Shown here: positions 1 to 34,676 of the stretch, in pieces
Numbering within the stretch: the stretch's first letter is position 1
How the letters are laid out: every line of letters begins with the position of its first letter
Virus record (IMG/VR): IMGVR_UViG_2537561603_000002
Direction: 5' to 3' (one strand)
Source of the DNA: a virus
Taxonomy: Duplodnaviria; Heunggongvirae; Uroviricota; Caudoviricetes
DNA: 34,676 bases
The notes under the pieces: model-generated
The model's input: the letters and a program-made list of their open reading frames with translations, nothing else
Database searches by the model: none
Told to the model about the DNA's origin: nothing
Translations under genes and position numbers: made by a program

Positions 1-1038
1 TTACGGGGTAATGCCAACCGCTGCCGCCACTTTGTCGCCACTTGGCAGCGTTGCCAGAGGATTGAAACGGAGCGCCGTTTCCAGATGTGCGTAACGCATA
101 GTCATTTTTATATCGTGGTGTCCGAGAATTTTTTGTAAGGCCAGAATGTTTCCACCCGACATCATGAAGTGCGCCGCAAACGTATGGCGCAGAACGTGTG
201 TGAGTTGACCGCGAGGGAGCACGATAGACGTTTTTTCCATCACGGATAAAAATTGAAAATAGCAGTCTGTGAAGAAATTGAACCCATCAAGCGCCATGAT
301 CTCTTCGTAAAGCTCTTTACTGATAGGGATGCTTCTGTTTTTCTTCCCCTTCGTTCTTACAAAGGTAATTCGGTATTTGGTCACCTGTGAGCGGGTAAGA
401 TTTACGGCTTCACGCCAGCGTGCGCCTGTGCTTAAGCATATCTTAACTACCAGTGCCAGTATTGGGTCCTGACGTTTGCAATCAGCCAGCAATTCAACAA
501 TCTGCTCATGGGTAAGCCATGCCATCTCTTTTTCTGCGATGGTGAATTTTCGCATGTTCTCCAGTGGGTTCGGATACGACCATTCGCCCAGGCGGGATAG
601 TTCGCTAAAAACACTACTTAGATAGCTTTGCTCCAGGTTAACGGTGACCGGGCTTGCTCCTTTTTTCCATTTCTCGCTGAAGTAGATCTCACCTGTCAGG
701 CGTTTATCTCGATAGTGGGCAAACATTTTAGAGGTGAGATCGGTTGCAAGGGGATTGCCCAGAGCGTCAACCATCAGCAGTAATTTGTCATAGACATGCT
801 GCCCAGCAGTCAGAGATTTACCATGTAGTTTGAACCATAGTTCAACCAAGTCTTTCAGTGTTCGACGATCCACTGATTCACCCAGCCAGGGCTTTGCTTC
901 GGTTTCTTCCATCGTGTGACGCTCAAAAGCCAGAGCTTCGCCTTTGGTGGCGAATTGTTTACGCACACGACGCCCACTACGTCCGGCGGGGTAACATTCG
1001 CAAAGCCATTTTCCTGTGGTGAGTTTTCGTACTGCCAT
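1..1038 (-). CDS. int: Tyrosine integrase (P2/186-like); start taken at internal Met (MAVRKLTTGKW...), the ORF is open to 1194
   Basis: Translation has the P2-Int-like N-terminus (GRSGRRVRKQFATKGEALAFE) and C-terminal catalytic region (HVLRHTFAAHFMMSGGNILALQKILGHHDIKMTMRYAHL) with the R..HxxR..Y signature. Stop codon lies at 1-3, so the 3' end abuts the window edge. Confidence 0.85.
   Translation of the reverse strand: MAVRKLTTGKWLCECYPAGRSGRRVRKQFATKGEALAFERHTMEETEAKPWLGESVDRRTLKDLVELWFKLHGKSLTAGQHVYDKLLLMVDALGNPLATDLTSKMFAHYRDKRLTGEIYFSEKWKKGASPVTVNLEQSYLSSVFSELSRLGEWSYPNPLENMRKFTIAEKEMAWLTHEQIVELLADCKRQDPILALVVKICLSTGARWREAVNLTRSQVTKYRITFVRTKGKKNRSIPISKELYEEIMALDGFNFFTDCYFQFLSVMEKTSIVLPRGQLTHVLRHTFAAHFMMSGGNILALQKILGHHDIKMTMRYAHLETALRFNPLATLPSGDKVAAAVGITP
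19..40. repeat. Candidate attL core; 22-bp direct repeat with 31822-31843 (21/22 identical)
   Basis: cgctgccgccactttgtcgcca here versus cgctgccgccattttgtcgcca at 31822-31843. The two copies bracket the prophage, int-proximal and ogr-proximal. Confidence 0.55.
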
Positions 1039-1226
1039 AAAAAATGCCCTCCAGTGGAGAGCATTTTTACTGTATGTATAACCAGTGTCAATGTATGAAA
1101 TCCTGTGACGATACATCTCACTGAAGCCATAATGAAGTTGGCTATTCTTTTTGCTATGTGAGTATGTAAATTTTGCGGCTAACCTGCGGCTCATTTTTAT
1201 TTTAGGCGCAGATATAAAAGCAAAAG

Positions 1227-1418
1227 TTATCGTGAGTTTTTAGTACAGATTTTTTTGGATTTACTAATAGTTCCATCATTGCAAACGAATTTGCCATCTG
1301 AGGTACAGTGAGAAACACCTCCCTTTTTCCCTGAGCAGGGATAATTTCTAGCATAGGTAGTTAGTGGGTTTAATAACAAAGAACATGACAAAACCACAAA
1401 AAATACCTTACCAAGCAT
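1227..1418 (-). CDS. Small secreted or lipoprotein-like Cys-rich hypothetical protein (63 aa), AT-rich cargo between int and repressor
   Basis: ORF with N-terminal hydrophobic signal-like segment ([23 protein letters not shown]) and 6 Cys in the mature part; local AT-richness differs from the phage backbone. Confidence 0.4.
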
Positions 1419-1433
1419 AGTTTCCTCCCGGTA

Positions 1434-2090
1434 CTATTTAACATACTTGACTGTTAAACTTATAATTTTACCAATTATTTCAATGTCTTCTATCTTGCAT
1501 TCGAAGGCTCTGTTTCCACCCTCGACGAAGATTCTTCCACCGGGTAAACGAGTAATGTCACGGATCGTTATTTCGCCATCAATACTTATTATCCATTTAC
1601 CATCACGTATATCATCAAATTCTTTATCACAAATAAATTCAGAATTGTTATCTGTGATGACAAAAGGTTTTTTAAACGTAGAGGGTAGAAATCCCTTATC
1701 AAAAATATAAAAACCGTCTTTCTGCAATGCTCCATCAGACAATAAATATTTTTCTACTTCTATAGTATTTGTATTTGCTGATGCTTGCTTTGAACCATGC
1801 CCTGTTGTTAGCCAATTAAGCGAGGTGCCCGTTTCAAGGGCGCACTGGATTACCCAATCTGCTGGAAAAATATCACGCATATAGCGCGTTGCCATGGTGC
1901 TCTTAGAAACACCTAAATGATCACAGAGAGCCTGACGGGTACCGAACCCATATGCTTCAACTAAACGTTCTATGGCTTTCTTACCGCCGCTATTGAAATC
2001 CACAAGTCCTCCAAAGAAATCCAAAATTCGTTGACAGATTCCAAAAGCGATCTTAAGGTTGAACCAGAAGTGTTCTTTTGGAGCCTTCAC
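1434..2090 (-). CDS. Immunity repressor, phage 186 CI-like (HTH)
   Basis: 218-aa ORF divergent from the apl-like gene; helix-turn-helix-like segment (RQALCDHLGVSKSTMATRY) and 186 CI-like flanking motifs (VEAYGFG, CALETGTSLNWLTTGHG). Position between int and the early operon matches P2/186 architecture. Confidence 0.7.
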   Translation of the reverse strand: MKAPKEHFWFNLKIAFGICQRILDFFGGLVDFNSGGKKAIERLVEAYGFGTRQALCDHLGVSKSTMATRYMRDIFPADWVIQCALETGTSLNWLTTGHGSKQASANTNTIEVEKYLLSDGALQKDGFYIFDKGFLPSTFKKPFVITDNNSEFICDKEFDDIRDGKWIISIDGEITIRDITRLPGGRIFVEGGNRAFECKIEDIEIIGKIISLTVKYVK

Positions 2091-2148
2091 TACTAATCAC
2101 GACAAACAACGGCTCGCCACAAGCCATATCTAGAAGGAATGTTGCCTT
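2091..2148. promoter_or_regulatory. Lysis-lysogeny switch region between divergent repressor and apl/cox-like genes (expected early and repressor promoters/operators)
   Basis: 58-bp gap between the divergent start codons at 2090 (-) and 2149 (+). Function inferred from P2/186 switch organisation; no operator was mapped. Confidence 0.4.
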
Positions 2149-2352
2149 ATGACACCTAACATTTCAATTACTCTGAATACACCACATGTCACAATCGAAC
2201 GTTATAGCGAACTGACTGGCCTTTCTATTGATACGATTAACGACATGTTGGCTGATGGCCGACTACCTCGTCATCGTCTTCGTAAAGACAAAAAACGTGA
2301 AAAGGTAATGATTAACCTGGCTGCTCTGACTGTTGATGCTTTGTCTGCTTAA
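2149..2352 (+). CDS. apl: Apl/Cox-like excisionase and transcriptional regulator (67 aa)
   Basis: First gene of the rightward early operon; small basic HTH-like protein ([30 protein letters not shown]), as expected for 186 Apl / P2 Cox. Confidence 0.65.
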
Positions 2353-2416
2353 TAGATGTCTATTTTCGCAATAAGACGCTGAGTTCGATTTTGCGATAAG
2401 TTCGGAGTTGAAAACC

Positions 2417-2926
2417 ATGTTTGATTACCAAGTTTCCAAACATCCACATTTTGATGAAGCCTGTCGTGCATTCGCACTGCGCCACAATCTGGTGCAACTG
2501 GCAGAACGTGCTGGCATGAATGTGCAGATTCTGCGGAACAAGCTGAACCCATCTCAACCTCATTTATTAACCGCACCAGAAATCTGGCTGCTTACCGATC
2601 TGACAGAAGATTCAACGCTGGTAGATGGTTTTCTGGCACAGATTCACTGCCTGCCATGTGTACCGATTAATGAGGTTGCAAAAGAGAAACTGCCGCATTA
2701 CGTCATGAGCGCAACTGCAGAGATCGGACGTGTTGCAGCAGGTGCGGTATCTGGTGATGTAAAAACTAGTGCCGGTCGTCGTGATACTATCAGCAGCATT
2801 AACTCTGTAACACGACTGATGGCGCTGGCTGCTGTTTCATTGCAGGCCCGTTTACAGGCTAATCCTGCGATGGCGAGTGCAGTTGATACCGTGACTGGCC
2901 TCGGTGCTTCATTCGGTTTGCTGTGA
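2417..2926 (+). CDS. cII: CII-like lysogeny establishment regulator (169 aa from ATG 2417)
   Basis: Position directly after apl; the 169-aa product from the ATG at 2417 (SD-like ggag upstream) fits the 186 CII size and resembles it by recall. Confidence 0.6.
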
Positions 2927-2933
2927 GGTGCTT

Positions 2934-3134
2934 ATGCTGACGAAAGAACCATCATTTGCATCGCTGCTGGTAAATCAAAGCCCGGCAATGCACTACGGTC
3001 ACGGCTGGATCATGGGTGAGGATGGTAAACGCTGGCATCCGTGCCGTTCACAAGATGAATTGCTGGCAGAACTATCTACGAAAAAACGGGGGAACAAATG
3101 GCTATTGAAGGCGCTGCGGCTACTGTTCCATTAA
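2934..3134 (+). CDS. Early-operon hypothetical protein (66 aa)
   Basis: ORF with SD-like gaggtg 4 nt before ATG 2934; tightly packed in the early operon. Confidence 0.45.
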   Translation: MLTKEPSFASLLVNQSPAMHYGHGWIMGEDGKRWHPCRSQDELLAELSTKKRGNKWLLKALRLLFH

Positions 3135-3439
3135 GCCCCGGTGAACGCCTGAATGGACTTAATCACATTGCGGAGTTAAGGGCGAAAGTTTTTGGCCTGA
3201 ATATTGAGTCAGAGCTTGAGCGGTTTATTAAAGATATGCGTGATCCACGGGATATCAATAGCGAACAAAATAAACGGGCACTGGCTGCCATATTCTTTAT
3301 GGCAAAAATTCCAGCTGAACGTCATAGCATCAGCATTAATGAGCTGACCACTGACGAAAAGCGGGAGTTGATTAAAGCAATGAATCATTTTCGTGCAGTG
3401 GTGAGCTTATTTCCCAGACGGCTAACCATGCCGAATTAA
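3098..3439 (+). CDS. Early-operon hypothetical protein (113 aa)
   Basis: ORF overlapping the end of the preceding gene, same strand, in the early operon. Confidence 0.45.
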   Translation: MAIEGAAATVPLSPGERLNGLNHIAELRAKVFGLNIESELERFIKDMRDPRDINSEQNKRALAAIFFMAKIPAERHSISINELTTDEKRELIKAMNHFRAVVSLFPRRLTMPN

Positions 3440-3506
3440 CCAGCTAATGAAATTAATGGCGTAAACCCGCCGGGCATCCCTTTATCTAAATTCAGGAGAA
3501 TTGATT

Positions 3507-3740
3507 ATGCGTAATATTGAAACCCTCACGACTAAAACCGGACCGGATGACGCAGGGCTTAATATTTTACTGACAGAGGCTCGTCTGGAAGAACGCCGGG
3601 CAAGGGCTGAAGCAATGGCTGCCCGCCTTGATAGTCTTGCGTGTCATATCACATCCCGCCAGCTAAACCACGTCGAAGCGGCAGAACTGCTGCGTGTGAC
3701 CGCTGAAGCAATCCAGAACGAAGCGCAGGAGATCCACTAA
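3507..3740 (+). CDS. Early-operon hypothetical protein (77 aa)
   Basis: ATG at 3507 preceded by SD aggaga; coiled-coil-like sequence. Confidence 0.45.
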   Translation: MRNIETLTTKTGPDDAGLNILLTEARLEERRARAEAMAARLDSLACHITSRQLNHVEAAELLRVTAEAIQNEAQEIH

Positions 3741-3967
3741 TGGCTGATGCAATGGATCTCGTACAGCAGCGCGTTGAAGAAGAACGCCAGCGCCATATCC
3801 GTGCTGCCCGTGCCAAAACACCGGGCGTGTCTCGCGTGCTTTGCATTGAATGTGAAGCGCCAATTCCGCCAGCACGCCGCCGCGCCATTCCAGGAGTGCA
3901 GCTTTGCATTACCTGTCAGGAAATCGCAGAGCTGAAAGGCAAACATTACAACGGAGGTGCTGTATGA
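3740..3967 (+). CDS. TraR/DksA-family C4 zinc-finger protein (75 aa)
   Basis: CxxC...CxxC arrangement ([26 protein letters not shown]) typical of phage TraR/DksA-like zinc fingers; start overlaps the previous stop (TAATG). Confidence 0.6.
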
Positions 3968-4266
3968 CAGGGGCTGTGCGTATCCATCAATTAAAAATTG
4001 CACCTAAGTATTTCAACGCTGTGGTTGCAGGTCAAAAGACGGCTGAACTTCGTAAAGACGATCGTGGCTATAAAGTTGGTGATGTTCTTTCTCTTTGCGA
4101 ATGGAAGCATGGCGTATTTACGGGTAGGGAATGGGCCGCGGTTATCTCTCATGTGCTTCCGGTTAATGACGTCATGGCAGTTACAGAACAATGGGTGATG
4201 CTATCAATTCGCTCATTAACCCCATTAGAAGCTTTAGGATATGTTATTGCAGGAGGTGCTGTATGA
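3964..4266 (+). CDS. ASCH/DUF3850-like (PUA-fold) small protein (100 aa)
   Basis: ORF from ATG 3964, translationally coupled to neighbours; family assignment is by recalled similarity and is tentative. Confidence 0.4.
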
Positions 4267-5120
4267 GCACCATCCTGAAATGGGCGGGTAATAAAACCAC
4301 CATTATGTCCGAACTGAAAAAATACCTTCCTGCTGGCACGCGACTGGTTGAACCTTTCGCGGGTTCTTGTGCTGTGATGATGGAGACGGATTACCCCAGC
4401 TATCTGGTTGCGGATATTAATCCTGATTTAATCAACCTCTATAAAAAGGTTGCTGCTGATTGTGAGGCGTTTATATCTCGTGCCAGAGCTTTATTTGAGG
4501 AAGCAAACAGAGAGGTGGCTTATTACAACATAAGGCAGGAGTTTAATTACTCCACTGAAATTACTGATTTCATGAAAGCGGTATATTTTCTGTATCTCAA
4601 TCGTCATGGTTACCGTGGGCTATGTCGCTATAACAAGAGCGGGTATTTCAACATTCCCTACGGTAATTATAAAAATCCGTATTTCCCTGAAAAAGAAATT
4701 CGCGCATTTGCAGAGAAAGCCCAGCGGGCAACGTTTATCTGCGCCAGCTTTGATGAAACGCTGGCGATGTTGAAGGCGGGGGATGTGGTGTATTGCGATC
4801 CGCTTTATGACGGTACGTTTTCCGGCTATCACACTGATGGCTTCACTGAAGATGACCAGTATCACCTGGCATCCGTTCTTGAACATCGATCATCTGAAGG
4901 TCATCCGGTCATTGTTTCTAACAGTGACACATCCCTGATCCGTTCGCTGTATCGCAATTTTACTCACCACTACATCAAGGCAAAACGCAGCATCGGCGTG
5001 GCAGCTGGTGAGAGTAAATCTGCAACAGAAATCATCGCTGTTTCCGGGCCGCGCTGCTGGGTAGGATTTGATCCTTCGCGTGGCGTGGATTGTTCCGTCG
5101 TGTACGGAGTGCGTGCATGA
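4263..5120 (+). CDS. dam: DNA adenine N6-methyltransferase (Dam-like, orphan)
   Basis: N-terminal SAM-binding motif (ILKWAGNK...VEPFAGS) and catalytic DPLY motif ([11 protein letters not shown]), as in Dam/T4-Dam class MTases. No adjacent restriction enzyme. Confidence 0.8.
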
Positions 5121-7531
5121 GCCATGCTGATATGAACAACTGCAGCGGCTTTAACGAGGTCGCCGCAGCATTCTCATGGAACAGCCCGAAAAAGGCCATT
5201 AACCCTTATCTGGACCCGGCGGAAGTTGCGCCGGTTTCTGCGCTTTCAAACCTGATCACTCTGTACGCTGCCGATAACGAGCAGGAACAACTGCGCCGCG
5301 AGGCACTGAGTGATCAGGTCTGGGAGCGTTATTTCTTTAATGAATCCCGTGATCCTGTCCAACGCGAAATGGAGCAGGATAAGCTAATTAGCCGGGCAAA
5401 GCTGGCGCATGAGCAGCAGCGTTTTAATCCAGACATGGCCATTCTGGCGGACGTCAACGCCCAGCCTTCCCATATCAGCAAGCCGCTGATGCAACGTATT
5501 AAATACTTCAGCAGCCTGGGCAGGCCAAAGGCTTATTCCCGCTATTTGCGTGAGACGATTAAGCCATGCTTGGAACGACTGGAGCATGTACGCGACAGTC
5601 AGCTATCCACTTCTTTTCGCTTTATGGCAAGCCATGAAGGGCTGGACGGCCTGCTGATCCTGCCTGAAATGAGTCAGGATCAGGTGAAACGCCTGTCCAC
5701 CTTGGTAGCTGCGCATATGAGCATGTGCCTTGATACAGCTTGTGGCGATTTGTATGCCACCGATGATGTTACGCCAGAAGAAATCCGCAAGACATGGGAA
5801 AAGGTGGCAGCGGAAACCCTGCGTCTGGATGTTATCCCGCCTGCGTTTGAGCAACTTTGTCGGAAAAGAAACCGCCGTAAACCCGTGCCTTATGAACTCA
5901 TTCCGGGTTCGCTGGCGCGTATGTTATGCGCCGACTGGTGGTATCGGAAATTATGGAAGATGCGTTGCGAATGGAGGGAAGAGCAGTTGCGTGCTGTTTG
6001 CCTGGTCAGCAAAAAAGCATCTCCCTATGTCAGCTATGAAGCCGTGATGCATAAACGTGAGCAGCGCCGTAAGTCGCTGGAGTTTTTCCGTTCTCATGAA
6101 CTGGTGAACGAAGACGGCGACACGCTGGATATGGAAGACGTGGTAAACGCCAGCAGCAGCAACCCTGCGCATCGCCGCAATGAGATGATGGCCTGTGTTA
6201 AAGGTCTGGAGCTTATCGCGGAAATGCGTGGTGACTGCGCCGTTTTCTACACCATCACCTGTCCGTCACGTTTCCATTCCACGCTAAATAACGGCAGGCC
6301 CAACCCGACCTGGACAAATGCGACGGTAAGACAAAGCAGTGATTATCTGGTCGGTATGTTTGCTGCATTTCGTAAGGCGATGCACAAAGCCGGATTACGC
6401 TGGTATGGCGTGCGGGTGGCTGAGCCGCATCATGACGGTACAGTTCACTGGCACCTGTTGTGTTTTATGCGCAAAAAAGATCGCCGCGCCATTACTGCTT
6501 TGTTGCGTAAGTTTGCCATTCGTGAAGACCGCGAGGAGCTGGGTAATAACACGGAACCACGCTTTAAGTCTGAGCTGATAAACCCGCGCAAAGGTACGCC
6601 AACAAGCTACATCGCGAAATACATCAGTAAGAACATTGACGGGCGTGGTCTGGCTGGCGAGATCAGCAAGGAAACGGGTAAATCCCTGCGTGATAACGCC
6701 GAATACGTTAATGCCTGGGCGTCTTTGCATCGTGTTCAGCAATTCCGCTTCTTTGGCATTCCGGGGCGTCAGGCTTACCGTGAACTGCGATTGCTGGCTG
6801 GTCAGGCGGCAAGGCAACAGGGGGACAAAAAAGCAGGTGCGCCGGTACTGGATAACCCGCGCCTTGATGCCATCCTGGCTGCCGCTGATGCTGGCTGTTT
6901 TGCCACCTACATCATGAAGCAGGGCGGCGTACTGGTTCCCCGCAAATATCACCTCATCAGAACCGCTTATGAAATCAACGAAGAGCCGACCGCCTATGGC
7001 GATCACGGTATTCGTATTTATGGCATCTGGTCACCCATTGCAGAGGGCAAGATCTGCACTCATGCGGTGAAGTGGAAAATGGTTCGTAAGGCCGTTGACA
7101 TTCAGGAGGCGGCAGCCGACCAGGGCGCTTGCGCCCCTTGGACTCGTGGCAATAACTGTCCCCTTGCTGAAAATTTGAACCAGCAGGAGAAAGATAAATC
7201 AGCTGATGGGGACACCAGAACGGACATTACCTGCATGGATGACAAGGAGTTGCACGATTATCTGCACAGTATGAGCAAAAAAGATCGCCGGGAACTGGCA
7301 GCAAGGTTACGCCTGGTGAAACCGAAACGGCGTAAAGACTACAAACAGCGAATTACAGACCATCAGCGACAGCAGCTTGTCTATGAACTGAAGTCCAGAG
7401 GATTTGATGGCAGCGAGAAAGAGGTCGAGTTGCTCCTTCGCGGTGGCAGTATTCCGTCAGGAGCAGGCCTGCGTATCTTCTATCGGAACCAGCGTCTGCA
7501 GGAGGATGATAAATGGCGGAACATGTATTAA
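5117..7531 (+). CDS. A: Replication initiation protein A (rolling-circle HUH endonuclease)
   Basis: About 804 aa from ATG 5117 (ATGA overlap with dam stop); HUH motif ([13 protein letters not shown]) and downstream Tyr motif ([11 protein letters not shown]) typical of P2 gpA / 186 RepA. Confidence 0.85.
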
Positions 7532-7623
7532 TTACGCTGATTAACAATTCGTGCTCTTAATAATACCAGGCATATCAGGCTGATGAACGTAAAAAAACGT
7601 TTTACATCAGTAAGATTATTATA

Positions 7624-7643
7624 TACTGCAAATATAAACAGTG
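7624..7643. promoter_or_regulatory. LexA box (SOS operator) upstream of the tum/dinI-like genes
   Basis: tactgcaaatataaacagtg: CTG-N10-CAG with an AT-rich spacer, matching the LexA consensus TACTG(TA)5CAGTA, 40-60 bp upstream of ATG 7685. Confidence 0.6.
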
Positions 7644-7684
7644 GTTATGTATACAGTATTGCTTGTGGTGTCATAGGAGGAAAA

Positions 7685-7873
7685 ATGCAGGACTATTTTT
7701 TGGAGTCTTTAAAGCTCCAGCGCATTGATTTTTTTCTTAAGCTTGTAGCGGCTAGTGAGTGTAGTGATGAAGAGAAGGGGCTGGCTTTGCAGTGGGTTTC
7801 TGAACTAACAGATGAACTCATGGCAAAAATCAGAACCCACGAATACAACCGCTCAATGGATGTCATCAGTTGA
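7685..7873 (+). CDS. Small protein in tum position (candidate SOS-induced antirepressor-like)
   Basis: ATG at 7685 with SD aggagg; lies directly downstream of the LexA box in the position of 186 tum. Functional call is positional inference. Confidence 0.4.
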   Translation: MQDYFLESLKLQRIDFFLKLVAASECSDEEKGLALQWVSELTDELMAKIRTHEYNRSMDVIS

Positions 7874-7883
7874 GGTGACTTTT

Positions 7884-8117
7884 ATGCGCATTGAAATAAT
7901 GATCGATAAAGAGCAGAAGATTAGCCAGTCTATCCTGGACGCCCTTGAATCCGAGCTTTACCGCAATCTGCGCCCCCTGTATCCAAAAACGGTAATTCGT
8001 ATCCGCAAAGGTAGCTCTAACGGTGTGGAACTGACCGGACTGCAACTGGACGAAGAAAGAAAACAAGTGATGAAAATTATGCAGAAGGTGTGGGAAGACG
8101 ACAGCTGGCTGCATTAG
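7884..8117 (+). CDS. DinI-family protein (77 aa)
   Basis: MRIEIMIDKEQKISQSILDALESELYRNLRPLYPKTVIRIRKGSSNGVELTGL...KIMQKVWEDDSWLH parallels DinI (MRIEV...; conserved C-terminal W-E-[SD]-x-D-x-W); own SD gaggtg. Confidence 0.7.
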   Translation: MRIEIMIDKEQKISQSILDALESELYRNLRPLYPKTVIRIRKGSSNGVELTGLQLDEERKQVMKIMQKVWEDDSWLH

Positions 8118-8245
8118 AGAACGTTGCGGATGATAAAACTAGCTTTTACCATCTGCAAGGCTGAACAACGATTGTAGCGAGGTGTTAGGTGGTTCAAAAG
8201 TAAAGCGGTTATTTTGCCCGTAAAAGTGAACCACCTGTATCTTGA

Positions 8246-8986
8246 TCAGTTTTCTTTGAATTTTTCACTTAATCGTTTCGTCAATACTTCGACAGATTCT
8301 TTGCGACCGGAGAACAAGTCATTGACGACGTACTCCATAATCTCAAAAGCATCCTCAATGTCTTTGACTTTTACTTCATCGTAGGTATGGCTTCCGGCAT
8401 TTCCTAAAAATTTAATTGCCATAAGAGGTCTTGAAAACGATCCGTATAATTCAGGTAGCATCCCTAAACGGTGGTGTAGAGTTATGCGTTTGCCATTATC
8501 ATTACGTTCAGCTACATCCATAGCGGTTAGCATTCTTTCAACTGAAATTCGAATTAGGTTTGCTGCTGCGCCAGGCTGTATTAGGAAAATGGAAAATGAG
8601 GCTTCAAGCGGTTCGGTAATTTCTTCTGGGCATTTTTCAGGTATTTCGAAAGGATGCAGTGATGGGTAAAAGGTGAAAGGTCTGTGCCATTGATAGTACT
8701 CAATATCATTTCTTTCTTCATCCCAACCTTGTTCCCATCCACTCTTACCAGTACAGGCCACAACTTCACCACATTGCATTCTTGAACAGCGGGCCATGCA
8801 ACTGAAAATAGATGAATCCATTTCTAGTTCAAACCAATCTTCACTGCGGAATTTTCGGGTATCATGTGTGTCATACGAGACGAAACTTTCTTTAATGATC
8901 TGTAGGGTTTTCTGATTGCAGTTAGGGCAGGGCCACTCAACCTGCATATCGTGGAAAAACGCACCAGAGAGCTTGTGCACAGTCAT
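8246..8986 (-). CDS. Cargo hypothetical protein (246 aa): N-terminal Cys-rich (zinc-ribbon-like) region plus C-terminal alpha-helical domain; candidate defence protein
   Basis: Reverse-strand ORF with SD gagga upstream of ATG 8986; CPNC...CxxxCxxxxC...C cysteines; C-terminal region holds an R-x4-H motif (KRITLHH); lower GC than backbone; in the A-to-Q variable region. Confidence 0.55.
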   Translation of the reverse strand: MTVHKLSGAFFHDMQVEWPCPNCNQKTLQIIKESFVSYDTHDTRKFRSEDWFELEMDSSIFSCMARCSRMQCGEVVACTGKSGWEQGWDEERNDIEYYQWHRPFTFYPSLHPFEIPEKCPEEITEPLEASFSIFLIQPGAAANLIRISVERMLTAMDVAERNDNGKRITLHHRLGMLPELYGSFSRPLMAIKFLGNAGSHTYDEVKVKDIEDAFEIMEYVVNDLFSGRKESVEVLTKRLSEKFKEN

Positions 8987-9250
8987 TCTTTGTGTTCCTC
9001 ATTTTTATGATTGGTAGGGATTGTATCTTCATACACGATTACAGTTGCATTAAAGATAAGCCATAGCAAGCTACTGGAAAAGAGACGAAACAGCTGGGCA
9101 TATCAGATGTTTTTTCTTAAGGTAAGTTGTTGTGCATGCCTATACTGCATGAGATTGCATGATCGTTTGAGGATCGTTATTGCTAAGGCCCACCAGAACT
9201 GGCGGGCTTTTGCGTAGAGCATGCAGGTGCATGAAAACAACTACATAAAG

Positions 9251-9280
9251 CGGGCAGGCGTGGCGGGGATACGATTGCGC
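9251..9280. other. Candidate cos (cohesive end) site
   Basis: ggcgtggcggggatacgat resembles the P2/186-family cohesive-end sequence as I recall it (P2 GGCGAGGCGGGGAAAGCAC). Recalled, not verified. Confidence 0.3.
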
Positions 9281-9356
9281 GCAGAAGATTATTATTGGTA
9301 CACTGTCGGTGACTCTCTACGCAGATCTTACACATTAATTTCTAATGGGGCATGCT

Positions 9357-10157
9357 ATGATCTTTCTAAGTCATAATCACCGTGACAAAAGGTTTGTAAG
9401 TGTTATAGCGGAAAAACTAGCAGATGTTTATGGGCGTGATAACGTATTCTACGATTCTTGGTCTATCCAACCCGGAGAGGGTATTATTGACAAGATGAAT
9501 TTAGGAATGGAGAATGTATCGTTCTTTTTCTTTTTTGTCACAGAAAATAGCTTGGCAAGTAACATGGTAAAAATGGAATGGCAAAATGCTTTAATTAAGG
9601 CATCGTCCGGGAAGTGTAAATTTATACCAATACGTTGCCAGAATATATCCTTGCCTGCTCTGCTTACTCAAACGCTATATATTGATCTTTATTCGTATGG
9701 GATCGATGTGGCAATAAGACAAATTATAGATGTCATTAATCAACAAAATACGTATATTCCTAATCCTGAGAAGTATTCAAACCTCTCCTATGATATTAAG
9801 GATGATGATGGGGGTAAGATAGTGAAATTATCAGCAATGGATTTTTTAGAACCAATTGCTGATTTTATGATGATTATGGATAATACAATTAAGCATGATG
9901 ATGTTGTTGTTATGGTCAATGGAGAAAGCTCATTCACTCAGGGGTTTATTGAAAATGCATCTTTAGAAAATGGTATGAAAGTAAGTGGTGCCACTGTTGG
10001 CCTAAATCGGGGGTTAACACCAACGATGCCAATGTATGTTTCTCTTAGGTTAAAGGATGGTTCACCTTTGAATATATTTGCGGTGCTACATCGAGTAAGT
10101 ACCGAGCGTTATGCTCCTATACCACATAAAGCCGATGATGCCTTTAGAGTAAAATAA
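9357..10157 (+). CDS. TIR-domain protein (about 266 aa) with C-terminal domain of unknown function; candidate defence effector or sensor
   Basis: N-terminus MIFLSHNHRDKRFV...FYDSWSIQPGEGI...VTENSLASNMVKMEWQNAL follows the TIR pattern (FxSHxxxD, SW, conserved Glu in a W..E motif). AT-rich; alternative start at 9345; stem-loop terminator downstream. Confidence 0.6.
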   Translation: MIFLSHNHRDKRFVSVIAEKLADVYGRDNVFYDSWSIQPGEGIIDKMNLGMENVSFFFFFVTENSLASNMVKMEWQNALIKASSGKCKFIPIRCQNISLPALLTQTLYIDLYSYGIDVAIRQIIDVINQQNTYIPNPEKYSNLSYDIKDDDGGKIVKLSAMDFLEPIADFMMIMDNTIKHDDVVVMVNGESSFTQGFIENASLENGMKVSGATVGLNRGLTPTMPMYVSLRLKDGSPLNIFAVLHRVSTERYAPIPHKADDAFRVK

Positions 10158-10165
10158 AAAGCAAT

Positions 10166-10200
10166 ATGGTGGCTATATAATTAAGGCCACCAATTTATAT
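10166..10200. terminator. Stem-loop between convergent TIR gene and portal gene Q (likely bidirectional terminator)
   Basis: Inverted repeat tggtggc (10167-10173) / gccacca (10186-10192) flanked by A/T-rich sequence. Confidence 0.45.
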
Positions 10201-10201
10201 C

Positions 10202-11230
10202 TCATAAACAATAGGATGAAAATGCAATAACTTTCTCACCCAGCCAATGGTTTAACTCCTCCATGCGTTTCTGTAATGGCAAAAGTTCATTGCGCACAAA
10301 CACATTTGCGGCCTTCTCCACATCCCCAAACCCTCCAACATTATTAGGCATAATCCCCATCATTTGCGGCGGCACGCGGTGCGCAGCCATCATGTCATCA
10401 CGGCTCACGTTCTTGATATTCAAAAACTCATCCTTCGCCGCCACCTCTGACAACGGGATAATCTGAAGCCCGTCCTTTTTGCCGTTAGGCGAGTACATAA
10501 ACAGGTTGCGGAAGTTACCCGGACCTTTGGCACTTTTCATTGCATTGCGGAGGTTGTTCACGTCCTCCTGGTTCTGCGCAGCATCGGTCATGTACATGAT
10601 GAAGCCTGCATGACTACCGTTAATGTAATACTTGCGGCGGAACAGCGTGGCGGACTCATTGAGCAGGGCGGACGGAATGGCAGAAAGATAGCCGGGCAGG
10701 CCGTAGATTTCCTGGTTAATGTCCGGTTCCATCAGATGAAAAATGCTGCCTTTCGTGAACTGATACGGCTGGGTTGTCATACCGTATTGCACAAACCAGT
10801 AGGTATCCAGGTCTAACCCGCGTCGGGTGTATTTTGCCAGAGCAGGCTCAAGGGCGATAACTTCACCGAAGCGGTTCGTGCGTTTCTCCAGGTAGGCGTT
10901 ACCAAATACCAGATAGTCCTGCACAAAACGTGAAAAAGCCTGCTGGCTGAGCAGCGGGTGAGGGATGTAGGTACTGGTCAGAATGTTGCATTTCACCGCA
11001 ATTGGTGAACTGTGATGCACGGCGGCGCGGAAGGTGCGCGCCAGTCCGTCAAAGCTTACTGGCGGCTCATACCAGCGATCTGTCTGTACGCATTCCACAT
11101 AGTCCAGTAGTTCGCGGCGATCCAGAACAGGAACGGGATCACCGAAGCTGAATGCTTCGGCTGTAGTTTGACTTTTATGCCGGATCTGGTTTGTCGACGC
11201 AGCGCGGTTCTTCTTACTCTTTCCCATCAA
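10202..11230 (-). CDS. Q: Portal protein (P2 gpQ-like)
   Basis: 342-aa ORF, leftward, immediately downstream of and overlapping terminase P (ATGA-type overlap at 11227-11230); size and position match P2 Q (344 aa). Confidence 0.85.
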   Translation of the reverse strand: MMGKSKKNRAASTNQIRHKSQTTAEAFSFGDPVPVLDRRELLDYVECVQTDRWYEPPVSFDGLARTFRAAVHHSSPIAVKCNILTSTYIPHPLLSQQAFSRFVQDYLVFGNAYLEKRTNRFGEVIALEPALAKYTRRGLDLDTYWFVQYGMTTQPYQFTKGSIFHLMEPDINQEIYGLPGYLSAIPSALLNESATLFRRKYYINGSHAGFIMYMTDAAQNQEDVNNLRNAMKSAKGPGNFRNLFMYSPNGKKDGLQIIPLSEVAAKDEFLNIKNVSRDDMMAAHRVPPQMMGIMPNNVGGFGDVEKAANVFVRNELLPLQKRMEELNHWLGEKVIAFSSYCL

Positions 11231-12993
11231 AAAATCTCCACAATATTACTGGTATTGGCGGACTCGCCCTGCAGTGGTTCGTTAAACAGTGCGTGCATTG
11301 TTGCCCAGGCCAGATCGGCGTGGCTGGCTTCTTCGCTGCGGCTGGCTTCATAGGTCGGGCGGTTGCCGCTGGCAGTGGTGGCGCGACGGATTGCCATAAA
11401 GGACTGCGCTATGTCGGTGTGCCCGGCGTCAAACTCCAGGCGGCGGTGGCTAATAATGTCGTAGGCCTTGAGTACCAGGGCGTTTTTAACGTTGGGGTTG
11501 TAGACAAACTCCCGGACGGCAGGAAAAAACGCTTTCACGTTCTCGTAAACCCCGTGACCGACGCCGGTTGAGTCGATACCGATGTATGTCACGTTGTACT
11601 GTTCAGTCAGTTTTTTGATGGCGTCAGCCTGGGCGCGGAAGTCCATCCCGCGCCACTGGTGACGCTCAAGAATGCGGAACTTACCGCCCGGCACGGCTGG
11701 CGGTGCCACCACCACGCACCCGGCGCTGTCGCCGTTTTGCGTACCTTTTGCCGGGTCATAACCGATCCACACTTCGCGCCAGCCAAACGGGCGCAGGGCC
11801 AGTGCATGAAAGTCGGTCCAGACTTCCCAACTGTCCACCATGCACGCCTGCAGCTCGCTGAGCGGGAACACGGACGCGAAATCGTCCACAAACTCGCACA
11901 TCAGCAGGTTCTGGTATTCGTCCGGGCTGTACTCCATGCGCAACTGATCGAGGTCGAAAAGGTTACATCCGCCGCGCACTGCATCTTCCACGGTGACTAT
12001 CTGGCGGTATTGCCCGTCTGCGCACAGCAGGCCGGGGGCCAGATTGCTGTGGGACAGGTCGATGTCCACCTTATCGGCTTTATTGCGCCCACGGTTGAAC
12101 AGCGCACCGGACCAGAACGGATAAGCACTGTGTGTCAGGCTGGATGGCGTGGAAAAATAGGTTTGTCGCCATTTTTTGTGAATAGCCATACCGGAAGCCA
12201 CTTTGCGCAGCTCCTGGAATTTCGGTATCCAGAAATATTCATCCAGATACAGGTTGCCGTGGTAACTCTGGGCCGTGCGGGCATTGGTGCCGAGGAAGTA
12301 AAGCGTGGCTCCGTTAGGAAGCACCATCGGATCGCCTTTCAGCTCCACCTCGACTTCTTTGGCGAAGTCTATGATGTACTGCTTAAAGACGTGAGCCTGT
12401 GCCTTGCTGGCGGAAAGAAAAATCTGGTTACGTCCGGTAAGCAGAGCGTCAATCAGGGCTTCACGGGCAAAGTAAAAGGTCGCGCCGATCTGGCGTGACT
12501 TCAGCAGGTTGCGGATGCGGTTGGTTTTTCCGGCTTCCCACCAGTGGCGCTGGTAGTTGAACATGGAGGAATGGAAGATTTCTTCCAGCTTCTCAATCTG
12601 CTCATCGGTGAAAACATTCTTTTCCGGCTGACGGCGCGGGCCTTTGTTGCGGTTGGCGACGTTAGGGTTTAAGTCGGCTTCGTTGCCGCCATTGTTAAAC
12701 TTGCCGATCCGCGCGTGGCGTTCCGACTGGCGCGCCAGCAGGTCAATCTCTTTGAAATCTTTCCCTTCTTTGTGCTCCTTCATAATGAGCTGGCAGTAGC
12801 GTGCGGCGGTGGTGAGCTGCATCTGATCCAGCGGCCCATAGTCACCCCACTTGTCGCGTTTTTTCCAGCTGTGAACGGTTGCAACTTTCTCGCCCAGCAT
12901 TTCAGCAATGCGGGCTACGCGGTATCCCTGAAAGTACAGCAGCATGGCCTGCCGACGGGGATCGAGATCTGCGGGTGTCAGTGTGGTGTTCAT
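11227..12993 (-). CDS. P: Terminase large (ATPase) subunit (P2 gpP-like)
   Basis: 588-aa ORF divergent from capsid operon O-N-M-L; size and position match P2 P (590 aa). Confidence 0.85.
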   Translation of the reverse strand: MNTTLTPADLDPRRQAMLLYFQGYRVARIAEMLGEKVATVHSWKKRDKWGDYGPLDQMQLTTAARYCQLIMKEHKEGKDFKEIDLLARQSERHARIGKFNNGGNEADLNPNVANRNKGPRRQPEKNVFTDEQIEKLEEIFHSSMFNYQRHWWEAGKTNRIRNLLKSRQIGATFYFAREALIDALLTGRNQIFLSASKAQAHVFKQYIIDFAKEVEVELKGDPMVLPNGATLYFLGTNARTAQSYHGNLYLDEYFWIPKFQELRKVASGMAIHKKWRQTYFSTPSSLTHSAYPFWSGALFNRGRNKADKVDIDLSHSNLAPGLLCADGQYRQIVTVEDAVRGGCNLFDLDQLRMEYSPDEYQNLLMCEFVDDFASVFPLSELQACMVDSWEVWTDFHALALRPFGWREVWIGYDPAKGTQNGDSAGCVVVAPPAVPGGKFRILERHQWRGMDFRAQADAIKKLTEQYNVTYIGIDSTGVGHGVYENVKAFFPAVREFVYNPNVKNALVLKAYDIISHRRLEFDAGHTDIAQSFMAIRRATTASGNRPTYEASRSEEASHADLAWATMHALFNEPLQGESANTSNIVEIF

Positions 12994-13039
12994 GGCACAA
13001 ACCTACAGCCTTGAATGAAGGCTTTCCCCGCCTGCGGTT

Positions 13040-13057
13040 TGTGTGGTTGTCGGTACA
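13040..13057. promoter_or_regulatory. Ogr/Delta-type late-promoter activator site (TGT-N12-ACA) in the divergent P/O promoter region
   Basis: tgtgtggttgtcggtaca: TGT-N12-ACA dyad centred about 55 bp upstream of the expected O transcript start (O ATG 13136). Confidence 0.5.
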
Positions 13058-13135
13058 AATACCGCGCATTGTTTCACTGCCCCCATCACCGCAACCATAA
13101 GGCTCCTGTAAGTTTTTTCTAACGGAGCACGGCTC

Positions 13136-13969
13136 ATGACAGTGAAAGCAAAGCGTTTTCGCATCGGGGTGGAAGGTGCCACCACCGACGGACGCGAAAT
13201 CCAGCGTGAATGGCTGGAACAGATGGCAGCCAGCTACAACCCGGCGGTGTATACCGCGCTGATTAACCTTGAGCACATCAAGTCTTATCTGCCGGACAGC
13301 ACCTTTAACCGCTACGGCAAGGTGACGGCGCTGTTTGCTGAAGAAATCACGGAAGGTCCGCTGGCAGGCAAGATGGCGCTGTATGCCGACGTTGAGCCAA
13401 CGGAATCTCTGGTGGAGCTGGTGAAAAAAGGCCAGAAATTATTCACCTCTATGGAAGTCAGCCCGAAGTTTGCTGATACGGGCAAAGCCTATCTGGTCGG
13501 CCTGGCTGCCACTGATGATCCCGCCAGTCTGGGTACGGAAATGCTGACATTCAGCGCCAGTGCAGCCCATAACCCGCTGGCAAACCGCAAGCAGAATCCC
13601 GCCAATCTTTTTACCGCTGCAGAGGAAACGGTGATCGAACTGGAAGAAATCCAGGATGACAAACCGTCCCTGTTTGCCCGTGTCACGGCGCTGTTCACCA
13701 AAAAAGAGCAGTCCGATGACGCCCGGTTCTCTGATGTGCATAAGGCCGTGGAGCTGGTCGCCACTGAGCAGCAGAACCTGAGCGCACGCACCGAAAAATC
13801 CCTGTCTGAGCAGGAAGAACGTCTGTCTGAGCTGGAGACTGCCCTGCAGGCACAGCAGACCGCCTTTAACGAACTGGTGAATAAGCTGAGTCATGAAGAC
13901 AGCCGCCAGGACTACCGCCAGCGTGCAACAGGCGGTAACGCCCCCGCTGACACTCTGACCAATTGCTGA
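13136..13969 (+). CDS. O: Capsid scaffolding protein (P2 gpO-like)
   Basis: 277 aa, first gene after the divergent late promoter; acidic coiled-coil-rich C-terminal half; size as P2 O (284 aa). Confidence 0.8.
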   Translation: MTVKAKRFRIGVEGATTDGREIQREWLEQMAASYNPAVYTALINLEHIKSYLPDSTFNRYGKVTALFAEEITEGPLAGKMALYADVEPTESLVELVKKGQKLFTSMEVSPKFADTGKAYLVGLAATDDPASLGTEMLTFSASAAHNPLANRKQNPANLFTAAEETVIELEEIQDDKPSLFARVTALFTKKEQSDDARFSDVHKAVELVATEQQNLSARTEKSLSEQEERLSELETALQAQQTAFNELVNKLSHEDSRQDYRQRATGGNAPADTLTNC

Positions 13970-13985
13970 TGGAGCACAAAACCTG

Positions 13986-15044
13986 ATGAAGAAGAATACC
14001 CGCTTTGCTTTTAACGCTTACCTGCAGCAGCTGGCGTGTCTGAACGGTGTGGCAGTTGAAGAACTGTCCAGCAAGTTCACCGTGGAGCCGTCTGTGCAGC
14101 AGACGCTGGAAGACCAGATCCAGCAATCCGCCGCTTTCCTGACGCTGATTAACGTCACGCCAGTGACCGAGCAGTCTGGTCAGCTGCTGGGGCTGGGTGT
14201 TGGCAGCACCATTGCCGGAACCACTGACACCACCGCGAAAGAGCGTGAACCTGTCGATCCTACGCTGATGGTCGATGTGGAATACAAATGCGAGCAGACC
14301 AACTTTGACACGGTACTGACCTACGCGAAGCTGGACCTGTGGGCGAAGTTTCAGGATTTCCAGGTGCGTATCCGTGACGCCATCGTGAAACGTCAGGCAC
14401 TGGACCGCATCATGATCGGCTTTAACGGCGTGAAGCGTGCGAAAACCTCCAACCGTAGCGAAAACCCGCTGCTGCAGGATGTGAATAAAGGCTGGCTGCA
14501 GAAAATCCGTGAGGATGCACCGGATCACGTCATGGGCAGCACCACCACGGGTGGTGAAACCACACCGGGTGCGGTGAAAGTCGGGAAAGGTGGCGAATAT
14601 GCCAACCTGGACGCTGTGGTGATGGATGCGGTCAATGAGCTTATCGACGTGGTCTACCAGGACGATGACGATCTGGTGGTGATTTGCGGTCGTGAACTGC
14701 TGTCTGACAAGTATTTCCCGCTGGTCAACAAAGAGCAGGAAAACAGTGAAAAACTGGCAGCCGATATGATTATCAGTCAGAAACGCATGGGCGGTCTGCA
14801 GGCCGTGCGTGCGCCGTTCTTCCCGCCGAATGCGCTGCTGATCACCCGTCTGGATAACTTGTCCATCTACTGGCAGGAAGACACCCGCCGCCGTTCAGTT
14901 ATCGACAACCCGAAACGTGACCGGATTGAAAACTTTGAATCCGTTAATGAAGCCTATGTGGTTGAGGACTACCGCTGCGCCGCACTGGTGGAAAACATCC
15001 AGATTGGTGATTTCAGCGCCGCCGCAGCCGAAACCGGAGCGTAA
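13986..15044 (+). CDS. N: Major capsid protein (P2 gpN-like)
   Basis: 352 aa, follows scaffold gene; matches P2 N (357 aa) in size and position. Confidence 0.85.
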   Translation: MKKNTRFAFNAYLQQLACLNGVAVEELSSKFTVEPSVQQTLEDQIQQSAAFLTLINVTPVTEQSGQLLGLGVGSTIAGTTDTTAKEREPVDPTLMVDVEYKCEQTNFDTVLTYAKLDLWAKFQDFQVRIRDAIVKRQALDRIMIGFNGVKRAKTSNRSENPLLQDVNKGWLQKIREDAPDHVMGSTTTGGETTPGAVKVGKGGEYANLDAVVMDAVNELIDVVYQDDDDLVVICGRELLSDKYFPLVNKEQENSEKLAADMIISQKRMGGLQAVRAPFFPPNALLITRLDNLSIYWQEDTRRRSVIDNPKRDRIENFESVNEAYVVEDYRCAALVENIQIGDFSAAAAETGA

Positions 15045-15047
15045 TCC

Positions 15048-15698
15048 ATGAGCCTGAGTCCCGCACGGCAGCATCGCCTGCGCGTTCAGGCTGAACAGGC
15101 CGCCCGCGAGGGCGGCAGTGTTCGCCACGCATCGGGCTATGACCTGATGCTGCTGCAACTGGCGGAAGACCGCCGCCGTCTCAAGGGCGTTCAGTCCACG
15201 GTCAAAAAAGCGGAAATCAAGGTGGAGCTGCTGCCGAAGTACGCCGCCTGGGCAGAGGGTGTCCTGGCTGCCGGAGGCGCTCAACAGGATGACGTGCTGA
15301 TGTACGTGATGCTGTGGCGCATTGATGCCGGAGATTATGCCGGGGCGCTGGAGATCGGGCGTCACGCCCTGCGTCATGGCTGGGTGATGCCGTTGGGTAA
15401 CCGCAACGTGCAGACCGTGCTGGCAGAGGAAATGGCAGACGCGGCGCAGAGCGCAATGCTTGCCGCCACCGGCTTTGATGCTGATCTGTTGCTGCAGACG
15501 CTGGAGCTGACAGACGGTCTGGATATGCCGGACCAGTCACGGGCACGTCTGCATAAAGCGATTGGCGCTGTCCTGAGTGAAAGCAATCCGGCTTCCGCCC
15601 TTAATCATCTCAACCATGCGTTACAGCTCGATCCCCGCTGTGGCGTGAAAAAAGACAAACAGCAGCTGGAGCGCAGACTGCGCAATGACAGCCGCTGA
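15048..15698 (+). CDS. M: Terminase small (endonuclease) subunit (P2 gpM-like)
   Basis: 216-aa ORF directly after N, in the canonical O-N-M-L order. Confidence 0.75.
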   Translation: MSLSPARQHRLRVQAEQAAREGGSVRHASGYDLMLLQLAEDRRRLKGVQSTVKKAEIKVELLPKYAAWAEGVLAAGGAQQDDVLMYVMLWRIDAGDYAGALEIGRHALRHGWVMPLGNRNVQTVLAEEMADAAQSAMLAATGFDADLLLQTLELTDGLDMPDQSRARLHKAIGAVLSESNPASALNHLNHALQLDPRCGVKKDKQQLERRLRNDSR

Positions 15699-15793
15699 CA
15701 GAACGTGCCCCCGCGCACGGGCGGCACGGGGTGGCGAAAGGCACTGCCACATCAAAACCCCGTCCACCGCCCTTTATTTCAGGAGAAAGCAGC

Positions 15794-16258
15794 ATGAAGT
15801 TTGTTGCGCCAGAACAGGCACCGGAACAGGCGGAAATCATCAGAAATACGCCGTTCTGGCCTGATGTGGACCTGTCGGAGTTTCGCAGCGTGATGCGCAC
15901 TGACGGCACGGTGACGCAGCCGCGTTTAAAGCAGGTTGCGCTGTCGGCAATTTCGGAGGTCAACGCAGAGCTGTATGAGTTTCGCAGACGCCAGCAGATG
16001 CTGGGGTATGCCTCGCTGGCAGAGGTTCCGGCGGAACAGCTGGACGGCAAAAGTGAGCGCATTCAGCACTATTTCAACGCGGTTTACTGCTGGGCACGCG
16101 CCATGCTCAACGAACGTTACCAGGACTATGACGCCACGGCATTGGGTGTGAAGCGGGGCGAGGAACTGGCGGAAGCAAGCGGTGATTTGTGGCGTGACGC
16201 CCGCTGGGCCATCAGCCGGGTGCAGGATGCGCCGCACTGCACAGTGGAGCTTATCTGA
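15794..16258 (+). CDS. L: Head completion/stabilisation protein (P2 gpL-like)
   Basis: ATG 15794 preceded by SD aggag; 154 aa; position after M as in P2. Confidence 0.7.
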   Translation: MKFVAPEQAPEQAEIIRNTPFWPDVDLSEFRSVMRTDGTVTQPRLKQVALSAISEVNAELYEFRRRQQMLGYASLAEVPAEQLDGKSERIQHYFNAVYCWARAMLNERYQDYDATALGVKRGEELAEASGDLWRDARWAISRVQDAPHCTVELI

Positions 16259-16458
16259 TGAAAGTGCGTGCGCATCAGTATGACACGGTGGACGCGCTTT
16301 GCTGGCGTCATTACGGGCGCACGCAGGGTGTCACGGAGCAGGTACTGAAGGCAAATCCGGGGCTTGCCGAATACGGCCCCTTTTTACCTCACGGGCTGCA
16401 GGTGGAGCTGCCGGACATTCCGACCACCACCGTGCAGACCGTCCAGCTATGGGACTGA
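16258..16458 (+). CDS. X: Tail protein X (P2 gpX-like, 66 aa)
   Basis: Small ORF overlapping L stop (ATGA), preceding the lysis cassette as in P2. Confidence 0.65.
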   Translation: MKVRAHQYDTVDALCWRHYGRTQGVTEQVLKANPGLAEYGPFLPHGLQVELPDIPTTTVQTVQLWD

Positions 16459-16461
16459 ATT

Positions 16462-16677
16462 ATGACGCTTGAGCGAATCAGCGCCTTTATCACGTATTGC
16501 ATCGCCGTCGTGCTGGCCTGGCTGGGCGATTTGTCCATCAAGGATGCCTCAACGCTGGGCGGCCTGATGATCGGTGTGCTGATGCTGGCTATCAACTGGT
16601 ACTACAAACACAAAGCCTACCAGCTTCTGCGCGACGGGCAGATCTCGCGGGAGGACTATGAATCCATCAATCGTTAA
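16462..16677 (+). CDS. Holin (two-TMD, pinholin-like, 71 aa)
   Basis: Two hydrophobic segments (ISAFITYCIAVVLAWLG and LGGLMIGVLMLAINWYY) followed by a charged C-terminus; directly precedes the endolysin. Confidence 0.6.
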   Translation: MTLERISAFITYCIAVVLAWLGDLSIKDASTLGGLMIGVLMLAINWYYKHKAYQLLRDGQISREDYESINR

Positions 16678-17173
16678 ACGCTGCCTTGTCGGGGCCGTGC
16701 TGGCTATTGCTGCCACGCTGCCGGGTTTTCAGCAGCTTCACACCTCCGTGGAAGGGCTGAAACTGATTGCCGATTACGAAGGTTGTCGTCTGCAGCCGTA
16801 TCAGTGCAGCGCGGGTGTCTGGACCGACGGCATTGGTAATACGTCGGGCGTCATTCCCGGCAAAACCATTACGGAGCGACAGGCAGCAGAAGGGCTGATC
16901 TCCAACGTGCTGCGTGTGGAGCGGGCGCTGGAAAGGTGTGTGAAGCAACAGCCGCCGCAGAAGGTATATGACGCTACGGTGTCGTTTGCCTTCAACGTGG
17001 GAACGGGCAATGCCTGCAGTTCCACGTTGGTGAAATTGCTCAACCAGCGGCGCTGGGCGGATGCGTGCCGACAGTTGCCGCGCTGGGTTTATGTAAAAGG
17101 TGTGTTTAATCAGGGGCTGGATAACCGCCGTGCGCGGGAGATGGCCTGGTGCCTTAAAGGAGCTGGACTATGA
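16658..17173 (+). CDS. Endolysin (lysozyme) with N-terminal SAR-like signal-anchor
   Basis: N-terminus KRCLVGAVLAIAATLPG is a Gly/Ala-rich weakly hydrophobic helix; catalytic region EGLKLIADYEGCRLQPYQCSAGVWTDGIGNT resembles the E-x8-D/C-x5-T lysozyme motif of P21-R-type SAR endolysins. Confidence 0.75.
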   Translation: MNPSIVKRCLVGAVLAIAATLPGFQQLHTSVEGLKLIADYEGCRLQPYQCSAGVWTDGIGNTSGVIPGKTITERQAAEGLISNVLRVERALERCVKQQPPQKVYDATVSFAFNVGTGNACSSTLVKLLNQRRWADACRQLPRWVYVKGVFNQGLDNRRAREMAWCLKGAGL

Positions 17174-17598
17174 CGCGTGCGCTGGCGGTAGTGGCGGCGC
17201 TGGCACTCGTTGCGCTGGGCTGGCAGTCGTGGCGGCTTAACAGCGCCAGCCACACCATCGAAACGCAGCGCGCGGCGCTGAACAGTAAAGCGCACGAACT
17301 AACGAAGAAAAATAGCCAGCTGATCAGTCTGTCCATTCTGGCTGAAACCAATAACCGGGAGCAGGCGCGGCTCTATGCCGAAGCAGAACAGACCAGCGCG
17401 CTGCTGAGACAACGACAACACCGGATCGAGGAACTGAAACGTGAGAACGAGGATTTACACCGCTGGGCTGATACTCCTTTGCCTGCTGACATTATCCGGC
17501 TGCGGGAACGTCCGACACTCACCGGAGGTGCAGCTTACCGTCAGTGGTTGTCCGCGAGTGACGCCGTGTCGGCTGGATCAGGCAGCGCCGCGCACTAA
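17170..17598 (+). CDS. lysB: LysB (i-spanin, Rz-like)
   Basis: 142 aa, N-terminal TMD (ALAVVAALALVALGW) then coiled-coil; overlaps the embedded LysC ORF. Confidence 0.65.
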   Translation: MTRALAVVAALALVALGWQSWRLNSASHTIETQRAALNSKAHELTKKNSQLISLSILAETNNREQARLYAEAEQTSALLRQRQHRIEELKRENEDLHRWADTPLPADIIRLRERPTLTGGAAYRQWLSASDAVSAGSGSAAH

Positions 17599-17731
17599 CG
17601 GTGATCTGAACGCGTTGCTGGATGAAACGGAGGCCGCCTGGGCAGTCTGTGCAGACAAAGTGGACATGATTATTGCGTGTCAGGAGCGAAACAGTGAACA
17701 AACCACAGTCCCTGCGCCACGCCCTCAATAA
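17441..17731 (+). CDS. lysC: LysC (o-spanin lipoprotein, Rz1-like) overlapping the LysB 3' end in another frame
   Basis: Signal peptide with lipobox (LLCLLTLSGC); partly embedded in lysB as in P2. Confidence 0.55.
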   Translation: MRTRIYTAGLILLCLLTLSGCGNVRHSPEVQLTVSGCPRVTPCRLDQAAPRTNGDLNALLDETEAAWAVCADKVDMIIACQERNSEQTTVPAPRPQ

Positions 17732-18125
17732 AGCGGTGCCTTATGTCCGCAATAACCCGGACAAACTGCATCTGTTTGTGGATAACGGTTCGCTGGTTGC
17801 CACGGGGGCCAGCTCCATGTCATGGGAGTACCGTTACACCCTGAACGTGGTGATTGAGGATTTCAGCGGCGACCAGAATCTGCTGATGGCCCCGGTTTTG
17901 CTGTGGCTGCGGGATAACCAGCCTGATGCCATCAATAATCCGGCGTTACGGGAAAAACTATTCACCTTTGAGGTGGACATTCTGCGCAACGATGTCTGTG
18001 ATATCAGCCTTAACCTGCAACTGACGGAGCGGGTGCTGGTCAGTACTGACGGCAGTGTGTCGAGCGTTGAAGCGGTAGCGGAACCCGATGAACCTGAAGA
18101 AATGTGGACGGTGAAACGTGGCTGA
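17694..18125 (+). CDS. R: Tail completion protein R (start tentatively GTG 17694; ORF open from 17673)
   Basis: Translation (KPQSLRHALNKAVPYVRNNPDKLHLFVDNGS...YTLNVVIEDFSGDQNLLMAPVLLWLRDNQPD) parallels P2 gpR; aggag SD 8 nt before GTG 17694. Confidence 0.7.
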   Translation: MNKPQSLRHALNKAVPYVRNNPDKLHLFVDNGSLVATGASSMSWEYRYTLNVVIEDFSGDQNLLMAPVLLWLRDNQPDAINNPALREKLFTFEVDILRNDVCDISLNLQLTERVLVSTDGSVSSVEAVAEPDEPEEMWTVKRG

Positions 18126-18561
18126 ACTGCAGAAAGTGGACGACTGGCTGAGTGCCTTGCTGGCGAATCTGGAGCCAGCTGCAAGAAGCCGTATGATGCG
18201 GCAGCTGGCGCAGGAACTGCGCCGGACACAGCAGCAGAATATCAGGATGCAGCGCAATCCTGACGGCAGCAGCTATGAACCGCGACGGTTAACAGCACGC
18301 AGTAAAAAAGGCCGTATCAAACGTCAGATGTTTGCAAAGCTGCGCACCACAAAATACCTGAAAACTGCCGCCAGCGCCGATTCTGCCAGCGTGCAGTTTG
18401 AAGGTAAGGTACAGCGCATTGCCCGTGTTCATCACTACGGCCTGCGTGATCGCGTCAGCCGTAAAGGCCCAGAGGTACGTTACGCTGAGCGAAATTTATT
18501 AGGAGTAAATAGTAACATCAAAACATCGATAAAGGATGTTTTGATGCAATGGCTTTTATAA
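18118..18561 (+). CDS. S: Tail completion protein S (GTG start)
   Basis: 147-aa ORF overlapping R stop, in P2 R-S order. Confidence 0.7.
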   Translation: MAELQKVDDWLSALLANLEPAARSRMMRQLAQELRRTQQQNIRMQRNPDGSSYEPRRLTARSKKGRIKRQMFAKLRTTKYLKTAASADSASVQFEGKVQRIARVHHYGLRDRVSRKGPEVRYAERNLLGVNSNIKTSIKDVLMQWLL

Positions 18562-18578
18562 ATTAAGCTTCATTTGAC

Positions 18579-19316
18579 TCATTCATTGTCAAATAATTTT
18601 TGCTCTTTCAATATTTGTGTCGAAAAATTATTGCTTATTAATTTTACAAGCTTGCCGCACAAATTAAATGAATATCTAAAATAATCTAAGTCAGGGATGA
18701 GGTATTCTTTTTCTTCAGAGGATATTCCTGCCTCTAATAATTTTTTTTCATATCTTTGGTCCTTCACCCAATTATTATGGACTCCTGTGTCTCGTCTTGC
18801 TTTAATTTCAATGTATTGTTTTAAGAGATGTTCTATTTTCTTTTTGTCTAAGCATAAGAGTTTGCATAATTTATTGATGTATTCTTTGGGTGATCCAAAT
18901 GTGAGACTCGCGACTCCTTCGTTGACTAGATAGTCAAAAAGTTCATCTTCAGATAATGACTTAAACACCCCATAATCACACTTAATTTTATTTAGTTTTT
19001 CTGGATTGATCCTGAAGGTCAACTTCATGATTTCAATAATGTAATCTTCAAATGCTGAAACAAGCGAACTAAAGCACAATGATGGCATATGTTTTGTTAT
19101 TAAATCATGCCGTATTCCTTTATCTGAGATTTCAGGTGAATGTTTTTCCAGAAAGCATTCAAGATTTGTATAAGCCTCATAAAGCTGAGGGTTAGTTTCC
19201 TCATTGGCGTGAGAGATGGCAATGTTTTGAAATATAATTGTTCTGAATAAAATATCAGCTTTAATAAAATATGATGATGTGATTTTATCCAGGAAGAGAT
19301 AATTATCGGAGTGCAT
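18579..19316 (-). CDS. Cargo hypothetical protein (245 aa), AT-rich, antisense to the late operon; candidate abortive-infection/defence protein
   Basis: ORF with SD gaggaa 5 nt before ATG 19316; markedly AT-rich and Lys/Asn/Ile-rich, unlike flanking GC-balanced tail genes; inserted where P2 has S and V adjacent. Contains an R-x4-H motif (RRDTGVHNN), weak evidence. Confidence 0.55.
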   Translation of the reverse strand: MHSDNYLFLDKITSSYFIKADILFRTIIFQNIAISHANEETNPQLYEAYTNLECFLEKHSPEISDKGIRHDLITKHMPSLCFSSLVSAFEDYIIEIMKLTFRINPEKLNKIKCDYGVFKSLSEDELFDYLVNEGVASLTFGSPKEYINKLCKLLCLDKKKIEHLLKQYIEIKARRDTGVHNNWVKDQRYEKKLLEAGISSEEKEYLIPDLDYFRYSFNLCGKLVKLISNNFSTQILKEQKLFDNE

Positions 19317-19343
19317 ATCATTTCCTCAAGGTAATGCGTCTAT

Positions 19344-19361
19344 TGTATCAGGCTTTATACA
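19344..19361. promoter_or_regulatory. Ogr-type late promoter element (TGT-N12-ACA) for the V-W-J-I-H-G operon
   Basis: tgtatcaggctttataca, centred about 55 bp upstream of the expected transcript start near V ATG 19410. Confidence 0.5.
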
Positions 19362-19409
19362 TGAATGGATTGTGGATGAATATAATCATTTTCGTCAATG
19401 ATACAGGCC

Positions 19410-19988
19410 ATGAACGCACAATTAACCGAAATCATGCGCCTTATCACCAACCTGATCCGCACAGGTGTAGTCACCGAAGTGGACCGGGAAAACTGGCTTT
19501 GCCGGGTGAAAACGGGCGACCTTGAAACCAACTGGATTAGCTGGCTGACGCTGCGTGCCGGGAATGCCCGCACATGGTGGCGACCATCGGAAGGTGAGCA
19601 GGTGGTGCTGCTGAGTCTGGGAGGCAATCTGGAAACCGCCTTTGCGTTGCCCGCTGTCTATTCGAATCAGTTCGCTCCACCGTCGACGTCGGCGGACGCT
19701 TGCGTGACAGAGCATCCTGACGGCGGCTGGTTTGAATATGAACCCGCCACCGGGCGCTGGTATGTCAGGGGCATCAAATCAATGGTCATTGAGGCCGCTG
19801 ACAACATCACCATGAAAACCAGTGAGTTTGTACTGGAGGCTGACCGCACGAGCATTAACAGCGAAGTGGTGATCAATGGTGGCGTTACCCAGGGCGGCGG
19901 AGCGATGAGTTCTAACGGGATCGTGGTTGATGCGCATCAGCATACTGGCGTCCTGAAAGGCGGCGATACAACCGGAGGCCCGGTATGA
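19410..19988 (+). CDS. V: Baseplate spike / assembly protein V (P2 gpV-like)
   Basis: From ATG 19410 (MNAQLTEIMRLITNLIRTGVV...NWISWLTLRAGNARTWWRPSEGEQV...) parallels the P2 gpV N-terminus. Confidence 0.8.
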   Translation: MNAQLTEIMRLITNLIRTGVVTEVDRENWLCRVKTGDLETNWISWLTLRAGNARTWWRPSEGEQVVLLSLGGNLETAFALPAVYSNQFAPPSTSADACVTEHPDGGWFEYEPATGRWYVRGIKSMVIEAADNITMKTSEFVLEADRTSINSEVVINGGVTQGGGAMSSNGIVVDAHQHTGVLKGGDTTGGPV

Positions 19989-20344
19989 CGCTTTATAGCG
20001 GGATGAACAATACCAGCGGCAAAGTCATTACTGATATTGACCATCTGCGCCAGTCGGTGCGGGACATTCTGCTGACACCGCAGGGTAGCCGTATTGCCCG
20101 TCGTGAATATGGTTCCCTGCTGTCGGCACTGATAGACCAGCCACAAAATCCAGCATTACGCCTGCAGGTCATGTCGGCAGTGTATGTGGCGCTGAGTCGC
20201 TGGGAGCCACGGCTGACGCTGGATTCTATCACCATCAACAGCAACTTTGACGGTTCAATGGTGGTGGCGCTGAGCGGGCAGCGTAATAACGGTGTGCCTG
20301 TTTCCCTTTCCGTATCAACAGGAGCAGAGAATGGCAGTGATTGA
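19985..20344 (+). CDS. W: Baseplate wedge protein W (gp25/lysozyme-like)
   Basis: 119 aa, overlapping V stop; size and position match P2 W. Confidence 0.75.
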   Translation: MTLYSGMNNTSGKVITDIDHLRQSVRDILLTPQGSRIARREYGSLLSALIDQPQNPALRLQVMSAVYVALSRWEPRLTLDSITINSNFDGSMVVALSGQRNNGVPVSLSVSTGAENGSD

Positions 20345-21239
20345 CCTTTCGCAGTTGCCTGCGCCGCAGATTGTGGATGTGCCGGACTTTGAGACGCTGC
20401 TTGCCGAACGCAAGGCCGAATTTGTTGCGCTTCATCCGAAAGATGAGCAGGAAGCAGTGATCCGCACGCTGGAGCTGGAATCTGAACCCGTCACTAAATT
20501 GTTGCAGGAGAACGCTTACCGTGAGTTGCTTCTGCGCCAGCGCATTAACGAAGCCGCGCAGGCGGTGATGGTGGCTTACGCGATGGGCGGCGATCTTGAC
20601 CAGCTCGCTGCCAACTACAACGTGAAACGCCTGACGGTGACGACTGCTGATAATGATGCTGTGCCGCCCGTTGCAGCTGTGATGGAAAGCGATGAAGCGT
20701 TACGCCTGCGTGTGCCTGCAGCCTTTGAAGGGCTTTCTGTTGCGGGGCCAACTGCAGCTTATGAATTTCATGCCCGAAGCGCCGACGGCCGGGTGGCGGA
20801 TGCCAGTGCAACCAGCCCGGCACCTGCAGAGGTGGTGCTGACTGTCCTTAGCCGCGAAGGCGATGGAACTGCAGAAAAAGACCTGCTGGACGTGGTGGAA
20901 AAAGCTCTGAACAGTGAGAACGTCCGCCCGGTGGCTGACCGTCTTACGGTTCGCAGCGCAGAAATCATCCCGTATCGCGTGGAAGCCACCATTTTTCTCT
21001 ATCCGGGACCGGAAGCAGAGCCGGTAATGGCAGCGGCAAAAGCCAGCCTGCAGAAGTACATTGCCAGCCAGACGAGGCTTGGTCGGGATATTCGCCGTAG
21101 CGCCATCTTTGCTGCTCTGCATGTTGAGGGTGTTCAACGTGTGGAACTGGCTTCTCCGCTGGCGGATGTGGTCCTGAACAAAATACAGGCGGCATCATGT
21201 ACGCAGTGGAGCGTAACCAACGGAGGAACGGATGAATAG
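20331..21239 (+). CDS. J: Baseplate protein J
   Basis: ATG 20331 with SD ggagcag; 302 aa equals P2 J length; canonical position. Confidence 0.8.
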   Translation: MAVIDLSQLPAPQIVDVPDFETLLAERKAEFVALHPKDEQEAVIRTLELESEPVTKLLQENAYRELLLRQRINEAAQAVMVAYAMGGDLDQLAANYNVKRLTVTTADNDAVPPVAAVMESDEALRLRVPAAFEGLSVAGPTAAYEFHARSADGRVADASATSPAPAEVVLTVLSREGDGTAEKDLLDVVEKALNSENVRPVADRLTVRSAEIIPYRVEATIFLYPGPEAEPVMAAAKASLQKYIASQTRLGRDIRRSAIFAALHVEGVQRVELASPLADVVLNKIQAASCTQWSVTNGGTDE

Positions 21240-21837
21240 TCTGCTGCCACCGGGTTCAACTTCACTGGAGCGCCGACTGGCGCAAACCTGTAGCGGGATT
21301 TCTGATTTGCAGGTGCCGCTGCGTGACTTGTGGAATCCGGCTACCTGTCCGGTCAGCTTCCTGCCTTATCTCGCCTGGGCGTTCTCTGTGGATCGCTGGG
21401 ACGAGGGCTGGACAGAAAGCGTCAAACGCCAGGTAGTGAAGGATGCTTTTTATATTCATCAGCATAAAGGAACCACCAGTGCCGTGCGGCGGGTGGTGGA
21501 ACCGTTCGGATTCCTGATCTGCATTATTGAGTGGTGGCAGACCGGAGAAACACCGGGCACGTTTCGCCTGGATATCGGCGTGCAGGACCAGGGCATCACT
21601 GAAGATACCTATCTGGAACTTGAGCGACTGATAAGCGATGCCAAACCATGTAGCCGCCACATGATCGGCATGTCCATCAATCTGCAGACCAGCGGCCCGC
21701 ATTGGGTGGGAGCCGCCAGCTATCTTGGCGAAGAAATCACGATCTATCCGTATATCAACGAAACGATTATTTCCGGTGGCACCGCGCATGAAGGCGGGGC
21801 GGTCCATGTTATTGACACAATGAGAGTGAATCCATGA
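21232..21837 (+). CDS. I: Baseplate protein I
   Basis: 201-aa ORF overlapping J stop, preceding tail fibre gene. Confidence 0.75.
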   Translation: MNSLLPPGSTSLERRLAQTCSGISDLQVPLRDLWNPATCPVSFLPYLAWAFSVDRWDEGWTESVKRQVVKDAFYIHQHKGTTSAVRRVVEPFGFLICIIEWWQTGETPGTFRLDIGVQDQGITEDTYLELERLISDAKPCSRHMIGMSINLQTSGPHWVGAASYLGEEITIYPYINETIISGGTAHEGGAVHVIDTMRVNP

Positions 21838-23243
21838 GCACAAAATTTTATACCCTGCTGACGGATATTGGCGCGGCGAAACTTGCCAGCGCCGCCGCGC
21901 TCGGTGTGCCGCTAAAAATTACCCATATGGCGGTGGGCGATGGCGGCGGAGTATTGCCAACGCCGGACGCAAAGCAGACGGCACTGGTAAATGAGAAACG
22001 CCGGGCTGCGCTGAATATGCTTTATATCGACCTGCAGAACAGCAGCCAGATTATTGCTGAACAGGTGATCCCTGAAAACGAGGGCGGTTGGTGGATACGT
22101 GAAGTGGGCCTGTTTGATGAGTCAGGGGCATTGATTGCCGTGGGCAACTGCCCGGAAAGCTATAAGCCGCAACTGGCTGAAGGCAGCGGGCGCACCCAGA
22201 CCGTGCGTATGGTGTTGATTACCAGCAGCACGGACAATATCACCCTGAAAATCGACCCTGCCGTAGTGCTGGCAACCCGCAAGTATGTGGATGACAAGGC
22301 ACTGGAGCTGAAGGTGTACGTGGATGACCAGCTGGCAAAACACCTTGCCGCACCGGACCCGCATTCACAATATGCACAGAAAGAAAGTCCGACGTTTACC
22401 GGGACACCAAAAGCGCCAACGCCTGCGGCAGGCAATAACACCACGCAGGTTGCGACCACTGCGTTTGTTCAGGCGGCACTGACGGCTCTTATTAATGGTG
22501 CGCCAGCCACGCTGGACACACTGAAAGAAATAGCCGCAGCCATTAACAATGACCCGAAATTCAGTACCACCATTAATGATGCGCTGGCACTCAAAGCGCC
22601 GCTGTCGAGTCCTGCACTTACCGGGACGCCGACAGCCCCCACGGCGGCACAGTCGGTCAACAATACACAGATTGCCACCACGGCTTTTGTGAAATCGGCG
22701 ATTGCGGCAATGGTGGGTTCTGCACCTGCTGCACTGGATACACTGAACGAACTGGCGGCGGCGCTGGGAAATGACCCGAACTTTGCCACGACAATGTTGA
22801 ATGCTCTGTCAGGTAAACAACCGCTGGACAATACGCTGACTAATTTGAGTGGAAAGGATGTAGCAGGTCTTCTCACATACCTTGGTTTGGGAGAAGCGGC
22901 TAAAAGGAATGTAGGTACAGGGGCGAATCAGATACCTGATATGAGCCTGTTCGCGTCAATTAATACCGTAACGGCTGCTGCGCAAAAATTTCCGTCTGGA
23001 TTAATTTTACAGTGCGGTCAGTTGAATGGTGCCCCGAATGTATCTTCAACATACGGGATGAGGTTTCCGATGACGTTCTCAAGAGTCATTGCTGTCGTAG
23101 TTACATTGAACGTTACTGGCGCGGCAGGGCAGCCGACTGTATCGGCGACAAGTGTCCAGAACACTGGATTTAATATTACGGTGTCGCCCGGTTCAGGATA
23201 TGGTTCATCTGCTGATGCGTATTACATTGCAATGGGATATTAA
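21834..23243 (+). CDS. H: Tail fibre protein H (469 aa) with internal tandem repeat
   Basis: N-terminus is P2-H-like ([39 protein letters not shown]); two ~75-aa repeats (...[12 protein letters not shown]... / ...[11 protein letters not shown]...). Confidence 0.8.
22390..22850. repeat. Tandem ~225-bp repeat (two copies) inside tail fibre gene H
   Basis: Protein-level repeats [55 protein letters not shown] and [55 protein letters not shown]; coordinates approximate. Confidence 0.5.
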
Positions 23244-23247
23244 CGAA

Positions 23248-23667
23248 ATGTCATATTTTTATTCTGCATCGACAAACGGATTTTATTCGACTGAATTTCA
23301 CGGCACCAATATTCCTGATGATGCAGTGGAAATCTCGGAATCAGAGTGGAAAACACTGATTAATTCACAGAGTGTAACAAAAATGATTACCTGTGGTGAG
23401 AACGGTCACCCTGTCATTGTTGACCGTCCTTCTCCAACACCAGAACAATTAGCCTTAATAAATAATGAAAAGAAATCTGCACTGATAGCAGAGGCAACGA
23501 ATGTAATAGCGCCGCTTCAGGATGCGGTTGATTTAGATATGGCAACAGATGATGAAACGAAACTGTTACTGGCATGGAAAAAATATCGCGTGCTATTGAT
23601 GCGTGTTAATACTTCAACAGCACTCGATATTGAATGGCCTACGTCTCCGGCAGTTCAGGCCCGATGA
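23248..23667 (+). CDS. G: Tail fibre assembly protein G (Tfa)
   Basis: ATG 23248 directly after H; conserved Tfa-type sequence ([13 protein letters not shown]... ; ...[27 protein letters not shown]). Confidence 0.75.
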
Positions 23668-24232
23668 CATCCGGCGCGGTGCTGGTATCTGTTGCCGTCA
23701 CCGCATCAATGTAATCCAGCACAGCGTTAAGCCGGGTGGTTTCTGTTTGCGACAGTTTTCGCCCGGTCTGCAATTTCAACTGAATCAGACTGATGGAAGC
23801 CATAGCAGCATCAATCAGTGACTGGCGCTGTACTTCTGCCGTTTCTACTGCGGCACCGTGTTGTGCCTCAGTATCTGTCACCCATTTCTCACCATCCCAT
23901 TTATCGTATGGCGTTAACGGTGAAAGCGTGACATAACCGTCTTTGATGGCACCGATATAATCCACAGTAATAGCTGCGCCATTTTCTGTTGAGTAAACAG
24001 TCTCATTGCGATGGTCTTCTTCATGGCTCCATCCCTTGCCCGTAAATACTGCCACTTTCCCCGGAATGTTTTCGCCCGGGGCAATACCAGTGGAACAGGC
24101 GGGCATACTTACACCAGTATTAATATATTCATCAGAGCAGCCCATATACTCAGATGTTTCAGCATCATAATAAAAACAACGCATATCGCCCGGCACTGTA
24201 GCCAGCCCATTTTCATCAAAAACAGGTTTCAT
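23639..24232 (-). CDS. Second, inverted tail fibre assembly gene (tfa'), remnant of an invertible tail-fibre segment
   Basis: 197-aa reverse-strand ORF with Tfa-like N-terminus ([29 protein letters not shown]) and C-terminus ([19 protein letters not shown]); convergent with and overlapping the 3' end of G. Confidence 0.65.
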
Positions 24233-24257
24233 TATTTAGCCCTCACCAGAAAGTTAA

Positions 24258-24515
24258 ATGCAATATTTTTTTTATGTCATGGGTGCTCTGGCTGAAATGG
24301 AACGCGAACTGATAGTTGAACGCACCAGGGCAGGGCTGGCTGCAGCTCGTGCCAAAGGCAGAGTAGGTGGACGCCGTACTAAGTTGACCACCGAACAGTG
24401 GGCACAGATTGGACGTTTACTCGAGGCCGGAGAATCAAGACAACGTATTGCACTGATTTTTGATGTGGGCGTTTCTACCATTTATAGAAAATTTCCGGCG
24501 AATAAGAGCAATTAA
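24258..24515 (+). pseudogene. 5'-truncated Gin/Pin/Hin-family serine DNA invertase (C-terminal ~80 aa only)
   Basis: GALAEMERELIVERTRAGLAAARAKGRVGGRR...ALIFDVGVSTIYRKFPA matches the C-terminal HTH region of Gin/Pin/Hin invertases; the N-terminal catalytic domain (active-site Ser) is absent. Confidence 0.7.
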
Positions 24516-24571
24516 TCGCTCTGAATCAGCATTATTTTGATTATCCCTGCAAGTAGACAAATACCCTCATT

Positions 24572-24589
24572 TTGTATGAATAACTGTAC
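24572..24589. promoter_or_regulatory. Ogr-type late promoter element (TGT-N12-ACA) for the FI-FII-E-T-U-D operon
   Basis: tgtatgaataactgtaca, centred about 55 bp upstream of the expected transcript start near FI ATG 24667. Confidence 0.5.
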
Positions 24590-24666
24590 AACTACACTTA
24601 GCTGTTTGTCAGGCACAATCACTTCAACATAGGGCGAAGCCTAATCCAATCAGGAGGTTCGCCACT

Positions 24667-25839
24667 ATGGCTCAGGATTACCACCACGGGGTGCGCGTTG
24701 TTGAAGTCAACGAAGGCACCCGATCCATTACCACGGAGAGCACCGCCATCGTGGGCATGGTCTGCACGGGCGATGATGCCGATGCAAAAATGTTTCCTCT
24801 TAATAAACCCGTACTGATCACTGATGTGCTGACTGCCAGCGGTAAAGCGGGTGAGTCCGGCACGCTGGCCCGTTCGCTGGATGCCATCGCTGACCAGGCA
24901 AAACCAGTGACCGTTGTTGTGCGTGTGCCGCAGGGTGAAACGGAAGAAGAAACCACGACCAATATCATCGGCGCAGTGACTGCTGAAGGTAAAAAAACAG
25001 GCATGAAAGCCCTGTTATCTGCCCAGACACAGCTCGGCGTTAAACCGCGCATTCTCGGCGTGCCAGGTCACGATAACAAAGCCGTTGCTACTGAGTTGCT
25101 GAGCGTGGCGCAAAGCCTGCGTGGGTTTGCCTACCTGTCAGCGTATGGCTGCAAGACGGTACAGGAGGCGATCACTTACCGTGAAAACTTCAGCCAGCGC
25201 GAAGGAATGCTGATCTGGCCCGACTTTACTGGCTGGGACACGGTGCTGAATGCCGAAGCAACGGCATATGCCACCGCTCGTGCGCTTGGTCTGCGTGCCA
25301 AAATTGATGAGCAGACCGGGTGGCACAAAAGCCTGTCCAACGTGGGCGTGAACGGTGTCACCGGAATTTCTGCAGATGTGTTCTGGGATCTGCAGGACCC
25401 GGCAACCGATGCAGGTCTGCTTAACCAGAACGATATCACCACGCTTATCCGCAAAGACGGTTTCCGCTTCTGGGGTTCCCGCTGTCTGGGCGATGATCCG
25501 CTCTTTGCCTTCGAAAACTACACCCGCACGGCGCAGGTGCTGATGGACACGATGGCAGAAGCACACATGTGGGCGGTGGATAAACCGCTTAACCCGTCGC
25601 TGGCCCGCGACATTATTGAAGGTATCCGCGCCAAAATGCGCAGCCTGGTCAGTCAGGGCTATCTCATTGGTGGTGATTGCTGGCTGGATGAGTCGGTGAA
25701 CGACAAAGACACGCTGAAAGCCGGAAAACTCACCATCGACTATGACTACACGCCAGTGCCGCCACTTGAAAATCTGATGCTGCGCCAGCGCATCACCGAT
25801 CAGTACCTGGTGAATTTCGCCAGCCAGGTCAGCGCGTAA
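24667..25839 (+). CDS. FI: Contractile tail sheath protein FI
   Basis: 390 aa (P2 FI 396 aa); SD aggagg before ATG; canonical position. Confidence 0.85.
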
Positions 25840-25848
25840 GGGGACAAC

Positions 25849-26364
25849 ATGGCTTTACCACGCAAATTAAAACACCTGAACCTGTTTAACGACGGGAACA
25901 ACTGGCAGGGGATCGTTGAGTCGCTGACGCTGCCGAAATTCACCCGCAAATATGAGAAGTATCGCGGCGGCGGAATGCCGGGTGCAGTGGATGTGGATCT
26001 GGGGCTTGATGACAGTGCTCTGGACACAGAATTTTCCATTGGTGGTACTGAACTGCTGCTGTTTAAGCAGATGGGCAAAGCCACTGTGGATGGCATCCAG
26101 CTGCGCTTTACCGGCTCTATCCAGCGTGACGATACCGGGGAAGTGCAGGCTGTGGAGCTTGTGGTGCGTGGACGTCACAAAGAAGTGGATTCCGGCGAGT
26201 GGAAGACGGGCGAAAGCAACACCACCAAAGTGACCAGTACCAACAGCTACGCGAAGCTGACCATCAATGGTGAGGTGCTCTATGAAGTGGACCTTATCAA
26301 CATGGTGGAAATTGTGGATGGTGTGGACCTGATGGAAGCACACCGCAACGCACTCGGCCTCTGA
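25849..26364 (+). CDS. FII: Tail tube protein FII
   Basis: 171 aa (P2 FII 172 aa), directly after FI. Confidence 0.85.
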   Translation: MALPRKLKHLNLFNDGNNWQGIVESLTLPKFTRKYEKYRGGGMPGAVDVDLGLDDSALDTEFSIGGTELLLFKQMGKATVDGIQLRFTGSIQRDDTGEVQAVELVVRGRHKEVDSGEWKTGESNTTKVTSTNSYAKLTINGEVLYEVDLINMVEIVDGVDLMEAHRNALGL

Positions 26365-26418
26365 TCTATCTGAACGGCGAGGAATACCGCGCCAGAAACC
26401 AATTTAAAGGACAGCAAA

Positions 26419-26721
26419 ATGAGCGATAAGCAGACTGAAAAGACCATTCAACTGGATACCCCCATCAAGCGCGGTAAAACGGAAATCACCGAAATTGTGC
26501 TGCGTAAACCGCAGTCCGGTGCGCTGCGCGGTACACGCCTGCAGGCCATTATGGATATGGATGTGAACGCGATGATGACCGTGATCCCCCGCATCTCCAG
26601 TCCGGCACTGACTGCACAGGAAATTGCAGAGATGGACCCGGCAGATCTCACTGCCATGTCGGTTGAGGTTGTCACTTTTTTGTTGAAGAAGTCGGTGCTT
26701 GCCGGTTTACCGACAGCCTGA
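26419..26721 (+). CDS. E: Tail assembly chaperone E
   Basis: 100-aa ORF before the tape measure gene; contains the TTTTTTG slippery site near its 3' end. Confidence 0.75.
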   Translation: MSDKQTEKTIQLDTPIKRGKTEITEIVLRKPQSGALRGTRLQAIMDMDVNAMMTVIPRISSPALTAQEIAEMDPADLTAMSVEVVTFLLKKSVLAGLPTA

Positions 26722-26855
26722 CGGTTGACGATCTGGTGGCTGATATCGCCACCATCTTTCACTGGCCGCCATCCGTTACTGACGTTATGCCGCTGACCGA
26801 AGTGCTGGAATGGCGGTATAAAGCGATTCAGAGAAGCGGGGCCAACGATGAGTGA
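26419..26855 (+). CDS. E': E+E' fusion by programmed -1 translational frameshift at TTTTTTG (26676-26682)
   Basis: Slippery heptamer T-TTT-TTG in the E frame; the -1 frame stays open to the TGA at 26853-26855 and encodes ...SLTVDDLVADIATIFHWPP...EWRYKAIQRSGANDE, P2-E'-like. Confidence 0.6.
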
Positions 26856-29800
26856 TAATAACCTGCGCCTGCAGGTCATTCTTAATGCGGTTGACAAACT
26901 CACCCGCCCATTTCGATCTGCGCAGGCCAGTTCAAGAGAACTGGCTGCTGCTGTCAAAAAATCCCGCGATGCAATAAAGCAGCTTGATCAGGCCGGGAGC
27001 AGTCTGGACAGCTTCCGAAAGCTGCAGGCAGAAAATCAGAAATTAGGCGACAGGCTGAACTATGCCCGCCAGCGTGCCAATTTGCTCAGTCAGGAACTGG
27101 GAGCGATGGGGCCGCCTTCGCAACGTCAGGTTGTCGCTCTGGGCCGTCAACGGCTGGCTGTTCAGCGCCTGGAAGAACGCCAGAAAAAGCTGCAGCAGCA
27201 GACGGCGCTTGTGCGTGCAGAACTTTATCGTGCTGGTATTTCAGCTAATGATGGCGCCAGTGCGACGGCCCGCATTACCCGTGAAACGATGCGTTATAAC
27301 AGGCAGCTTTCTGAGCAGGAAGCGAGGTTACGACGTGTCGGGGAGCAACAGCGAAAAATGCACGCCGCCCGGGGGGCTTACGTCAGGCGTCTTGAGGTAA
27401 GGGATCGTATTGCAGGTGCTGGAGCCACCACCACGGCGGCAGGGCTGGCAATGGGCGCGCCAGTGATGGCGGCAGTAAAAAGCTATACCAGCATGGAAGA
27501 TGCCATGAAAGGTGTGGCAAAGCAGGTCAATGGTCTGCGTGACGATAATGGCAACCGCACTGCACGTTTTTATGAAATGCAGGATGCCATCAAGGCTGCC
27601 AGCGAACAGTTGCCGATGGAAAACGGTGCTGTGGACTTCGCCGCACTGGTTGAAGGTGGTGCGCGCATGAACGTCTCAAACCCTGATGACAGCTGGGAAG
27701 ACCAGAAACGTGACCTGCTGGCCTTCGCCAGTACGGCTGCGAAGGCGGCAACAGCCTTTGAGCTGCCAGCGGATGAACTGTCAGAAAGTCTGGGGAAAAT
27801 CGCCCAGCTCTACAAAATACCTACCCGCAATATTGAACAGCTCGGCGATGCGCTGAACTATCTGGATGATAACGCCATGTCGAAAGGGGCGGACATCATT
27901 GATGTGATGCAACGTCTGGGCGGTGTGGCTGACCGTCTGGATTATCGTAAAGCGGCGGCACTGGGTTCCACCTTTCTGACACTGAGCGCTGCGCCGGAGG
28001 TTGCAGCCAGTGCAGCAAACGCGATGGTGCGTGAATTGTCCATTGCCACCATGCAAAGCAAGAGTTTCTTTGAAGGGATGAATCTGCTGAAACTCAATCC
28101 TGAAGTGATTGAAAAGCAGATGACGAAGGATGCGATGGGAACTATCCAGCGTGTGCTGGAGAAGGTGAACGCACTGCCGCAGGACAAGCGTCTGTCTGCC
28201 ATGACCATGTTGTTTGGTAAAGAGTTTGGCGATGACGCAGCGAAACTGGCAAACAACCTGCCGGAACTGCAGCGCCAGTTAAAACTGACAGCGGGCAATG
28301 ATGCGCTCGGCTCCATGCAGAAAGAATCCGACATTAACAAGGATTCACTTTCTGCGCAGTGGTTGCTGGTCAAAACCACTGCGCAGAATACCTTCAGCAG
28401 CCTGGGCGAAACGCTGCGCCAGCCGCTGATGGATATTCTGTACACGGTGAAAAGCGTCACGGGGGCGTTGCGTCGCTGGGTGGAAGCTAACCCGGAACTG
28501 ACGGGCACACTGATGAAAGTAGCAGCGGTTGTGGCTGCCGTTACCGTGGGCCTCGGCACCCTGGCTGTGGTGTTGGCTGCAGTGCTGGGGCCGCTGGCAG
28601 TGATCCGTCTGGGATTCTCTGTGCTGGGTATCAAAACGTTACCTTCCGTTACGGCAGCAGTAACACGAACCAGCAGCGCGTTGTCCTGGCTGGCTGGCGC
28701 TCCACTGGCAGTGCTGCGACGCGGGCTTGCTTCATCGGGTAACGCAGCGGGTTTACTTACTGCGCCGTTGTCGTCTTTGCGCCGTATGGCATCACTGACG
28801 GGAAATGTCCTGAAAACTGTAGCAGGTGCGCCGGTTGCACTATTGCGGTCCGGTTTATCCGCTTTACGTGCTGTTGCTGTGATGTTTATGAATCCTCTGG
28901 CGGTACTGCGCGGTGGACTGGCTGCCGCAGGCGCGGTGCTTCGTGTGCTGGCATCTGGTCCGCTGGCGATGCTGCGCGTTGCCCTGTATGCCGTATCTGG
29001 TCTGTTAGGTGCTCTGCTCAGTCCGATAGGTCTTGTGGTTACTGCACTGACGGGTGTGGCGCTGGTTGTCTGGAAATACTGGCAACCCATCACCGCATTT
29101 CTCGGTGGCGTGGTGGAAGGATTCAAAGCGGCGGCAGGTCCCATCAGTGCAGCATTCGAACCACTTAAGCCTGTGTTTCAGTGGATTGGCGACAAAGTGC
29201 AGGCGCTGTGGGGCTGGTTTACTGATCTGCTGACGCCCGTTAAGTCGACCTCTGCTGAACTGCAGAGCGCAGCGGCAATGGGGCAACGATTCGGGGAGGC
29301 ACTGGCGGAAGGACTGAATATGGTCATGCATCCGCTGGACTCCCTGAAATCCGGCGTATCCTGGTTGCTGGAAAAACTCGGCATTGTCAGTAAAGAGGCC
29401 GCAAAGGCAAAACTGCCGGAAAGCGTGACGCGTCAGCAACCTGCGACGGTGAATGCAGACGGCAAAGTGATGATACCATCGGGTGGTTTTCCGTCATGGG
29501 GATATGGCTTTGCGGGGATGTATGACAGCGGCGGCTATATCCCGCGCGGGCAGTTTGGCATCGTCGGTGAAAACGGGCCTGAAATTATCAACGGCCCGGC
29601 AAATGTGACCAGCCGGAAAAATACAGCTGCACTGGCTGCCGTTGTTGCCGGAATGATGGGCGTTGCTGCCGCGCCTGCAGAGCTTCCACCGTTACATCCT
29701 TTGGCACTTCCCGCGAAAGGCGGCGAAGCGATGGTGAGTCGTGCAGCCACTGTGCCGCCCGTTCAACGGATTGAGGCACCGACGCAGATCATCATTCAGA

Positions 29801-29925
29801 CGCAGCCAGGACAAAGTGCGCAGGATATTGCGCGGGAGGTGGCCCGCCAGCTTGATGAACGTGAACGCAGGCTGAAGGCAAAAGCCAGGAGTAACTACAG
29901 CGATCAGGGGGGATACGACGCATGA
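26848..29925 (+). CDS. T: Tail tape measure protein T
   Basis: 1025-aa ORF with coiled-coil N-terminal part and Gly/Ala-rich hydrophobic central repeats; after E/E' as in all P2-like tails. Confidence 0.85.
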   Translation: MSDNNLRLQVILNAVDKLTRPFRSAQASSRELAAAVKKSRDAIKQLDQAGSSLDSFRKLQAENQKLGDRLNYARQRANLLSQELGAMGPPSQRQVVALGRQRLAVQRLEERQKKLQQQTALVRAELYRAGISANDGASATARITRETMRYNRQLSEQEARLRRVGEQQRKMHAARGAYVRRLEVRDRIAGAGATTTAAGLAMGAPVMAAVKSYTSMEDAMKGVAKQVNGLRDDNGNRTARFYEMQDAIKAASEQLPMENGAVDFAALVEGGARMNVSNPDDSWEDQKRDLLAFASTAAKAATAFELPADELSESLGKIAQLYKIPTRNIEQLGDALNYLDDNAMSKGADIIDVMQRLGGVADRLDYRKAAALGSTFLTLSAAPEVAASAANAMVRELSIATMQSKSFFEGMNLLKLNPEVIEKQMTKDAMGTIQRVLEKVNALPQDKRLSAMTMLFGKEFGDDAAKLANNLPELQRQLKLTAGNDALGSMQKESDINKDSLSAQWLLVKTTAQNTFSSLGETLRQPLMDILYTVKSVTGALRRWVEANPELTGTLMKVAAVVAAVTVGLGTLAVVLAAVLGPLAVIRLGFSVLGIKTLPSVTAAVTRTSSALSWLAGAPLAVLRRGLASSGNAAGLLTAPLSSLRRMASLTGNVLKTVAGAPVALLRSGLSALRAVAVMFMNPLAVLRGGLAAAGAVLRVLASGPLAMLRVALYAVSGLLGALLSPIGLVVTALTGVALVVWKYWQPITAFLGGVVEGFKAAAGPISAAFEPLKPVFQWIGDKVQALWGWFTDLLTPVKSTSAELQSAAAMGQRFGEALAEGLNMVMHPLDSLKSGVSWLLEKLGIVSKEAAKAKLPESVTRQQPATVNADGKVMIPSGGFPSWGYGFAGMYDSGGYIPRGQFGIVGENGPEIINGPANVTSRKNTAALAAVVAGMMGVAAAPAELPPLHPLALPAKGGEAMVSRAATVPPVQRIEAPTQIIIQTQPGQSAQDIAREVARQLDERERRLKAKARSNYSDQGGYDA

Positions 29926-30407
29926 TGATGGTGCTGGGATTGTACGTGTTTATGCTGCGCACCGTGCCGTATCAGGAACTGCAGTATCAACGCAGCTGGC
30001 GACATGCGGCAAACAGCCGGGTAAACCGTCGTCCGTCCACGCAGTTTCTGGGACCGGAAAACGATATGCTGACGCTTTCCGGTGTTCTTATGCCGGAGAT
30101 AACAGGCGGCAGGCTGTCGTTGCTGGCACTGGAGCAGATGGCAGAACAGGGGAAAGCATGGCCCCTGATTGAAGGCAGCGGCACGATTTACGGCATGTAT
30201 GTGATTGAGGGACTGAATCAGACTAAAACGGAGTTTTTCCGCGACGGTATGCCGCGCCGGATTGAGTTCACCCTGTCGCTAAAACGGGTGGATGAATCCC
30301 TGTCCGATATGTTCGGTGATCTCAGTACTCAACTGAATAATCTGCAGGACACGGCAACGTCTGCTTTAAGCGATATCAGTAAAACGGTGGGAGGGCTGCT
30401 GTCGTGA
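29922..30407 (+). CDS. U: Tail protein U
   Basis: 161 aa (P2 U 159 aa), overlapping T stop. Confidence 0.8.
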   Translation: MMMVLGLYVFMLRTVPYQELQYQRSWRHAANSRVNRRPSTQFLGPENDMLTLSGVLMPEITGGRLSLLALEQMAEQGKAWPLIEGSGTIYGMYVIEGLNQTKTEFFRDGMPRRIEFTLSLKRVDESLSDMFGDLSTQLNNLQDTATSALSDISKTVGGLLS

Positions 30408-31512
30408 ATTTCAGCTCTGAACTGCTTAACAAAGGCAACAAAACTCCGGCATTCAGCATCAGTGTTGAGGGCAGGGATATCACCACTGTGCTGGACAACC
30501 GCCTGATGGGGCTTACGCTGACGGATAACCGGGGCTTTGAAGCGGACCAGCTTGATCTGGAGCTGGACGACGCTGATGGAAAAATCGTGCTGCCGCGCCG
30601 TGGTGCGGTCATTACGCTGGCGCTGGGCTGGAAGGGACAGCCGCTTTTCCCGAAAGGGGCATTCACGGTGGACGAGATTGAACACACTGGCGCACCGGAC
30701 CGCCTGACCATCCGGGCGCGAAGTGCTGATTTTCGGGAAACGCTGAATACCCGCCGTGAAAAATCGTGGCACAAGACCACGGTCGGGGAAGTGGTGAAGG
30801 AAATAGCTGCGCGGCACAAACTGAAGATGGCACTGGGTAAAGACCTGTCGGATAAGCCCGTGGAACATATAGACCAGACCAATGAGAGTGACGGCAGTTT
30901 TCTGATGCGGCTGGCGCGCCAGTACGGTGCTATTGCGTCGGTGAAAAATGGCAATCTGTTATTCATCCGGCAGGGACAGGGCAAAAGCGCCAGCGGTAAA
31001 CCTCTGCCGGTGATCACTATCACACGCAAGGACGGCGACAGTCACCGCTTTACCCTGGCAGATCGCGGAGCCTATACGGGCGTAATTGCCAGTTGGTTGC
31101 ATACCCGCGAACCCGCGAACCCGCGAAGAAAGAAAGCACCACGGTGAAGCGTAAGCGCAGGACCGCAAAGCAGAAGAAAGAGCCGGAAGCGAAGCAGGGC
31201 GATTACCTGGTGGGTACGGATGAAAACGTGCTGGTACTTAATCGCACTTATGCCAACCGGAGCAACGCCGAACGGGCAGCGAAAATGCAGTGGGAACGCC
31301 TGCAACGCGGCGTTGCATCATTCTCGCTACAACCGGCGGAAGGGCGGGCAGATCTCTACACAGAAATGCCTGTGAAGGTCAGTGGCTTTAAACAGCCGAT
31401 AGATGATGCGGAATGGACCATTACGACTCTGACGCATACCGTCAGCCCGGATAACGGTTTTACGACCAGTCTGGAGCTTGAAGTGAGGATTGATGATTTC
31501 GAAATGGAATGA
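30404..31512 (+). pseudogene. D: Tail protein D (late control gene D) interrupted by a frameshift in an 8-bp tandem repeat (ACCCGCGA x3 at 31103-31126)
   Basis: Two ORFs (30404-31147 and 31093-31512, different frames) together cover a gpD-length protein; deleting one 8-bp unit gives one continuous ~366-aa ORF (…HTREPAKKESTTVKRKRR…). Confidence 0.65.
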
Positions 31513-31602
31513 TTCTTCGCAATGGAGAACTTTTAAGTTTGCAAAATGGAATGATGCGGTATCATTATTGTGAATTTAGCAAAAATGGGGAGAACTCGAA
31601 AA

Positions 31603-31821
31603 ATGATGATTTGCCCACTGTGCGGAAGTGCCGCCCATACTCGCAGCAGTTTTCAGGTATCTTCATTGACCAAAGAGCGTTACAACCAGTGCCAGAACAT
31701 TAACTGCAGCCATACTTTTGTTACCCATGAAACTTTTGTTCGTTCGATTGCAACGCCAAAAGAGTCAAATCCGGTTCAGCCGCATCCAATGAAATCAGGA
31801 CAGGTGGCGCTCTCTCTTTGA
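31603..31821 (+). CDS. ogr: Late gene transcription activator Ogr (zinc finger, 72 aa)
   Basis: MMICPLCGSAAHTRSSFQVSSLTKERYNQCQNINCSHTFVTHE parallels P2 Ogr (CPLC...QCQNVNCS...); last phage gene before the att repeat. Confidence 0.8.
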   Translation: MMICPLCGSAAHTRSSFQVSSLTKERYNQCQNINCSHTFVTHETFVRSIATPKESNPVQPHPMKSGQVALSL

Positions 31822-31843
31822 CGCTGCCGCCATTTTGTCGCCA
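31822..31843. repeat. Candidate attR core (direct repeat of 19-40); right prophage boundary
   Basis: cgctgccgccattttgtcgcca, 21/22 identical to 19-40; begins 1 bp after the ogr stop. Confidence 0.55.
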
Positions 31844-31900
31844 TCGTTAAAAAACAGTGCTTCTAACGTCATGATTTTAAACGGCATAAATTTCAGGCAA

Positions 31901-31945
31901 CAAAAAACCCATCAACCTTGAACCGAAATGGCGGGGTTGATGGGC
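31901..31945 (-). terminator. Rho-independent terminator of ybjL (minus strand)
   Basis: Stem cccatcaac (31908-31916) / gttgatggg (31936-31944); on the minus strand it is followed by a T-rich run (complement of aaaaaa at 31902-31907). Confidence 0.6.
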
Positions 31946-32056
31946 TCCACAAAATGGGGACATCAAAGAAAAGCAGTGGCACTAATTAAGACTGATGCCC
32001 TGCGGAAAAGTTCTGCGGTTGTGCAAAAAAATTTCATTTTCAGGGCAACTTCAGTT

Positions 32057-33742
32057 TTATCCTAATCCTGGCCATACCATGACGATGATTGTCCCTGCCA
32101 GCGTCAGCAGGACGTTGGCGATTGCATAGGTGCCCGCATAGCCCAGCGCCGGGATGTTACTGCGAGCTGTATCACTGATGATCTCCATTGCCGGCGCGCA
32201 GGTGCGTGCGCCCATCATTGCGCCGAACAACAGTGCGCGGTTCATTCGCAATACATAAGCACCGAACAAGAAACAGATAACCACTGGCACAAGACTGACA
32301 ATTAATCCGGCAATCAACATCTGACCGCCAATCGTGCCCAGGCCGTTATTAATACCGCTACCGGCGCTCAGACCAACGCCTGCCATAAACACCATTAAGC
32401 CGAACTCTTTCACCATGCTTAATGCACCCTGCGGAATGTAACCGAAGGTCGGGTGGTTAGCGCGCATAAATCCCAGCATAATTCCGGCGAATAACAACCC
32501 GGCAGCGTTCCCCATGCCGAAACTGAATGTGCTGAACTGGAAGGTGATCATCCCGATCATCAGCCCAATAACAAAGAAGGCGCAGAATGCCAGCAAGTCA
32601 GTGACCTGGCTATGAATCGAGATAAAGCCGATGCGATCGGCGATGGTTTTTACGCGACGGGCATCGCCGCTGACTTGTAAAACGTCACCTTTGTTAAGCA
32701 CGACGTTGTCATCTATCGGCATCTCAATCTGGCTACGAATGACGCGGTTAAGGAAGCAACCGTGATCGGTCAACTTCAGTTGTGCGAGACGTTTGCCAAC
32801 GGCGTTATGGTTTTTAACGACCACTTCTTCAGTGACGATACGCATGTCGAGAAGGTCACGATCGAAAACTTCTTTGCCGTTACGGAAGCTGGGATCGAGT
32901 CGGGCGTGGGCGTCGGGATAGCCTACCAACGCTATTTCATCGCCCATTTGTAGCACAGCATCACCGTCTGGATTCGCCAGAATCCCGTTACGTCGAATAC
33001 GTTCAATGTAGCAGCCAGTTTGTCGATAAATACCCAGTTCACGCAGATTTTTGCCGTCGGTCCAGGCCACCAGCTCCGGGCCGACGCGGTAGGCGCGGAT
33101 CACCGGTAAATAAACCTTACGGTTGGCATCAGTGTCCAGGCCACGTTCGCGGGCGATTTGCTGGGCGCTGGTCTGTAAGTCCTGATGCTGCAATTTCGGC
33201 AAGTAACGCGCACCAACAATCAAACTCACCAGACCGATTAAATAGGTTAAGGCATACCCGAGGCTCAGATTATCCAGTGCCAGTGAGAGCTGCCTGCTTT
33301 CCATGCCGGAATGACGCAGTGTATCGCCAGCACCGACCAGAACCGGTGTTGACGTCATAGAGCCAGCTAACATACCGGCCGTCAGGCCAATATCCCAGCC
33401 AAACAGCTTACCTAACCCTAAGGCGATCACCAGCGCACTGCCAACCATCACCAGTGCTAACATTAGGTAATTTTTCCCATCGCGAAAAAAAATGGAAAAA
33501 AAGTTCGGTCCGGCTTCGACCCCGACGCAGAAAATAAACAGCATAAAGCCAAGATTAAGCGCGTCGGTGTTAATGCTGAAATGTTGTTGGCCTAATAACA
33601 GCGATACGACTAAAACGCCAATGGAATTACCCAGTTGGATCGAACCAAGTCGTAATTTCCCGAGACATAGCCCAAGCGCGAGGACCACAAATAATAACAG
33701 AATGTAATTCCCATTTAACAATTCGGCGACGTTTATATTCAC
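32057..33742 (-). CDS. ybjL: Putative transport protein YbjL (YidE/YbjL family)
   Basis: 561-aa polytopic membrane protein with hydrophobic N- and C-terminal halves and a soluble central region; recognised as E. coli YbjL by sequence recall and by adjacency to ybjM and grxA. Confidence 0.7.
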
Positions 33743-34011
33743 GGAGGCTAACTTCTTGTTTACTAGTAAGCTGTTGAAAGAAATGGTAATTTACGATAAT
33801 GTTTTTTACCAGAATTCAGGGCGCAGATTCATTCAGCGCACCTAAACGATAGTAAAGTAACAATATATTTTACTAGTGTAATCACATTAGGTATCAACGG
33901 CTATATGAATTGCGTTGGCCTATATTAGCATGGAATGCGAAGCGGCTTTATCTTACTGAACGCCACACTGGCGAAAAATGTGTTCGATAGACGCAGTGTC
34001 AGGAGGAACGA

Positions 34012-34389
34012 GTGAAACATAAACAACGTTGGGCGGGGGCAATCTGCTGTTTTGTCCTCTTCATTGTGGTGTGTCTTTTTCTGGCGACGCACATGAAAGG
34101 CGCTTTTCGGGCTGCCGGGCATCCTGAAATCGGTTTGCTATTTTTCATTCTTCCTGGTGCAGTTGCCAGCTTCTTTTCACATCGTAGAGAAGTCCTGAAA
34201 CCTCTGTTTGGCGCAATGCTGGCGGCACCCTGTTCGATGCTCATTATGCGGCTGTTTTTTTCACCGACGCGCTCATTCTGGCAAGAGCTGGCATGGTTAT
34301 TAAGTGCGGTGTTCTGGTGTGCGCTGGGGGCATTGTGTTTCTTATTTATCAGTAGTTTGTTTAAACCACAGCACAGAAAAAATCAATAA
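34012..34389 (+). CDS. ybjM: Inner membrane protein YbjM
   Basis: 125-aa hydrophobic protein between ybjL and grxA, as in the E. coli K-12 gene order. Confidence 0.6.
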   Translation: MKHKQRWAGAICCFVLFIVVCLFLATHMKGAFRAAGHPEIGLLFFILPGAVASFFSHRREVLKPLFGAMLAAPCSMLIMRLFFSPTRSFWQELAWLLSAVFWCALGALCFLFISSLFKPQHRKNQ

Positions 34390-34410
34390 AGCCCTCAACG
34401 CGAGGGCTTG
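34389..34410. terminator. Stem-loop between convergent ybjM and grxA (likely grxA terminator)
   Basis: gccctc aacgc gagggc hairpin (34391-34407); on the minus strand it is followed by a T-rich tract. Confidence 0.5.
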
Positions 34411-34418
34411 TCAGACGA

Positions 34419-34676
34419 TCAGGCGTCCAGATTCTCTTTCACCCATGCAGCAAAATCGGTATAGCCGCCGATATGTTGCTGATCGACAAAAATCTGCGGC
34501 ACGGTTTCTACGGGTTTACCTGCCTTTTGTTGTAGATCTTCTTTAGTGATCCCTTCCGCACGAATATCTACATACTGATACTGGAAATCATCGCGTTCAT
34601 TGCTCAATTTCTCAGCCAGATCTTTTGCACGCACACAGTAAGGGCAACCCGGACGACCAAAAATAACGGTTTGCAT
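34419..34676 (-). CDS. grxA: Glutaredoxin 1
   Basis: 85-aa protein MQTVIFGRPGCPYCVRAKDLAEKL... with CPYC active site; complete ORF ending at the window edge. Confidence 0.85.
   Translation of the reverse strand: MQTVIFGRPGCPYCVRAKDLAEKLSNERDDFQYQYVDIRAEGITKEDLQQKAGKPVETVPQIFVDQQHIGGYTDFAAWVKENLDA

Follow-up and report, generated by a model that had tools for sequence, protein, structure and literature searches.

The near-terminal 22-bp repeat of a P2/186-like prophage at the rcdA-ybjL site: putative arm-type integrase sites beside a distinct 27-bp attachment core

Where does a prophage begin and end, and what is the meaning of a conspicuous direct repeat that lies close to both of its ends? 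These questions are raised by the locus analysed here, a stretch of 34,676 nucleotides from a Caudoviricetes record of IMG/VR (IMGVR_UViG_2537561603_000002), which is called the window in the following. Its left end is formed by the int gene (1-1038, minus strand), which encodes a tyrosine integrase of 345 aa belonging to the 186 type (Pfam Int_N and Phage_integrase) and is annotated as the same CDS in the RefSeq entry of E. coli Rb-23. The last prophage gene is ogr (31603-31821, plus strand), coding for a zinc finger late-gene activator (Pfam Ogr_Delta, with an equivalent in RefSeq), and the right host flank carries ybjL (32057-33742, minus strand), a host gene of the aspartate:alanine antiporter family (Pfam Asp-Al_Ex and TrkA_C; RefSeq). 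The gene order, with int followed by the block from cI to D and by ogr, all situated between rcdA and ybjL, is that of a P2-like (Peduoviridae) prophage, as judged from the annotations of Rb-23, HS and BL21-type lysogens. The initial annotation, which had described a P2-like prophage with int at its left and ogr at its right end, was right in this respect.

The repeat CGCTGCCGCCAYTTTGTCGCCA comprises 22 bp in direct orientation, and its two copies, which are identical at 21 of 22 positions, were borne out by direct reading and by a mismatch search. The left copy (19-40) reads CGCTGCCGCCACTTTGTCGCCA and lies inside the final codons of int, where it is translated as ...SGDKVAAA..., and the right copy (31822-31843) reads CGCTGCCGCCATTTTGTCGCCA and follows the ogr stop codon TGA (31819-31821) without a gap. 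At up to three mismatches, these are the only copies in the window, compared to 0.00 expected from 100 dinucleotide-preserving shuffles. Extension of the repeat, with mismatches allowed, was checked on both sides and revealed no similarity beyond 22 bp. The initial annotation regarded the 22-mer as the att common core, which would overlap the 3' end of int and define the boundaries of the prophage.

The uninterrupted host locus points to another sequence. In E. coli ECO21, whose empty rcdA-ybjL locus (L002) was used for comparison, the rcdA stop codon TAG is followed by a single copy of the 27-mer ATAAATTTCAGGCAACAAAAAACCCAT, which starts four bases past the stop codon and runs directly into the ybjL terminator. 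The left host flank is situated outside the window, as had been noted before, and is supplied by Rb-23 (L001), which is 100% identical to the window over positions 1-1,300. Here, the order is rcdA stop codon TAG, three bases, ATAAATTTCAGGCAACAAAAAAACCAT (L001 3900-3926), 74 bp of non-host sequence and the int stop. The latter corresponds to base 1 of the window, thus attL is located 74-100 bp to the left of it, and 92 bp of phage DNA separate its core from the left 22-mer. Altogether, the 27-mer, ATAAATTTCAGGCAACAAAAAAMCCAT, is found in attL (L001 3900-3926), in attR (window 31886-31912, plus strand) and once in attB (L002 3001-3027), the attL and attR copies being identical at 26 of 27 positions. 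In attR it reads ATAAATTTCAGGCAACAAAAAACCCAT and marks the true right boundary of the prophage, 64 bp to the right of the one proposed initially; consistently, in prophage-free genomes the similarity to the right flank begins no earlier than window position 31886 (query position 327). The 27-mer is hence present in one copy each in attB and in the attP of Klebsiella phage KP12 (L004; 26/27) and in a copy at both junctions. In the 6.4 kb of the empty ECO21 locus that were searched for the 22-mer, the best match showed seven mismatches. Since the 22-mer is absent from attB and it is the 27-mer that is duplicated at the junctions, the att core is a sequence other than the 22-mer. Both checks that the initial annotation itself had suggested, the comparison with a prophage-free locus and the extension to the left, hence came out against its core claim: the empty site stays at least seven mismatches away from the 22-mer, and the left flank duplicates a different sequence, which sits outside int, 74 bp beyond its stop codon.

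Other parts of the initial description of the insertion site could be confirmed. Insertion is intergenic, beside ybjL, and the empty site is formed by the rcdA-ybjL spacer of 174 bp. A tRNA or tmRNA gene as integration target was also considered and was rejected, because ARAGORN found neither in the window and the empty site is this spacer. The intrinsic terminator of ybjL folds into a hairpin at 31906-31946 (minus strand; RNA fold MFE -24.1 kcal/mol, z-score -2.46), approximately 62 bp to the right of the right 22-mer, and its U-tract and the beginning of the 3' stem arm are part of the att core. A simple terminator scan of the region 31500-32100 found nothing, because the loop of this hairpin is long and interrupted, and it was the explicit RNA fold that made it visible.

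The rcdA-ybjL site corresponds to the "PhiECO1" site, which was described in 2011. Table 1 of that publication gives PhiECO1 of E. coli HS at 916812-948276 and lists PhiECO1, PhiECO2, PhiECO3 and PhiSEN1 with the same integration site (PMC3448106). In HS, the stop codon of rcdA is found at 916795, i.e. the start of PhiECO1 directly follows rcdA, and its end precedes ybjL. The same source states that 186-type integrases tend toward tRNA genes as targets (PMC3448106), and the rcdA-ybjL site is a documented exception to this tendency. Among 5,426 complete E. coli genomes, the uninterrupted site of 241 bp was detected in 4,227, and it is interrupted in approximately 22%; about 1,110 of those genomes, including BL21, have this int and the ogr-ybjL junction. 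Few insertion points of P2-like prophages in E. coli are used as often as rcdA-ybjL.

Two natural lysogens permit to narrow down the position of strand exchange inside the core. In HS, the attL and attR cores differ at positions 1, 9, 12 and 13, and in Rb-23 position 23 is A in attL and C in attB and attR. Assuming that no mutation occurred after integration, we infer from these differences that strand exchange would take place between core positions 14 and 22 (AACAAAAAA).

If the 22-mers are not the core, what are they? An answer is provided by the arrangement of the uninterrupted attP. In the record of KP12, the int gene of which is approximately 96% identical at the DNA level, ogr and int are contiguous, and the interval contains, in this order, the ogr stop, a 22-mer, 42 bp, the core ATAAATTTCAGACAACAAAAAACCCAT, 74 bp, the int stop, 18 bp and a second 22-mer. 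The two 22-mers are approximately 183 bp apart (start to start) and surround the single 27-bp core. With one copy to the left and one to the right of the only core, both 22-mers are phage arm DNA. An attP that was rebuilt from the right arm in the window and the left arm in Rb-23 aligns to the ogr-int interval of KP12 without gaps, with 281 of 287 positions being identical; the anatomy given here is based on this one phage record and on the reconstruction.

The internal structure of the repeat fits to such a position in the arms. Each 22-mer holds two tandem units of 11 bp, the second of which extends 3 bp beyond the 22-mer. The P' arm pair of putative Int sites (19-43, plus strand) is made up of unit 1 TGCCGCCACTT (22-32) and unit 2 TGTCGCCACTT (33-43) and is situated 92 bp to the right of the core, and the P arm pair (31822-31846, plus strand), likewise putative Int sites, comprises unit 1 TGCCGCCATTT (31825-31835) and unit 2 TGTCGCCATCG (31836-31846) and has its start 64 bp left of the core. 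The units are spaced by one helical turn and point in the same direction in both arms. TGYCGCCAYTT is matched by three of them, and the P-arm unit 2 departs from it at the last two bases. The tandem arrangement CGCCA-N6-CGCCA occurs inside the prophage in the two arms only, and one further match is found in host DNA, where 0.12 are expected by chance.

Two types of arm sites, the P2 type (tgTGGaCa) and the 186 type (tgccGCCActt), have been distinguished, and three residues in the N-terminus of Int were proposed as those that tell the two kinds of arm recognition apart (Nilsson et al., 2011; PMC3448106). The P' unit 1 matches the 186-type consensus exactly, and the integrase encoded here has W11/E14/Y16 at its N-terminus, which are the same residues as in 186, whereas P2 has Y/D/R. 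Furthermore, this Int is 56% identical to that of 186 and 35% identical to that of P2. Lambda-type integrases are heterobivalent, i.e. arm sites, which flank the core and are absent from attB, are read by a separate N-terminal domain (PMC3448106). The same distribution is found for the units described here, which lie on both sides of the core in attP, are missing in attB and form two direct repeats per arm that match tgccGCCActt as well as YAYCGCCAYTY. Taken together, the 22-mers are very probably the P-arm and P'-arm binding sites of a heterobivalent tyrosine integrase, the binding of Int being deduced from sequence.

The comparison with well-studied relatives is consistent with this assignment. 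For phage 186 (NC_001317, feature 20889-21147), "predicted" Int arm-type sequences with the consensus YAYCGCCAYTY are annotated on both sides of attP, and our scan found tandem CGCCA units in direct orientation, 11 bp apart, in both of its arms, as in the phage studied here. Both phages also resemble each other in the early region, which codes here for 186-like CI, CII and Fil. However, 3 + 2 sites are annotated in 186 compared to 2 + 2 evident here; orf69 is inserted between the P' sites and int, so that the 186 sites are outside of int; and the distances between arms and core are unlike those in the present phage, the core of which is a 27-bp intergenic/terminator sequence. With regard to the geometry, P2 (NC_001895) offers a parallel. 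Its record shows the Int P arm (24293-24320), IHF, the core (24356-24383), Cox and the Int P' arm (24470-24496), the last being inside the int CDS (24462-25475) just as in the phage analysed here, and the overall order of ogr, P arm pair, IHF, core, RDF region and P' arm pair in the final int codons is shared. The distance from the start of the P-arm pair to the start of the core is 63 bp in P2 and 64 bp here, and from the end of the core to the start of the P' pair it is 87 bp in P2 and 92 bp here. Each P2 arm harbours two TGTGGACA-like units 11 bp apart, while the unit here is TGYCGCCA, and its core and host sites are unlike those of our phage. In both cases the arm repeats also code for the C-terminal tail of Int; in the window, the last 13 codons of int run through the P' arm sites. 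As the P' arm site of P2 is also found in the final int codons, such a placement is standard for P2 and gives no indication that the core overlaps int. In lambda, number, sequence and orientation of the arm sites differ from those of this phage, and the arm sites are not located inside int.

Candidate sites for accessory proteins can be proposed as well. A consensus scan yielded an IHF-like site, AATCATGACGTTA (31864-31876, minus strand), which matches WATCAANNNNTTR at 12 of 13 positions and is located between the P arm sites and the core, hence its position parallels the IHF site annotated in the attP of P2 and it may represent an IHF site of this phage. The P' spacer, which is outside the window, contains two IHF-like ACAATAAGTT repeats at a distance of 19 bp (L001 3949-3958 and 3968-3977; consensus match only) and two repeats GTGGTGGT as further candidate elements. 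In 186 and P2, annotated IHF and Apl/Cox regions occupy positions that are parallel to those of the candidate IHF-like site and the spacer repeats found here. When the P' spacer was compared to the cI-apl switch region for shared sequences that could be Apl/Cox operators, only scattered 7-mers were detected. The similarity of the ACAATAAGTT repeats to IHF sites is no weaker than that to Apl/Cox operators.

Related prophages show which parts of this region are conserved. The prophage found at this site in strain 2c3 is another P2-like element, in which an additional ORF follows ogr. Its P-arm 22-mer is identical and has kept the distance to the core, although the preceding sequence and the following spacer are replaced. 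PhiECO1 of HS shares the core site, the P-arm 22-mer and the P' block with the prophage analysed here and belongs to the same group with 186-type CI and Int, whereas its core differs at positions 1, 9, 12 and 13. The P' block of 43 bp, TTACGGGGTAATGCCAACCGCTGCCGCCACTTTGTCGCCACTT, is maintained in HS as non-coding sequence, since a separate ORF of 270 bp is situated between the block and int, and the C-terminal tail of Int ends there with ...PLATLPTSIASF instead of ...PLATLPSGDKVAAAVGITP. Because the block is kept where it is non-coding, coding constraint does not explain its conservation. The homology between related prophages breaks exactly at the edges of the 22-mers, as observed in HS and 2c3.

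The distribution of the motif extends far beyond this integration site. At least 120 loci of IMG/VR contain the 18-mer GCCGCCAYTTTGTCGCCA, and among the matches listed, 73 of 124 copies are at most 200 nt away from the catalytic tail of an integrase on the opposite strand, in 42 distinct contexts. Its presence beside int in so many contexts suggests that phages with other core specificities possess it as well. One of the IMG/VR copies is located approximately 60 bp from what we take, by eye, to be the 3' end of a tRNA or tmRNA-like gene. The same units are found in 186, which integrates at tRNA-Ile, hence the motif is common to phages of differing core and host-site specificity. This is as predicted for arm-type sites and the opposite of what is predicted for an att core. 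A second uninterrupted attP was sought in approximately 120 of the IMG/VR loci with the 18-mer, and a stretch of 450 bp containing both pairs was found in none of them; most of these contigs are predicted prophages that end at the int stop, as does the window.

Which other explanations could account for two such repeats? It appears quite unlikely, but it is the best of the alternatives, that the 22-mers are recognized by a regulator other than Int, such as distal CI operators comparable to FL/FR of 186, sites of an Apl/Cox excisionase or sites of Ogr. Such an assumption could be based on 186, where CI and Apl sites are present near attP and int, and on the fact that one copy abuts ogr. However, the sequence matches the Int arm consensus and not the annotated CI/Apl regions of 186, the geometry mirrors that of the Int arm sites in P2, and across many contexts it is the 3' end of int that the motif accompanies. 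Furthermore, KP12 and 813R9, in which int has an ATPase gene instead of cI as its neighbour, retain the 22-mer, and in 2c3 it keeps its distance to the core and not its adjacency to ogr. Even less probable is a repeat without function, which would be either a coding coincidence or a scar of recombination among mosaic phages. The exact position of the homology breakpoints at the 22-mer edges would be consistent with a scar, but zero copies are expected by chance, the 22-mer is perfectly kept in 2c3 where the adjoining DNA is replaced, its conservation extends to coding and non-coding contexts alike, and it shows an internal periodicity of 11 bp and a match to a published consensus. Finally, strand exchange within the 22-mer as common core, with a prophage extending from 19-40 to 31822-31843, can be practically dismissed: as a nearly perfect direct repeat that lies towards either end of the phage genes, the 22-mer is indeed highly non-random, but it is missing from the uninterrupted rcdA-ybjL site, host similarity begins at 31886 and neither at 31822 nor at 31844, the 74 bp left of the int stop are phage DNA that is also present in KP12, the uninterrupted attP contains two 22-mers where one would be expected, and the same 18-mer is found beside integrases in many sequence contexts.

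The assignment of the 22-mers to the Int arms can be integrated into a model of recombination at this site. In the circular phage DNA, the order is ogr stop, P pair, IHF-like site, 27-bp core, 74-bp spacer with its repeats, int stop, 18 bp and P' pair. According to the paradigm established for lambda, P2 and 186, the small N-terminal domain of Int would bind the arm units, its core-binding and catalytic domains would bind the core, and DNA-bending proteins would fold back the arms, thereby building the intasome. Strand exchange would take place solely within the 27-bp core ATAAATTTCAGGCAACAAAAAACCCAT, which is common to the phage and the host rcdA-ybjL region. Integration leaves one arm pair just inside each end of the prophage, hence the two pairs look like a terminal direct repeat. 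The ybjL terminator is intact at attR, because the duplicated core overlaps with it.

The arm consensus, the P2-like architecture of attP and the rcdA-ybjL site were already known from earlier work, and our general understanding of site-specific recombination is unchanged by the present result. Two further readings are conceivable, but rather improbable: occupancy of the 3' end of its own gene by Int, or the lineage-specific tail, may tune int expression or the directionality of recombination, or the perfectly conserved arm pairs may serve as preferred breakpoints for module swaps among P2/186-like phages. The main value of the finding is a correct annotation. If the 22-mer is taken as boundary, the ends of the prophage are misplaced by 64 bp on the right and by approximately 100 bp on the left, and the most conspicuous near-terminal direct repeat in P2/186-like prophages should, very probably, be annotated as the arm sites of Int.

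One comparison concerned the borders of the 22-mer arm pairs, the predicted arm-type sites of the integrase. We compared the related prophages of E. coli HS (L008, 1601-1974) and strain 2c3 (L003, 2990-3065) with window positions 1-60 and 31822-31885, and the edges of the arm pairs turned out to be the exact homology breakpoints between these prophages. In E. coli HS, an additional ORF is inserted directly after ...GTCGCCACTT and the tail of Int differs from that of the window Int; in strain 2c3, the P pair is flanked on both sides by replaced DNA. Judged from these alignments, the arm pairs act like fixed islands within mosaic DNA.

Differences are also found next to the integrase gene in the Klebsiella phage KP12 and in phage vB_EcoM-813R9, in which int and both arm pairs are approximately 96% identical to those of the window. 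Here, the gene adjoining int is annotated as a chromosome segregation ATPase (L004, 2337-3516 in KP12; L005, 2336-3515 in vB_EcoM-813R9), and since it stands where the window has a small ORF and the gene for the cI repressor (1227-2090), the int-proximal module has been swapped with retention of int and both arm pairs. The small ORF (1227-1418, minus strand, 63 aa) sits between int and cI in the window; its names in RefSeq vary between hypothetical and "YdcA family" protein, and neither Pfam nor PADLOC gave a match. Furthermore, a prophage remnant of approximately 7.9 kb (L029, 1-7950; IMGVR_UViG_638341082_000009) occupies the same rcdA-ybjL site as the window prophage. Head genes are missing from it, as are most of the tail genes; what remains comprises int, three minus-strand ORFs of 226, 342 and 292 aa, the distal tail genes (ORFs at the positions of a tail protein and late control D), ogr, the arm pair of the P side and attR. 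A comparable distance between the arm pairs, approximately 10 kb, was seen in at least three further IMG/VR contigs.

The P' arm spacer lies just left of the window and was read from the identical lysogen E. coli Rb-23 (L001, 3927-4000). It contains ACAATAAGTT twice, as direct repeats 19 bp apart that each fall inside a 13-mer resembling an IHF site (12/13 match); GTGGTGGT likewise occurs twice, immediately ahead of the int stop. Both repeat types are candidate binding sites for IHF or an excisionase; the cI-apl switch region showed no clear counterpart of them.

Two cargo genes occupy the interval from the DinI/Tum-like gene (7812-8117) to the portal gene, where P2 has a variable hotspot. The product of the first (8246-8986, minus strand) is a DUF4145 protein that PADLOC matches weakly to PD-T7-4 (E = 1.6e-5), and that of the second (9345-10157, plus strand) is a TIR-domain protein of 270 aa (Pfam TIR_2, 4e-23; matches to TIR-NLR and ThsB were weak). 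Together, the two proteins may form an anti-phage defence pair. Another accessory-gene position of P2-like genomes holds a 245-aa ORF (18579-19316, minus strand), which is antisense to the late genes around it and belongs to no family in Pfam or PADLOC.

PhiSEN1, a prophage of Salmonella Typhi, is listed under the PhiECO1 site identity (PMC3448106). Among the matches listed for P-type contexts (IMG/VR loci L010-L089), a few loci share an identical P arm and core with the window and differ in the flank to the right of the core (such as ...AAAAAACCCATTAACCTTGCTCCAGCC... or ...CCCATCTTTATTGTAAATTTCAGCC...). These loci suggest that an equivalent core is used in further hosts or at secondary locations.

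What the first reader, a model, noticed from the sequence alone, without database searches (positions are those of the whole stretch)
1227..1418. Small secreted Cys-rich ORF between integrase and repressor
A 63-aa ORF with a signal-peptide-like N-terminus and six cysteines sits in an AT-rich island between int and the repressor, a common place for lysogenic-conversion morons. It could be a superinfection-exclusion or periplasmic or outer-membrane factor. Small size makes the coding call uncertain.
Basis: inference. Interest (0 to 1): 0.4.

Follow-up and report, generated by a model that had tools for sequence, protein, structure and literature searches.

The report
Prophage YdcA-family secreted mini-protein gene
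The small ORF is a real, strongly conserved gene for a secreted, disulfide-bonded mini-protein of the known but uncharacterised YdcA family, placed just behind the repressor gene of a 186/P2-like E. coli prophage, so it is probably made in lysogens; what it does is still unknown.

Summary
The ORF at 1227-1418 (minus strand, 63 aa) is real. It has five cysteines, not six: one in the signal peptide and four in the mature part. It scores above the curated cut-off of NCBIfam NF007463, and RefSeq names the identical protein 'YdcA family protein'. About 630 of 5,426 complete E. coli genomes carry it, always next to the phage CI repressor gene. The signal peptide varies freely and ends in an invariant Ala. 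The 40-residue mature peptide (net charge +7) is nearly invariant although synonymous sites are saturated. The gene starts 15 nt after the cI stop codon behind a GGAGG ribosome-binding site. No promoter of its own was found, so it is probably co-transcribed with cI in lysogens. The same placement behind a repressor recurs in Yersinia and Buttiauxella prophages, in Haemophilus phage HP2 (where it is unannotated), and in seven betaproteobacterial loci with a different repressor type, several of them P2-like prophages. A profile-profile comparison links the domain to one lobe of Legionella Dis2, a subunit of the Dot/Icm outer-membrane cap (93% probability). The best reading is a periplasmic, envelope-binding protein made by the lysogen. 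Its target and phenotype are untested. The gene family is already known, so interest is modest.

The parts
1227..1418 (-). CDS of a YdcA-family protein, 63 aa plus stop. Sequence: [63 protein letters not shown]
   Evidence: ORF list and translation. NCBIfam NF007463 115.8 bits against a cut-off of 93. phrog_6000 E=1.9e-34. RefSeq WP_000900883.1 'YdcA family protein' at the same coordinates in E. coli p10B, with an identical ORF.
1350..1418 (-). Codons 1-23: predicted Sec signal peptide, with signal peptidase I cleavage after T-Y-A23
   Evidence: Hydropathy of 2.2-2.7 over residues 1-16. The region is variable across the family but ends in an invariant Ala. pN is about equal to pS here. The cleavage site is inferred; no dedicated predictor was available.
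1230..1349 (-). Codons 24-63: mature 40-aa peptide with 4 Cys, 7 Lys, 2 Arg and 2 Asp (net +7). Family motif: PCSGxKGG[VI]xxC...F[VI]CxDGxxSxSKKxC
   Evidence: All four Cys are invariant in 78 diverse domains. pN is 0.08-0.22 while pS is 0.7-0.97. The AF2 model of the mature part has pLDDT 82 and shows a short beta-hairpin.
1424..1429 (-). Shine-Dalgarno GGGAGG, 5 nt upstream of the ATG, inside the 15-nt gap after the cI stop codon (1434-1436)
   Evidence: Read directly from the sequence. The GGAGGAAACT-ATG junction is conserved in diverged E. coli alleles L165, L166 and L167.
1434..2003 (-). 186-type CI repressor gene, immediately upstream in the same orientation and the presumed source of transcription. 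The longest possible ORF runs to 2090.
   Evidence: Pfam Phage_CI_repr 3.3e-31 and Phage_CI_C 3.8e-29. RefSeq CDS boundaries.
1040..1068 (-). 13-bp hairpin followed by a U-run, ending 1 nt before the int ATG. It may end the cI-ydcA transcript and/or mask the int ribosome-binding site (GGAGGG lies in its 3' arm).
   Evidence: RNA fold of -23.1 kcal/mol, z=-3.8, 0 of 200 shuffles folding as well. The function is inferred only.
1..1038 (-). P2/186-type tyrosine integrase, the downstream neighbour
   Evidence: Pfam Int_N 6.6e-33 and Phage_integrase 1e-21. RefSeq annotation.

Best explanation
The ORF is a functional gene for a YdcA-family mini-protein carried by a 186/P2-like E. coli prophage. Proposed mechanism: (1) it is transcribed with the cI repressor from the lysogenic promoter, so it is made continuously in lysogens. 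(2) It is translated from its own GGAGG site. (3) It is exported by Sec, and signal peptidase I cleaves after Ala23. (4) The 40-residue, strongly basic (+7) mature peptide is oxidised in the periplasm to two disulfides. This gives a compact knot equivalent to one lobe of Legionella Dis2, a disulfide-pinned subunit lying just under the outer membrane in the Dot/Icm cap. (5) It acts by binding an envelope component in the periplasm near the outer membrane, not by catalysis, and so changes a property of the lysogen's envelope. Shown here: it is a real coding gene, it belongs to the family, it has the architecture of an export signal plus a conserved mature domain, and it recurs behind prophage repressors. 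Inferred: co-transcription with cI, the cleavage site, the disulfides, periplasmic location and homology to the Dis2 lobe. Unknown: the target and the phenotype.
For: Family membership: NF007463 at 115.8 bits against a cut-off of 93; phrog_6000; precomputed PF27300 on all close relatives; RefSeq name 'YdcA family protein'. Selection: the mature domain has pN 0.08-0.22 while pS is 0.7-0.97, and in the signal peptide pN is about equal to pS. Within E. coli, alleles differ by 11 synonymous against 1-3 nonsynonymous changes. Architecture: a variable hydrophobic leader ends in an invariant Ala, and the four Cys are invariant. Expression context: a 15-nt gap after the cI stop, a conserved GGAGG, and no minus-strand promoter- or terminator-like site between cI and the ORF. 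In HP2 the homologue's ATG overlaps the cI stop. Recurrence: about 630 of 5,426 complete E. coli genomes carry it at 90% or higher nucleotide identity, and in every listed row it lies next to a CI-type repressor. The cI-ydcA-int order also occurs in three Yersinia species. In Buttiauxella the gene follows CI with one ORF between and no integrase within the 4-kb flank. Seven betaproteobacterial loci place it on the same strand downstream of an unrelated XRE/S24-type repressor, and several of these also carry a P2 gpD-like tail gene. Dis2 link: Dis2 (7muc_AN) is the top PDB hit by sequence profile, with E=4.5e-5 for the full-length profile and 0.016 for the mature-only profile. hhalign of the YdcA-domain profile against a Dis2 family profile gives 93.4% probability and E=2.4e-7 over 28 columns. 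Several Dis2 homologues carry the same precomputed Pfam family PF27300. Dis2 is also the top Foldseek hit, at probability 0.82. Dis2 is described as two similar lobes pinned by five disulfides near the outer membrane (PMC8486379). Chromosomal E. coli YdcA is described as a 57-aa protein with a signal sequence, predicted periplasmic and of unknown function (PMC11340327).
Confidence: 0.6

Rival explanations
1. Superinfection-exclusion or anti-phage factor. The periplasmic peptide made by the lysogen blocks adsorption, cell-wall penetration or DNA entry of competing phages, or of conjugative DNA.
For: It is placed in the repressor operon, so it would be present before any challenge. The same cI-int slot holds defence-like cargo in relatives: a KAP NTPase and a DUF4041+T5orf172 protein. 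The integrase-primase interval of P2-like phages is reported as a minor defence hotspot (PMC13586616). The predicted envelope location suits an entry block.
Against: There is no match to any PADLOC defence model, and PHROG lists it as unknown function. A chromosomal, non-prophage paralogue (ydcA) is fixed in E. coli and Shigella, and most homologues are not detectably in a prophage immunity context. No experiment exists.
Confidence: 0.2
2. Envelope stress or fitness factor: an extra dose of a YdcA-like periplasmic protein that improves tolerance of acid or organic-acid stress, as suggested for chromosomal ydcA.
For: Deleting ydcA in E. coli W severely reduced growth in 300 mM 3-hydroxypropionate. 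The same paper cites reports that ydcA is induced at pH 5 under YdcI (PMC7642389). The prophage mature domain is about 70% identical to K-12 YdcA.
Against: This is a single high-dose phenotype in one strain, and the same paper calls YdcA's role in 3-HP tolerance unclear. The phenotype disappeared in a yieP deletion background. A paralogue under different regulation need not share the role.
Confidence: 0.15
3. Lipoprotein: cleavage by signal peptidase II before Cys12, giving a lipid-anchored protein.
For: The sequence V-L-S-C12 loosely resembles a lipobox, and K4 supplies an n-region charge. One Yersinia homologue carries a UniRef name 'Lipoprotein'.
Against: Cys12 lies too close to the N-terminus, leaving a hydrophobic region of only about 6 residues. 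Leu at position -2 is atypical. The closest relatives have LFC, LIC or LVC at this position, which break the rule for position -1. Most family members, including K-12 YdcA and HP2, have no Cys in the leader at all, but all have the Ala-x cleavage context before the conserved domain.
Confidence: 0.04
4. Chance ORF in AT-rich non-coding DNA, or the real feature is a regulatory RNA or DNA element of the int-cI region.
For: The ORF is small, GC is low, and it lies near int regulatory sequences.
Against: There are 312 homologous clusters at E<=1e-3 in an exhaustive search. Amino-acid conservation holds while synonymous sites are saturated. Within E. coli the changes are 11 synonymous against 1 nonsynonymous. 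A curated HMM scores above its cut-off. There is no meaningful Rfam match: the only hit is Phe_leader at 23 bits against a gathering score of 55.
Confidence: 0.01

Closest known systems
E. coli K-12 YdcA (57 aa; NCBIfam PRK10040 group NF007462/NF007463; Pfam PF27300 as precomputed in the protein database)
   Same: Same architecture: a signal peptide followed by one PCSGxKGG[VI]SHC...FVCNDGxISxSKKxC domain with four Cys. The mature domains are about 70% identical. The window protein passes the curated cut-off of the sister model NF007463.
   Different: The window copy is carried by a prophage and sits behind cI. ydcA is a chromosomal gene next to rydC and cybB (PMC11340327). The window protein scores below the cut-off of the K-12-type model NF007462 (68.5 against 118), so it belongs to a distinct subfamily. 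Neither protein has a demonstrated function.
Legionella pneumophila Dis2 (Lpg0823), a subunit of the Dot/Icm type IVB secretion outer-membrane cap (PDB 7MUC/7MUD)
   Same: It has a signal peptide and a shared motif, C-x-K-x-GG-[IV]-x-x-C-...-G-x-x-VCN-[ND]-G-x-x-S. Identity to lobe 1 is 46% over 26 residues and to lobe 2 is 33% over 27. Profile-profile probability is 93.4%. It is the top hit in both the sequence and Foldseek searches of the PDB. It is a disulfide-stabilised small domain located under the outer membrane.
   Different: Dis2 has two lobes and ten Cys (five disulfides), is confined to Legionella in my search, and is a stoichiometric part of a secretion machine. The window protein has one lobe and four Cys, is encoded by a prophage, and none of the genes I identified in the window is a T4SS gene. 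The fold match is not statistically significant.
Prophage-encoded envelope exclusion proteins (T4 Imm/Sp, P22 SieA, HK97 gp15, T5 Llp, phi80 Cor) - named from general knowledge, not tested here
   Same: They are small envelope-targeted proteins encoded by phages, some of them prophages, that modify the host envelope.
   Different: No sequence or profile similarity was found. Those proteins are membrane-embedded or lipoproteins, whereas this one is predicted to be a soluble, disulfide-rich periplasmic peptide. No exclusion phenotype is known for any YdcA-family member.

Membership tests
YdcA family (NCBIfam NF007463 / PRK10040; PF27300) | Profile HMM score above the curated cut-off | tested here: met
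   NF007463 scores 115.8 bits against a cut-off of 93, over residues 5-63 and profile positions 1-58 of 58. The local Pfam copy lacks PF27300, but the protein database lists PF27300.1 for the cluster holding this exact sequence.
YdcA family (NCBIfam NF007463 / PRK10040; PF27300) | N-terminal cleavable signal peptide preceding the conserved domain | tested here: inconclusive
   The hydrophobic leader, an invariant Ala at position -1 and relaxed selection on the leader all fit. No dedicated predictor or experiment was available.
YdcA family (NCBIfam NF007463 / PRK10040; PF27300) | Single ~35-aa domain with four conserved Cys and the KGG[VI]/F[VI]CxDGxxS motifs | tested here: met
   C28, C38, C46 and C58 align with the invariant Cys columns of 78 diverse domains, and the motif residues are present.
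Dis2 (Lpg0823) family of Dot/Icm outer-membrane-cap subunits | Two tandem lobes with ten conserved Cys (five disulfides) | tested here: not met
   The window protein has one lobe and four mature Cys. The Dis2 alignment shows ten invariant Cys in two lobes (PMC8486379).
Dis2 (Lpg0823) family of Dot/Icm outer-membrane-cap subunits | Detectable homology of the lobe domain | tested here: inconclusive
Dis2 (Lpg0823) family of Dot/Icm outer-membrane-cap subunits | Physical association with a type IVB secretion system | not testable with these tools
   The window is a P2/186-like prophage plus a host permease gene. Binding partners cannot be determined computationally here.
Bacterial lipoproteins | Lipobox [LVI][ASTVI][GAS]C after an adequate hydrophobic region, with the Cys conserved | tested here: not met
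   In V-L-S-C12 the residue at position -2 is Leu. The Cys is at position 12, and K4 falls inside the region that must be uncharged. The Cys is absent from most homologues.
Moron (autonomous prophage cargo unit with its own promoter and terminator) | Own promoter upstream and terminator downstream, with presence/absence polymorphism among related phages | tested here: inconclusive
   The scan found no minus-strand promoter-like site between cI and the ORF, and the gap is only 15 nt. A terminator-like hairpin lies about 160 nt downstream. The slot content is polymorphic among related phages.
Known anti-phage defence or superinfection-exclusion systems | Similarity to a catalogued defence protein, or a demonstrated exclusion phenotype | tested here: not met
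   PADLOC returned no family at E<=1. The PHROG category is 'unknown function'. The phenotype cannot be tested here.

The most novel reading that the evidence does not exclude
YdcA-family peptides may be free-standing single-lobe versions of the Dis2 module that docks under the outer membrane in the Legionella Dot/Icm machine. The copies that P2/186-like prophages place in their repressor operons would then be a new class of periplasmic exclusion factor. They would dock onto an outer-membrane-spanning complex (a phage receptor, secretin or conjugation channel) and block entry of foreign DNA into the lysogen.
Probability: 0.1. Interest if true: 0.7.

Novelty: already known. Interest (0 to 1): 0.3.

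Why it matters
The gene is common: roughly one in nine complete E. coli genomes carries it in a prophage. It is under strong purifying selection and is probably expressed whenever the prophage is silent, yet no member of its family has a known function. Two findings give experimenters a concrete starting point. First, it recurs directly behind unrelated repressor types in prophages of Gamma- and Betaproteobacteria, many of them P2-like. Second, its domain probably corresponds to one lobe of the Dot/Icm cap subunit Dis2. A single small deletion could be tested for phage exclusion, conjugation and envelope-stress phenotypes, and the periplasmic binding partner could be pulled down. If the Dis2 link holds, it would also give the 'species-specific' Legionella subunit a wide family of relatives. 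None of this changes the classification: it is an annotated member of a named family, not a new kind of element.

Full report
**What is there.** The window begins with a P2/186-type integrase gene on the minus strand (1-1038). It is followed by a 188-nt spacer, the ORF in question (1227-1418, minus strand), a 15-nt gap, and a 186-type CI repressor gene (1434-2003). Then come the divergent early genes: a small HTH/Cox-like protein at 2149-2352, CII at 2417-2926, Fil and others. The same arrangement, with an identical ORF, is annotated in RefSeq E. coli genomes. There the prophage lies beside rcdA and ybjJ, and the ORF product WP_000900883.1 is named 'YdcA family protein'. The right end of the window (32057-33742) encodes an Asp-Al_Ex/TrkA_C permease, which I take to be a host gene.

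**Checking the observation.** The ORF is exactly as described in position and length: 63 aa with an ATG start. The N-terminus has one Lys, a 12-residue hydrophobic core, and a polar stretch ending T-Y-A before R24. There are five, one in the leader (C12) and four in the mature part (C28, C38, C46, C58). The low-GC block is also not specific to the ORF. It covers cI (38.5%), the ORF (35%) and the spacer (37%), against 51% for the window.

**Is it a gene?** Yes.
- It scores 115.8 bits on NCBIfam NF007463, whose curated cut-off is 93, and E=1.9e-34 on phrog_6000.
- The word-indexed search found 64 clusters.
- The exhaustive search of 1.84 billion representatives found 312 clusters at E<=1e-3, including proteins with two or three tandem copies of the domain.
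- Alignments show the classic pattern of a secreted protein. The leader is freely variable, ends in an invariant Ala, and is followed by a nearly invariant mature peptide, [34 protein letters not shown].
- Codon analysis confirms this. Between the window and homologues from Yersinia, Buttiauxella, Haemophilus phage HP2, E. coli K-12-type ydcA and others, synonymous sites in the mature part are saturated (pS 0.72-0.97) while pN is only 0.08-0.22. In the leader, pN is about equal to pS.
- Two E. coli alleles about 6-7% diverged in DNA differ from the window by 11 synonymous changes against 1 and 3 nonsynonymous changes.
- No Rfam family explains the region.

**Expression context.** The ATG lies 15 nt after the cI stop codon and 5 nt after GGGAGG, and this junction is conserved in diverged alleles. 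The consensus scan found no minus-strand promoter-like or terminator-like site between cI and the ORF. I infer, without direct evidence, that the gene is the second cistron of the lysogenic cI transcript. About 160 nt downstream, a 13-bp hairpin with a U-run (1040-1068; -23.1 kcal/mol; z=-3.8) ends one base before the int ATG and contains the int ribosome-binding sequence. It may terminate the cI-ydcA transcript, mask int translation, or both. I did not test this.

**Recurrence.**
- A 241-nt probe over the ORF finds it in 648 of 5,426 complete E. coli genomes, 632 of them at 90% or higher identity. In the 29 listed rows at that identity it lies next to a CI-type repressor.
- Among one-genome-per-species loci, the order cI-ydcA-int recurs in Yersinia alsatica, Y. 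aldovae and Y. nurmii.
- Buttiauxella has the gene after CI with one extra ORF in between.
- In Haemophilus phage HP2 (and S2), an unannotated 60-aa homologue starts at the last base of cI and precedes orf1(S) and int.
- Seven betaproteobacterial loci (Iodobacter, four Comamonas, a Hydrogenophilales MAG and Aquabacterium) place a homologue on the same strand downstream of an unrelated XRE/S24-type repressor. There is often another exported or membrane protein in between, and in several a P2 gpD-like tail gene lies nearby.
- The family also occurs in Moraxella and Acinetobacter phages outside the immunity region, on Acinetobacter and Rhizobium plasmids, and on two tiny mobilisable plasmids. On those two plasmids it is followed by a homologous membrane-anchored protein.
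- Most chromosomal homologues are not detectably next to a repressor.
- The cI-int slot itself is a cargo site. Related phages hold there a KAP NTPase (together with the YdcA gene), a DUF4041+T5orf172 protein, or a 349-aa hypothetical protein. A 2026 survey lists the integrase-primase interval of P2-like phages as a minor defence hotspot (PMC13586616).

**The product.** The mature peptide has 40 residues with 7 Lys, 2 Arg, 2 Asp and 1 His, giving a net charge of +7, and four invariant Cys. AlphaFold2 models give pLDDT 76.6 for the full-length protein and 82.4 for the mature part, with a short beta-hairpin. A lipoprotein reading is unlikely. The context of C12 breaks the lipobox rules, and the Cys is missing in most relatives.

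**A lead on what it resembles.** A profile of the family searched against all PDB sequences gives one credible hit, chain AN of 7MUC/7MUD. This is Dis2 (Lpg0823), a subunit of the Legionella Dot/Icm outer-membrane cap (E=4.5e-5). That alignment included the signal peptides, so I repeated the search with a 78-sequence profile of the mature domain only. Dis2 remained the top hit, but at E=0.016, close to hits on LDL-receptor modules that share Cys-rich composition. Further tests:
- BLASTP gives 46% identity over 26 residues to lobe 1 and 33% over 27 to lobe 2.
- hhalign against a single Dis2 homologue gives 85.6% probability.
- hhalign against a 29-sequence Dis2 family profile gives 93.4% probability and E=2.4e-7 over 28 columns.
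- Several Dis2 homologues carry the same precomputed Pfam family, PF27300, as the window protein.

The structure paper describes Dis2 as two lobes similar in sequence and structure, pinned by five disulfides and positioned near the outer membrane. It found no structural relatives and could not infer a function (PMC8486379). I conclude that the YdcA domain is probably, but not certainly, a single-lobe homologue of the Dis2 lobes. No paper in the searchable library links the two.

**What is known about the family.** E. coli YdcA is described as a 57-aa protein with a signal sequence, predicted periplasmic and of unknown function (PMC11340327). One study found that deleting ydcA in E. coli W severely reduced growth in 300 mM 3-hydroxypropionate. 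It cites reports that ydcA is induced at pH 5 under YdcI, but calls the role unclear (PMC7642389).

**Interpretation.** The best-supported account is a Sec-exported, disulfide-bonded, strongly basic periplasmic mini-protein. It is produced together with the repressor in lysogens and acts by binding something in the envelope. Whether the outcome is exclusion of other phages or DNA, stress tolerance, or something else cannot be decided with these tools. I give 0.6 to the general account, about 0.2 to exclusion and about 0.15 to a stress or fitness role. The lipoprotein and non-coding alternatives get very little.

**Novelty and score.** The gene, the protein and its family are already in the public databases under a family name, so the finding is 'already known' as a kind. 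Two things are modestly new: the recurrent placement behind unrelated repressor types in prophages of two proteobacterial classes, and the probable link to Dis2. Both are leads rather than results. Interest: 0.3.

Noticed in passing
window 1040-1068 (minus strand), with a promoter-like site at 1063-1091: A 13-bp hairpin with a U-run (-23.1 kcal/mol, z=-3.8) ends one base before the int ATG and contains the int GGAGGG ribosome-binding sequence. A TTGACA-17-AAAAAT promoter-like site overlaps its 5' side. A similar TTGACT...TATACAGTAAA element precedes int in a Yersinia prophage (L088 about 2527-2560). This may be a regulatory device for int (terminator, translational mask, or both).
   Followed up: partly
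window 8246-8986 (-) and 9345-10157 (+): There are two cargo genes between the replication gene and the portal gene, which is the main P2 defence hotspot. One is a DUF4145 protein with weak similarity to PD-T7-4. The other is a TIR_2-domain protein with weak TIR-NLR, ThsB and PDC-S66 matches. They are a likely anti-phage pair.
   Followed up: partly
window 32057-33742 (-): This ORF is a permease with Asp-Al_Ex and TrkA_C domains, which I take to be a host chromosomal gene. If so, the last ~2.7 kb of the window lie outside the prophage.
   Followed up: partly
L002 (Haemophilus phage HP2, NC_003315.1) 2420-2602; same in phage S2: A 60-aa YdcA-family ORF is not annotated in the reference HP2 and S2 records. 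Its ATG overlaps the end of cI, and it precedes orf1(S), an exported tRNA_anti-like OB-fold protein, and int.
   Followed up: yes
L166 142-1473; L169 3076-4752; L168 1851-2900: The cI-int slot of related Peduoviridae holds different cargo. E. coli FDAARGOS_1251 has a KAP-family NTPase inserted after the YdcA gene. Phage vB_EcoM-813R9 has a DUF4041+T5orf172/MUG113 protein. Klebsiella phage 4LV2017 has a 349-aa hypothetical protein.
   Followed up: partly
L115, L117, L118, L121, L125, L133, L137, L143, L150-L153, L157 and others (homologue ORFs): Many alpha- and betaproteobacterial homologues carry a second conserved C-terminal module, CxCRSGxYCTGPRGGxYCxxDSGxKSYxRR, after a linker. Providencia homologues (L107, L123) are instead fused to long Lys-rich repeats (DKDSAKAIKEKATKAT...).
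   Followed up: no
L170 (pGFJ6, 4.1 kb) 640-1609; L171 (pA40P1, 5.4 kb) 2932-4091: Two very small Moraxellaceae plasmids carry a YdcA-family gene. In both it is followed directly by a homologous protein (E=2e-8) with an N-terminal membrane anchor, which may be a conserved two-gene envelope module.
   Followed up: partly
window 1438-1466 (+): A near-consensus sigma-70-like site (TTAACA-17-TATAAT, 11 of 12) points antisense into cI. Its -35 hexamer is not conserved in a diverged E. coli allele (L165), so it is probably chance in AT-rich DNA.
   Followed up: partly

Follow-up and report, generated by a model that had tools for sequence, protein, structure and literature searches.

The two genes directly upstream of replication gene A in the window, the 34,676-nucleotide stretch of viral DNA analyzed here, are on balance best explained as part of an ordinary P2-family early operon, in which an orphan Dam methylase gene is accompanied by an optional DUF3850 gene that is allied to the replication module and is not an obligatory partner of Dam. 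The window is an E. coli prophage of the P2 family, resembling Fels-2 and RE2010, and the region lies distally in its early lytic operon, with the gene order cox, cII, fil, DUF5347, DUF2732, TraR-like, DUF3850, Dam, A. The early-operon placement given in the original prediction agrees with this order, and the span it singled out, 3964-5120, runs exactly from the ATG of the DUF3850 gene to the TGA of Dam. The TraR-like gene upstream is the positional homologue of P2 Orf82. The features of the locus are as follows.

3740..3967, plus strand: TraR/DksA-type C4 zinc-finger gene, 75 aa (Pfam zf-dskA_traR, E 3.1e-11; phrog_54, E 1.4e-30)
3953..3967, plus strand: left copy of the 15-nt direct repeat GGAGGTGCTGTATGA, holding a Shine-Dalgarno sequence and the ATGA stop/start overlap
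3964..4266, plus strand: DUF3850/ASCH-superfamily gene, 100 aa, an optional cassette (Pfam PF12961)
4252..4266, plus strand: right copy of the 15-nt direct repeat, with the Shine-Dalgarno sequence and ATGA junction into Dam
4263..5120, plus strand: EcoDam-like D12 (alpha-class) N6-adenine DNA methyltransferase gene, 285 aa, orphan (Pfam PF02086; PDB EcoDam; PADLOC oMTase)
4797..4808, plus strand: Dam catalytic motif IV, D179-P-L-Y, with the Leu181 codon CTT at 4803-4805 (read in the sequence)
5117..7531, plus strand: replication gene A, HUH-type rolling-circle initiator/nickase (Pfam Phage_GPA, E 2.2e-128)

Three ATGA overlaps can be read directly in this stretch, joining the TGA of the TraR-like gene (3965-3967) to the ATG of DUF3850 (3964-3966), the TGA of DUF3850 (4264-4266) to the ATG of Dam (4263-4265), and the TGA of Dam (5118-5120) to the ATG of gene A (5117-5119). 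The ATGA coupling of the small gene to Dam and of Dam to gene A had been described correctly. A scan for promoters and terminators within the operon gave no signal above shuffled expectation. Judged against the P2 and 186 reference annotations, the locus has the placement of a P2/186-type cargo zone, lying between B/dhr-level genes and A on the same strand, with no internal terminator and with a stop/start overlap into A. The stretch just 5' of the essential gene A would be a non-essential cargo zone in P2-family phages, where overlapping stop and start codons join each cargo gene to the next and would pass ribosomes on to gene A. Phage 186 carries such a cargo gene, the non-essential orf84, which directly precedes gene A and meets it at a TGAATGA-type junction; according to the phage record, gene A appears to be translated only when orf84 is translated right to its end. 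Unlike the window gene, orf84 encodes a PAPS-reductase-domain protein and not a Dam, and the region of 186 examined holds no DUF3850. ATGA coupling to gene A is a general trait of the operon that belongs to whichever gene precedes A, which argues against taking it as a sign that DUF3850 and Dam act jointly. Moreover, the slot between Dam and gene A is filled in relatives by PAPS-reductase (SspD/DndC-like), TGT-like or C5-MTase genes, and the surroundings of Dam behave as a swap-in slot for DNA-modification genes, among them Dam itself, C5 MTase, the SspD/DndC-like PAPS reductase and the TGT-like protein. The 273-aa cargo protein of locus L106 matched PHROG 887 alone, with no sequence match in the PDB and none in Pfam.

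The DUF3850 gene is a presence/absence polymorphism. A repeat search recovered two copies of the 15-nt repeat at 100% identity and a spacing of 299 nt, and alignment to Salmonella phage RE2010 (Felsduovirus) resolves an exact 299-bp indel bounded by this repeat. RE2010 and ~45 Klebsiella peduoviruses match the window at ~96% DNA identity and have its early operon, including a TraR-like gene, Dam and gene A coupled via the same GGAGGTGCTGTATGA junction. They have Dam but lack DUF3850 and the 299-bp cassette, and carry a single copy of the 15-nt junction against two in the window. Gain or loss of the cassette would take place at this repeated junction. Among phage matches, 45 of 58 cover the query in two pieces, without the cassette, and among complete E. 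coli genomes 1245 have the TraR-Dam-A region and 76 the cassette; DUF3850 is missing from ~94% of the related prophages in this species. Since most Dam-bearing relatives lack the small gene, Dam does not need DUF3850.

Its short length (100 aa) and its absence from most close relatives could raise the suspicion that the small ORF arose by chance or is a gene in decay, with coincidental overlaps. This has next to no probability and is refuted by profile match, selection, fold and family size. The ORF matches DUF3850 (PF12961, E 8.9e-24) over the entire Pfam profile, with ASCH (PF04266, E 1.4e-5) as a second Pfam match. It has a confidently predicted PUA-like beta-barrel fold that agrees with a crystal structure, and it carries the GxKxxExR motif (G23-R30, 4030-4053, plus strand). 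Profile, fold and motif together place the protein in the ASCH/PUA-like superfamily, as the original prediction had proposed; a profile search without PUA-fold signal would have spoken against that proposal, and both the ASCH and DUF3850 profiles match. A dN/dS of ~0.11 across clades, with synonymous sites near saturation, demonstrates purifying selection. The exact window protein is found on 233 contigs, and its homologues form 17,331 clusters at 50% identity. Of 50,697 phage records, 527 contain DUF3850, and its genomic contexts are many; for example, it adjoins a tail tubular gene in T7-like Kayfunavirus. A search with DUF3850 against PADLOC gave no matches, and the idea of a defence protein was dropped on that ground.

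In structure, DUF3850 is an ASCH/PUA-like beta-barrel of minimal size, whose pocket is lined by an invariant Lys, Glu and Arg (GxKxxExR). The residues invariant across the family are polar or charged (K25, E28, R30, D33, R34, D40), and their resemblance to a catalytic or ligand pocket hints at a small ASCH-like enzyme, an N4-acylated cytidine amidohydrolase or a ribonuclease, acting on modified nucleosides or RNA without involvement of Dam or gene A, in the service of host takeover, nucleotide salvage or counter-defence. The great breadth of the family and its many contexts would suit such an enzyme. The ASCH superfamily also includes YqfB, Zymomonas ASCH and TRIP4. The essential or catalytic residues of YqfB are Lys21, Thr24 and Glu74 with Arg26 (PMC6972931). 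K25 and R30 of DUF3850 align with K21 and R26 in a weak match (E 0.01), but Thr24 is replaced by Glu28, and nothing in the 77-residue DUF3850 domain can be aligned with the C-terminal YqfB residues His70, Glu74 and Tyr89 (PMC6972931). Identity as a YqfB-type N4-acetylcytidine amidohydrolase was rejected, since DUF3850 retains neither the catalytic Thr nor the catalytic Glu. Furthermore, DUF3850 is fused elsewhere to ParB_N (loci L119, L180 and L185) and to a LexA-type winged helix, partners that suggest nucleic-acid binding over small-molecule metabolism, and we regard an enzyme of this kind as unlikely. Phage ParB-CTPase-DUF3850 fusions contain the same domain, are prophage-enriched and have no known function (PMC12704722), whereas the window protein consists of this domain alone and has neither ParB nor ParA next to it. 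The PDB also holds an Enterococcus faecalis DUF3850 protein (3iuw), deposited as an ‘activating signal cointegrator’ and with no assigned function. Most likely, DUF3850 would be a small nucleic-acid or nucleotide-binding factor.

The neighbouring methylase is an orphan Dam-type enzyme by family, as originally called. Its ORF matches MethyltransfD12 (PF02086, E 8.9e-74) over profile positions 1-253 of 253 in Pfam and the PDB structures of EcoDam (2g1p, 4gol; E 9e-72), members of the same D12 alpha-class family, with the match spanning residues 4-263. The best PADLOC model is the orphan MTase (oMTase, E 3.5e-109), and no restriction endonuclease is found among the 40-odd genes annotated in the matching E. 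coli SCU-115 prophage, whose annotations comprise P2-type structural and regulatory genes along with DUF4145 and TIR proteins. The window Dam differs from EcoDam in being phage-borne, in a 22-residue C-terminal extension, and in motif I (FAGSC versus FVGAG) and motif IV (DPLY versus DPPY). Motif I reads EPFAGSC (4350-4370, plus strand), with the last Gly of FxGxG replaced by Cys, and this FAGSC form is shared by every one of the 88 related Dams inspected, all of them from cassette-bearing loci, and is hence normal for the clade. Motif IV, in contrast, departs from the consensus (D/N/S)PP(Y/F/W): 86 of the 88 have DPPY, and DPLY occurs only in the window and in one identical locus (L010). The DPLY allele is real, the exact allele being found on 137 contigs, and with Leu in place of the second proline the activity of the window Dam is uncertain and the enzyme may be impaired. 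A literature search on the role of this proline found nothing. Degenerate MTase motifs had been named in advance as grounds for doubting the prediction; the DPLY of motif IV touches on these grounds.

As for specificity, K9, L122, R124 and P134 of EcoDam, which we take to be GATC-contact residues from the EcoDam-DNA structures, are all conserved in the window Dam in a phmmer alignment, and N120 and R137 differ, being R and N instead. From these residues, the phage Dam is probably GATC-specific. GATC is neither avoided nor enriched in the prophage (122 sites against 116 +/- 9 expected). Dam would be expressed only in lytic growth, where it could keep fast-replicating phage DNA methylated, either to shield that DNA from GATC-cutting restriction on entry into new hosts or to avoid a hemimethylated state.

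Whether DUF3850 belongs with Dam, with gene A or with neither can be judged from its neighbours. In the clade of the window protein (clade I, defined at at least 64% identity), DUF3850 sits directly upstream of a D12 Dam in 89 of 90 loci, in the arrangement DUF-Dam-(C5)-A. This adjacency persists while Dam diverges to 48% and DUF3850 to 65% identity, and could reflect function rather than descent. One sister peduovirus clade has the arrangement DUF-A in 34 of 34 loci, and another, which includes P2 Orf91, has A-DUF in 63 of 63; across these clades II and III, none of 97 loci has a Dam within 4.5 kb of DUF3850, so that DUF3850 does not need Dam. P2 Orf91 (NP_046796.1), a DUF3850-family protein without an assigned function, is 47% identical to the window protein over ~75 residues and is ATGA-coupled to gene A in the same operon, but it lies downstream of gene A where the window gene lies upstream, and its C-terminal part differs. 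Unlike the window, P2 has no Dam in the corresponding region. Gene A, not Dam, is the conserved genomic partner of DUF3850 across Peduoviridae, although proximity to gene A may merely mark a permissive insertion zone.

Beyond the P2 family, a general association of DUF3850 with MTases had been suggested by the presence of Dam in all 91 close loci, and was dropped once distant homologues and the Dam-less peduovirus clades were taken into account. In 45 diverse non-P2 viral loci, MTases are not enriched beside DUF3850 (3 of 130 close neighbours versus 8 of 147 more distant genes). On the other side, an MTase lies within ~4 kb of DUF3850 in roughly a quarter of these loci (11 MTase matches in 45). 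The neighbours of DUF3850 there are mostly replication or partition genes, such as ResIII helicases, DnaG zinc ribbon and ParA. In 13 distant genomic loci, an MTase lies at most 2 genes from DUF3850 in 3, and Christensenella-type loci (L094, L096, L098) have HUH Rep genes 1-2 genes upstream of DUF3850. Among the loci sampled, adjacency of ASCH-type and adenine-MTase genes does not recur across unrelated genomes, being confined to one peduovirus clade.

These patterns bear on a further explanation, namely that DUF3850 is an N6-methyladenine reader or regulator that cooperates with the neighbouring Dam, for example by sensing or shielding methylated GATC, by linking methylation to gene A nicking or packaging, or by modulating Dam. 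An association of ASCH with N6A MTases and an m6A-reader role had been predicted previously, with ASCH-MTase operons noted (Iyer, Zhang and Aravind 2016, PMC4738411), and DUF3850 and DNA MTases have ParB-domain fusion partners in common in phages (PMC12704722). The PUA-like fold is related to the YTH and EVE modified-base readers, and the strict, translationally coupled adjacency to Dam in clade I despite mosaic divergence would fit a shared function, as would the SspD/DndC-like PAPS reductase, TGT-like protein and C5 MTase of the flanking slot and, in Nitrospirillum, a winged-helix-DUF3850 fusion near C5-MTase-like genes. However, the m6A-reader role of ASCH was unconfirmed by experiment as of 2024 (PMC11037411). 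Y36 is the sole invariant aromatic residue of DUF3850, leaving no obvious conserved aromatic cage, and the window Dam itself has the DPLY motif. Moreover, a closer DUF3850 does not go with a closer Dam from one locus to the next (for example, 68% with 82%, 76% with 53%), giving no sign of co-adaptation between the two. Clades II and III, P2 included, have no nearby Dam, most Dam-bearing relatives have no DUF3850, and many phages, Kayfunavirus among them, carry DUF3850 well away from any annotated MTase. We therefore consider a reader partnered with Dam improbable. The joint action of the pair put forward by the original prediction keeps the clade I adjacency in its favor, and is left weakly supported by the 0 of 97 sister loci, the ~94% of E. 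coli relatives without DUF3850 and the lack of MTase enrichment.

In the preferred reading, that of an ordinary early operon, DUF3850 would be an optional accessory of the replication module. A narrower version makes it a dedicated accessory of the HUH initiator gpA, for example binding a flipped, single-stranded or modified origin nucleotide and, in Dam-bearing phages, reading GATC methylation to time gene A nicking; we hold this to be very doubtful.

Orphan Dam genes are familiar in Fels-2-like P2 phages, and the finding is an ordinary one, both genes being already annotated in identical public prophages. For example, the E. coli SCU-115 prophage (NZ_CP054368.1, integrated beside rcdA) is 100% identical over window positions 3500-5300, the only stretch compared, and its NCBI PGAP labels read TraR/DksA, DUF3850 domain-containing protein, DNA adenine methylase and replication endonuclease. 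Annotation pipelines would label the window Dam functional despite its DPLY catalytic motif. DUF3850, in turn, is a very large phage-enriched family without known function, P2 Orf91 included, and its position beside gene A in three arrangements offers a cheap hypothesis that is testable in the P2/186 genetic system. Should it indeed prove to be an accessory of gpA, this would be the first function for a family of ~17,000 clusters that includes P2 Orf91.

The window is a P2-family prophage (Peduoviridae, Fels-2/RE2010-like), whose genes from the integrase to replication gene A are listed below.

Prophage genes from the integrase to gene A (window coordinates, strand, product)
1-1194, minus strand, integrase
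1434-2090, minus strand, CI-type repressor
2149-2352, plus strand, cox-like, early operon
2408-2926, plus strand, cII, early operon
between cII and DUF5347, plus strand, fil, early operon
3098-3439, plus strand, DUF5347, early operon
3501-3740, plus strand, DUF2732, early operon
3740-3967, plus strand, TraR/DksA-type zinc finger, early operon
3964-4266, plus strand, DUF3850 ORF of 100 codons (Pfam PF12961, full profile, E 8.9e-24; ASCH, E 1.4e-5)
4263-5120, plus strand, Dam ORF of 285 codons (Pfam MethyltransfD12, full profile, E 8.9e-74)
5117-7531, plus strand, replication gene A (Pfam Phage_GPA, E 2.2e-128)

Direct reading of the sequence shows that the TraR-like gene, DUF3850, Dam and gene A are linked in series by stop/start overlaps of the form ATGA (3964-3967, 4263-4266 and 5117-5120); the coupling of Dam to DUF3850 and to gene A is exactly as the original prediction described, and together with Pfam the reading bears out the genes and their operon position. 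A promoter and terminator scan of the operon interior gave no signal above shuffled expectation. The element itself was annotated beforehand: positions 3500-5300 are 100% identical to the prophage adjoining rcdA in E. coli SCU-115, where the NCBI annotation has both a ‘DUF3850 domain-containing protein’ and a ‘DNA adenine methylase’. What is new is modest, comprising the bounds of an optional cassette and its 15-nt repeat, a DPLY allele of Dam, the three placements of DUF3850 relative to gene A, and the finding of no general association with methyltransferases. Between the integrase and repressor genes, a 63-codon ORF (1227-1418, minus strand; listed by the matching E. coli record as a ‘hypothetical protein’) has a hydrophobic N-terminus and several cysteines, and its product may be a small lysogenic-conversion protein that is secreted or sits in the membrane.

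The small ORF upstream of Dam is a real gene with a predicted PUA-like fold, as judged from conservation and modelling. Homologues of 42-96% identity share invariant K11, Y36, G39 and D40 and a G-x-K-x-x-E-L-R motif at residues 23-30, the median pairwise dN/dS among clade members is 0.11, and the AlphaFold model built from the alignment has a mean pLDDT of 92. The proposal of a PUA-fold protein thus agrees with the DUF3850 and ASCH profile matches and with the predicted fold; a chance ORF is ruled out. The family is large, with 17,331 cluster representatives (50% identity) matching DUF3850 at E <= 0.001, and occurs in 527 of 50,697 phage records, T7-like, T1-like, Enterococcus, Listeria and Clostridium phages among them. 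PHROGs classes it as phrog_986, ‘RNA-binding protein’; no PADLOC model matched it, and none of the papers found assigns it a function, its main literature setting being ParB-CTPase domain fusions in phages (PMC12704722). An enzymatic role would fit the charged invariant residues and the alignment of K25 and R30 with YqfB K21 and R26, both of them essential, but Glu occupies the position of YqfB Thr24, while His70, Glu74 and Tyr89 find no match (PMC6972931), and we consider such a role improbable. Two Nitrospirillum loci (L097:4010-4585 and L102:3995-4561, locus coordinates) encode a fusion of DUF3850 with a LexA-type winged-helix DNA-binding domain, a different architecture that points to DNA binding; an integrase adjoins, and two genes upstream lies a 700-aa protein that carries a C5-methylase domain.

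Not every member of this prophage group has the DUF3850 gene, which forms an optional cassette. Salmonella RE2010 and about 45 Klebsiella phages, the nearest relatives among isolated phages (~96% identity), match the query in two pieces with about 300 bp absent, and in the RE2010 alignment the gap is an exact 299-bp indel, the TraR-like gene running directly into Dam via one copy of GGAGGTGCTGTATGA. This 15-mer, which contains a Shine-Dalgarno sequence and the ATGA junction, forms an exact direct repeat in the window (3953-3967 and 4252-4266, one per cassette end), and is single in relatives lacking the DUF3850 gene. In other DUF3850 clades both junctions are alike (a GG-rich Shine-Dalgarno sequence plus ATGA), though not identical. 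The TraR-Dam-A region is present in 1,245 of 5,426 complete E. coli genomes, and the DUF3850 gene of the window in 76. Either recombinational loss between the repeats or exchange at the conserved junction would account for such a distribution.

Comparison across the family shows that the constant in Peduoviridae is the nearness of DUF3850 to gene A, not to Dam. In the window's own clade I (90 loci from IMG/VR contigs, genomes and isolated phages; DUF3850 at least 64% identical), a D12 Dam directly follows DUF3850 in 89 loci, and the remaining one reaches a contig edge. Gene A comes next, with a C5 methyltransferase intervening in two of the 89 and three stopping short of A. This adjacency is kept while Dam falls to 48% identity, and the two proteins' identities do not co-vary across the clade (DUF3850 68% with Dam 82%; DUF3850 76% with Dam 53%). 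In clade II (Eganvirus-like, 41% identical), gene A immediately follows DUF3850 and no Dam lies within 4.5 kb (34/34 loci for both); in clade III (Peduovirus, 45-47% identical), the order is reversed, with DUF3850 immediately after A, ATGA-coupled and without Dam (63/63). Phage P2 belongs to clade III, its Orf91 being a DUF3850 protein; over its first 75 residues Orf91 (L286:5317-5646, 109 aa) shares 97% identity with a DUF3850 protein of 151 aa from Yersinia phage vB_YpM_50 (L189:2283-2738) and then diverges completely, which suggests a frameshift or truncation in P2.

Farther afield, three of 13 distant genomic loci carry a methyltransferase within two genes of DUF3850 (two C5-type, in loci with a DUF3850-winged-helix fusion, and one D12), and another three carry an HUH Rep protein just upstream. 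Across 45 non-redundant, non-P2 viral loci, methyltransferases number 3 among the 130 ORFs at most two genes from DUF3850 and 8 among the 147 ORFs at a distance of at least four genes; adjacency to DUF3850 is therefore not enriched, and the near neighbours are for the most part replication or partition genes. The proposal that DUF3850 and Dam act as a pair thus keeps its clade I adjacency but loses generality, all 97 loci of clades II and III lacking Dam. Pairing of Dam with DUF3850 as an m6A reader would match what had been predicted for ASCH domains (PMC4738411), a prediction still without confirmation in 2024 (PMC11037411), and seems unlikely to us. Taken as a whole, the interpretation in the original prediction is partly supported. 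We lean instead towards Dam as an orphan methylase, probably GATC-specific, that would be co-expressed with the replication genes and may be impaired in this allele, and towards DUF3850 as an optional part of the replication module, a small protein that would bind nucleic acid or nucleotides and has no obligatory partner in Dam.

Coupling into gene A by stop/start overlap is itself an operon property. For phage 186, the reference record describes the genes from dhr to A as non-essential in the interval between the two, and adds that A appears to be translated only if translation runs to the end of orf84, the PAPS-reductase-domain gene that immediately precedes A. The slot between Dam and gene A is empty in the window and variously filled or empty in E. 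coli relatives (variable-slot loci L105:2810-3820, L106:2825-3646 and L004:5146-6156).

Occupants of the Dam-gene A slot
PAPS reductase, 81% identical to phage 186 orf84; SspD/DndC/BrxP-like in PADLOC
273-aa protein, PHROG 887 match, queuine tRNA-ribosyltransferase-like; possibly DpdA-type
C5 methyltransferase, in phage ESSI2_ev129

The region is thus a cargo zone slotted by overlapping stop/start codons. DNA modification is the theme of much of its content, the slot genes and Dam together resembling a small DNA-modification island, and this context is the best remaining argument tying DUF3850 to modified DNA. An RNase T/DnaQ-like exonuclease gene, upstream of DUF3850 in Quadragintavirus (L003:3386-3982, immediately) and Eganvirus (L190:2645-3229, one gene away), is a further nucleic-acid-processing neighbour within the same zone. 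Between a DinI-like gene (7884-8117) and the portal gene, the window also encodes a DUF4145 protein (8246-8986, minus strand; Pfam E 4.9e-13, weak PADLOC match to PD-T7-4 at E 1.6e-5) and a TIR-domain protein (9345-10157, plus strand; TIR_2 E 4.1e-23, weak matches to TIR-NLR and ThsB). PADLOC gave the pair no good match to a named system; P2 has tin and old at this site, and the pair is therefore probably anti-phage cargo.

Dam is EcoDam-like (E 9e-72 to 2g1p and 4gol, residues 4-263) and keeps K9, L122, R124 and P134, which we take to be GATC-contact positions of EcoDam, while N120 and R137 differ. That it lacks a cognate restriction gene holds up, its top PADLOC model being orphan-MTase (E 3.5e-109) and no restriction endonuclease being annotated along the whole SCU-115 prophage. 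The window contains 122 GATC sites vs 116 ± 9 expected, which shows neither avoidance nor enrichment. In Yersinia phage vB_YpM_MLG42 (PP599993.1), an intact Dam ORF of 285 codons (L002:4290-5147; 73% identity to the window Dam) is left unannotated by the GenBank record, which also draws a minus-strand ‘hypothetical protein’ at the expected TraR-like gene position.

Motif I is FAGSC throughout the Dam clade. One observation bears on whether the methylase motifs are degenerate: catalytic motif IV (4797-4808) reads DPLY, not DPPY. A single C-to-T change (CCT to CTT) separates the two; among 88 related phage Dams from fetched loci, 86 have DPPY, and DPLY occurs only in the window and the identical locus L010. 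To our knowledge, the third position of motif IV is proline in active amino-methyltransferases, and the activity of the DPLY allele is therefore uncertain; the literature searched contained no published test of substitution at this proline. Because the exact protein is present on 137 public contigs, the allele is not a sequencing error, and a possibly inactive methylase would thus be in circulation, labelled as normal by annotation.

Follow-up and report, generated by a model that had tools for sequence, protein, structure and literature searches.

A probable LexA-controlled operon encoding a Tum-type antirepressor and a DinI-family protein in a Felsduovirus-like prophage of Escherichia coli

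Does the short region that follows replication gene A in this prophage make it inducible by DNA damage, and are the two small reading frames within it two genes or the remains of one? Here we present an analysis of this locus (positions 7624–8117) within the window, the whole stretch of 34,676 nucleotides of IMG/VR virus record IMGVR_UViG_2537561603_000002, to which all coordinates refer. We conclude that the locus is very probably the SOS induction operon of an E. coli prophage of the Fels-2/DuoHS type (Peduoviridae), repressed by LexA and encoding in ORF1 a predicted antirepressor of the CI repressor and in ORF2 a DinI-family protein. The module itself is not new: it is widespread, has been annotated and published, and has been tested experimentally in other strains in near-identical form. 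Our additions are small and concern the link between phrog_698 and Tum, the fact that a DinI partner accompanies this family at some loci and not at others, the dual operator in its several forms, and an SOS box in front of int. The features on which the argument turns are the following.

1437–2003, minus strand: gene for a 186-type CI immunity repressor, the predicted target of ORF1 (by homology)
7601–7606, plus strand: putative −35 element TTTACA of the tum promoter, the equivalent of 186 p95 (by conservation and p95 geometry)
7624–7629, plus strand: putative −10 element TACTGC, overlapping the left arm of SOS box 1 (counterpart of the annotated 186 p95 −10 element TACTGT)
7624–7643, no strand assigned: SOS (LexA) box 1, TACTGCAAATATAAACAGTG, with the core CTG-N10-CAG at 7626–7641 (matrix score 17.5 bits)
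7639–7658, no strand assigned: SOS box 2, CAGTGGTTATGTATACAGTA (reverse strand TACTGTATACATAACCACTG), with the core GTG-N10-CAG at 7641–7656 (matrix score 15.6 bits)
7685–7873, plus strand: ORF1, a putative tumA-type small antirepressor gene of 62 amino acids, predicted to form a two-helix hairpin (by homology)
7884–8117, plus strand: ORF2, a tumB/DinI-family gene of 77 amino acids (Pfam DinI, phrog_189)
8124–8237, no strand assigned: structured spacer predicted to fold into two hairpins, lying between ORF2 and the convergent DUF4145 gene (by RNA folding)

The order of the locus can be read directly from the sequence: the LexA operator comes first, followed by ORF1 (62 amino acids) and ORF2 (77 amino acids); the 20-mer of SOS box 1 begins at 7624, and the stop codon of ORF2 ends at 8117. 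A spacer of 153 nt separates the end of replication gene A (Pfam Phage_GPA, 2.3e-128), at 7531, from the start of ORF1, at 7685. The module is located at the end of the early region, directly downstream of gene A, and the same order is found in 186, PSP3, Fels-2 and DuoHS. A LexA box followed by two small genes after gene A is what the preliminary description had reported from the sequence, and this layout is confirmed (a box of 17.5 bits, and genes at 7685–7873 and 7884–8117). ORF1 has AGGAGG 4 nt upstream of its ATG, and ORF2 has GAGGTG 6 nt upstream of its start, overlapping the TGA stop codon of ORF1. The two genes lie in different frames, with a stop codon and 10 nt between them. Longer open reading frames had been called at 7583–7873 (96 amino acids) and 7812–8117 (101 amino acids); both were rejected as mechanical extensions rather than real genes, since the former would contain the operator and the homologues of the latter start at MRIEI.

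On the downstream side, homology to E. coli HS and to Fels-2 ends exactly at the ORF2 stop codon. The RNA of 8110–8260 folds with an energy of −46.7 kcal/mol (z −3.9), and none of 200 shuffled sequences folded as well. The spacer at 8124–8237 is probably the end of the tum operon, with a predicted terminator function. Beyond it lies variable cargo, made up of a minus-strand DUF4145 gene and a TIR-domain gene, and then the portal gene; in E. coli HS, by contrast, the cargo after the counterpart of ORF2 consists of two hypothetical proteins, and in 186 orf97 lies downstream in the same operon. Within the operon, a weak terminator-like hairpin (7862–7879) spans the ORF1 stop codon and the Shine–Dalgarno sequence of ORF2. 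The RNA of the leader and ORF1 is no more structured than its shuffles (z −0.39), and translational coupling or attenuation through this weak hairpin was accordingly given little weight.

We then asked how distinctive the operator is. The bare pattern CTG-N10-CAG is not rare, with 20 copies in the 34.7-kb window against 9.2 expected, and the window was therefore scored with a 20-nt LexA matrix. This matrix was built from 24 E. coli SOS boxes described in the literature, and its scores are approximate. The top three matches in the whole window were 1068–1087 (23.5 bits), 7624–7643 (17.5 bits) and 7639–7658 (15.6 bits). All three fall within the range of the training sites (13.6–27.4 bits), and the best score in the shuffled window averaged 11.5 bits (30 shuffles). 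A search for the 20-nt SOS consensus with up to three mismatches returned no match. The two boxes at the tum operon (7624–7658) sit 27–61 nt upstream of the ORF1 ATG, and their cores, at 7626–7641 and 7641–7656, have a single base in common, the G at 7641.

Conservation of the operator was assessed in a comparative set of 47 loci from different species, each encoding an ORF1 homologue (down to 41% identity), of which 45 were long enough for the comparison. In 41 of these 45 loci the 100 nt in front of the ORF1 homologue hold a box scoring 18 bits or more, against 3 such boxes in 261,140 background positions, and this strong upstream box is kept even though the proteins diverge to below 50% identity. 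Of the 41 loci, 18 carry a second box at an offset of 15–16 nt and 23 have a single box. Among 120 IMG/VR relatives, the arms of box 2 are conserved and its centre is variable. We infer that LexA binds both sites at 7624–7658. The well-formed LexA box noted in the preliminary description is borne out, at the level of sequence, as a putative operator that overlaps the predicted promoter and is conserved across species.

As a new detail of sequence, the predicted operator contains two SOS boxes with one base of overlap, an arrangement also seen in colicin operons. There, two overlapping SOS boxes bind two LexA dimers, which results in tight repression of a lethal function (PMC2994835). The likeness lies in the two 16-mer LexA cores with one common base; the downstream genes are unrelated, and occupancy by two LexA dimers is a prediction here. 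The operators of 186 (27.7 bits) and PSP3 differ in having a single SOS box.

The putative tum promoter consists of TTTACA, a 17-nt spacer and TACTGC, an assignment drawn from conservation and from analogy with p95. About 20 species-level relatives keep TTTACA at a distance of 17 nt before TACTGT, with a freely varying spacer sequence in between. When the loci are aligned at the box, TTTACA (TTTCAG in a divergent branch) is found 17–18 nt from TACTGT. The annotated p95 promoter of 186 reads TTCACA-18-TACTGT, with a LexA site overlapping the −10 element, and the same geometry is present here. A consensus promoter scan of 7400–8400 detected no promoter; the tum promoter was missed because the scan demands a T at the sixth position of the −10 element.

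ORF1 is the less familiar of the two proteins. It is 98% identical (61 of 62 residues) to ECHS_RS04495 in DuoHS, a P2-like prophage of E. coli HS, and 98% identical to STM2728 of Fels-2, and it matches phrog_698 (3.6e-38), a family of unknown function. It gave no Pfam match. BLASTP against 186 Tum gave no alignment, and a phmmer search of 1.84 billion representative proteins yielded only 66 clusters, all of small proteins that stand alone and none resembling a fused Tum. Because these methods are blind to a link between ORF1 and Tum, profiles were compared instead, one built from 28 diverse ORF1 relatives and the other from 29 proteins related to the first 70 residues of 186 Tum. In hhalign the two families align at a probability of 96.5% (E 7.6e-10), residues 2–45 to residues 2–45 and gapless, with the common motifs E-x3-[LI]-[QE]-R-[IV], R-L and C-x3-D-[KR]-E-[LI]-A-L; this similarity is one between profiles of short helical proteins. 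PSP3 TumA aligns in the same register, to the 186 family at 80% (E 1.4e-5) and weakly to the ORF1 family (E 0.004), and belongs to a different, very divergent branch. The AlphaFold2 model of ORF1 (pLDDT 88) has helices at residues 2–23 and 28–61, for which Foldseek retrieved only generic helical hairpins from the PDB (E ≥0.49). PADLOC has no model for ORF1 or ORF2. Pairwise dN/dS of ORF1 against its relatives is 0.04–0.14.

From these alignments, ORF1 appears to be a homologue of the N-terminal half of 186 Tum, of the TumA type. The profile link between this unannotated 62-amino-acid family (phrog_698) and Tum is one of our additions. In the comparison with 186 tum suggested by the preliminary description, ORF1 aligns to residues 2–45 (hhalign) and ORF2 to residues 71–145 (41% identity) of the one protein. 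The similarity of ORF1 to Tum emerged at the level of profiles, and BLASTP on its own would have spoken falsely against it.

The assignment of ORF2 is direct. It matches Pfam DinI (PF06183) at 1.3e-22 over profile positions 1–63 of 63, scoring 80.4 bits against a cut-off of 24.2, and phrog_189, annotated as 'RecA filament binding protein DinI', over profile positions 71–148 of 151. It is 77% identical to PSP3 TumB, and over residues 1–75 it aligns to the E. coli DinI structure (1GHH, E 3.6e-6). Its pairwise dN/dS against relatives is 0.07–0.13. The second gene had been described as DinI-like, and both the Pfam and the structural match bear this out. As judged from its family membership, the most likely role of ORF2 is to bind RecA filaments and to modulate the SOS signal.

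The predicted target of ORF1, CI, is 87% identical to the CI of DuoHS and 33% identical to that of 186 over its full length (175 residues, E 2e-38), and shows no similarity to the self-cleaving lambda-type repressors. Its neighbours are an Apl-like gene, CII (Pfam Phage_CP76), a Dam methylase gene and the gene for gpA, with the Apl-like gene and CII being of the 186 type. CI, the Apl-like gene and CII are all of the 186/Fels-2 type, as is the early region in its entirety. The proposal of a P2-like backbone carrying 186 circuitry therefore does not hold; by its sequence, this is a Felsduovirus-like prophage throughout. A contact between ORF1 and CI is predicted by sequence and analogy, and we assume that the two proteins found here are paired, CI being 87% and ORF1 98% identical to the DuoHS counterparts.

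The best matrix match in the window, the strong, near-consensus SOS box at 1068–1087 (23.5 bits), lies in the int promoter, where it fills the spacer of TTGACA-N17-AAAAAT. The same box is present upstream of int in DuoHS and is absent from 186 and Fels-2.

The experimental anchors for the module come from close relatives, its DNA being 97% identical to E. coli HS and to Fels-2. ECHS_RS04495 is the gene deleted as 'tum' of prophage DuoHS in the Phollow study (PMC12055606), in which the tum deletion and lexA(Ind−) each left the prophage without lysis or virions after mitomycin C (PMC12055606). The deletion could also act in a polar fashion on the DinI-like gene, which leaves the contributions of the two genes incompletely separated in that study. 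In Salmonella carrying Fels-2, STM2726-STM2727-STM2728 acts as one unit, and STM2727 was up 5.5–14.8 fold with the mutagen MX (PMC2225428). [quoted passage not shown] In the PSP3 record itself both tumA and tumB are annotated, the former as 'similar to 5' end 186 tum; UV induction of prophage'.

Set beside these systems, the locus is closest to DuoHS (ECHS_RS04495 and the DinI-like ECHS_RS04500), with which it shares gpA, the SOS boxes, the 62-amino-acid gene, the 77-amino-acid DinI gene and a CI of the same type; the two differ in box 1, which has CTGT in DuoHS and CTGC here, and in the three central bases of box 2. Fels-2 (STM2728 and STM2726.1) and PSP3 (tumA and tumB) likewise have a small gene and a DinI-like gene with an SOS box after gene A. 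With 186 the locus has in common the position after gene A, the overlap of the −10 element with the SOS box and a repressor of the same family. Outside this group, the LexA-controlled antirepressors GfoA and GfhA of the Gifsy prophages follow the same logic: each is a small protein encoded away from the immunity region, in an operon that also has an SOS box and a dinI homologue (PMC3121763). In these operons, however, dinI comes first, and they belong to lambdoid phages with repressors of an unrelated family.

Put together, these data suggest the following course of events. In a lysogen, host LexA would occupy the two SOS boxes at 7624–7658, covering the −10 element and the promoter start and keeping the two-gene operon silent. 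On DNA damage, RecA would become active, LexA would cleave itself and the operon would be transcribed. ORF1 would bind the 186-type CI (1437–2003) and take it off its operators, and the removal of CI would switch on the lytic promoter and, with it, Apl, replication and the late genes. ORF2 (TumB) would act on RecA filaments to tune the SOS signal and would not be needed for antirepression. SOS induction through an antirepressor, as put forward in the preliminary description, is supported by the block to induction that the tum deletion and lexA(Ind−) impose on DuoHS and by the mutagen-induced expression of the Fels-2 operon.

Two other readings of the genes themselves have to be weighed against this SOS induction operon. 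That ORF1 and ORF2 are what a frameshift or nonsense mutation has left of a tum gene, and hence a decaying pseudogene in a non-inducible prophage, is suggested by 186, in which Tum is a single polypeptide of 146 amino acids (an antirepressor of CI expressed from the LexA-repressed p95, with additional in-frame short products) covering both parts, whereas here the parts are two cistrons in different frames. Yet the two-gene layout is common to Fels-2, PSP3 and DuoHS, is carried by about one fifth (1124 of 5426) of complete E. coli genomes and is also found in many Klebsiella and Salmonella phages and across genera, and DuoHS, with this very layout, is fully inducible. Each ORF has its own ATG and Shine–Dalgarno sequence, and the dN/dS values of 0.04–0.14 across both place the two genes under strong purifying selection. 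Between species the gap from the ORF1 stop to the ORF2 ATG ranges over 9–12 nt, so that their frame relation is not fixed and they are independent cistrons. Even in the 186-type Tum N-terminal family, stand-alone proteins of 63–78 amino acids dominate. Conservation, dN/dS and the inducibility of relatives thus refute the pseudogene, to which we give practically no credence. The split of tum noted in the preliminary description is real in that two ORFs lie in different frames; it is not a lesion, but the conserved tumA/tumB arrangement annotated in PSP3. The other reading would make the operon an accessory modulator of SOS and RecA acting through the DinI-like protein, with ORF1 serving some other function and induction following another route. 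It draws on the lack of a Pfam family for ORF1, on a PHROG family to which no function is assigned, on the generic hairpins of the structure search and on the 186 record, according to which the short in-frame Tum products 'modulate SOS induction'. Against it, deletion of the 98%-identical DuoHS gene abolishes induction, ORF1 is homologous to the N-terminal half of Tum and to PSP3 TumA, the part reported as antirepressor, and the CI found here is of the 186 type, dissimilar to repressors that cleave themselves. The distribution of the genes speaks in the same direction: a DinI gene adjoins the ORF1 homologue in about 21 of the 47 species-level loci, and about half keep the ORF1 homologue and the SOS box without one. 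The DinI part is fused in 186, adjacent here and absent elsewhere. ORF1 with its SOS box is therefore the constant core and the DinI part an optional partner, and a purely accessory role for the operon is very unlikely.

A further reading accepts the SOS induction operon as present and holds that it is weakened or altered in this lineage by a T-to-C change at 7629, a crippled promoter making the prophage poorly inducible, or a weakened operator making it leakier, than DuoHS and Fels-2. Base 7629 belongs at once to the CTGT arm of box 1, as its fourth base, and to the conserved −10 hexamer, as its sixth, so that the change could lower LexA affinity and promoter strength together. The C is rare: box 1 has CTGT in 119 of the 120 IMG/VR relatives and C in one, and the exact 71-mer of the window was found in 16 of 1045 matching E. 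coli records. It lowers the matrix score of box 1 from the 23.6 bits of the relatives to 17.5, in a hexamer (TACTGT) that is conserved across genera at a fixed 17–18 nt from the −35 element. Nevertheless, at least 16 complete genomes, of human, mouse and wastewater sources, carry the C form, which has also arisen independently in loci from Pantoea conspicua and Lelliottia and is therefore tolerated. A score of 17.5 bits is still in the range of real SOS boxes, box 2 is intact, as are ORF1 and ORF2, and the remainder of the prophage looks complete. We consider it unlikely that the module is weakened or altered in this lineage, although repression and promoter strength may differ here from those of the tested relatives owing to the C at 7629. 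Tentatively, and with rather less than even confidence, we propose that LexA controls induction in the DuoHS-type lineage both at the tum operon and at a dedicated int promoter, with CTGC at 7629 being a natural variant that resets the induction threshold.

The additions made here are useful for annotation and for the tuning of inducible prophage tools, and leave the overall picture unchanged. The SOS induction operon predicts that this prophage would be inducible by DNA-damaging agents, including quinolones and mitomycin C, and that induction would proceed via an antirepressor and not via self-cleavage of the repressor. As the module is carried by about one fifth of complete E. coli genomes, it matters for phage release and gene transfer among gut E. 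coli.

The highest-scoring LexA-box match of the entire window in a matrix scan is TACTGTATGTATAACCAGTG, at 1068-1087 (23.5 bits, an approximate score), which lies upstream of the integrase gene int rather than at the tum operator. Two features occupy this part of the window:

1063-1091, minus strand: putative int promoter TTGACA-N17-AAAAAT, in which the LexA box fills the 17-nt spacer
1227-1418, minus strand: 63-amino-acid open reading frame (ORF), located between cI and int

The promoter lies approximately 25 nt upstream of the int start (ATG at 1038, minus strand), and int has its own ribosome-binding site, GGAGGG. An identical box precedes int in DuoHS, the P2-like prophage of Escherichia coli HS, and the exact 30-mer was found in at least 120 IMG/VR contigs. 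By contrast, the box is not present upstream of int in Fels-2 or 186, in both of which int abuts cI. A LexA box that fills the promoter spacer, and that is common to DuoHS, suggests that the int promoter is under SOS control. We found no description of an SOS-controlled int promoter of this kind. The product of the 63-amino-acid ORF has a signal-peptide-like N terminus and six cysteines, and a Pfam search gave no match. Its counterpart in E. coli HS (ECHS_RS23290) is annotated as hypothetical, whereas Fels-2 is without one. The ORF of the window appears to encode a small accessory protein that is secreted (a 'moron').

The tum operator, formed by two overlapping SOS boxes (7624-7643 and 7639-7658), carries a rare T-to-C substitution at 7629 that converts CTGT to CTGC. 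In the conserved -10 hexamer TACTGT, this position supplies base six. A C is shared by just 1 of 120 IMG/VR relatives, and the exact 71-mer of the window was seen in 16 of 1,045 E. coli records; Pantoea conspicua (L145) and Lelliottia (L169) acquired the same change in separate events. The operator precedes ORF1, the tumA-type antirepressor gene, whose family (phrog_698) has no assigned function. Among species-level relatives encoding an ORF1 homologue (L124-L170), an SOS box is found upstream in 41 of 45 loci and a DinI gene downstream in only about 21 of 47. At the junction of ORF1 and the DinI-family ORF2 lies one further element:

7862-7879: small hairpin, GTCATCAGTTGAGGTGAC followed by TTTT, spanning the ORF1 stop codon and the ORF2 Shine-Dalgarno sequence

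Its stem is kept in E. coli HS and Fels-2. The hairpin is weak, and the RNA around it is not unusually structured; it could couple translation of ORF2 to that of ORF1.

The remaining features are cargo genes that separate the tum operon from the portal gene, and a small RNA gene at the window's right end:

8246-8986, minus strand: DUF4145 protein gene (phrog_1305 match; weak PADLOC match to PD-T7-4, E 1.6e-5)
9345-10157, plus strand: TIR_2-domain protein gene (weak PADLOC matches to TIR-NLR, PDC-S66 and ThsB)
31899-31977, minus strand: gene for the small RNA RybB, full length (Rfam RF00110, 105 bits)

The presence of the full-length RybB gene means that the window runs, on its right, into host chromosome adjoining the right attachment site of the prophage; rcdA is the neighbour of this prophage in E. 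coli HS. A conserved translated motif (...HENHYIKRAGVAG; window copy at 9221-9376) recurs downstream in several of the L124-L170 loci, and where it occurs the cargo region probably has a conserved boundary that is non-coding. The genes of this region are variable, being the DUF4145 and TIR_2-domain genes in the window and other genes in Fels-2, DuoHS and 186. P2-like phages have a known defence hotspot, and this difference in gene content at one position fits it.

What the first reader, a model, noticed from the sequence alone, without database searches (positions are those of the whole stretch)
8246..10157. Divergent AT-rich cargo pair (Cys-rich 246-aa protein + TIR-domain protein) in the A-to-Q variable region: candidate undescribed defence module
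Between replication gene A/tum and portal gene Q, where P2 carries tin and old, sit two genes with no phage-structural counterpart. One is a reverse-strand 246-aa protein with a zinc-ribbon-like Cys cluster and an R-x4-H motif. The other is a forward-strand ~266-aa protein whose N-terminal ~135 aa read as a TIR domain (FLSHNHRDK..., SW, conserved Glu in MVKMEWQNAL), followed by an uncharacterised C-terminal domain. Both are AT-rich, have their own SD sites, are divergently arranged and are insulated by stem-loops. TIR domains in prophage hotspots are typically NAD+-consuming or signal-producing immune effectors, but I see no ThsA-like SIR2/SLOG or Macro partner and no CBASS or Pycsar cyclase. 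The architecture therefore does not match Thoeris or other TIR systems I can recall.
Basis: partly seen in the sequence, partly recalled or inferred. Interest (0 to 1): 0.85.

Follow-up and report, generated by a model that had tools for sequence, protein, structure and literature searches.

The report
Two separate phage-defence genes flanking cos
The two genes are real and probably both protect the host against other phages, but they are two unrelated single-gene cassettes on either side of the prophage's DNA-packaging (cos) site, one being a distant relative of the already characterised RAZR RNase, not one new two-gene system.

Summary
A 246-aa Cys-rich protein (8246-8986, minus strand) and a 266-aa TIR protein (9357-10157, plus strand) lie AT-rich and divergent between DinI/gpA and portal gene Q of a Fels-2-like P2-family E. 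coli prophage.

The "undescribed pair" reading does not hold.
- The phage cos site (9258-9276) lies between them. In virion DNA the two genes sit at opposite genome ends, in two separately exchangeable slots.
- Of 5426 complete E. coli genomes, 29 carry this DUF4145 gene and 9 this TIR gene. Only 4 carry both, and those are one prophage lineage.
- Each gene has at least four different neighbours in the other slot. Only 1 of 34 viral TIR contigs carries a DUF4145 gene.

The 246-aa protein has a zinc-ribbon-like N-domain, a linker and a DUF4145/HEPN domain. It is a distant homologue of RAZR (PD-T7-4), a single-gene RNase activated by phage portal or Erf rings. It differs in having an invariant Lys where RAZR has its catalytic Arg, and a larger N-domain.

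The TIR protein belongs to a widespread family with a fixed design: an N-terminal TIR with an invariant catalytic Glu, plus an exclusive, variable beta-sandwich domain, and no conserved partner. It most likely works as a single-protein NADase sensor, like SpbK. I found no published test of it.

The parts
7685..7873 (+). Small conserved backbone ORF (62 aa, phrog_698) downstream of replication gene A
   Evidence: RefSeq WP_001154434.1; phrog_698 E=1.5e-37
7884..8117 (+). DinI-like (Tum-type) gene. It is the last backbone gene before slot 1.
   Evidence: Pfam DinI E=2.5e-22; RefSeq WP_001217562.1
8124..8236 (.). Two stem-loops (8124-8158 and 8187-8236) between the convergent DinI and DUF4145 genes. 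They are probably bidirectional terminators.
   Evidence: Inverted repeat 10/10; folds with z -4.1 and -4.3
8128..9130 (.). Exchangeable cargo slot 1, at the right end of the virion genome
   Evidence: Homology to loci with other cargo breaks at about 8116-8128 and resumes at 9131-9147
8246..8986 (-). RAZR-like protein, 246 aa. It has a zinc-ribbon-like N-domain (aa 1-99; CPxC 20-23, C67-x4-C72), a Pro-rich linker (100-120) and a DUF4145/HEPN domain (121-226; K192-x7-H200).
9131..9282 (.). Conserved spacer that is kept whatever cassettes flank it. It contains the cos region.
   Evidence: Shared with L001, L003, L004 and L005
9258..9276 (+). cos cohesive-end site, GGCGTGGCGGGGATACGAT
   Evidence: 18/19 identical to the annotated 'putative cos site' at bases 1-19 of Salmonella phage SEN8. 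The end of the SEN8 record aligns up to window 9257.
9283..10261 (.). Exchangeable cargo slot 2, at the left end of the virion genome
   Evidence: Homology breaks at 9282/9283 and resumes at 10262-10268 in loci with other cargo. Alternative cargo there is PD-T7-1, PDC-S59 or AbiU.
9357..10157 (+). TIR + beta-sandwich protein, 266 aa. The TIR domain is aa 1-127 (9357-9737, catalytic Glu74), followed by a linker and a C-terminal beta-sandwich at aa 142-256 (9780-10124).
10167..10192 (.). GC-rich hairpin between the convergent TIR and portal genes. It is probably a bidirectional terminator.
   Evidence: Fold -13.8 kcal/mol, z -3.2 on the plus strand; U-rich tail on the minus strand
10202..11227 (-). 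Portal gene Q. It is the first backbone gene after slot 2.
   Evidence: RefSeq WP_000520390.1; ORF list

Best explanation
The region holds two autonomous single-gene anti-phage cassettes. They occupy the two cargo slots on either side of the cos site of a Fels-2-like P2-family prophage.

Gene 1 (8246-8986) is a divergent member of the RAZR/PD-T7-4 family. A variable zinc-ribbon-like N-domain is inferred to dock onto a ring-shaped protein of an invading phage. That would reposition the C-terminal DUF4145/HEPN domains into an active RNase that cuts RNA non-specifically and aborts the infection.

Gene 2 (9357-10157) is a single-protein TIR immune sensor. Its variable C-terminal beta-sandwich is inferred to bind a phage component and cluster the N-terminal TIR domains. 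Clustered TIR domains form the composite active site around Glu74, and NAD+ is hydrolysed, as in SpbK.

What is shown here: the domain identities and folds, the conserved residues, the independent assortment, the cos site and the slot boundaries. What is inferred by analogy: anti-phage activity, the triggers, RNase and NADase activity, and an abortive outcome.
For: Independence of the two genes:
- 29 E. coli genomes carry the DUF4145 gene, 9 the TIR gene, and only 4 both.
- Those 4 share 25 kb of prophage at 99.3-100% identity, so they are one lineage.
- With DUF4145, slot 2 holds PDC-S59, PD-T7-1, a 324-aa protein plus a STAS-like protein, or (in SEN8) a hypothetical protein plus HNH.
- With TIR, slot 1 holds ASCH plus a restriction-enzyme fragment, a 386-aa protein, or a 111-aa protein.
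- Only 1 of 34 viral TIR contigs has a DUF4145 gene.
- No flanking ORF family is shared by more than 8 of 43 TIR loci, and the shared ones are backbone genes.
- Relatives of the TIR protein stand alone in lambdoid ren-nin gaps, a Vibrio cassette array, next to an IS element in Bacteroidota, and in a Burkholderia integrative element.
- The cos site and a conserved spacer separate the two slots.

Gene 1:
- Pfam DUF4145.
- PD-T7-4 is the only PADLOC family matched, by 37 of 51 homologues.
- hhalign to RAZR gives E=1.7e-5 over the linker and HEPN domain, aligning H200 with the catalytic H154.
- Four Cys are invariant.
- The N-domain is more variable than the HEPN domain (49% vs 63% pairwise identity), as reported for the RAZR zinc-finger domain.

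Gene 2:
- TIR_2 match and invariant Glu74.
- The best structural match is the single-protein NADase SpbK.
- The C-terminal domain occurs only in this family.
- It is far more variable than the TIR domain (32% vs 62% pairwise identity).
- The same slot elsewhere holds known single-gene defences.
- Single-protein E. coli TIR systems have been shown to defend against phages (PMC11350192).
Against: - No experiment on either protein was found.
- The position of RAZR's catalytic Arg146, whose alanine mutant loses defence, is an invariant Lys (K192) in this family. RNase activity is therefore not assured.
- The N-domain does not align to the RAZR zinc-finger domain. It is about 45 aa longer and has a Cx4C second knuckle instead of CxxC.
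- Foldseek did not retrieve the RAZR entry 9y9c, and the sequence-profile match to it is only E=0.17.
- For the TIR protein, nothing distinguishes an NAD+-depleting effector from a signal producer.
- Wang et al. found that only 12 of 32 tested E. coli TIR loci were protective.
- The 4/29 co-occurrence is above the background TIR frequency among P2-like prophages, although clonal descent explains it.
Confidence: 0.62

Rival explanations
1. The two genes form one cooperating defence module. For example, a TIR-made signal or NAD+ loss would activate the HEPN RNase, or the DUF4145 protein would sense for the TIR protein.
For: They are adjacent and divergent in 4 genomes and 1 viral contig. DUF4145-TIR-ATPase fusions exist in another organism (Anantharaman 2013).
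Against: Only 4 of 29 DUF4145 carriers and 4 of 9 TIR carriers have both genes, and those 4 are one prophage lineage. Only 1 of 34 viral TIR loci has a DUF4145 gene. The cos site and a conserved spacer lie between them, and each slot is exchanged separately. RAZR works alone. The DUF4145 protein has no recognisable nucleotide-sensor domain.
Confidence: 0.05
2. The TIR protein is a signal-generating, ThsB-like enzyme. Its ADPR-derived product would activate an effector encoded elsewhere in the host genome, rather than the protein depleting NAD+ itself.
Against: No effector gene is linked in any of 43 loci from several phyla and several kinds of mobile element. A mobile single-gene cassette (integron-like array, prophage morons) cannot rely on a host-encoded partner. 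Closer structural neighbours are self-sufficient NADases: SpbK, SARM1 and Cat1.
Confidence: 0.12
3. The DUF4145 protein is not an active RNase. With Lys in place of the catalytic Arg it would act as a nucleic-acid-binding regulator or decoy. PHROGs labels the family 'DNA binding protein'.
For: K192 replaces RAZR R146 in 51/51 homologues. RAZR R146A is inactive. phrog_1305 is annotated as a DNA binding protein. About 20% of DUF4145 domains lack the canonical R...H motif.
Against: H200, G195, N196, R146, E150, R173 and D209 are invariant or nearly so across 26-91% identity, which indicates a maintained active site. Lys can supply the same positive charge. The gene sits in a defence slot, and the PHROG label is not based on an experiment.
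Confidence: 0.15
4. The TIR protein is a lysogenic-conversion or virulence factor like TcpC or TcpB. It would interfere with animal TLR signalling rather than defend against phages.
For: Bacterial TIR proteins of pathogens (PdTIR, TcpB, AbTIR) are detectable sequence relatives of the TIR domain. The carriers include human and animal E. coli isolates.
Against: Full-length relatives occur in environmental Bacteroidota, Flavobacterium, Vibrio and marine metagenomes. No secretion signal is evident. The slot otherwise holds PD-T7-1, AbiU or PDC-S59. The catalytic Glu is invariant.
Confidence: 0.05

Closest known systems
RAZR (ring-activated zinc-finger RNase), formerly PD-T7-4; E. coli UMB1727; PDB 9y9c; Zhang et al., Nature 2026 (PMC13017515); discovered by Vassallo et al. 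2022
   Same: Both are single-gene systems. Both have the same order of parts: an N-terminal Cys-rich zinc-ribbon-type domain, a Pro-rich linker, and a C-terminal DUF4145/HEPN domain. Homology is detectable over the linker and HEPN domain (PADLOC E=1.6e-5; hhalign E=1.7e-5). The catalytic His and the GN of the motif are conserved ('KFLGNAGSH' vs 'RIVGNQAVH'). In both, the N-domain is the most variable part.
   Different: Identity over the aligned 120 columns is only about 23%. The N-domain is about 99 aa against 65 aa, its second knuckle is Cx4C rather than CSHC, and it does not align to the RAZR domain. Catalytic Arg146 is replaced by an invariant Lys. The gene is carried by a P2-family prophage next to cos. 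Trigger, oligomeric state and activity are untested.
SpbK (B. subtilis ICEBs1), a single-protein TIR NADase activated by the SPbeta portal YonE (PMC12847820, PMC8880864)
   Different: The domain order is reversed: in SpbK the sensor is N-terminal and the TIR C-terminal. The SpbK sensor is a small helical domain, whereas here it is a C-terminal beta-sandwich. Sequence identity is 16%. The trigger here is unknown.
[quoted passage not shown]
   Same: These are E. coli single-protein TIR defences that depend on the TIR catalytic residue. They are triggered by phage structural proteins (portal or tail fibre).
   Different: For TIR-V and TIR-IX the paper reports superimposable C-termini and divergent N-termini, meaning the TIR domain is C-terminal. 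That is the opposite of this protein. The accession list is not held in the library, so identity with TIR-VI or with an untested or negative cluster could not be checked.
Thoeris (ThsB TIR plus a ThsA SIR2/SLOG or other effector)
   Same: It has a TIR domain with a catalytic Glu, and there are weak ThsB profile matches.
   Different: No ThsA-type effector is present in the window or in any of 43 related loci. The extra C-terminal domain is absent from ThsB.
P2 old/tin and the gpA-gpQ cos-proximal hotspot of P2-like phages (Rousset et al. 2022, PMC9122126)
   Same: This is the same locus and the same logic. That paper reports 1,650 arrangements, and many hotspots hold more than one system.
   Different: The cargo genes differ. 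P2's tin gave no tblastn match to the DUF4145 protein. This analysis resolves the hotspot into two slots separated by cos.

Membership tests
RAZR / PD-T7-4 | C-terminal DUF4145 domain with a HEPN fold | tested here: met
RAZR / PD-T7-4 | Detectable sequence homology to RAZR or the PD-T7-4 model | tested here: met
   PADLOC PD-T7-4 E=1.6e-5 over profile positions 26-196 of 211. It is the only PADLOC family hit, by 37/51 homologues with best E=5e-7. hhalign gives probability 78.5% and E=1.7e-5 over 120 columns. It is weak by PDB profile search, E=0.17.
RAZR / PD-T7-4 | N-terminal Cys4 zinc-ribbon domain (ZFD) joined by a conserved linker | tested here: inconclusive
   C20, C23, C67 and C72 are invariant, in a CPxC...Cx4C pattern on predicted beta-hairpins. 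The linker aligns to the RAZR linker. The N-domain itself does not align to the RAZR ZFD and is about 45 aa longer. Metal binding cannot be tested here.
RAZR / PD-T7-4 | Catalytic pair Arg146 / His154 (R-x7-H) | tested here: not met
   His is conserved (H200, 51/51), but the Arg position is Lys in 51/51 (K192). RAZR R146A is inactive.
RAZR / PD-T7-4 | Functions as a single gene with no conserved partner | tested here: met
   Neighbours vary: TIR, PDC-S59, PD-T7-1, a STAS-like pair, HNH. A 51%-identical relative lies in a P1/P7-like element.
RAZR / PD-T7-4 | Activation by ring-forming phage proteins, 24-mer assembly, non-specific ssRNA cleavage, abortive infection | not testable with these tools
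   This needs phage challenge, escaper mapping, and cryo-EM or biochemistry.
Single-protein TIR NADase sensors (SpbK type; TIR-V/IX) | TIR domain with the catalytic Glu | tested here: met
   TIR_2 E=4e-23. E74 is invariant in 73/73 and aligns with the Glu of Cat1 'WDEL'.
Single-protein TIR NADase sensors (SpbK type; TIR-V/IX) | Stand-alone gene with no linked effector or cyclase | tested here: met
   No flank ORF family is shared beyond backbone genes in 43 loci. Contexts are diverse.
Single-protein TIR NADase sensors (SpbK type; TIR-V/IX) | Homologous sensor domain and domain order (N-terminal sensor, C-terminal TIR) | tested here: not met
   Here the TIR domain is N-terminal and the second domain is a C-terminal beta-sandwich. 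That domain is found only in this family.
Single-protein TIR NADase sensors (SpbK type; TIR-V/IX) | Phage-protein-triggered NAD+ depletion and protection | not testable with these tools
   Experimental.
Thoeris | ThsB TIR encoded next to a ThsA-type effector (SIR2/SLOG, Macro/TM, caspase-like) | tested here: not met
   There is no such gene in the window or in related loci. ThsB profile matches are weak, E>=7e-4.
CBASS/Pycsar/type III CRISPR TIR effectors (TIR-STING, TIR-SAVED, Cat1) | TIR fused to a cyclic-nucleotide sensor domain (STING, SAVED, CARF), next to a cyclase or CRISPR locus | tested here: not met
TIR-NLR / Avs-like (Rst_TIR-NLR) | Central STAND NTPase and C-terminal repeats | tested here: not met
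   The PADLOC TIR-NLR match covers only profile positions 4-93 of 824. The protein is 266 aa.

The most novel reading that the evidence does not exclude
The TIR + beta-sandwich protein may represent an uncharacterised family of single-protein immune sensors that spans several phyla, with more than 900 clusters at 90% identity. Its private, fast-evolving Ig/CBM-like C-terminal domain would recognise a phage structural component and switch on an N-terminal TIR NADase. That would be a sensor module and domain order not seen in SpbK, TIR-V/IX or Thoeris. Together with a Lys-variant RAZR-like RNase across the cos site, the prophage would carry two orthogonal abortive-infection effectors, one depleting NAD+ and one cleaving RNA. 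Both would have to tolerate the prophage's own portal protein.
Probability: 0.35. Interest if true: 0.55.

Novelty: new variant of a known kind. Interest (0 to 1): 0.4.

Why it matters
- It corrects a tempting error. Adjacency in a prophage map does not make an operon, and here the two genes sit at opposite ends of the packaged genome.
- It resolves the P2-family gpA-gpQ hotspot into two separately exchangeable slots anchored on a conserved cos spacer. That helps automated parsing of defence cargo in thousands of prophages.
- It flags a Lys-for-Arg subfamily of RAZR-like proteins with an enlarged recognition domain. This subfamily could test how strictly RAZR chemistry and ring recognition are constrained.
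- It flags a large, apparently untested TIR + beta-sandwich family as a cheap single-gene candidate for finding a new phage-sensing domain.

Tried and rejected
- phmmer and profile searches of PDB sequences gave only E=0.17 to RAZR.
- The search for homologous proteins with a 70-aa RAZR segment returned only fragments. RAZR residues 1-192 were instead recovered from a chimeric query against 9y9c.
- I looked for the RefSeq accessions in the literature and found none.
- The accession table of Wang et al. 2024 is not held, so I could not decide whether this TIR protein is one of their 64 clusters.
- tblastn against 50,697 phage records found only SEN8 for the DUF4145 protein and nothing for the TIR protein. 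P2 tin is not a relative.
- I rejected a shared upstream partner for the TIR family. The upstream genes in Prolixibacter, Burkholderia and E. coli S43 are unrelated by blastp.
- I rejected modular reuse of the C-terminal domain. All 33 hits among 1.84 billion representatives are this family, fragments of it, or two repetitive proteins with multiple short matches.
- The consensus promoter and terminator scan was uninformative, at or below shuffle expectation.
- The memory-based P2/186 cos pattern did not match within 2 mismatches. The site was confirmed against the SEN8 annotation instead.
Full report
**1. The observation**

- Both ORFs are present as described. A 246-aa ORF lies at 8246-8986 on the minus strand, and a TIR ORF ends at 10157 on the plus strand.
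- RefSeq starts the TIR protein at 9357 (266 aa, WP_000576798.1). The alignment of 73 homologues, which all begin 'MIF(L/I)SHN', supports that start.
- GC content falls to 0.34-0.45 across 7550-10250, against 0.51-0.62 in the flanking backbone.
- The window is a Fels-2/186-like P2-family (Peduoviridae) prophage of E. coli. It is 100% identical over 25 kb to prophages in strains TUM14697, Rb-23 and 1002W03, and 99.3% identical in SCU-115.
- The local gene order is gpA, a small ORF, DinI-like, DUF4145 (minus strand), TIR (plus strand), portal Q (minus strand), terminase P.
- Stem-loops lie at the 3' ends of both cargo genes, with fold z-scores of -2.5 to -4.3.
- SD-like purine runs precede both starts.

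**2. The two genes are not a pair**

In 5426 complete E. coli genomes, the DUF4145 gene (at least 99% identity) occurs in 29 and the TIR gene in 9. Both occur in only 4. Those 4 carry the same prophage.

What fills the other slot varies:

| Gene present | Cargo in the other slot |
|---|---|
| DUF4145 | PDC-S59-type P-loop protein (WS3294A and others) |
| DUF4145 | PD-T7-1 (MS8345, FDAARGOS_1300; E=1e-196) |
| DUF4145 | 324-aa protein plus a STAS-like protein (PCP06021) |
| DUF4145 | hypothetical protein plus HNH endonuclease (Salmonella phage SEN8) |
| TIR | ASCH gene plus a restriction-enzyme fragment |
| TIR | 386-aa protein that also replaces DinI (S43, EA7) |
| TIR | 111-aa protein (SOI121) |

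- blastn against these loci places the breakpoints at about 8128 and 9131 for slot 1, and at 9283 and about 10262 for slot 2. A 150-bp segment between the slots is conserved in all of them.
- That segment contains GGCGTGGCGGGGATACGAT at 9258-9276. It matches 18 of 19 bases of the annotated cos site at bases 1-19 of phage SEN8, and the end of the SEN8 record aligns up to window 9257.
- In packaged DNA, therefore, the DUF4145 gene is the last gene at one end and the TIR gene is the first gene at the other end. They are neighbours only in the circular or integrated form.
- Only 1 of 34 IMG/VR contigs with a TIR-family gene has a DUF4145 or RAZR-like gene within 5 kb, and that contig is identical to the window.
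- Clustering all flanking ORFs of 43 TIR loci finds no family shared by more than 8 loci. The shared ones are lambdoid nin/Q genes, terminase or portal.
- This locus is the cos-proximal gpA-gpQ hotspot described by Rousset et al. 2022, who already noted that many P2 hotspots hold more than one system.

**3. The 246-aa protein**

- Pfam finds DUF4145 at aa 130-218 (E=5e-13), and PADLOC finds only PD-T7-4 (E=1.6e-5). Of 51 homologues, 37 hit PD-T7-4 and nothing else.
- PD-T7-4 was renamed RAZR in Nature 2026. It is a single-gene abortive-infection protein with an N-terminal Cys4 zinc ribbon, a conserved linker and a DUF4145/HEPN RNase (catalytic R146 and H154).
- RAZR is inactive alone. It is activated when 24 copies assemble around a phage portal or an Erf-like ring, and the zinc-finger domain sets its specificity.
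- I recovered RAZR residues 1-192 from PDB 9y9c and compared them with the family profile. hhalign gives E=1.7e-5 (probability 78.5%) over ours 100-227 and RAZR 58-183, which covers the linker and the HEPN domain.
- C20, C23, C67 and C72 are invariant, and C63 and C78 nearly so. They lie on predicted beta-hairpins, which is consistent with a zinc ribbon.

Differences from RAZR:
- The N-domain is about 99 aa against 65 aa. It does not align, and its second knuckle is Cx4C.
- The residue aligned with catalytic Arg146 is Lys192 in all 51 homologues. H200 (aligned with H154), G195 and N196 are kept.
- As in RAZR, the N-domain is the more variable part: 49% mean pairwise identity against 63% for the HEPN domain.
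- A 51%-identical relative sits in a P1/P7-like element beside a RelA/SpoT gene, again without a TIR gene.

**4. The TIR protein**

- TIR_2 matches aa 6-117 (E=4e-23), and no library names the last 130 residues.
- A search of 5.8 billion clusters finds 945 relatives. Almost all are full-length proteins of 255-280 aa, from Enterobacteriaceae, Vibrio, Burkholderia, Flavobacterium, Prolixibacter and Bacteroidales.
- Glu74, in the 'S..S..VK.EWQNA' helix, is invariant, as are D10, K11, W35 and the QPG motif.
- The AF2 model (pLDDT 88.6) shows a TIR domain (1-127), a flexible linker, and a beta-sandwich (142-256) with pLDDT in the mid-90s.
- An exhaustive phmmer search with the C-terminal domain against 1.84 billion representatives returns 33 hits. 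They are this family, N-terminally truncated fragments of it, or two repetitive proteins with multiple short matches. The domain is therefore private to this architecture.
- The C-terminal domain is much more variable than the TIR domain (32% against 62% pairwise identity), as expected for a recognition module.
- Contexts are those of a self-sufficient cassette. They include the P2 slot 2, the lambdoid ren-nin gap, a Vibrio array of small cassettes next to a ParE/Phd pair, a position beside an IS3 element in Bacteroidota, a Burkholderia integrative element, and positions next to terminase genes in several viral contigs.

**5. Mechanism**

Shown here: the domain identities, the conserved residues, autonomy, and a location in a slot that elsewhere holds PD-T7-1, AbiU and PDC-S59.

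Inferred by analogy:
- The DUF4145 protein is a RAZR-type phage-activated RNase.
- The TIR protein is a sensor-NADase. Target binding by its C-terminal domain would cluster the TIR domains into the active assembly, as shown for SpbK with the portal YonE and suggested for E. coli TIR-V and TIR-IX.

Uncertainties:
- Whether Lys192 supports catalysis.
- Whether the TIR protein depletes NAD+ or makes a signal.
- What the triggers are.

**6. Comparison and novelty**

- The DUF4145 gene is a divergent member or variant of a characterised family.
- The TIR gene belongs to the known class of single-protein TIR defences, but with a reversed domain order and a sensor domain that is not described in the papers I could search.
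- Wang et al. 2024 tested 32 of 64 E. coli TIR clusters. Their accession list is not available here, so prior testing cannot be excluded.
- The 'new two-gene TIR system' reading is not supported.

**7. Verdict**

Interest is moderate. The useful results are the cos-split two-slot anatomy, the Lys-variant RAZR-like subfamily, and a large, untested TIR + beta-sandwich family that a one-gene experiment could probe.

Noticed in passing
window 9131-9282 (cos at 9258-9276): A conserved segment of about 150 bp containing the cos site separates two independently exchangeable cargo slots. It probably acts as the recombination anchor for cassette swapping on either side.
   Followed up: yes
L028:4629-6038 (E. 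coli MS8345), L001:7892-9160 (WS3294A), L003:5676-7373 (Fels-2 STM2723.1), L029:4649-5961 (PCP06021): Alternative cargo in the TIR slot is PD-T7-1 (E=1e-196), PDC-S59 P-loop candidate (5e-72), AbiU/AIPR (3e-112), or an unannotated 324-aa protein with a STAS-like DUF4325 partner. That last pair is a possible untested two-gene candidate.
   Followed up: partly
L005:3097-4257 (S43/EA7, WP_032248694.1), L032:2743-3078 (SOI121, WP_001059831.1), L003:4677-5408 (Fels-2 STM2726), L026:128-1126 (SEN8 gp01): Several alternative cargo genes have no Pfam or PADLOC match at all: the first three in the DUF4145 slot, and SEN8 gp01 in slot 2. The 386-aa gene also replaces the DinI-like gene. These are unexplored hotspot cargo.
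   Followed up: partly
window 8246-8986, residues K192 and R173: Where RAZR has catalytic R146 this family has an invariant K192, and where RAZR has K132 this family has an invariant R173. This may be a swap of the basic residues around the active site.
   Followed up: partly
window 10202-11227 (portal gene Q), next to 9357-10157 and 8246-8986: [quoted passage not shown] Here both candidate sensors are encoded beside the prophage's own portal gene, which raises the question of how self-activation is avoided on induction.
   Followed up: no
L042-L056, L066 (IMG/VR contigs): In several unrelated viral contigs the TIR-family gene lies directly next to the small and large terminase genes, again at a packaging-proximal genome end.
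   Followed up: partly
L022-L025 (P1/P7-like elements, E. coli): A 51%-identical DUF4145 relative sits between a RecA-dependent nuclease (Ref-like) gene and a 213-aa protein plus a RelA/SpoT-domain protein of 375 aa. This looks like another variable defence-like island in phage-plasmids.
   Followed up: no
window 7685-7873: A small conserved ORF (62 aa, phrog_698, function unknown) lies between gpA and the DinI-like gene. It is retained in all the P2-like loci examined, even where DinI is replaced.
   Followed up: no

Follow-up and report, generated by a model that had tools for sequence, protein, structure and literature searches.

The window, by which we mean the whole 34,676-nucleotide stretch that was analysed, carries a P2-family prophage with a 186-type CI repressor, a Dam methylase and, at the window start, an integrase, and over most of its length it is approximately 95–96% identical to deposited Klebsiella and Escherichia phages. 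The prophage adjoins the host genes ybjL and ybjM. Its left end lies beyond the window start, the integrase ORF running to base 1, and its right end by ybjL is marked by AACAAAAAACCCAT at 31899–31912, an att core that is the same as the 14-bp core mapped for the phage of E. coli HS; homology to phage records stops there. Starting from gpA (5090–7531), the order is gpA, DinI, DUF4145, the cos candidate, TIR, Q, P, O, N and M, so that the candidate stands where cos is placed in the P2 family (Table 1). It occupies a 370-bp non-coding gap with the DUF4145 gene on its left, on the minus strand, and the TIR gene on its right, on the plus strand, a divergent pair flanking cos just as a first reading of the sequence alone had described. 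The cos–TIR–Q stretch as a whole (8990–10210) is 100% identical in four complete E. coli chromosomes.

Table 1. Coordinates of the predicted cos site, its internal elements, the neighbouring cargo and the packaging genes
Feature	Position in window	Strand	Basis
DUF4145 cargo gene (WP_000215882), transcribed away from cos	8246..8986	-	Pfam DUF4145 E = 5e-13
Conserved non-coding cos block, -125 to +26 relative to the predicted top-strand nick	9132..9282	+	per-position identity, 73 contigs
Three TGCAT motifs (starts 9133, 9146, 9156)	9133..9160	+	multiple alignment; fourth TGCAT at 9228
Inverted repeat GGCCCACCAGAACTGGCGGGCC then TTTTG, terminator-like on the + strand	9185..9210	+	folding
Likely counterpart of the P2/P4 common stretch (29 + 19 + 7 = 55 bases)	9228..9282	+	alignment
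Predicted 19-nt 5' cohesive end GGCGTGGCGGGGATACGAT	9257-9275	+	homology to P2-family cos
Right-hand cargo cassette between cos and Q	9283..10201	+	homology breaks against relatives with other cargo
TIR-domain cargo gene (266 aa, WP_000576798)	9357..10157	+	Pfam TIR_2 E = 4e-23; RefSeq CDS
GC-rich hairpin between convergent TIR and Q, terminator-like on both strands	10167..10192	.	folding
Portal gene Q	10202..11227	-	Pfam Phage_portal; RefSeq
Large terminase gene P, expected cos nicking enzyme	11227..12993	-	Pfam Terminase_6N, Terminase_6C, Terminase_5
Small terminase gene M, expected to recognise the cos block	15048..15698	+	Pfam Phage_term_smal E = 2e-40

The sequence ggcgtggcggggatacgat was found on the plus strand at 9257–9275, where the sequence-only reading had noticed a likeness to the P2/186 cohesive end. 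A 16-base degenerate P2/186-type cos pattern, run over both strands of the 34,676 bases with up to two mismatches allowed, returned this site and no other, and matched it with 0 mismatches. Shuffled sequences give 0.09 expected matches to the pattern at two mismatches, that is, 9 of 100 shuffles contain one, and on these grounds the match might be taken for an accidental likeness between G-rich sequences that plays no part in packaging. The real match has no mismatch at all, however, and the 151 bp around it are homologous throughout to verified cos regions and kept in more than 1000 genomes, which makes a chance origin extremely improbable. The site that had been noticed is thus present, is the sole one in the window and is homologous to the cos of the P2 family.

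As references we used the 19-nt cohesive ends annotated in the records of P2, 186, PSP3 and P4. Alignment with the first three of these, which had been proposed as a check, gave a match in register that extends into the flanking block: the 19-mer is 16/19 identical to 186 and PSP3, with which it shares its first 13 bases, and 14/19 identical to P2 and, in the fourth reference, P4. All four have, like the window, a 19-nt 5' cohesive end opening GGCG(A/T)GGCGGGG, with AAGCGGGC on its left and (T/C)GCGCGC on its right, a TGCAT.AAAAC element and upstream TGCAT repeats at equal spacing, and the recognition block on the right-end side. The window differs from them at overhang positions 14, 16 and 17 (ATACGAT against AAAGCAT/C). 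Over a longer stretch of 55 bases, laid out as TGCATGAAAAC...AAGCGGGCA, then the 19-mer, then TGCGCGC, identity is 42/55 to P2, 45/55 to 186, 46/55 to PSP3 and 41/55 to P4, on a scale where P2 and 186 agree with each other at 48/55, and it rises to 51–52/55 for the Salmonella phages SEN8, Fels-2, SopEphi and RE-2010. We infer from this alignment both the borders of the stretch and its probable equivalence to the 55-bp P2-family cos core of Ziermann and Calendar 1990, which is cited in PMC5694545.

Conservation around the site was then scored in close relatives, namely 80 viral contigs with a portal protein at least 93% identical, 73 of which had enough DNA downstream of Q. Exactly one cos motif lies beyond Q in 73/73 of the latter. 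When these contigs were lined up on the motif and identity to the window was scored position by position, most positions of a 151-bp block were 80–100% identical, and just outside 9132–9282 identity was approximately 0.25, the random level, on both sides. A megablast search with 8990–10210 gave 34 phage records in which the similarity is confined to roughly 155 bp of non-coding sequence surrounding the motif (82–93% identity); among 5426 complete E. coli genomes the block was found in 1151 and the TIR gene in just 9. The boundaries of the block in these phages and in the 1151 genomes fall at approximately 9128/9147 and 9282 of the window. Such a pattern is the signature of an essential cis-acting site set in variable DNA, and, as far as sequence can tell, 9132–9282 is a cis-acting packaging signal with unrelated cargo DNA on either side.

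About 125 bp are reportedly needed for cos function in P2, a figure said to come from Ziermann and Calendar in 1990. The block in the window reaches −125, and the TGCAT repeats within it are common to all the reference cos regions, as in an extended cos. In an alignment of seven sequences (window, SEN8, Fels-2, P2, 186, PSP3 and P4) the TGCAT copies at 9146, 9156 and 9228 are invariant, as are AAAAC and AAG.GGGC, and the copy at 9133 sits one base out of register in P2 and has a changed sequence in PSP3. With both orientations counted (the complement ATGCA is at 9221), the cos block has 5 TGCAT motifs per 152 bp, compared with 2.1 per kb in the window. We regard the TGCAT motifs as putative terminase recognition elements. 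The terminator-like repeat at 9185–9210 folds with −18.5 kcal/mol (z = −2.2), and an inverted repeat is found at the same place in 186, PSP3 and P4, the stem sequence of P4 being different, with none in P2. The window has an A at 9192, where 72 of the 73 relatives have another base, and this gives an A.C mismatch in the stem. A consensus scan called no terminators, and the hairpins described here were seen by folding only.

Besides P2, 186 and P4, whose ends are classical mappings taken from the record annotations, the cos of one relative has been mapped from sequencing read starts. In the prophage of E. coli HS it lies at NC_009800.1:926016-926034, with the sequence GGCGTGGCGGGGATACGAG (Zund et al. 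2021, PMC8008629, Suppl. Table S4), and was located after induction by read start-site analysis and PhageTerm (PMC8008629). The HS site aligns exactly with window 9257–9275 and is identical to it at 18 of the 19 bases, the same value as for the SEN8 and Fels-2 type. The surrounding blocks agree at 136/151 positions, and the Q-P-O-N genes are 96% identical. The position is also alike, between accessory genes on the DinI side and Q with a cargo gene in the cos–Q interval, which in HS measures 1512 bp and contains a 1392-bp gene. The cargo itself differs on both sides, HS encoding a hypothetical 463-aa protein where the window has TIR, and the last overhang base with the base that follows it reads G-C in HS and T-T in the window. 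This pair (9275–9276) is G-C in 69 of the 73 relatives and T-T in the 4 others and the window, mixed states being absent among them; at the equivalent place 186 and PSP3 have T-T, P2 has C-T and P4 has C-C.

The first reading had remarked that the cos-like sequence lies away from the 3' end of Q, beside which cos was expected. Its position is confirmed, with 926 bp between the end of the 19-mer and the stop codon of Q and the TIR gene occupying the interval, but the expectation fits P2, 186 and PSP3 only. Those three phages, unlike the window, have about 170–190 bp with a terminator between cos and the portal gene, and they carry cargo on one side of cos only (old/tin, tum/orf97). Among the 73 relatives the cos–Q interval is 180–3521 bp long and at least 524 bp in all except two; a cos beside Q is not the rule in this group because 71/73 carry 0.5–3.5 kb of variable cargo in between. 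By positional analogy with P2, 186 and PSP3, where the distance from cos to Q is about 170–190 bp, one could still argue that the true cos lies beside the Q 3' end at 10158–10201 as in P2 and 186 and that 9257 is a decoy or a remnant, and the first reading had itself named genome ends in that segment as a finding that would speak against it. The scan found no cos-like motif there, nor anywhere in the window besides 9257–9275. What 10158–10201 contains is the GC hairpin (−13.8 and −14.5 kcal/mol, z = −3.2 and −2.5) in sequence that is specific to the cassette and not conserved in the relatives, all of which have hairpins of their own, and the mapped cos of the HS relative is 1512 bp from Q. We therefore rejected this segment as an alternative cos and give virtually no credence to a cos beside Q. 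The placement of the TIR gene at the left packaged end, between cos and Q, which had been proposed on condition that the 9257 site is real, is supported by the in-register homology to defined cos sequences.

The same arrangement is found in Salmonella phages. SEN8, Fels-2, SopEphi and RE-2010 (Felsduovirus) carry, like the window, one or two accessory genes between cos and Q: two in SEN8, two in SopEphi, others in Fels-2 and in RE-2010, where the product is annotated as an abortive-infection protein; the E. coli HS prophage likewise has cargo there. The genes to the right of cos differ from that of the window (HNH endonuclease, abortive-infection protein, others), and cos in these phages was annotated by similarity and is called "putative" in SEN8. 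SEN8, an isolated phage with the layout of the window, shares the DUF4145 gene of the window (SEN8_49) to the left of cos and does not share TIR. Its record begins with the annotated putative cos and ends at the base that matches window 9256, and its genome announcement gives cos as ggcgtggcggggatacgag (PMC5427200).

The cargo on the two sides of cos was sorted into sequence classes in 74 elements with Q at least 93% identical. The cos–Q intervals fall into 44–45 unrelated classes and the left flanks into 22, and left and right cargo assort almost freely, with 64 combinations among the 74 elements. Two of the contigs (L011 and L012) and 9 of the complete E. coli genomes carry the right-hand cassette of the window as well, and in five E. 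coli genomes TIR is present without the left flank of the window. Hypervariable content thus lies between conserved flanks of otherwise near-identical phages, as in a hotspot; the cos–Q slot is the more variable of the two (45 against 22 classes), and its cassettes are bounded by position +27 on the cos side and by the final codons of Q on the other. On the Q side the border lies within the last ~10 codons, so that the C terminus of the portal protein varies with the cassette (L011–L090), and each cassette has its own GC hairpin terminator downstream of Q.

Rousset et al. 2022 (PMC9122126) described the stretch near cos, from gpA to gpQ, in P2-like phages as a hotspot of anti-phage systems and counted 1650 arrangements in 18,150 loci, and the hotspot was reported again on a larger scale in NAR 2026 (PMC13586616). 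ORFs between cosL and gpQ had been noted earlier in PMC5694545, with Dodd and Egan 1996 and Nakayama 1999 as its sources. The window resembles the hotspot in having variable accessory or defence genes by cos between A and Q. The entries of the Rousset locus table that were covered include the DUF4145 protein WP_000215882 and arrangements that contain TIR_2, and the TIR protein WP_000576798 was not found among those entries (PMC9122126). Since the cos-proximal hotspot and the SEN8 cos have been published, the layout is already known: the cos type, its position and the cos–Q cargo are documented for close relatives, and the arrangement is an ordinary one. The two surveys (PMC9122126, PMC13586616) treat the hotspot as one locus, whereas the present analysis divides it into two slots, one on each side of cos. 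A tentative extension, which we would not favor at present, is that the cos block stays fixed as a hinge while the cargo slots on its two sides evolve separately, that outward-facing defence genes at the ends are selected, and that the TIR family is perhaps a single-gene defence. Knowing that TIR and DUF4145 sit in a known cos-proximal hotspot helps in the choice of candidate defence genes.

The TIR ORF opens at 9345, the RefSeq start is at 9357 and the stop at 10157. Glu74 of its product, a conserved catalytic-type residue, falls at the W/C-x-x-E position in alignment with TIR proteins of solved structure (PDB sequence hits) and is invariant in 64 homologues. In the AlphaFold model (pLDDT 89.8) the N-terminal part adopts a TIR fold and the C-terminal part is an all-beta domain. 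By Foldseek the TIR fold matches AbTir with a TM score of 0.84 normalised to the target and an rmsd of 1.7 Å, and the C-terminal beta domain gave no convincing match, its CBM3-like hits having a TM score of about 0.25. Full-length homologues of approximately 260 aa and 41–52% identity are widespread in Enterobacterales, Vibrio, Bacteroidota and Burkholderia, and they stand alone on unrelated mobile elements (loci L094–L099), among them the nin region of an Enterobacter lambdoid prophage and a small integrative element in Burkholderia. Membership of a Thoeris system was considered and rejected, as TIR has only cos and Q beside it and no ThsA (SIR2/Macro-SLOG), and the match to ThsB is weak (E = 7e-4); assignment to TIR-NLR or retron-TIR systems was likewise rejected, the PADLOC and NCBIfam matches being weak and at the level of the domain. 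For neither cargo protein did the PADLOC and NCBIfam models give a confident assignment, the DUF4145 protein having a weak PADLOC match to PD-T7-4 (E = 1.6e-5). A role in NAD+-consuming abortive-infection defence is a reasonable inference for the TIR protein as a candidate, and this 266-aa protein, a TIR domain joined to a beta-sandwich, may represent a single-gene defence system that has yet to be characterised.

Taken together, homology, sharp conservation boundaries, uniqueness, gene content and variable flanks support the identification of 9257–9275 as a genuine cos of the P2 family. We consider it very likely that 9132–9282 is the cos of a Fels-2/SEN8-type (Felsduovirus-like, P2-family) E. 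coli prophage by ybjL, with 19-nt staggered nicking at 9257/9275 and exchangeable cargo on either side. After excision and replication, a terminase made up of M (small subunit) and P (large subunit) would recognise the ~125 bp to the left of the cut, presumably by binding the TGCAT repeats of the recognition block. By homology to the mapped relatives, the top strand would be cut just before 9257 and the bottom strand just after 9275, a stagger that would produce 5' cohesive ends of 19 nt. The linear DNA that is packaged would then start with GGCGTGGCGGGGATACGAT-TGCGCGC, followed by the TIR cassette, as the first ~0.95 kb of virion DNA, and then by Q, and it would close with the DUF4145 cassette and the 125-bp recognition block as its last ~1 kb. 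Both cargo genes point away from cos, and the two cassettes would be independent, exchangeable accessory modules, probably with anti-phage functions, filling the two halves of the gpA-cos-gpQ hotspot with the cos block between them as the only common sequence. The terminator-like repeat at 9185–9210 would insulate cos and TIR from rightward read-through, and TIR would therefore have its own promoter in 9283–9356, a segment in which a consensus scan saw no convincing sigma-70 promoter for TIR. For this member of the prophage family the ends of the packaged genome can thus be predicted, and annotation would take cos, not the Q terminator, as the genome start. Counting against the identification are the T-T at 9275–9276 in place of the G-C of the mapped HS site and 69/73 relatives, the one mismatched stem position in the inverted repeat at 9185–9210, and the frameshift of gene D in the window.

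The cos of lambda (cosQ-cosN-cosB) is also composite, with a nicking site and a neighbouring terminase recognition region, and serves unit-length packaging with 5' cohesive ends. It differs from the site in the window in its 12-nt overhang and unrelated sequence, and its cosB is on the left-end side by the terminase genes, whereas the block in the window is on the side that becomes the right end. The composite nature of lambda cos as a packaging site is described in PMC4669245.

The late-control/tail gene D, expected at 30408–31511 on the plus strand, is split into two ORFs in the window by expansion of an 8-bp tandem repeat, ACCCGCGA, which is present three times at 31103–31126; SCU-115 has two copies and an intact D. 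Three complete E. coli genomes contain exactly the same 141-bp stretch, and for one of them, strain Rb-23, the RefSeq annotation records a frameshift in D. Strains TUM14697 and 1002W03, like Rb-23, have D in its frameshifted form. Because this tail gene is frameshifted, the copy in the window may be unable to release infectious particles. It is accordingly conceivable, but in our judgment rather doubtful, that the 9257 site is a true cos by descent within a defective prophage, its place at the left end of the packaged genome being then a matter of history; the split of D by the threefold repeat and the recurrence of the 141-bp stretch in the three genomes, Rb-23 among them, speak for such a reading. 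In P2, D is a tail gene, and terminase cleavage and head filling are independent of it, so that these steps would not need D here either. The cos block, Q, P, M, the integrase and the att core are all intact, the near-identical SCU-115 prophage, which is 100% identical over 8990–10210 and so has the same cos and TIR cassette, has an intact D, and an 8-bp repeat is able to revert by slippage. A cos that belongs to a Fels-2/SEN8-type prophage and is used as outlined above is the reading we prefer. The gene D repeat itself could reflect either a defective prophage or slippage-prone variation.

Elsewhere in the prophage, a 245-aa ORF lies at 18579–19316 on the minus strand, opposite to the surrounding late (lysis/tail) genes. 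Searches of Pfam and PADLOC gave no match for it, and it is perhaps a further accessory gene, located at a second variable site.

What the first reader, a model, noticed from the sequence alone, without database searches (positions are those of the whole stretch)
18579..19316. AT-rich antisense cargo gene inserted between tail genes S and V, an atypical moron site
In P2, S and V are adjacent in the late operon. Here a 245-aa reverse-strand ORF with strongly AT-biased, Lys/Asn/Ile-rich composition lies between them. Its stop is 17 bp from the S stop and its start region is shared with the Ogr-dependent V promoter. The composition and antisense orientation point to horizontally acquired cargo, plausibly an abortive-infection or toxin-like gene. 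A C-terminal R-x4-H motif (RRDTGVHNN) is compatible with a HEPN-type RNase, but that is weak evidence. The known P2 hotspots are tin/old and Z/fun, so this would be an additional insertion site.
Basis: partly seen in the sequence, partly recalled or inferred. Interest (0 to 1): 0.75.

Follow-up and report, generated by a model that had tools for sequence, protein, structure and literature searches.

The report
HEPN-like cargo gene in P2's orf30 slot
An AT-rich, backwards-facing gene between two tail genes of a P2-like prophage is real and probably encodes a stand-alone HEPN-type RNA-cutting toxin used against other phages, but it sits in a cargo slot that phage P2 itself is long known to use (orf30), so the site is ordinary and only the protein family is new.

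Summary
A 245-aa minus-strand ORF (18579-19316, GC 0.32) lies between tail genes S and V (GC ~0.57), and its stop is 17 bp from the S stop.

The site interpretation is wrong. P2 itself carries Orf30, antisense, between S and V, and the literature lists the orf30 locus with TO and Z/fun as the three horizontal-transfer sites of P2-like phages. In a sample of E. coli junctions about one third are occupied, by at least 10 unrelated cargos (TIR, FRG, DUF6216, DUF5677, hypotheticals). This cargo is in only 4 of 1041 genomes.

The swapped cassette (~18492-19409) includes the last 23 codons of S and the whole V promoter region. Every cassette keeps a TGT-N12-ACA box 64-66 bp before V.

It is a single gene with no partner, under strong purifying selection. 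The best reading is a solo HEPN-type RNase acting as an abortive-infection effector; that function is inferred, not shown. It is a new member of a known kind, of modest interest.

The parts
18579..19316 (-). Cargo gene, 245 aa: N-terminal helical region (about residues 1-70) plus a HEPN-like core (about 70-235)
18777..18794 (-). Codons R175-D176-T-G-V-H180: candidate HEPN R-x4-H catalytic motif, inside the invariant block EIKARRDxGVHNNW
   Evidence: Invariant in A1. R175 and H180 invariant in 64 relatives at 15-55% identity. R invariant and H at least 90% in 110 further members. At the end of helix 158-181 in the model
19047..19049 (-). Codon E90: invariant acidic residue in the long helix 72-103, the candidate HEPN helix-2 acidic residue
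   Evidence: helix assignment; feature definition from PMC3710099
18492..19409 (.). The exchangeable cassette (~918 bp). Homology to empty-site, TIR, FRG and other variants ends at 18491-18508 and resumes at 19409/19410 (19387 for the TIR variant)
   Evidence: BLAST breakpoints; empty site in L016 has only 68 bp between S and V
18492..18561 (+). Cassette-encoded last 23 codons of S (GC 0.26 against 0.57 for the rest of S). Each cassette type encodes its own S C-terminus
18515..18547 (.). 12-13 bp hairpin inside the S 3' end, 32 nt downstream of the cargo stop. Possibly a terminator or RNA-stability element for the cargo transcript; role uncertain
   Evidence: Terminator-like scan, minus strand; folding -15.8 to -18.7 kcal/mol, z -3.3 and -3.7. 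The tail after the stem is T-poor, so the assignment is weak
19323..19327 (-). Shine-Dalgarno GAGGA, 6 nt upstream of the cargo ATG
   Evidence: Read directly from the sequence
19344..19361 (+). TGT-N12-ACA dyad (TGTATCAGGCTTTATACA): Ogr/Delta-type late-activator box of the V operon promoter, 66 bp before the V ATG
   Evidence: Only such match in 18400-19500. The same box lies at -64 to -66 in all six cassette variants of this lineage despite unrelated surrounding sequence. P2 annotates an activator site at the equivalent place. An ogr/Delta gene is at 31602-31820
19369..19398 (-). Sigma-70-like site TTGACG-18-CACAAT, candidate cargo promoter overlapping the V core promoter. Unverified
   Evidence: 9 of 12 matches. 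The number of such sites in the region is not clearly above the shuffled expectation: 8 found against 4.3 +/- 2.2
18118..18561 (+). Left flank: gene S (tail completion / virion morphogenesis)
   Evidence: PF05069 E 3e-41, phrog_26
19410..19988 (+). Right flank: gene V (baseplate spike)
   Evidence: PF04717 plus Apex; annotated start 19410

Best explanation
The ORF is single-gene cargo in the well-known orf30 slot (between S and V) of a P2-like prophage. The slot exchanges as a cassette by recombination within the 3' end of S and at the start of V. Each cassette must bring a replacement S C-terminus and a V late promoter with its Ogr box.

The cargo protein belongs to a large, unannotated family. 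Its C-terminal ~165 residues form a HEPN-type helical bundle, with an R-D-x3-H motif at the end of helix 3, an invariant glutamate in helix 2, and a helical insert between helices 2 and 3.

By analogy with other HEPN proteins, I infer a metal-independent RNase. It would be made from its own promoter in the lysogen and kept inactive by its own oligomeric or N-terminal architecture, since no antitoxin gene or RNA is present. An infecting phage would switch it on to cleave tRNA, mRNA or rRNA and abort the infection.

Shown here: gene reality, cassette anatomy, slot polymorphism, family size, residue invariance, fold similarity on a predicted model, and absence of a partner gene. Inferred: RNase activity, autoinhibition, the trigger, and the anti-phage role.
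For: - Slot: P2 Orf30 occupies the same place and strand. The literature names the orf30 locus as a horizontal-transfer site.
- Occupancy: 18 of 50 sampled E. coli junctions are occupied, by TIR, FRG, DUF6216, DUF5677 and several hypotheticals. TIR cargo suggests the slot carries defence genes.
- Cassette: the breakpoints are shared across variants. The Ogr box is fixed at -64 to -66 and the S C-terminus differs per cassette.
- Family: 1050 clusters at E<=1e-3. R175, H180, E90, P105 and Y189 are invariant in 64 diverse members, and R is invariant in 110 more.
- Motif: its position, the polar residue after R, the acidic residue in helix 2 and the helix 2-3 insert all match the published HEPN definition.
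- Solo status: the cassette has no room for a second gene. There are no tandem repeats and no conserved neighbour in 46 distant loci.
- Selection: dN/dS is about 0.05.
- Precedent: HepS of Gifsy-1 is a solo, constitutively expressed, autoinhibited prophage HEPN Abi that cuts tRNA.
- Slot fidelity: all relatives at 36% identity or more, and one at 33%, lie between S and V.
Against: - No sequence-profile link to any recognised HEPN family. Pfam gives only 3 marginal RiboL-PSP-HEPN hits among 174 members, which is noise level.
- hhalign against a DUF4145 profile gives probability 0.6%.
- PDB profile searches are empty, and Foldseek on the whole chain finds nothing.
- The Ex3[K/R] form of the acidic motif is absent.
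- There is no PADLOC hit.
- Neighbours of distant relatives are mostly housekeeping genes, not defence islands.
- No expression, toxicity or phage-resistance data exist. The promoter assignment is not above chance.
- The fold evidence rests on a predicted structure, and the spatial proximity of E90 to R175/H180 could not be checked.
Confidence: 0.5

Rival explanations
1. It is a HEPN-type RNase toxin that serves the prophage rather than the host. It would act as an addiction or stabilisation module, or as an exclusion factor against competing P2-like phages or P4-type satellites. Its neutraliser would be encoded elsewhere, for example antisense RNA made when late-operon transcription reads through S.
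For: It is antisense and sandwiched between two late operons, so readthrough from S would make perfectly complementary RNA. It has strict slot fidelity within P2-like phages. There is no adjacent protein antitoxin.
Against: Most related prophages have an empty slot and persist without it. Distant relatives sit alone in non-phage contexts with no such antisense arrangement. Nothing shows the protein is constitutively toxic.
Confidence: 0.13
2. It is a helical protein with a HEPN-like bundle but no nuclease function. It would be a ligand-binding, regulatory or anti-defence protein, with the conserved R, H and E used for binding, as in the non-catalytic HEPN domains attached to nucleotidyltransferases.
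Against: Per PMC3710099, non-catalytic HEPN domains have typically lost Rx4-6H, whereas here R is invariant and H nearly so across about 170 diverse members, together with the polar D after R. [quoted passage not shown]
Confidence: 0.17
3. It is a phage-beneficial RNase used during the P2-like phage's own lytic cycle, for host mRNA shut-off or late-transcript processing, rather than in the lysogen.
For: It is located within the late gene region, and its 5' region overlaps an Ogr-dependent promoter region.
Against: It is transcribed opposite to both late operons, and the Ogr box is oriented for V. It is dispensable: it is absent from more than 99% of related E. coli prophages and from all INPHARED phages. 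Its foreign AT-rich composition is typical of morons expressed from the prophage.
Confidence: 0.08
4. It is a tail or virion accessory protein, because it lies among tail genes.
For: Position between S and V only.
Against: Opposite strand. Foreign composition. The slot is empty in most relatives and in L-413C. The slot is interchangeable with TIR and FRG proteins. There is no PHROG structural match. Distant relatives lie outside phages.
Confidence: 0.02

Closest known systems
P2 Orf30 and the 'orf30 locus' of P2-like phages (NC_001895; Nilsson and Haggard-Ljungquist, as cited in PMC3091744)
   Same: Identical genomic slot (between S and V), same antisense orientation, similar size (261 against 245 aa), low GC, nonessential, flanked by the end of the O operon and the Ogr-dependent V promoter.
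   Different: No sequence similarity between the proteins. P2 Orf30 has no Pfam match and no Rx4H-based prediction here. The backbone is a 186/Fels-2-type P2 relative, with S only about 38% identical to P2 S.
HepS of Salmonella prophage Gifsy-1 (solo HEPN abortive-infection protein, PMC13043305)
   Different: No detectable sequence relationship: PDB profile searches returned no HEPN chain. The motif positions differ (R100-H105 in HepS, R175-H180 here). This protein has an extra N-terminal helical region and a large helix 2-3 insert. HepS sits in a lambdoid siphovirus, this gene in a P2-like myovirus. Activity, oligomer state and trigger are untested here.
HEPN superfamily Abi and toxin families (AbiV, AbiD/F, AbiJ, AbiU2, RnlA/LsoA, HEPN-MNT HepT, DUF4145, RiboL-PSP-HEPN; PMC3710099)
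   Same: Helical-bundle core; R[NDH]xxxH at the end of helix 3; an upstream conserved acidic residue; an insert between helices 2 and 3; frequent residence on mobile elements.
   Different: It is outside every Pfam HEPN model. No profile-profile link to DUF4145. No MNT, RnlB-type or RNA antitoxin beside it. No fused sensor domain of a known type.
Defence hotspots of P2-like phages (gpA-portal 'tin/old' locus and Z/fun locus; PMC9122126, PMC9519451, bioRxiv 10.1101/2024.10.15.618418, bioRxiv 10.64898/2026.02.27.708500)
   Same: A small locus between two conserved phage genes with high turnover of unrelated, AT-rich, often defence-like cargo. TIR proteins occur in the S-V slot and also in this prophage's gpA-portal locus.
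   Different: The S-V slot holds one gene (rarely two), not 1-5 kb systems. It lies inside the late structural region, so each cassette must rebuild the S 3' end and the V promoter. In the papers I could read it has not been mined experimentally for defence; the 2026 preprint only mentions minor hotspots 'within the late genes'.

Membership tests
HEPN superfamily (definition of Anantharaman et al. 2013, PMC3710099) | Core four-helix up-down bundle made of two alpha-hairpins | tested here: met
HEPN superfamily | Conserved Rx4-6H motif | tested here: met
   R175-x4-H180 is invariant in A1 and A2. R is invariant and H at least 90% conserved in 110 further members.
HEPN superfamily | [quoted passage not shown] | tested here: met
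   R175-H180 lie at the C-terminal end of helix 158-181, followed by loop 182-186 and helices 187-196 and 210-235; definition.
HEPN superfamily | Residue immediately after R is polar (N, D or H) | tested here: met
   D176 is at least 90% conserved.
HEPN superfamily | Second conserved acidic residue in helix 2, typically Ex3[KR], lying near the motif | tested here: inconclusive
   E90 is invariant or at least 90% conserved and lies in the long helix 72-103 before the insert. However, the Ex3[KR] form is absent (E90-DYI-I94), and 3D proximity could not be measured because no coordinates were available.
HEPN superfamily | Insert (loop, helix or hairpin) between helices 2 and 3 | tested here: met
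   Residues 104-157 form four short helices between helix 72-103 and helix 158-181.
HEPN superfamily | Statistically supported sequence or profile link to a recognised HEPN family | tested here: not met
   Pfam: no hit for the query. PF18735 RiboL-PSP-HEPN is hit by 3 of 174 members at E 0.001-0.02, the same level as unrelated noise hits. hhalign against a DUF4145 profile gives probability 0.6%. PDB profile searches are empty. HHpred against all Pfam and PDB profiles could not be run.
HEPN superfamily | Metal-independent RNase activity dependent on R and H; dimer with a composite active site | not testable with these tools
   Needs biochemistry or a multimer model.
P2-type moron / orf30-slot cargo | Lies between S and V, has foreign base composition, and is polymorphic for presence, absence or identity among related phages | tested here: met
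   literature.
Catalogued anti-phage defence systems (PADLOC-DB v2.0.0) | Match to a model of a known or candidate defence protein | tested here: not met
   0 families for the query at E<=10. No meaningful hits for 64 relatives.
HEPN-MNT or other type II toxin-antitoxin pair | Adjacent, co-oriented antitoxin gene | tested here: not met
   The cassette has room for one gene only. No conserved neighbour in 46 distant loci.
Type III TA / RNA-antitoxin Abi (ToxIN- or AbiF-like) | Tandem repeat array or structured antitoxin RNA next to the toxin gene | tested here: not met
   No tandem repeats in 18300-19600. No Rfam family in the region.
HepS-like solo HEPN Abi | Sequence homology to HepS; activation by a phage structural protein; tRNA anticodon cleavage | tested here: inconclusive
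   No PDB chain of any HEPN protein was retrieved by the family profiles, but I could not confirm that HepS is in that PDB copy. Trigger and substrate are not testable here.

The most novel reading that the evidence does not exclude
The S-V (orf30) slot is a third, experimentally unmined defence hotspot of P2-like phages, and this ~1000-cluster family is a new solo HEPN abortive-infection RNase. Its cassette design would form a built-in self-immunity switch: it is antisense between two late operons, with its start region and candidate promoter overlapping the Ogr box. Late transcription and Ogr binding would then silence the toxin when the prophage itself goes lytic.
Probability: 0.15. Interest if true: 0.6.

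Novelty: new member of a known kind. Interest (0 to 1): 0.35.

Why it matters
Two things remain useful.

First, there is a large protein family (about 1050 clusters at 50% identity, spread over many phyla) that no curated library covers. It has a strictly conserved HEPN-type catalytic signature, which makes it a concrete candidate for a new single-gene anti-phage RNase, comparable to the recently described HepS. It is small and easy to test.

Second, the S-V slot of P2-like prophages, which are present in about a fifth of complete E. coli genomes, carries TIR, FRG, DUF6216 (including in BL21) and other cargo in about a third of cases. Yet it has been left out of the functional screens that mined the gpA-portal and Z/fun loci.

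The cassette rule also shows how a phage can host swappable cargo inside an essential late-gene block: each cargo brings its own S C-terminus and an Ogr box at a fixed distance from V.

Tried and rejected
- Direct family scans of the ORF against Pfam, PHROGs, NCBIfam and PADLOC gave nothing.
- BLASTP against P2 Orf30 and four other S-V occupants showed no similarity, so the slot's cargos are unrelated.
- PDB sequence-profile searches with A1 and A2 returned only chance hits.
- Foldseek against PDB with the whole chain gave no hit below E 0.25. Against BFVD it found only two uncharacterised phage proteins. The afdb50 library was unavailable.
- I built a profile of the window's own DUF4145 protein (a Pfam HEPN family) and compared it with the S-V family by hhalign. 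The result was negative, probability 0.6%.
- Permissive Pfam scans of 174 family members showed RiboL-PSP-HEPN in 3, no better than noise.
- A search for a conserved partner gene in 46 distant loci found none. The Pfam census of their neighbours was heterogeneous and mostly housekeeping, so guilt by association does not support defence for the distant clade.
- No RNA antitoxin or tandem repeats were found.
- Promoter scanning did not rise clearly above the shuffled background, so the cargo promoter is unassigned.
- The tail-accessory reading is rejected because of strand, composition, dispensability and interchangeability with TIR and FRG proteins.
- The spurious-ORF reading is rejected because of dN/dS and full-length conservation.
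- The 78-aa plus-strand ORF inside the gene (18697-18933) is treated as a chance ORF.

Full report
**Observation.** The feature is as described.
- A 245-codon ORF runs on the minus strand from 19316 to 18579.
- GC falls from 0.54-0.61 in the flanks to 0.30-0.34 across it.
- The left neighbour is gene S (PF05069, E 3e-41). The right neighbour is gene V (PF04717 plus the Apex motif).
- The stop codons of S and the ORF are 17 bp apart.
- A GAGGA Shine-Dalgarno sits 6 nt before the ATG.
- It is a real gene. Homologues are full-length down to 33% identity. Against relatives, synonymous sites are saturated (pS 0.72-0.87) while pN is 0.14-0.41, giving dN/dS of about 0.05-0.06 where it can be calculated.
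- RefSeq annotates it as a hypothetical protein in a near-identical E. coli genome.

**The site is not atypical.** That is wrong.
- The P2 reference record annotates Orf30 (261 aa, minus strand, 'nonessential') between S and V. It is preceded by the O-operon terminator and followed by the activator site of the V promoter. The close P2 relative L-413C has an empty junction.
- PMC3091744 states that the TO region, the Z region and the orf30 locus are the three places where P2-like phages commonly hold horizontally acquired genes.
- PMC6823313 describes another 741-bp ORF replacing orf30 in phage R18C.
- In E. coli, 1041 of 5426 complete genomes match the S and V flanks of this window, but only 4 carry this cargo.
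- In an evenly spaced sample of the ranking, 31 of the 50 junctions with both flanks are empty (68 bp between S and V) and 18 are occupied.
- The occupants include TIR-domain proteins, FRG-domain proteins, DUF6216 (including BL21 and Rosetta), DUF5677 and at least five different hypothetical proteins.
- The window ORF shows no similarity to P2 Orf30 or to four other occupants.
- So the slot is a common hotspot that is already documented, and this occupant is a rare one.

**Cassette anatomy.**
- Homology between the window and the empty, TIR, FRG and two hypothetical variants ends at 18491-18508, which is 18-23 codons before the S stop. It resumes at 19409/19410, the V start codon as annotated in relatives (19387 for the TIR variant).
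- The unit that is exchanged is therefore about 918 bp. It includes the S C-terminus: the last 70 nt of S have GC 0.26 against 0.57 for the rest of S. Each cassette encodes its own version of the last ~20 residues.
- The unit also includes the entire V promoter region. Every cassette of this lineage, including the empty one, keeps a TGT-N12-ACA dyad 64-66 bp upstream of the V ATG, although the surrounding sequence is unrelated.
- In the window that dyad is at 19344-19361, 28 bp from the cargo ATG. This is the position of the Ogr/Delta-type activator site annotated in P2, and an ogr/Delta gene lies at 31602-31820.
- A stable 12-13 bp hairpin (18515-18547; z about -3.5) lies 32 nt downstream of the cargo stop, inside the S 3' end. 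Its role is uncertain.
- A sigma-70-like site on the minus strand (19398-19369) is a candidate cargo promoter. Such sites are not clearly enriched over shuffled sequence.

**The protein.**
- No model in Pfam, PHROGs, NCBIfam or PADLOC matches it.
- The word-indexed search found only 19 clusters, all 'hypothetical', from Klebsiella, Enterobacter, Pantoea and E. coli.
- An exhaustive profile search found 1050 representative clusters at E<=0.001, of which 219 are at 1e-10 or better. They share residues ~70-235.
- In the close family the only long invariant block is E-I-K-A-R-R-D-x-G-V-H-N-N-W (residues 170-183). A second invariant block is F-S-x-L-V-S-A-F-E (residues 82-90).
- Across 64 members at 15-55% identity, the invariant residues are E90, P105, R175, H180 and Y189, and D176 is nearly invariant. 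In 110 further members R is invariant and E, D and H are at least 90% conserved.
- AlphaFold2 with the family alignment gives a confident all-helical model (pLDDT 87.3, pTM 0.83).
- I checked the published definition of the superfamily (PMC3710099). Four features fit the model: the Rx4-6H motif sits at the end of helix 3 entering the loop to helix 4, the residue after R is polar, a conserved acidic residue lies in helix 2, and there is an insert between helices 2 and 3.
- In the model these correspond to R175-H180 ending helix 158-181, D176, E90 in helix 72-103, and a helical insert at 104-157.

**Limits of the HEPN assignment.**
- No profile-level link to a named HEPN family was obtained. RiboL-PSP-HEPN (PF18735) is hit by 3 of 174 members at E 0.001-0.02, no better than unrelated noise families.
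- A profile of the DUF4145 protein encoded elsewhere in this window (a recognised HEPN family) does not align with the family (hhalign probability 0.6%).
- PDB sequence-profile searches and whole-chain Foldseek are empty.
- The Ex3[K/R] form of the acidic motif is absent.
- I could not measure distances in the model or predict a dimer.
- I therefore rate 'HEPN-fold protein with an RNase-type active site' at roughly 0.7. It is a structural and motif-based inference, not a demonstrated membership.

**Context of relatives.**
- Every relative at 36% identity or more, and one at 33%, lies between V and S, antisense to them, in P2-like prophages or viral contigs of Klebsiella, Enterobacter, Pantoea and E. 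coli.
- Cargo divergence does not track backbone divergence. In L029, for example, S is 80% and V 86% identical but the cargo only 39%. Family members therefore move between backbones while staying in the slot, as expected if exchange goes through the conserved S and V flanks.
- Relatives at 33% identity or less come from Proteobacteria, Bacteroidota, Chloroflexi, Verrucomicrobia, Spirochaetes and others. They are not in P2 contexts.
- These distant relatives have no conserved neighbour. They sit among mostly housekeeping genes, with only occasional integrase, AAA_21 or HNH genes.
- The family is thus a stand-alone, mobile, single-gene module. The distant clade gives no guilt-by-association support for defence.
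- No tandem repeats or Rfam elements that could be an RNA antitoxin lie in the cassette.
- No INPHARED phage genome encodes the protein.

**Mechanism.**
- The best-supported reading is a solo HEPN-type RNase carried as prophage cargo. It would be expressed in the lysogen, held inactive by its own architecture (there is no antitoxin), and activated by an infecting phage to cleave RNA and abort the infection.
- Shown here: cassette anatomy, slot polymorphism, invariance of the candidate catalytic residues, fold similarity, solo status and purifying selection.
- Inferred: RNase activity, autoinhibition, the trigger, and the anti-phage phenotype.
- Rivals: a prophage-serving toxin or exclusion factor, perhaps controlled by antisense late transcription; a non-catalytic HEPN-like binding or anti-defence protein; a lytic-cycle RNase; and a tail accessory protein, which is effectively excluded.

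**Novelty and score.**
- The insertion site is already known, and the general kind (AT-rich, single-gene, HEPN-like cargo in a prophage hotspot) is known.
- The protein family itself is unannotated and large, and no functional test of S-V cargo appears in the papers I could read. Rousset 2022 analysed the gpA-portal locus. Vassallo 2022 and the iLund4u preprint also cover the Z/fun locus, and iLund4u reports a third hotspot between a tail protein and CI. The 2026 preprint mentions minor hotspots 'within the late genes'.
- I classify it as a new member of a known kind, with interest 0.35. It is a good, cheap experimental candidate and a pointer to an under-mined slot, but it would not surprise a specialist.

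Noticed in passing
window 8246-8986 (-) and 9357-10157 (+): The classical gpA-portal (tin/old) hotspot of this same prophage is also loaded. It holds a 246-aa DUF4145 protein (PF13643, E 5e-13; a recognised HEPN family) and, divergently, a 266-aa TIR_2 protein (E 4e-23). If the S-V assignment holds, the prophage carries two HEPN-type genes and a TIR gene. The DUF4145 protein has an invariant four-cysteine N-terminal region (C20, C23, C67, C72).
   Followed up: partly
window 31899-31977 (-): [quoted passage not shown] The element appears to be integrated beside or into the rybB locus. The att sites were not mapped.
   Followed up: no
window 30403-31511 and 26848-29925: Gene D (late control / tail protein) has no ORF of 250 aa or more in the window and is annotated as frameshifted in E. 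coli Rb-23, so the prophage may be defective. The tape-measure gene is intact in the window (1025 aa) but annotated as frameshifted in Rb-23, which differs by an indel near 28590 plus 5 SNPs.
   Followed up: partly
window 23215-24515: At the Z/fun position there are two oppositely oriented tail-fibre assembly genes (23215-23667 + and 23639-24232 -), followed by a truncated recombinase pseudogene (24261-24515). This looks like the remnant of an invertible tail-fibre switch.
   Followed up: no
L031 1247-1987 and 2021-2749 (IMGVR_UViG_3300012880_000062): In one P2-like viral contig the S-V slot holds two co-oriented genes. One is a family member (246 aa, 38% identical). It is directly followed by a 242-aa protein with hydrophobic N-terminal segments (a putative membrane protein). 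This could be a two-component variant of the cargo.
   Followed up: partly
E. coli BL21 / Rosetta2(DE3) chromosomes (hits H150, H151): The P2-like prophage of the laboratory B strains carries a DUF6216 family protein in the S-V slot. Strain NC101 and NGF1 carry a 250-aa hypothetical protein, LF82 and phage Cartapus another, and several strains a TIR or FRG protein. None of these S-V cargos seems to have been tested functionally.
   Followed up: no
L016, L001-L004 and window, 64-66 bp upstream of V: Every cassette variant keeps a TGT-N12-ACA dyad at a fixed distance from the V start, while all surrounding sequence differs. The last ~20 residues of S are rewritten in each cassette but keep an LLG...I/L..WL-like pattern. 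The S C-terminus therefore seems tolerant of change but not free to vary.
   Followed up: yes
L017 / L018 (metagenomic contigs with P0168): A 335-aa distant family member lies two to three genes from a 481-aa DACNV-domain protein (PF21751) in two independent metagenomic contigs. I did not examine whether this is a functional association.
   Followed up: no

Follow-up and report, generated by a model that had tools for sequence, protein, structure and literature searches.

A probable relic of a Gin/Pin-type invertible tail-fibre switch, presumably lost by one illegitimate deletion, in an Elveevirus-type prophage of Escherichia coli

Between the tail-fibre genes and the tail sheath gene of a P2-like prophage lie a second tail-fibre assembly gene on the opposite strand and, beyond it, the 3' end of a serine invertase gene, an arrangement that raises the question of whether a host-range switch once operated here and of how it came to be lost. 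A sequence-only reading of this DNA had proposed that a deletion froze a formerly invertible switch. Our results agree with that proposal: one crossover site is left, there is no catalytic domain, and a single gap separates the locus from intact modules. We conclude that this locus of an Elveevirus-type prophage is very probably what remains of an invertible tail-fibre switch of the Gin/Pin type, and that the switch was lost by one deletion, probably an illegitimate one.

The window, by which we mean the whole stretch of 34,676 nucleotides that was analysed, contains a P2-like E. coli prophage with host genes at its flanks. Over its whole length, it is 99.98% identical to the chromosome of E. 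coli Rb-23, in a span that runs from the prophage integrase beside rcdA to grxA. The prophage is of the P2-like, Elveevirus type and is integrated between rcdA and ybjL. Its late tail genes follow one another on the plus strand in the order V, W, J, I, H, and tfa, and the slot of interest is bordered on the right by the tail sheath gene FI (24667..25839, plus strand), whose product has Pfam sheath domains and is 67% identical to P2 FI. The intergenic stretch 5' of FI (24516..24666, plus strand), kept in all intact relatives, was left intact by the deletion described below. A TGT-N12-ACA dyad, which can be read directly in the sequence upstream of FI (24573-24590), is separated from the FI start by 94 nt; in P2, the corresponding distance of the annotated activator site of the F promoter is 91 nt. 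We predict a promoter role for this region. The slot had been assigned to the position of P2 Z/fun, and this holds as synteny, given that fun(Z) occupies the same map position in P2, from G to FI and upstream of the F operon promoter. The likeness ends there, however: the two loci share no sequence similarity (P2 Fun(Z) had no tblastn match in the window at E 10), and the window appears to have the relic of an inversion module where P2 has a lysogenic-conversion gene.

The tail-fibre gene H (21834..23243, plus strand) encodes a protein of 469 aa, with an N-terminal Phage_tail_fib domain (Pfam, E 6.6e-64), a C-terminal Gp53-like_C domain (E 1.6e-12) and 49% identity to P2 H over residues 1-394. 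The gene is made of a constant part, Hc (21834-22869), and of a variable C-terminal part, Hv, which is the one now expressed (22896-23243). The boundary between them is occupied by a 26-bp, gix/pix-like site of 12-2-12 layout (22870..22895), which reads TTCTCACATACC TT GGTTTGGGAGAA and has an equivalent at the equal place in H of the ML35 prophage, phage Cartapus, the LP50-1 prophage and p13P477T-2. In a comparison of the window H with Klebsiella P2-like phages, homology ends at query base 1062-1063 (22895-22896 of the window), a break that coincides with the end of the crossover site, as expected of a constant/variable boundary.

Residual gix/cix-like crossover sites had been suggested as a check, both in H and near 24233-24260, and the two places gave opposite answers. 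We scanned the 34.7-kb window with a position-weight matrix derived from Mu gix and from the sites of the relatives, on which real sites score 25-37. With the matrix built without it, the site in H, intact over its 26 bp, scores 34.4, and the next best 26-mer of the window 6.7. Near 24233-24260, and likewise elsewhere in the window, neither pattern, half-site nor matrix searches revealed a second site: the full right-site pattern gave 0 matches in the window with up to 3 mismatches, and a half-site search of the window returned the H site and chance-level matches only (4 found, 2.7 expected). Whereas an inversion switch has two inverted 26-bp sites, as in the relatives, the window has a single, orphan one.

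The tail-fibre assembly chaperone that follows H, the P2 G-like tfa (23248..23667, plus strand), is the expressed copy. It has 139 aa when counted from the ATG at 23248 (PGAP places the start at 23215), matches Caudo_TAP with an E value of 1.3e-31 (109.9 bits), is 49% identical to P2 G in its C-terminal part and carries a RefSeq annotation in strain Rb-23. Converging on it with an overlap of 29 nt is the second gene, tfa' (23639..24232, minus strand), an intact open reading frame of 197 aa that is known in RefSeq as WP_000805530.1. A lack of similarity to Tfa proteins on formal alignment had been named as grounds for abandoning the inversion scenario. The match of tfa' to Pfam Caudo_TAP PF02413 (E 2.3e-24, 86.5 bits) is instead clearly above the gathering cut-off of 22.1 bits, so that both tfa and tfa' belong to this family and the description of 23639-24232 as a full-length, opposite-strand second tfa gene stands. 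Moreover, tfa' equals in length its homologues in cassettes from which the alternate fibre exon H' has not been lost. A search with a 367-nt query, composed of the H' 3' end and the N-terminal half of tfa', identified the cassette, at no less than 80% coverage, in 684 genomes of E. coli, for the most part with 90-99% identity.

Next to tfa', the alternate fibre exon had been described as missing. This is true of nearly all of H' and has to be corrected for its end, since the stop codon and the last 11 codons (NIAFNFLVRAK*) survive at 24232..24267 on the minus strand. This remnant is identical through window 24268 to the H' 3' end of CAU16175 (E. coli), and it contains the ribosome-binding sequence of tfa', GAGGG. 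In tblastn searches of the window with H' proteins, the 11-codon tail was all that was found. An inversion module has two fibre exons, each with its own tfa, in opposite orientations; in the window, the Hv-tfa pair is complete and the H'-tfa' pair consists of tfa' plus 11 codons of H', making tfa' an intact but orphaned gene whose partner exon is gone.

The last component of the slot is the remnant of a serine invertase (24267..24515, plus strand), which comprises the end of helix E and the HTH DNA-binding domain. A chance ATG at 24258, with no good Shine-Dalgarno sequence 5' of it, opens an 85-aa reading frame (24258-24515, plus strand) that matches HTH_7 (E 2.9e-15), covers just positions 112-144 of the 145-position Resolvase catalytic-domain profile, and aligns to residues 102-184 of Mu Gin (PDB 3uj3) with an E value of 2.5e-30. 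Its counterpart in three close relatives, whose invertases have 188 aa, is the stretch of residues 104-185, with 78 of 82 residues identical, and the remnant is 58% identical to Gin over residues ∼104-185. A catalytically competent member of this family has an N-terminal domain with the active-site serine within VRVSTxxQ; in the window, the catalytic serine region, which reads MLIGYVRVSTNDQ... in the relatives, is absent, and tblastn with a relative's intact invertase and with Gin detected no invertase N-terminal domain in any frame. The possibility that re-inspection of the frames would uncover an intact invertase is thereby answered in the negative, and the earlier description of a Gin/Pin/Hin-type invertase reduced to its C-terminal HTH part is confirmed, with residues 104-185 of 188 present and the catalytic domain lacking. 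PGAP annotates the remnant similarly in RefSeq, as "recombinase family protein, incomplete, missing N-terminus."

The remnant also carries changes of its own. The three intact invertases are mutually identical over residues 104-182; the remnant has His106Tyr in both lineages that carry it and, in the window, Pro141Thr at a proline kept in all relatives, and the window's stop codon comes three codons early. Though small in number, these changes are consistent with relaxed constraint, and the C-terminal part of the invertase gene is a pseudogene.

Intact modules of this type are found in the E. coli ML35 prophage, in the LP50-1 prophage, in Escherichia phage Cartapus (OV696611; genus Elveevirus, family Peduoviridae) and, with a frameshifted invertase, in p13P477T-2, and their I-H and FI flanks are 94-98% identical to those of the window. 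The order in the slot is H, tfa, tfa' (minus strand), the H' C-terminal exon (minus strand) and an invertase gene of 567 nt (plus strand). Each relative has two 26-bp sites in inverted orientation, one inside H (TTCTCGCATACC TT GGTTTGGGAGAA) and the other immediately 5' of the invertase gene (TTCTCCCAAACC AA CGTTTA[A/T]GAAAA), and these sites share their 12-2-12 layout and conserved bases with gix at the annotated G-segment boundaries of the Mu record. In such a module, a serine invertase encoded just 5' of FI would recombine the two inverted sites; inversion would swap the fibre C-terminus, Hv or H', that is joined to the constant part of H and, with it, the cognate chaperone, tfa or tfa', that follows in the late operon. 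For P2-like E. coli prophages, inversion has been demonstrated by sequencing and PCR (PMC4272514).

Two of the records that we compared have peculiarities of their own. With the same P2-like tail module, p13P477T-2 (CP019275.1) is a circular record of 37.4 kb under a plasmid label, and it may represent either a phage-plasmid or a prophage that was excised or circularised. In the related prophage of the enteropathogenic E. coli E2348/69 (EPEC; NC_011601.1, 873380-885513), the whole V-W-J-I-Hc block has the opposite orientation with respect to invertase-FI. There, H stops precisely at the crossover site (1062 nt), gene S is cut short, and the invertase is preceded by a 385-aa hypothetical gene. 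The block is flanked by two hybrid-looking sites, at 352-377 and 5111-5136 of that region, which read TTATGCTAAACG TA GGTATGTGAGAA and TTCCAAGTAACC TA CGTTTATGAAAA, and the whole has the appearance of a large, aberrant rearrangement that took place at the crossover site of H.

Alignment to intact modules had been proposed as one way to examine the inversion scenario, and a four-way alignment shows that the window differs from them by one internal deletion. The gap is the only one in the window, both of its end-points lie inside genes, and the module is collinear with its intact counterparts on either side of it. The gap opens 33 nt upstream of the H' stop codon and closes at invertase codon 104, a stretch of about 0.82 kb on the scale of LP50-1 and of about 0.86 kb on that of ML35. 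It removed H' except for its last 11 codons, the invertase-proximal site, the promoter region upstream of the invertase gene and codons 1-103, including the catalytic serine; the anatomy of the relic, the end-points of the deletion and the loss of the second site are thus established. The classical systems Hin, Gin and Cin have their Fis-dependent recombinational enhancer in the 5' part of the recombinase gene, and the window has lost the corresponding 5' 309 nt of its invertase gene.

The deletion junction (24266..24273) is a run of 8 T with a microhomology of 2 nt (TT). The left parent, GCAATATTT and then, past the break, CGCGG, is identical to the window through 24268, the right parent, CGTTTCTTTTTTCATGTC, is identical from 24267, and the window itself reads GCAATATTTTTTTTATGTC. 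A single illegitimate deletion with both breakpoints in this T-run would account for the fusion of invertase codon 104 to the 11 final codons of H'. The two parental sequences come from different genomes, the best left cassette with H' being that of a separate decayed prophage. The exact pre-deletion parent was not found in the genomes searched, the best intact right flank having 97.6% identity. At 24273, the window has T where all intact genes have C, which turns CAT (His) into TAT (Tyr) at the codon that corresponds to His106 of Gin and His107 of Hin; in the simplest reading, this C-to-T change is a later substitution or a part of the deletion event.

This tyrosine is also a clue to another mechanism, in which the invertase itself made the deletion between secondary (quasi) crossover sites, perhaps as an enhancer-independent, hyperactive variant. 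The remnant has TAT where all intact relatives have CAT, and its tyrosine falls at the position of Hin H107Y, an activated mutant (PMC4817059); in addition, the central dinucleotide of the sites in this family is AA/TT, and the junction lies in a T-run. Against this, the parental junction sequences are unlike crossover sites, with scores of -9.7 and -13 on the matrix that gives 25-37 to real ones. A tyrosine codon in an otherwise intact gene occurs in none of the 710 E. coli genomes that have this stretch of the invertase (the best match, at 98.8%, has one mismatch), and the substituted base abuts the T-run, which makes it simpler to see it as part of the junction or as a later pseudogene change. 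We therefore judge a deletion made by the invertase to be very improbable. Both the dissimilarity of the junction to a crossover site and its microhomology of 2 nt argue for illegitimate recombination and against invertase action, and we favour a microhomology-mediated illegitimate deletion as the probable mechanism.

Is the allele real? Invertible segments can mislead assemblers, and the junction sits in a homopolymer, so that one might suspect an assembly or sequencing artefact such as a collapsed inversion or a misjoined repeat. The same junction, 8-T run and TAT included, is however present in four independently sequenced complete E. coli genomes from Japan, the USA and elsewhere (Rb-23, TUM14697, 1002W03 and SCU-115), and also in a metagenomic viral contig of 32 kb from IMG/VR that is 99.99% identical over the 9.6 kb compared. 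Furthermore, a collapsed inversion would leave the unique 5' half of the invertase gene in place. We consider that an artefact has next to no chance of being the explanation. Over a 1.6-kb query spanning the module, Rb-23, TUM14697 and 1002W03 are 100% identical to the window and SCU-115 98.3%; one junction shared by the four genomes and the IMG/VR contig demonstrates that the allele is real and of single origin. It is also rare: of 2754 genomes with a match to some part of the module, 4 have it, and a junction 31-mer had no match in GTDB contigs (one genome per species). The five sequenced copies of the allele all have one and the same orientation.

The comparison of the window with SCU-115 gives some insight into what happened to the allele afterwards. 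To the left of the junction, 6 of 3167 positions differ, and to the right, 80 of 2434. The divergence rises from 0.2% to 3.3% within ∼20 nt of the junction (24267 onward), making the junction a mosaic boundary as well, as would be expected if fibre cassettes were exchanged with the conserved invertase and FI region serving as the right homology arm. The presence of one frozen module in two right-hand backgrounds implies that recombination took place after the deletion and that the allele has persisted.

Further decay is visible elsewhere in the prophage. Gene D (late control D/tail protein, 30404-31512) is split into two reading frames: an 8-bp unit, ACCCGCGA, is present three times in the window (∼31095-31118), compared with twice in the intact D of ML35. 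This triplication is common to Rb-23, TUM14697 and 1002W03 and absent from SCU-115. Since the lesion in D is confined to three near-identical genomes, the deletion in the fibre module is older, and the prophage of the window has decayed further since; barring a reversion of the repeat by slippage, its tail formation is probably defective. The tape measure gene (26848-29925), by comparison, is intact in the window and encodes 1025 aa; the Rb-23 copy has a 1-nt deletion at window 28587 and is annotated as frameshifted. Either the two copies truly differ here, or the Rb-23 assembly contains a homopolymer sequencing error.

As it stands, the segment has a single site and lacks a catalytic domain in cis. 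It is therefore incapable of inversion and locked with Hc-Hv and tfa expressed, and in the absence of a partner site in cis, it contains nothing that an invertase supplied in trans could invert. Collinearity with intact modules marks it as the descendant of a functional switch, which was probably once active in this lineage.

Could the leftovers of the module be functional, with tfa' serving as an accessory chaperone or adhesin component, or the HTH fragment, produced by late-operon read-through and bound to crossover sites, as a regulator or a dominant-negative inhibitor of related invertases? The reading frame of tfa' is intact and has kept its ribosome-binding sequence, the fragment has an open reading frame with an ATG at 24258 that is co-directional with the late operon, the allele persists in two mosaic backgrounds, and Pin-family invertases can act in trans on other prophages (PMC12529663). 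These arguments are outweighed for each of the two candidates. The late operon is the only known transcription of the region and tfa' is antisense to it; consensus matches for a tfa' promoter numbered 5, against 3.4 expected by chance, and the minus-strand promoter-like matches at 24612-24583 and 24560-24531 thus occur at chance-level frequency. The fragment has acquired Pro141Thr (in the window), His106Tyr and an end three codons early, its ATG is not preceded by a good Shine-Dalgarno sequence, and PGAP calls it a pseudogene. Finally, the rarity of the allele noted above speaks against a function of either kind. A function of the leftovers is therefore very unlikely, and we consider tfa' to be probably silent. 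Synonymous and non-synonymous differences between tfa' and its homologues (22:16 to 22:18, compared with 17:11 for the LP50-1/CAU16175 pair) gave no positive sign of decay in this gene, the counts being uninformative.

The leftovers would also be active if either the orphan site in H were a substrate for Pin-family invertases supplied in trans by other prophages or a translated HTH fragment occupied crossover sites. Use of the orphan site would lead to large inversions or deletions between prophages, and an HTH fragment produced by read-through of the late operon would disturb the inversion switches of co-resident or superinfecting phages. We have no positive support for this scenario; conserved residues are substituted in the fragment, the allele is rare, and we assign only a very small probability to it.

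How does the relic of a switch compare with known systems? Elveevirus-type modules, such as those of Cartapus, ML35 and LP50-1, are its closest counterparts: they share with it the slot, the flanks, the crossover site in H and the C-terminus of the invertase, but the window is without H' (bar 11 codons), the invertase-proximal site and invertase residues 1-103. ML35 has, in addition, the same expressed Hv-tfa pair, whereas the N-terminal half of the window's tfa' comes from another cassette, of the LP50-1/CAU16175 type. With the classical G/Gin system of Mu, C/Cin of P1 and P/Pin of e14, the common features are a constant 5' part of the fibre gene, two 3' exons each with its own tfa, an adjoining serine invertase and 26-bp crossover sites of 12-2-12 layout. 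Unlike Mu G/Gin and P1 C/Cin, the module of the window is located in a P2-type tail cluster and is non-functional, with one site and the catalytic domain deleted.

Other decayed inversion modules are known. Partial pin genes are present in the cryptic prophages of E. coli K-12. The module of p13P477T-2 has an 8-bp gap that frameshifts the invertase, CAU16175 is a prophage remnant beside IS421 with an invertase that lacks its C-terminus, and H' is annotated as partial in LP50-1. Each of these other copies bears a lesion of its own; what distinguishes the window is one clean deletion that took site and catalytic domain together and left the flanking late genes untouched. This is an ordinary, well-understood kind of prophage decay, and RefSeq/PGAP already flags the recombinase as partial. 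The significance of the case lies mainly in annotation and interpretation, and it opens no new question. In practical terms, the prophage is unable to alternate its tail-fibre specificity, and it would be a mistake to take the "recombinase" of the window for a functional invertase or to use it as a marker of phase variation. The locus provides a fully reconstructed case of the loss of a host-range switch, in which a single deletion takes both a site and the catalytic domain, and it illustrates that an allele frozen in this way can be maintained and can reach a second phage background through recombination.

Two regions of the prophage outside the fibre module appear to hold cargo. Between the replication gene and the portal gene, a location that corresponds to the accessory/defence gene region of P2-like phages, lie two cargo genes, at 8246-8986 (minus strand) and 9357-10157 (plus strand). 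One encodes a DUF4145 protein with a weak match to PADLOC PD-T7-4 (E 1.6e-5), and the product of the other has a TIR domain (TIR_2, E 3.9e-23) and weak matches of the TIR-NLR and ThsB-like kinds. The pair may constitute an anti-phage module. A 245-aa reading frame with no Pfam or PADLOC match (18579-19316, minus strand) lies between the tail-completion gene and the baseplate gene V, and its position suggests that it too is inserted cargo (a moron).
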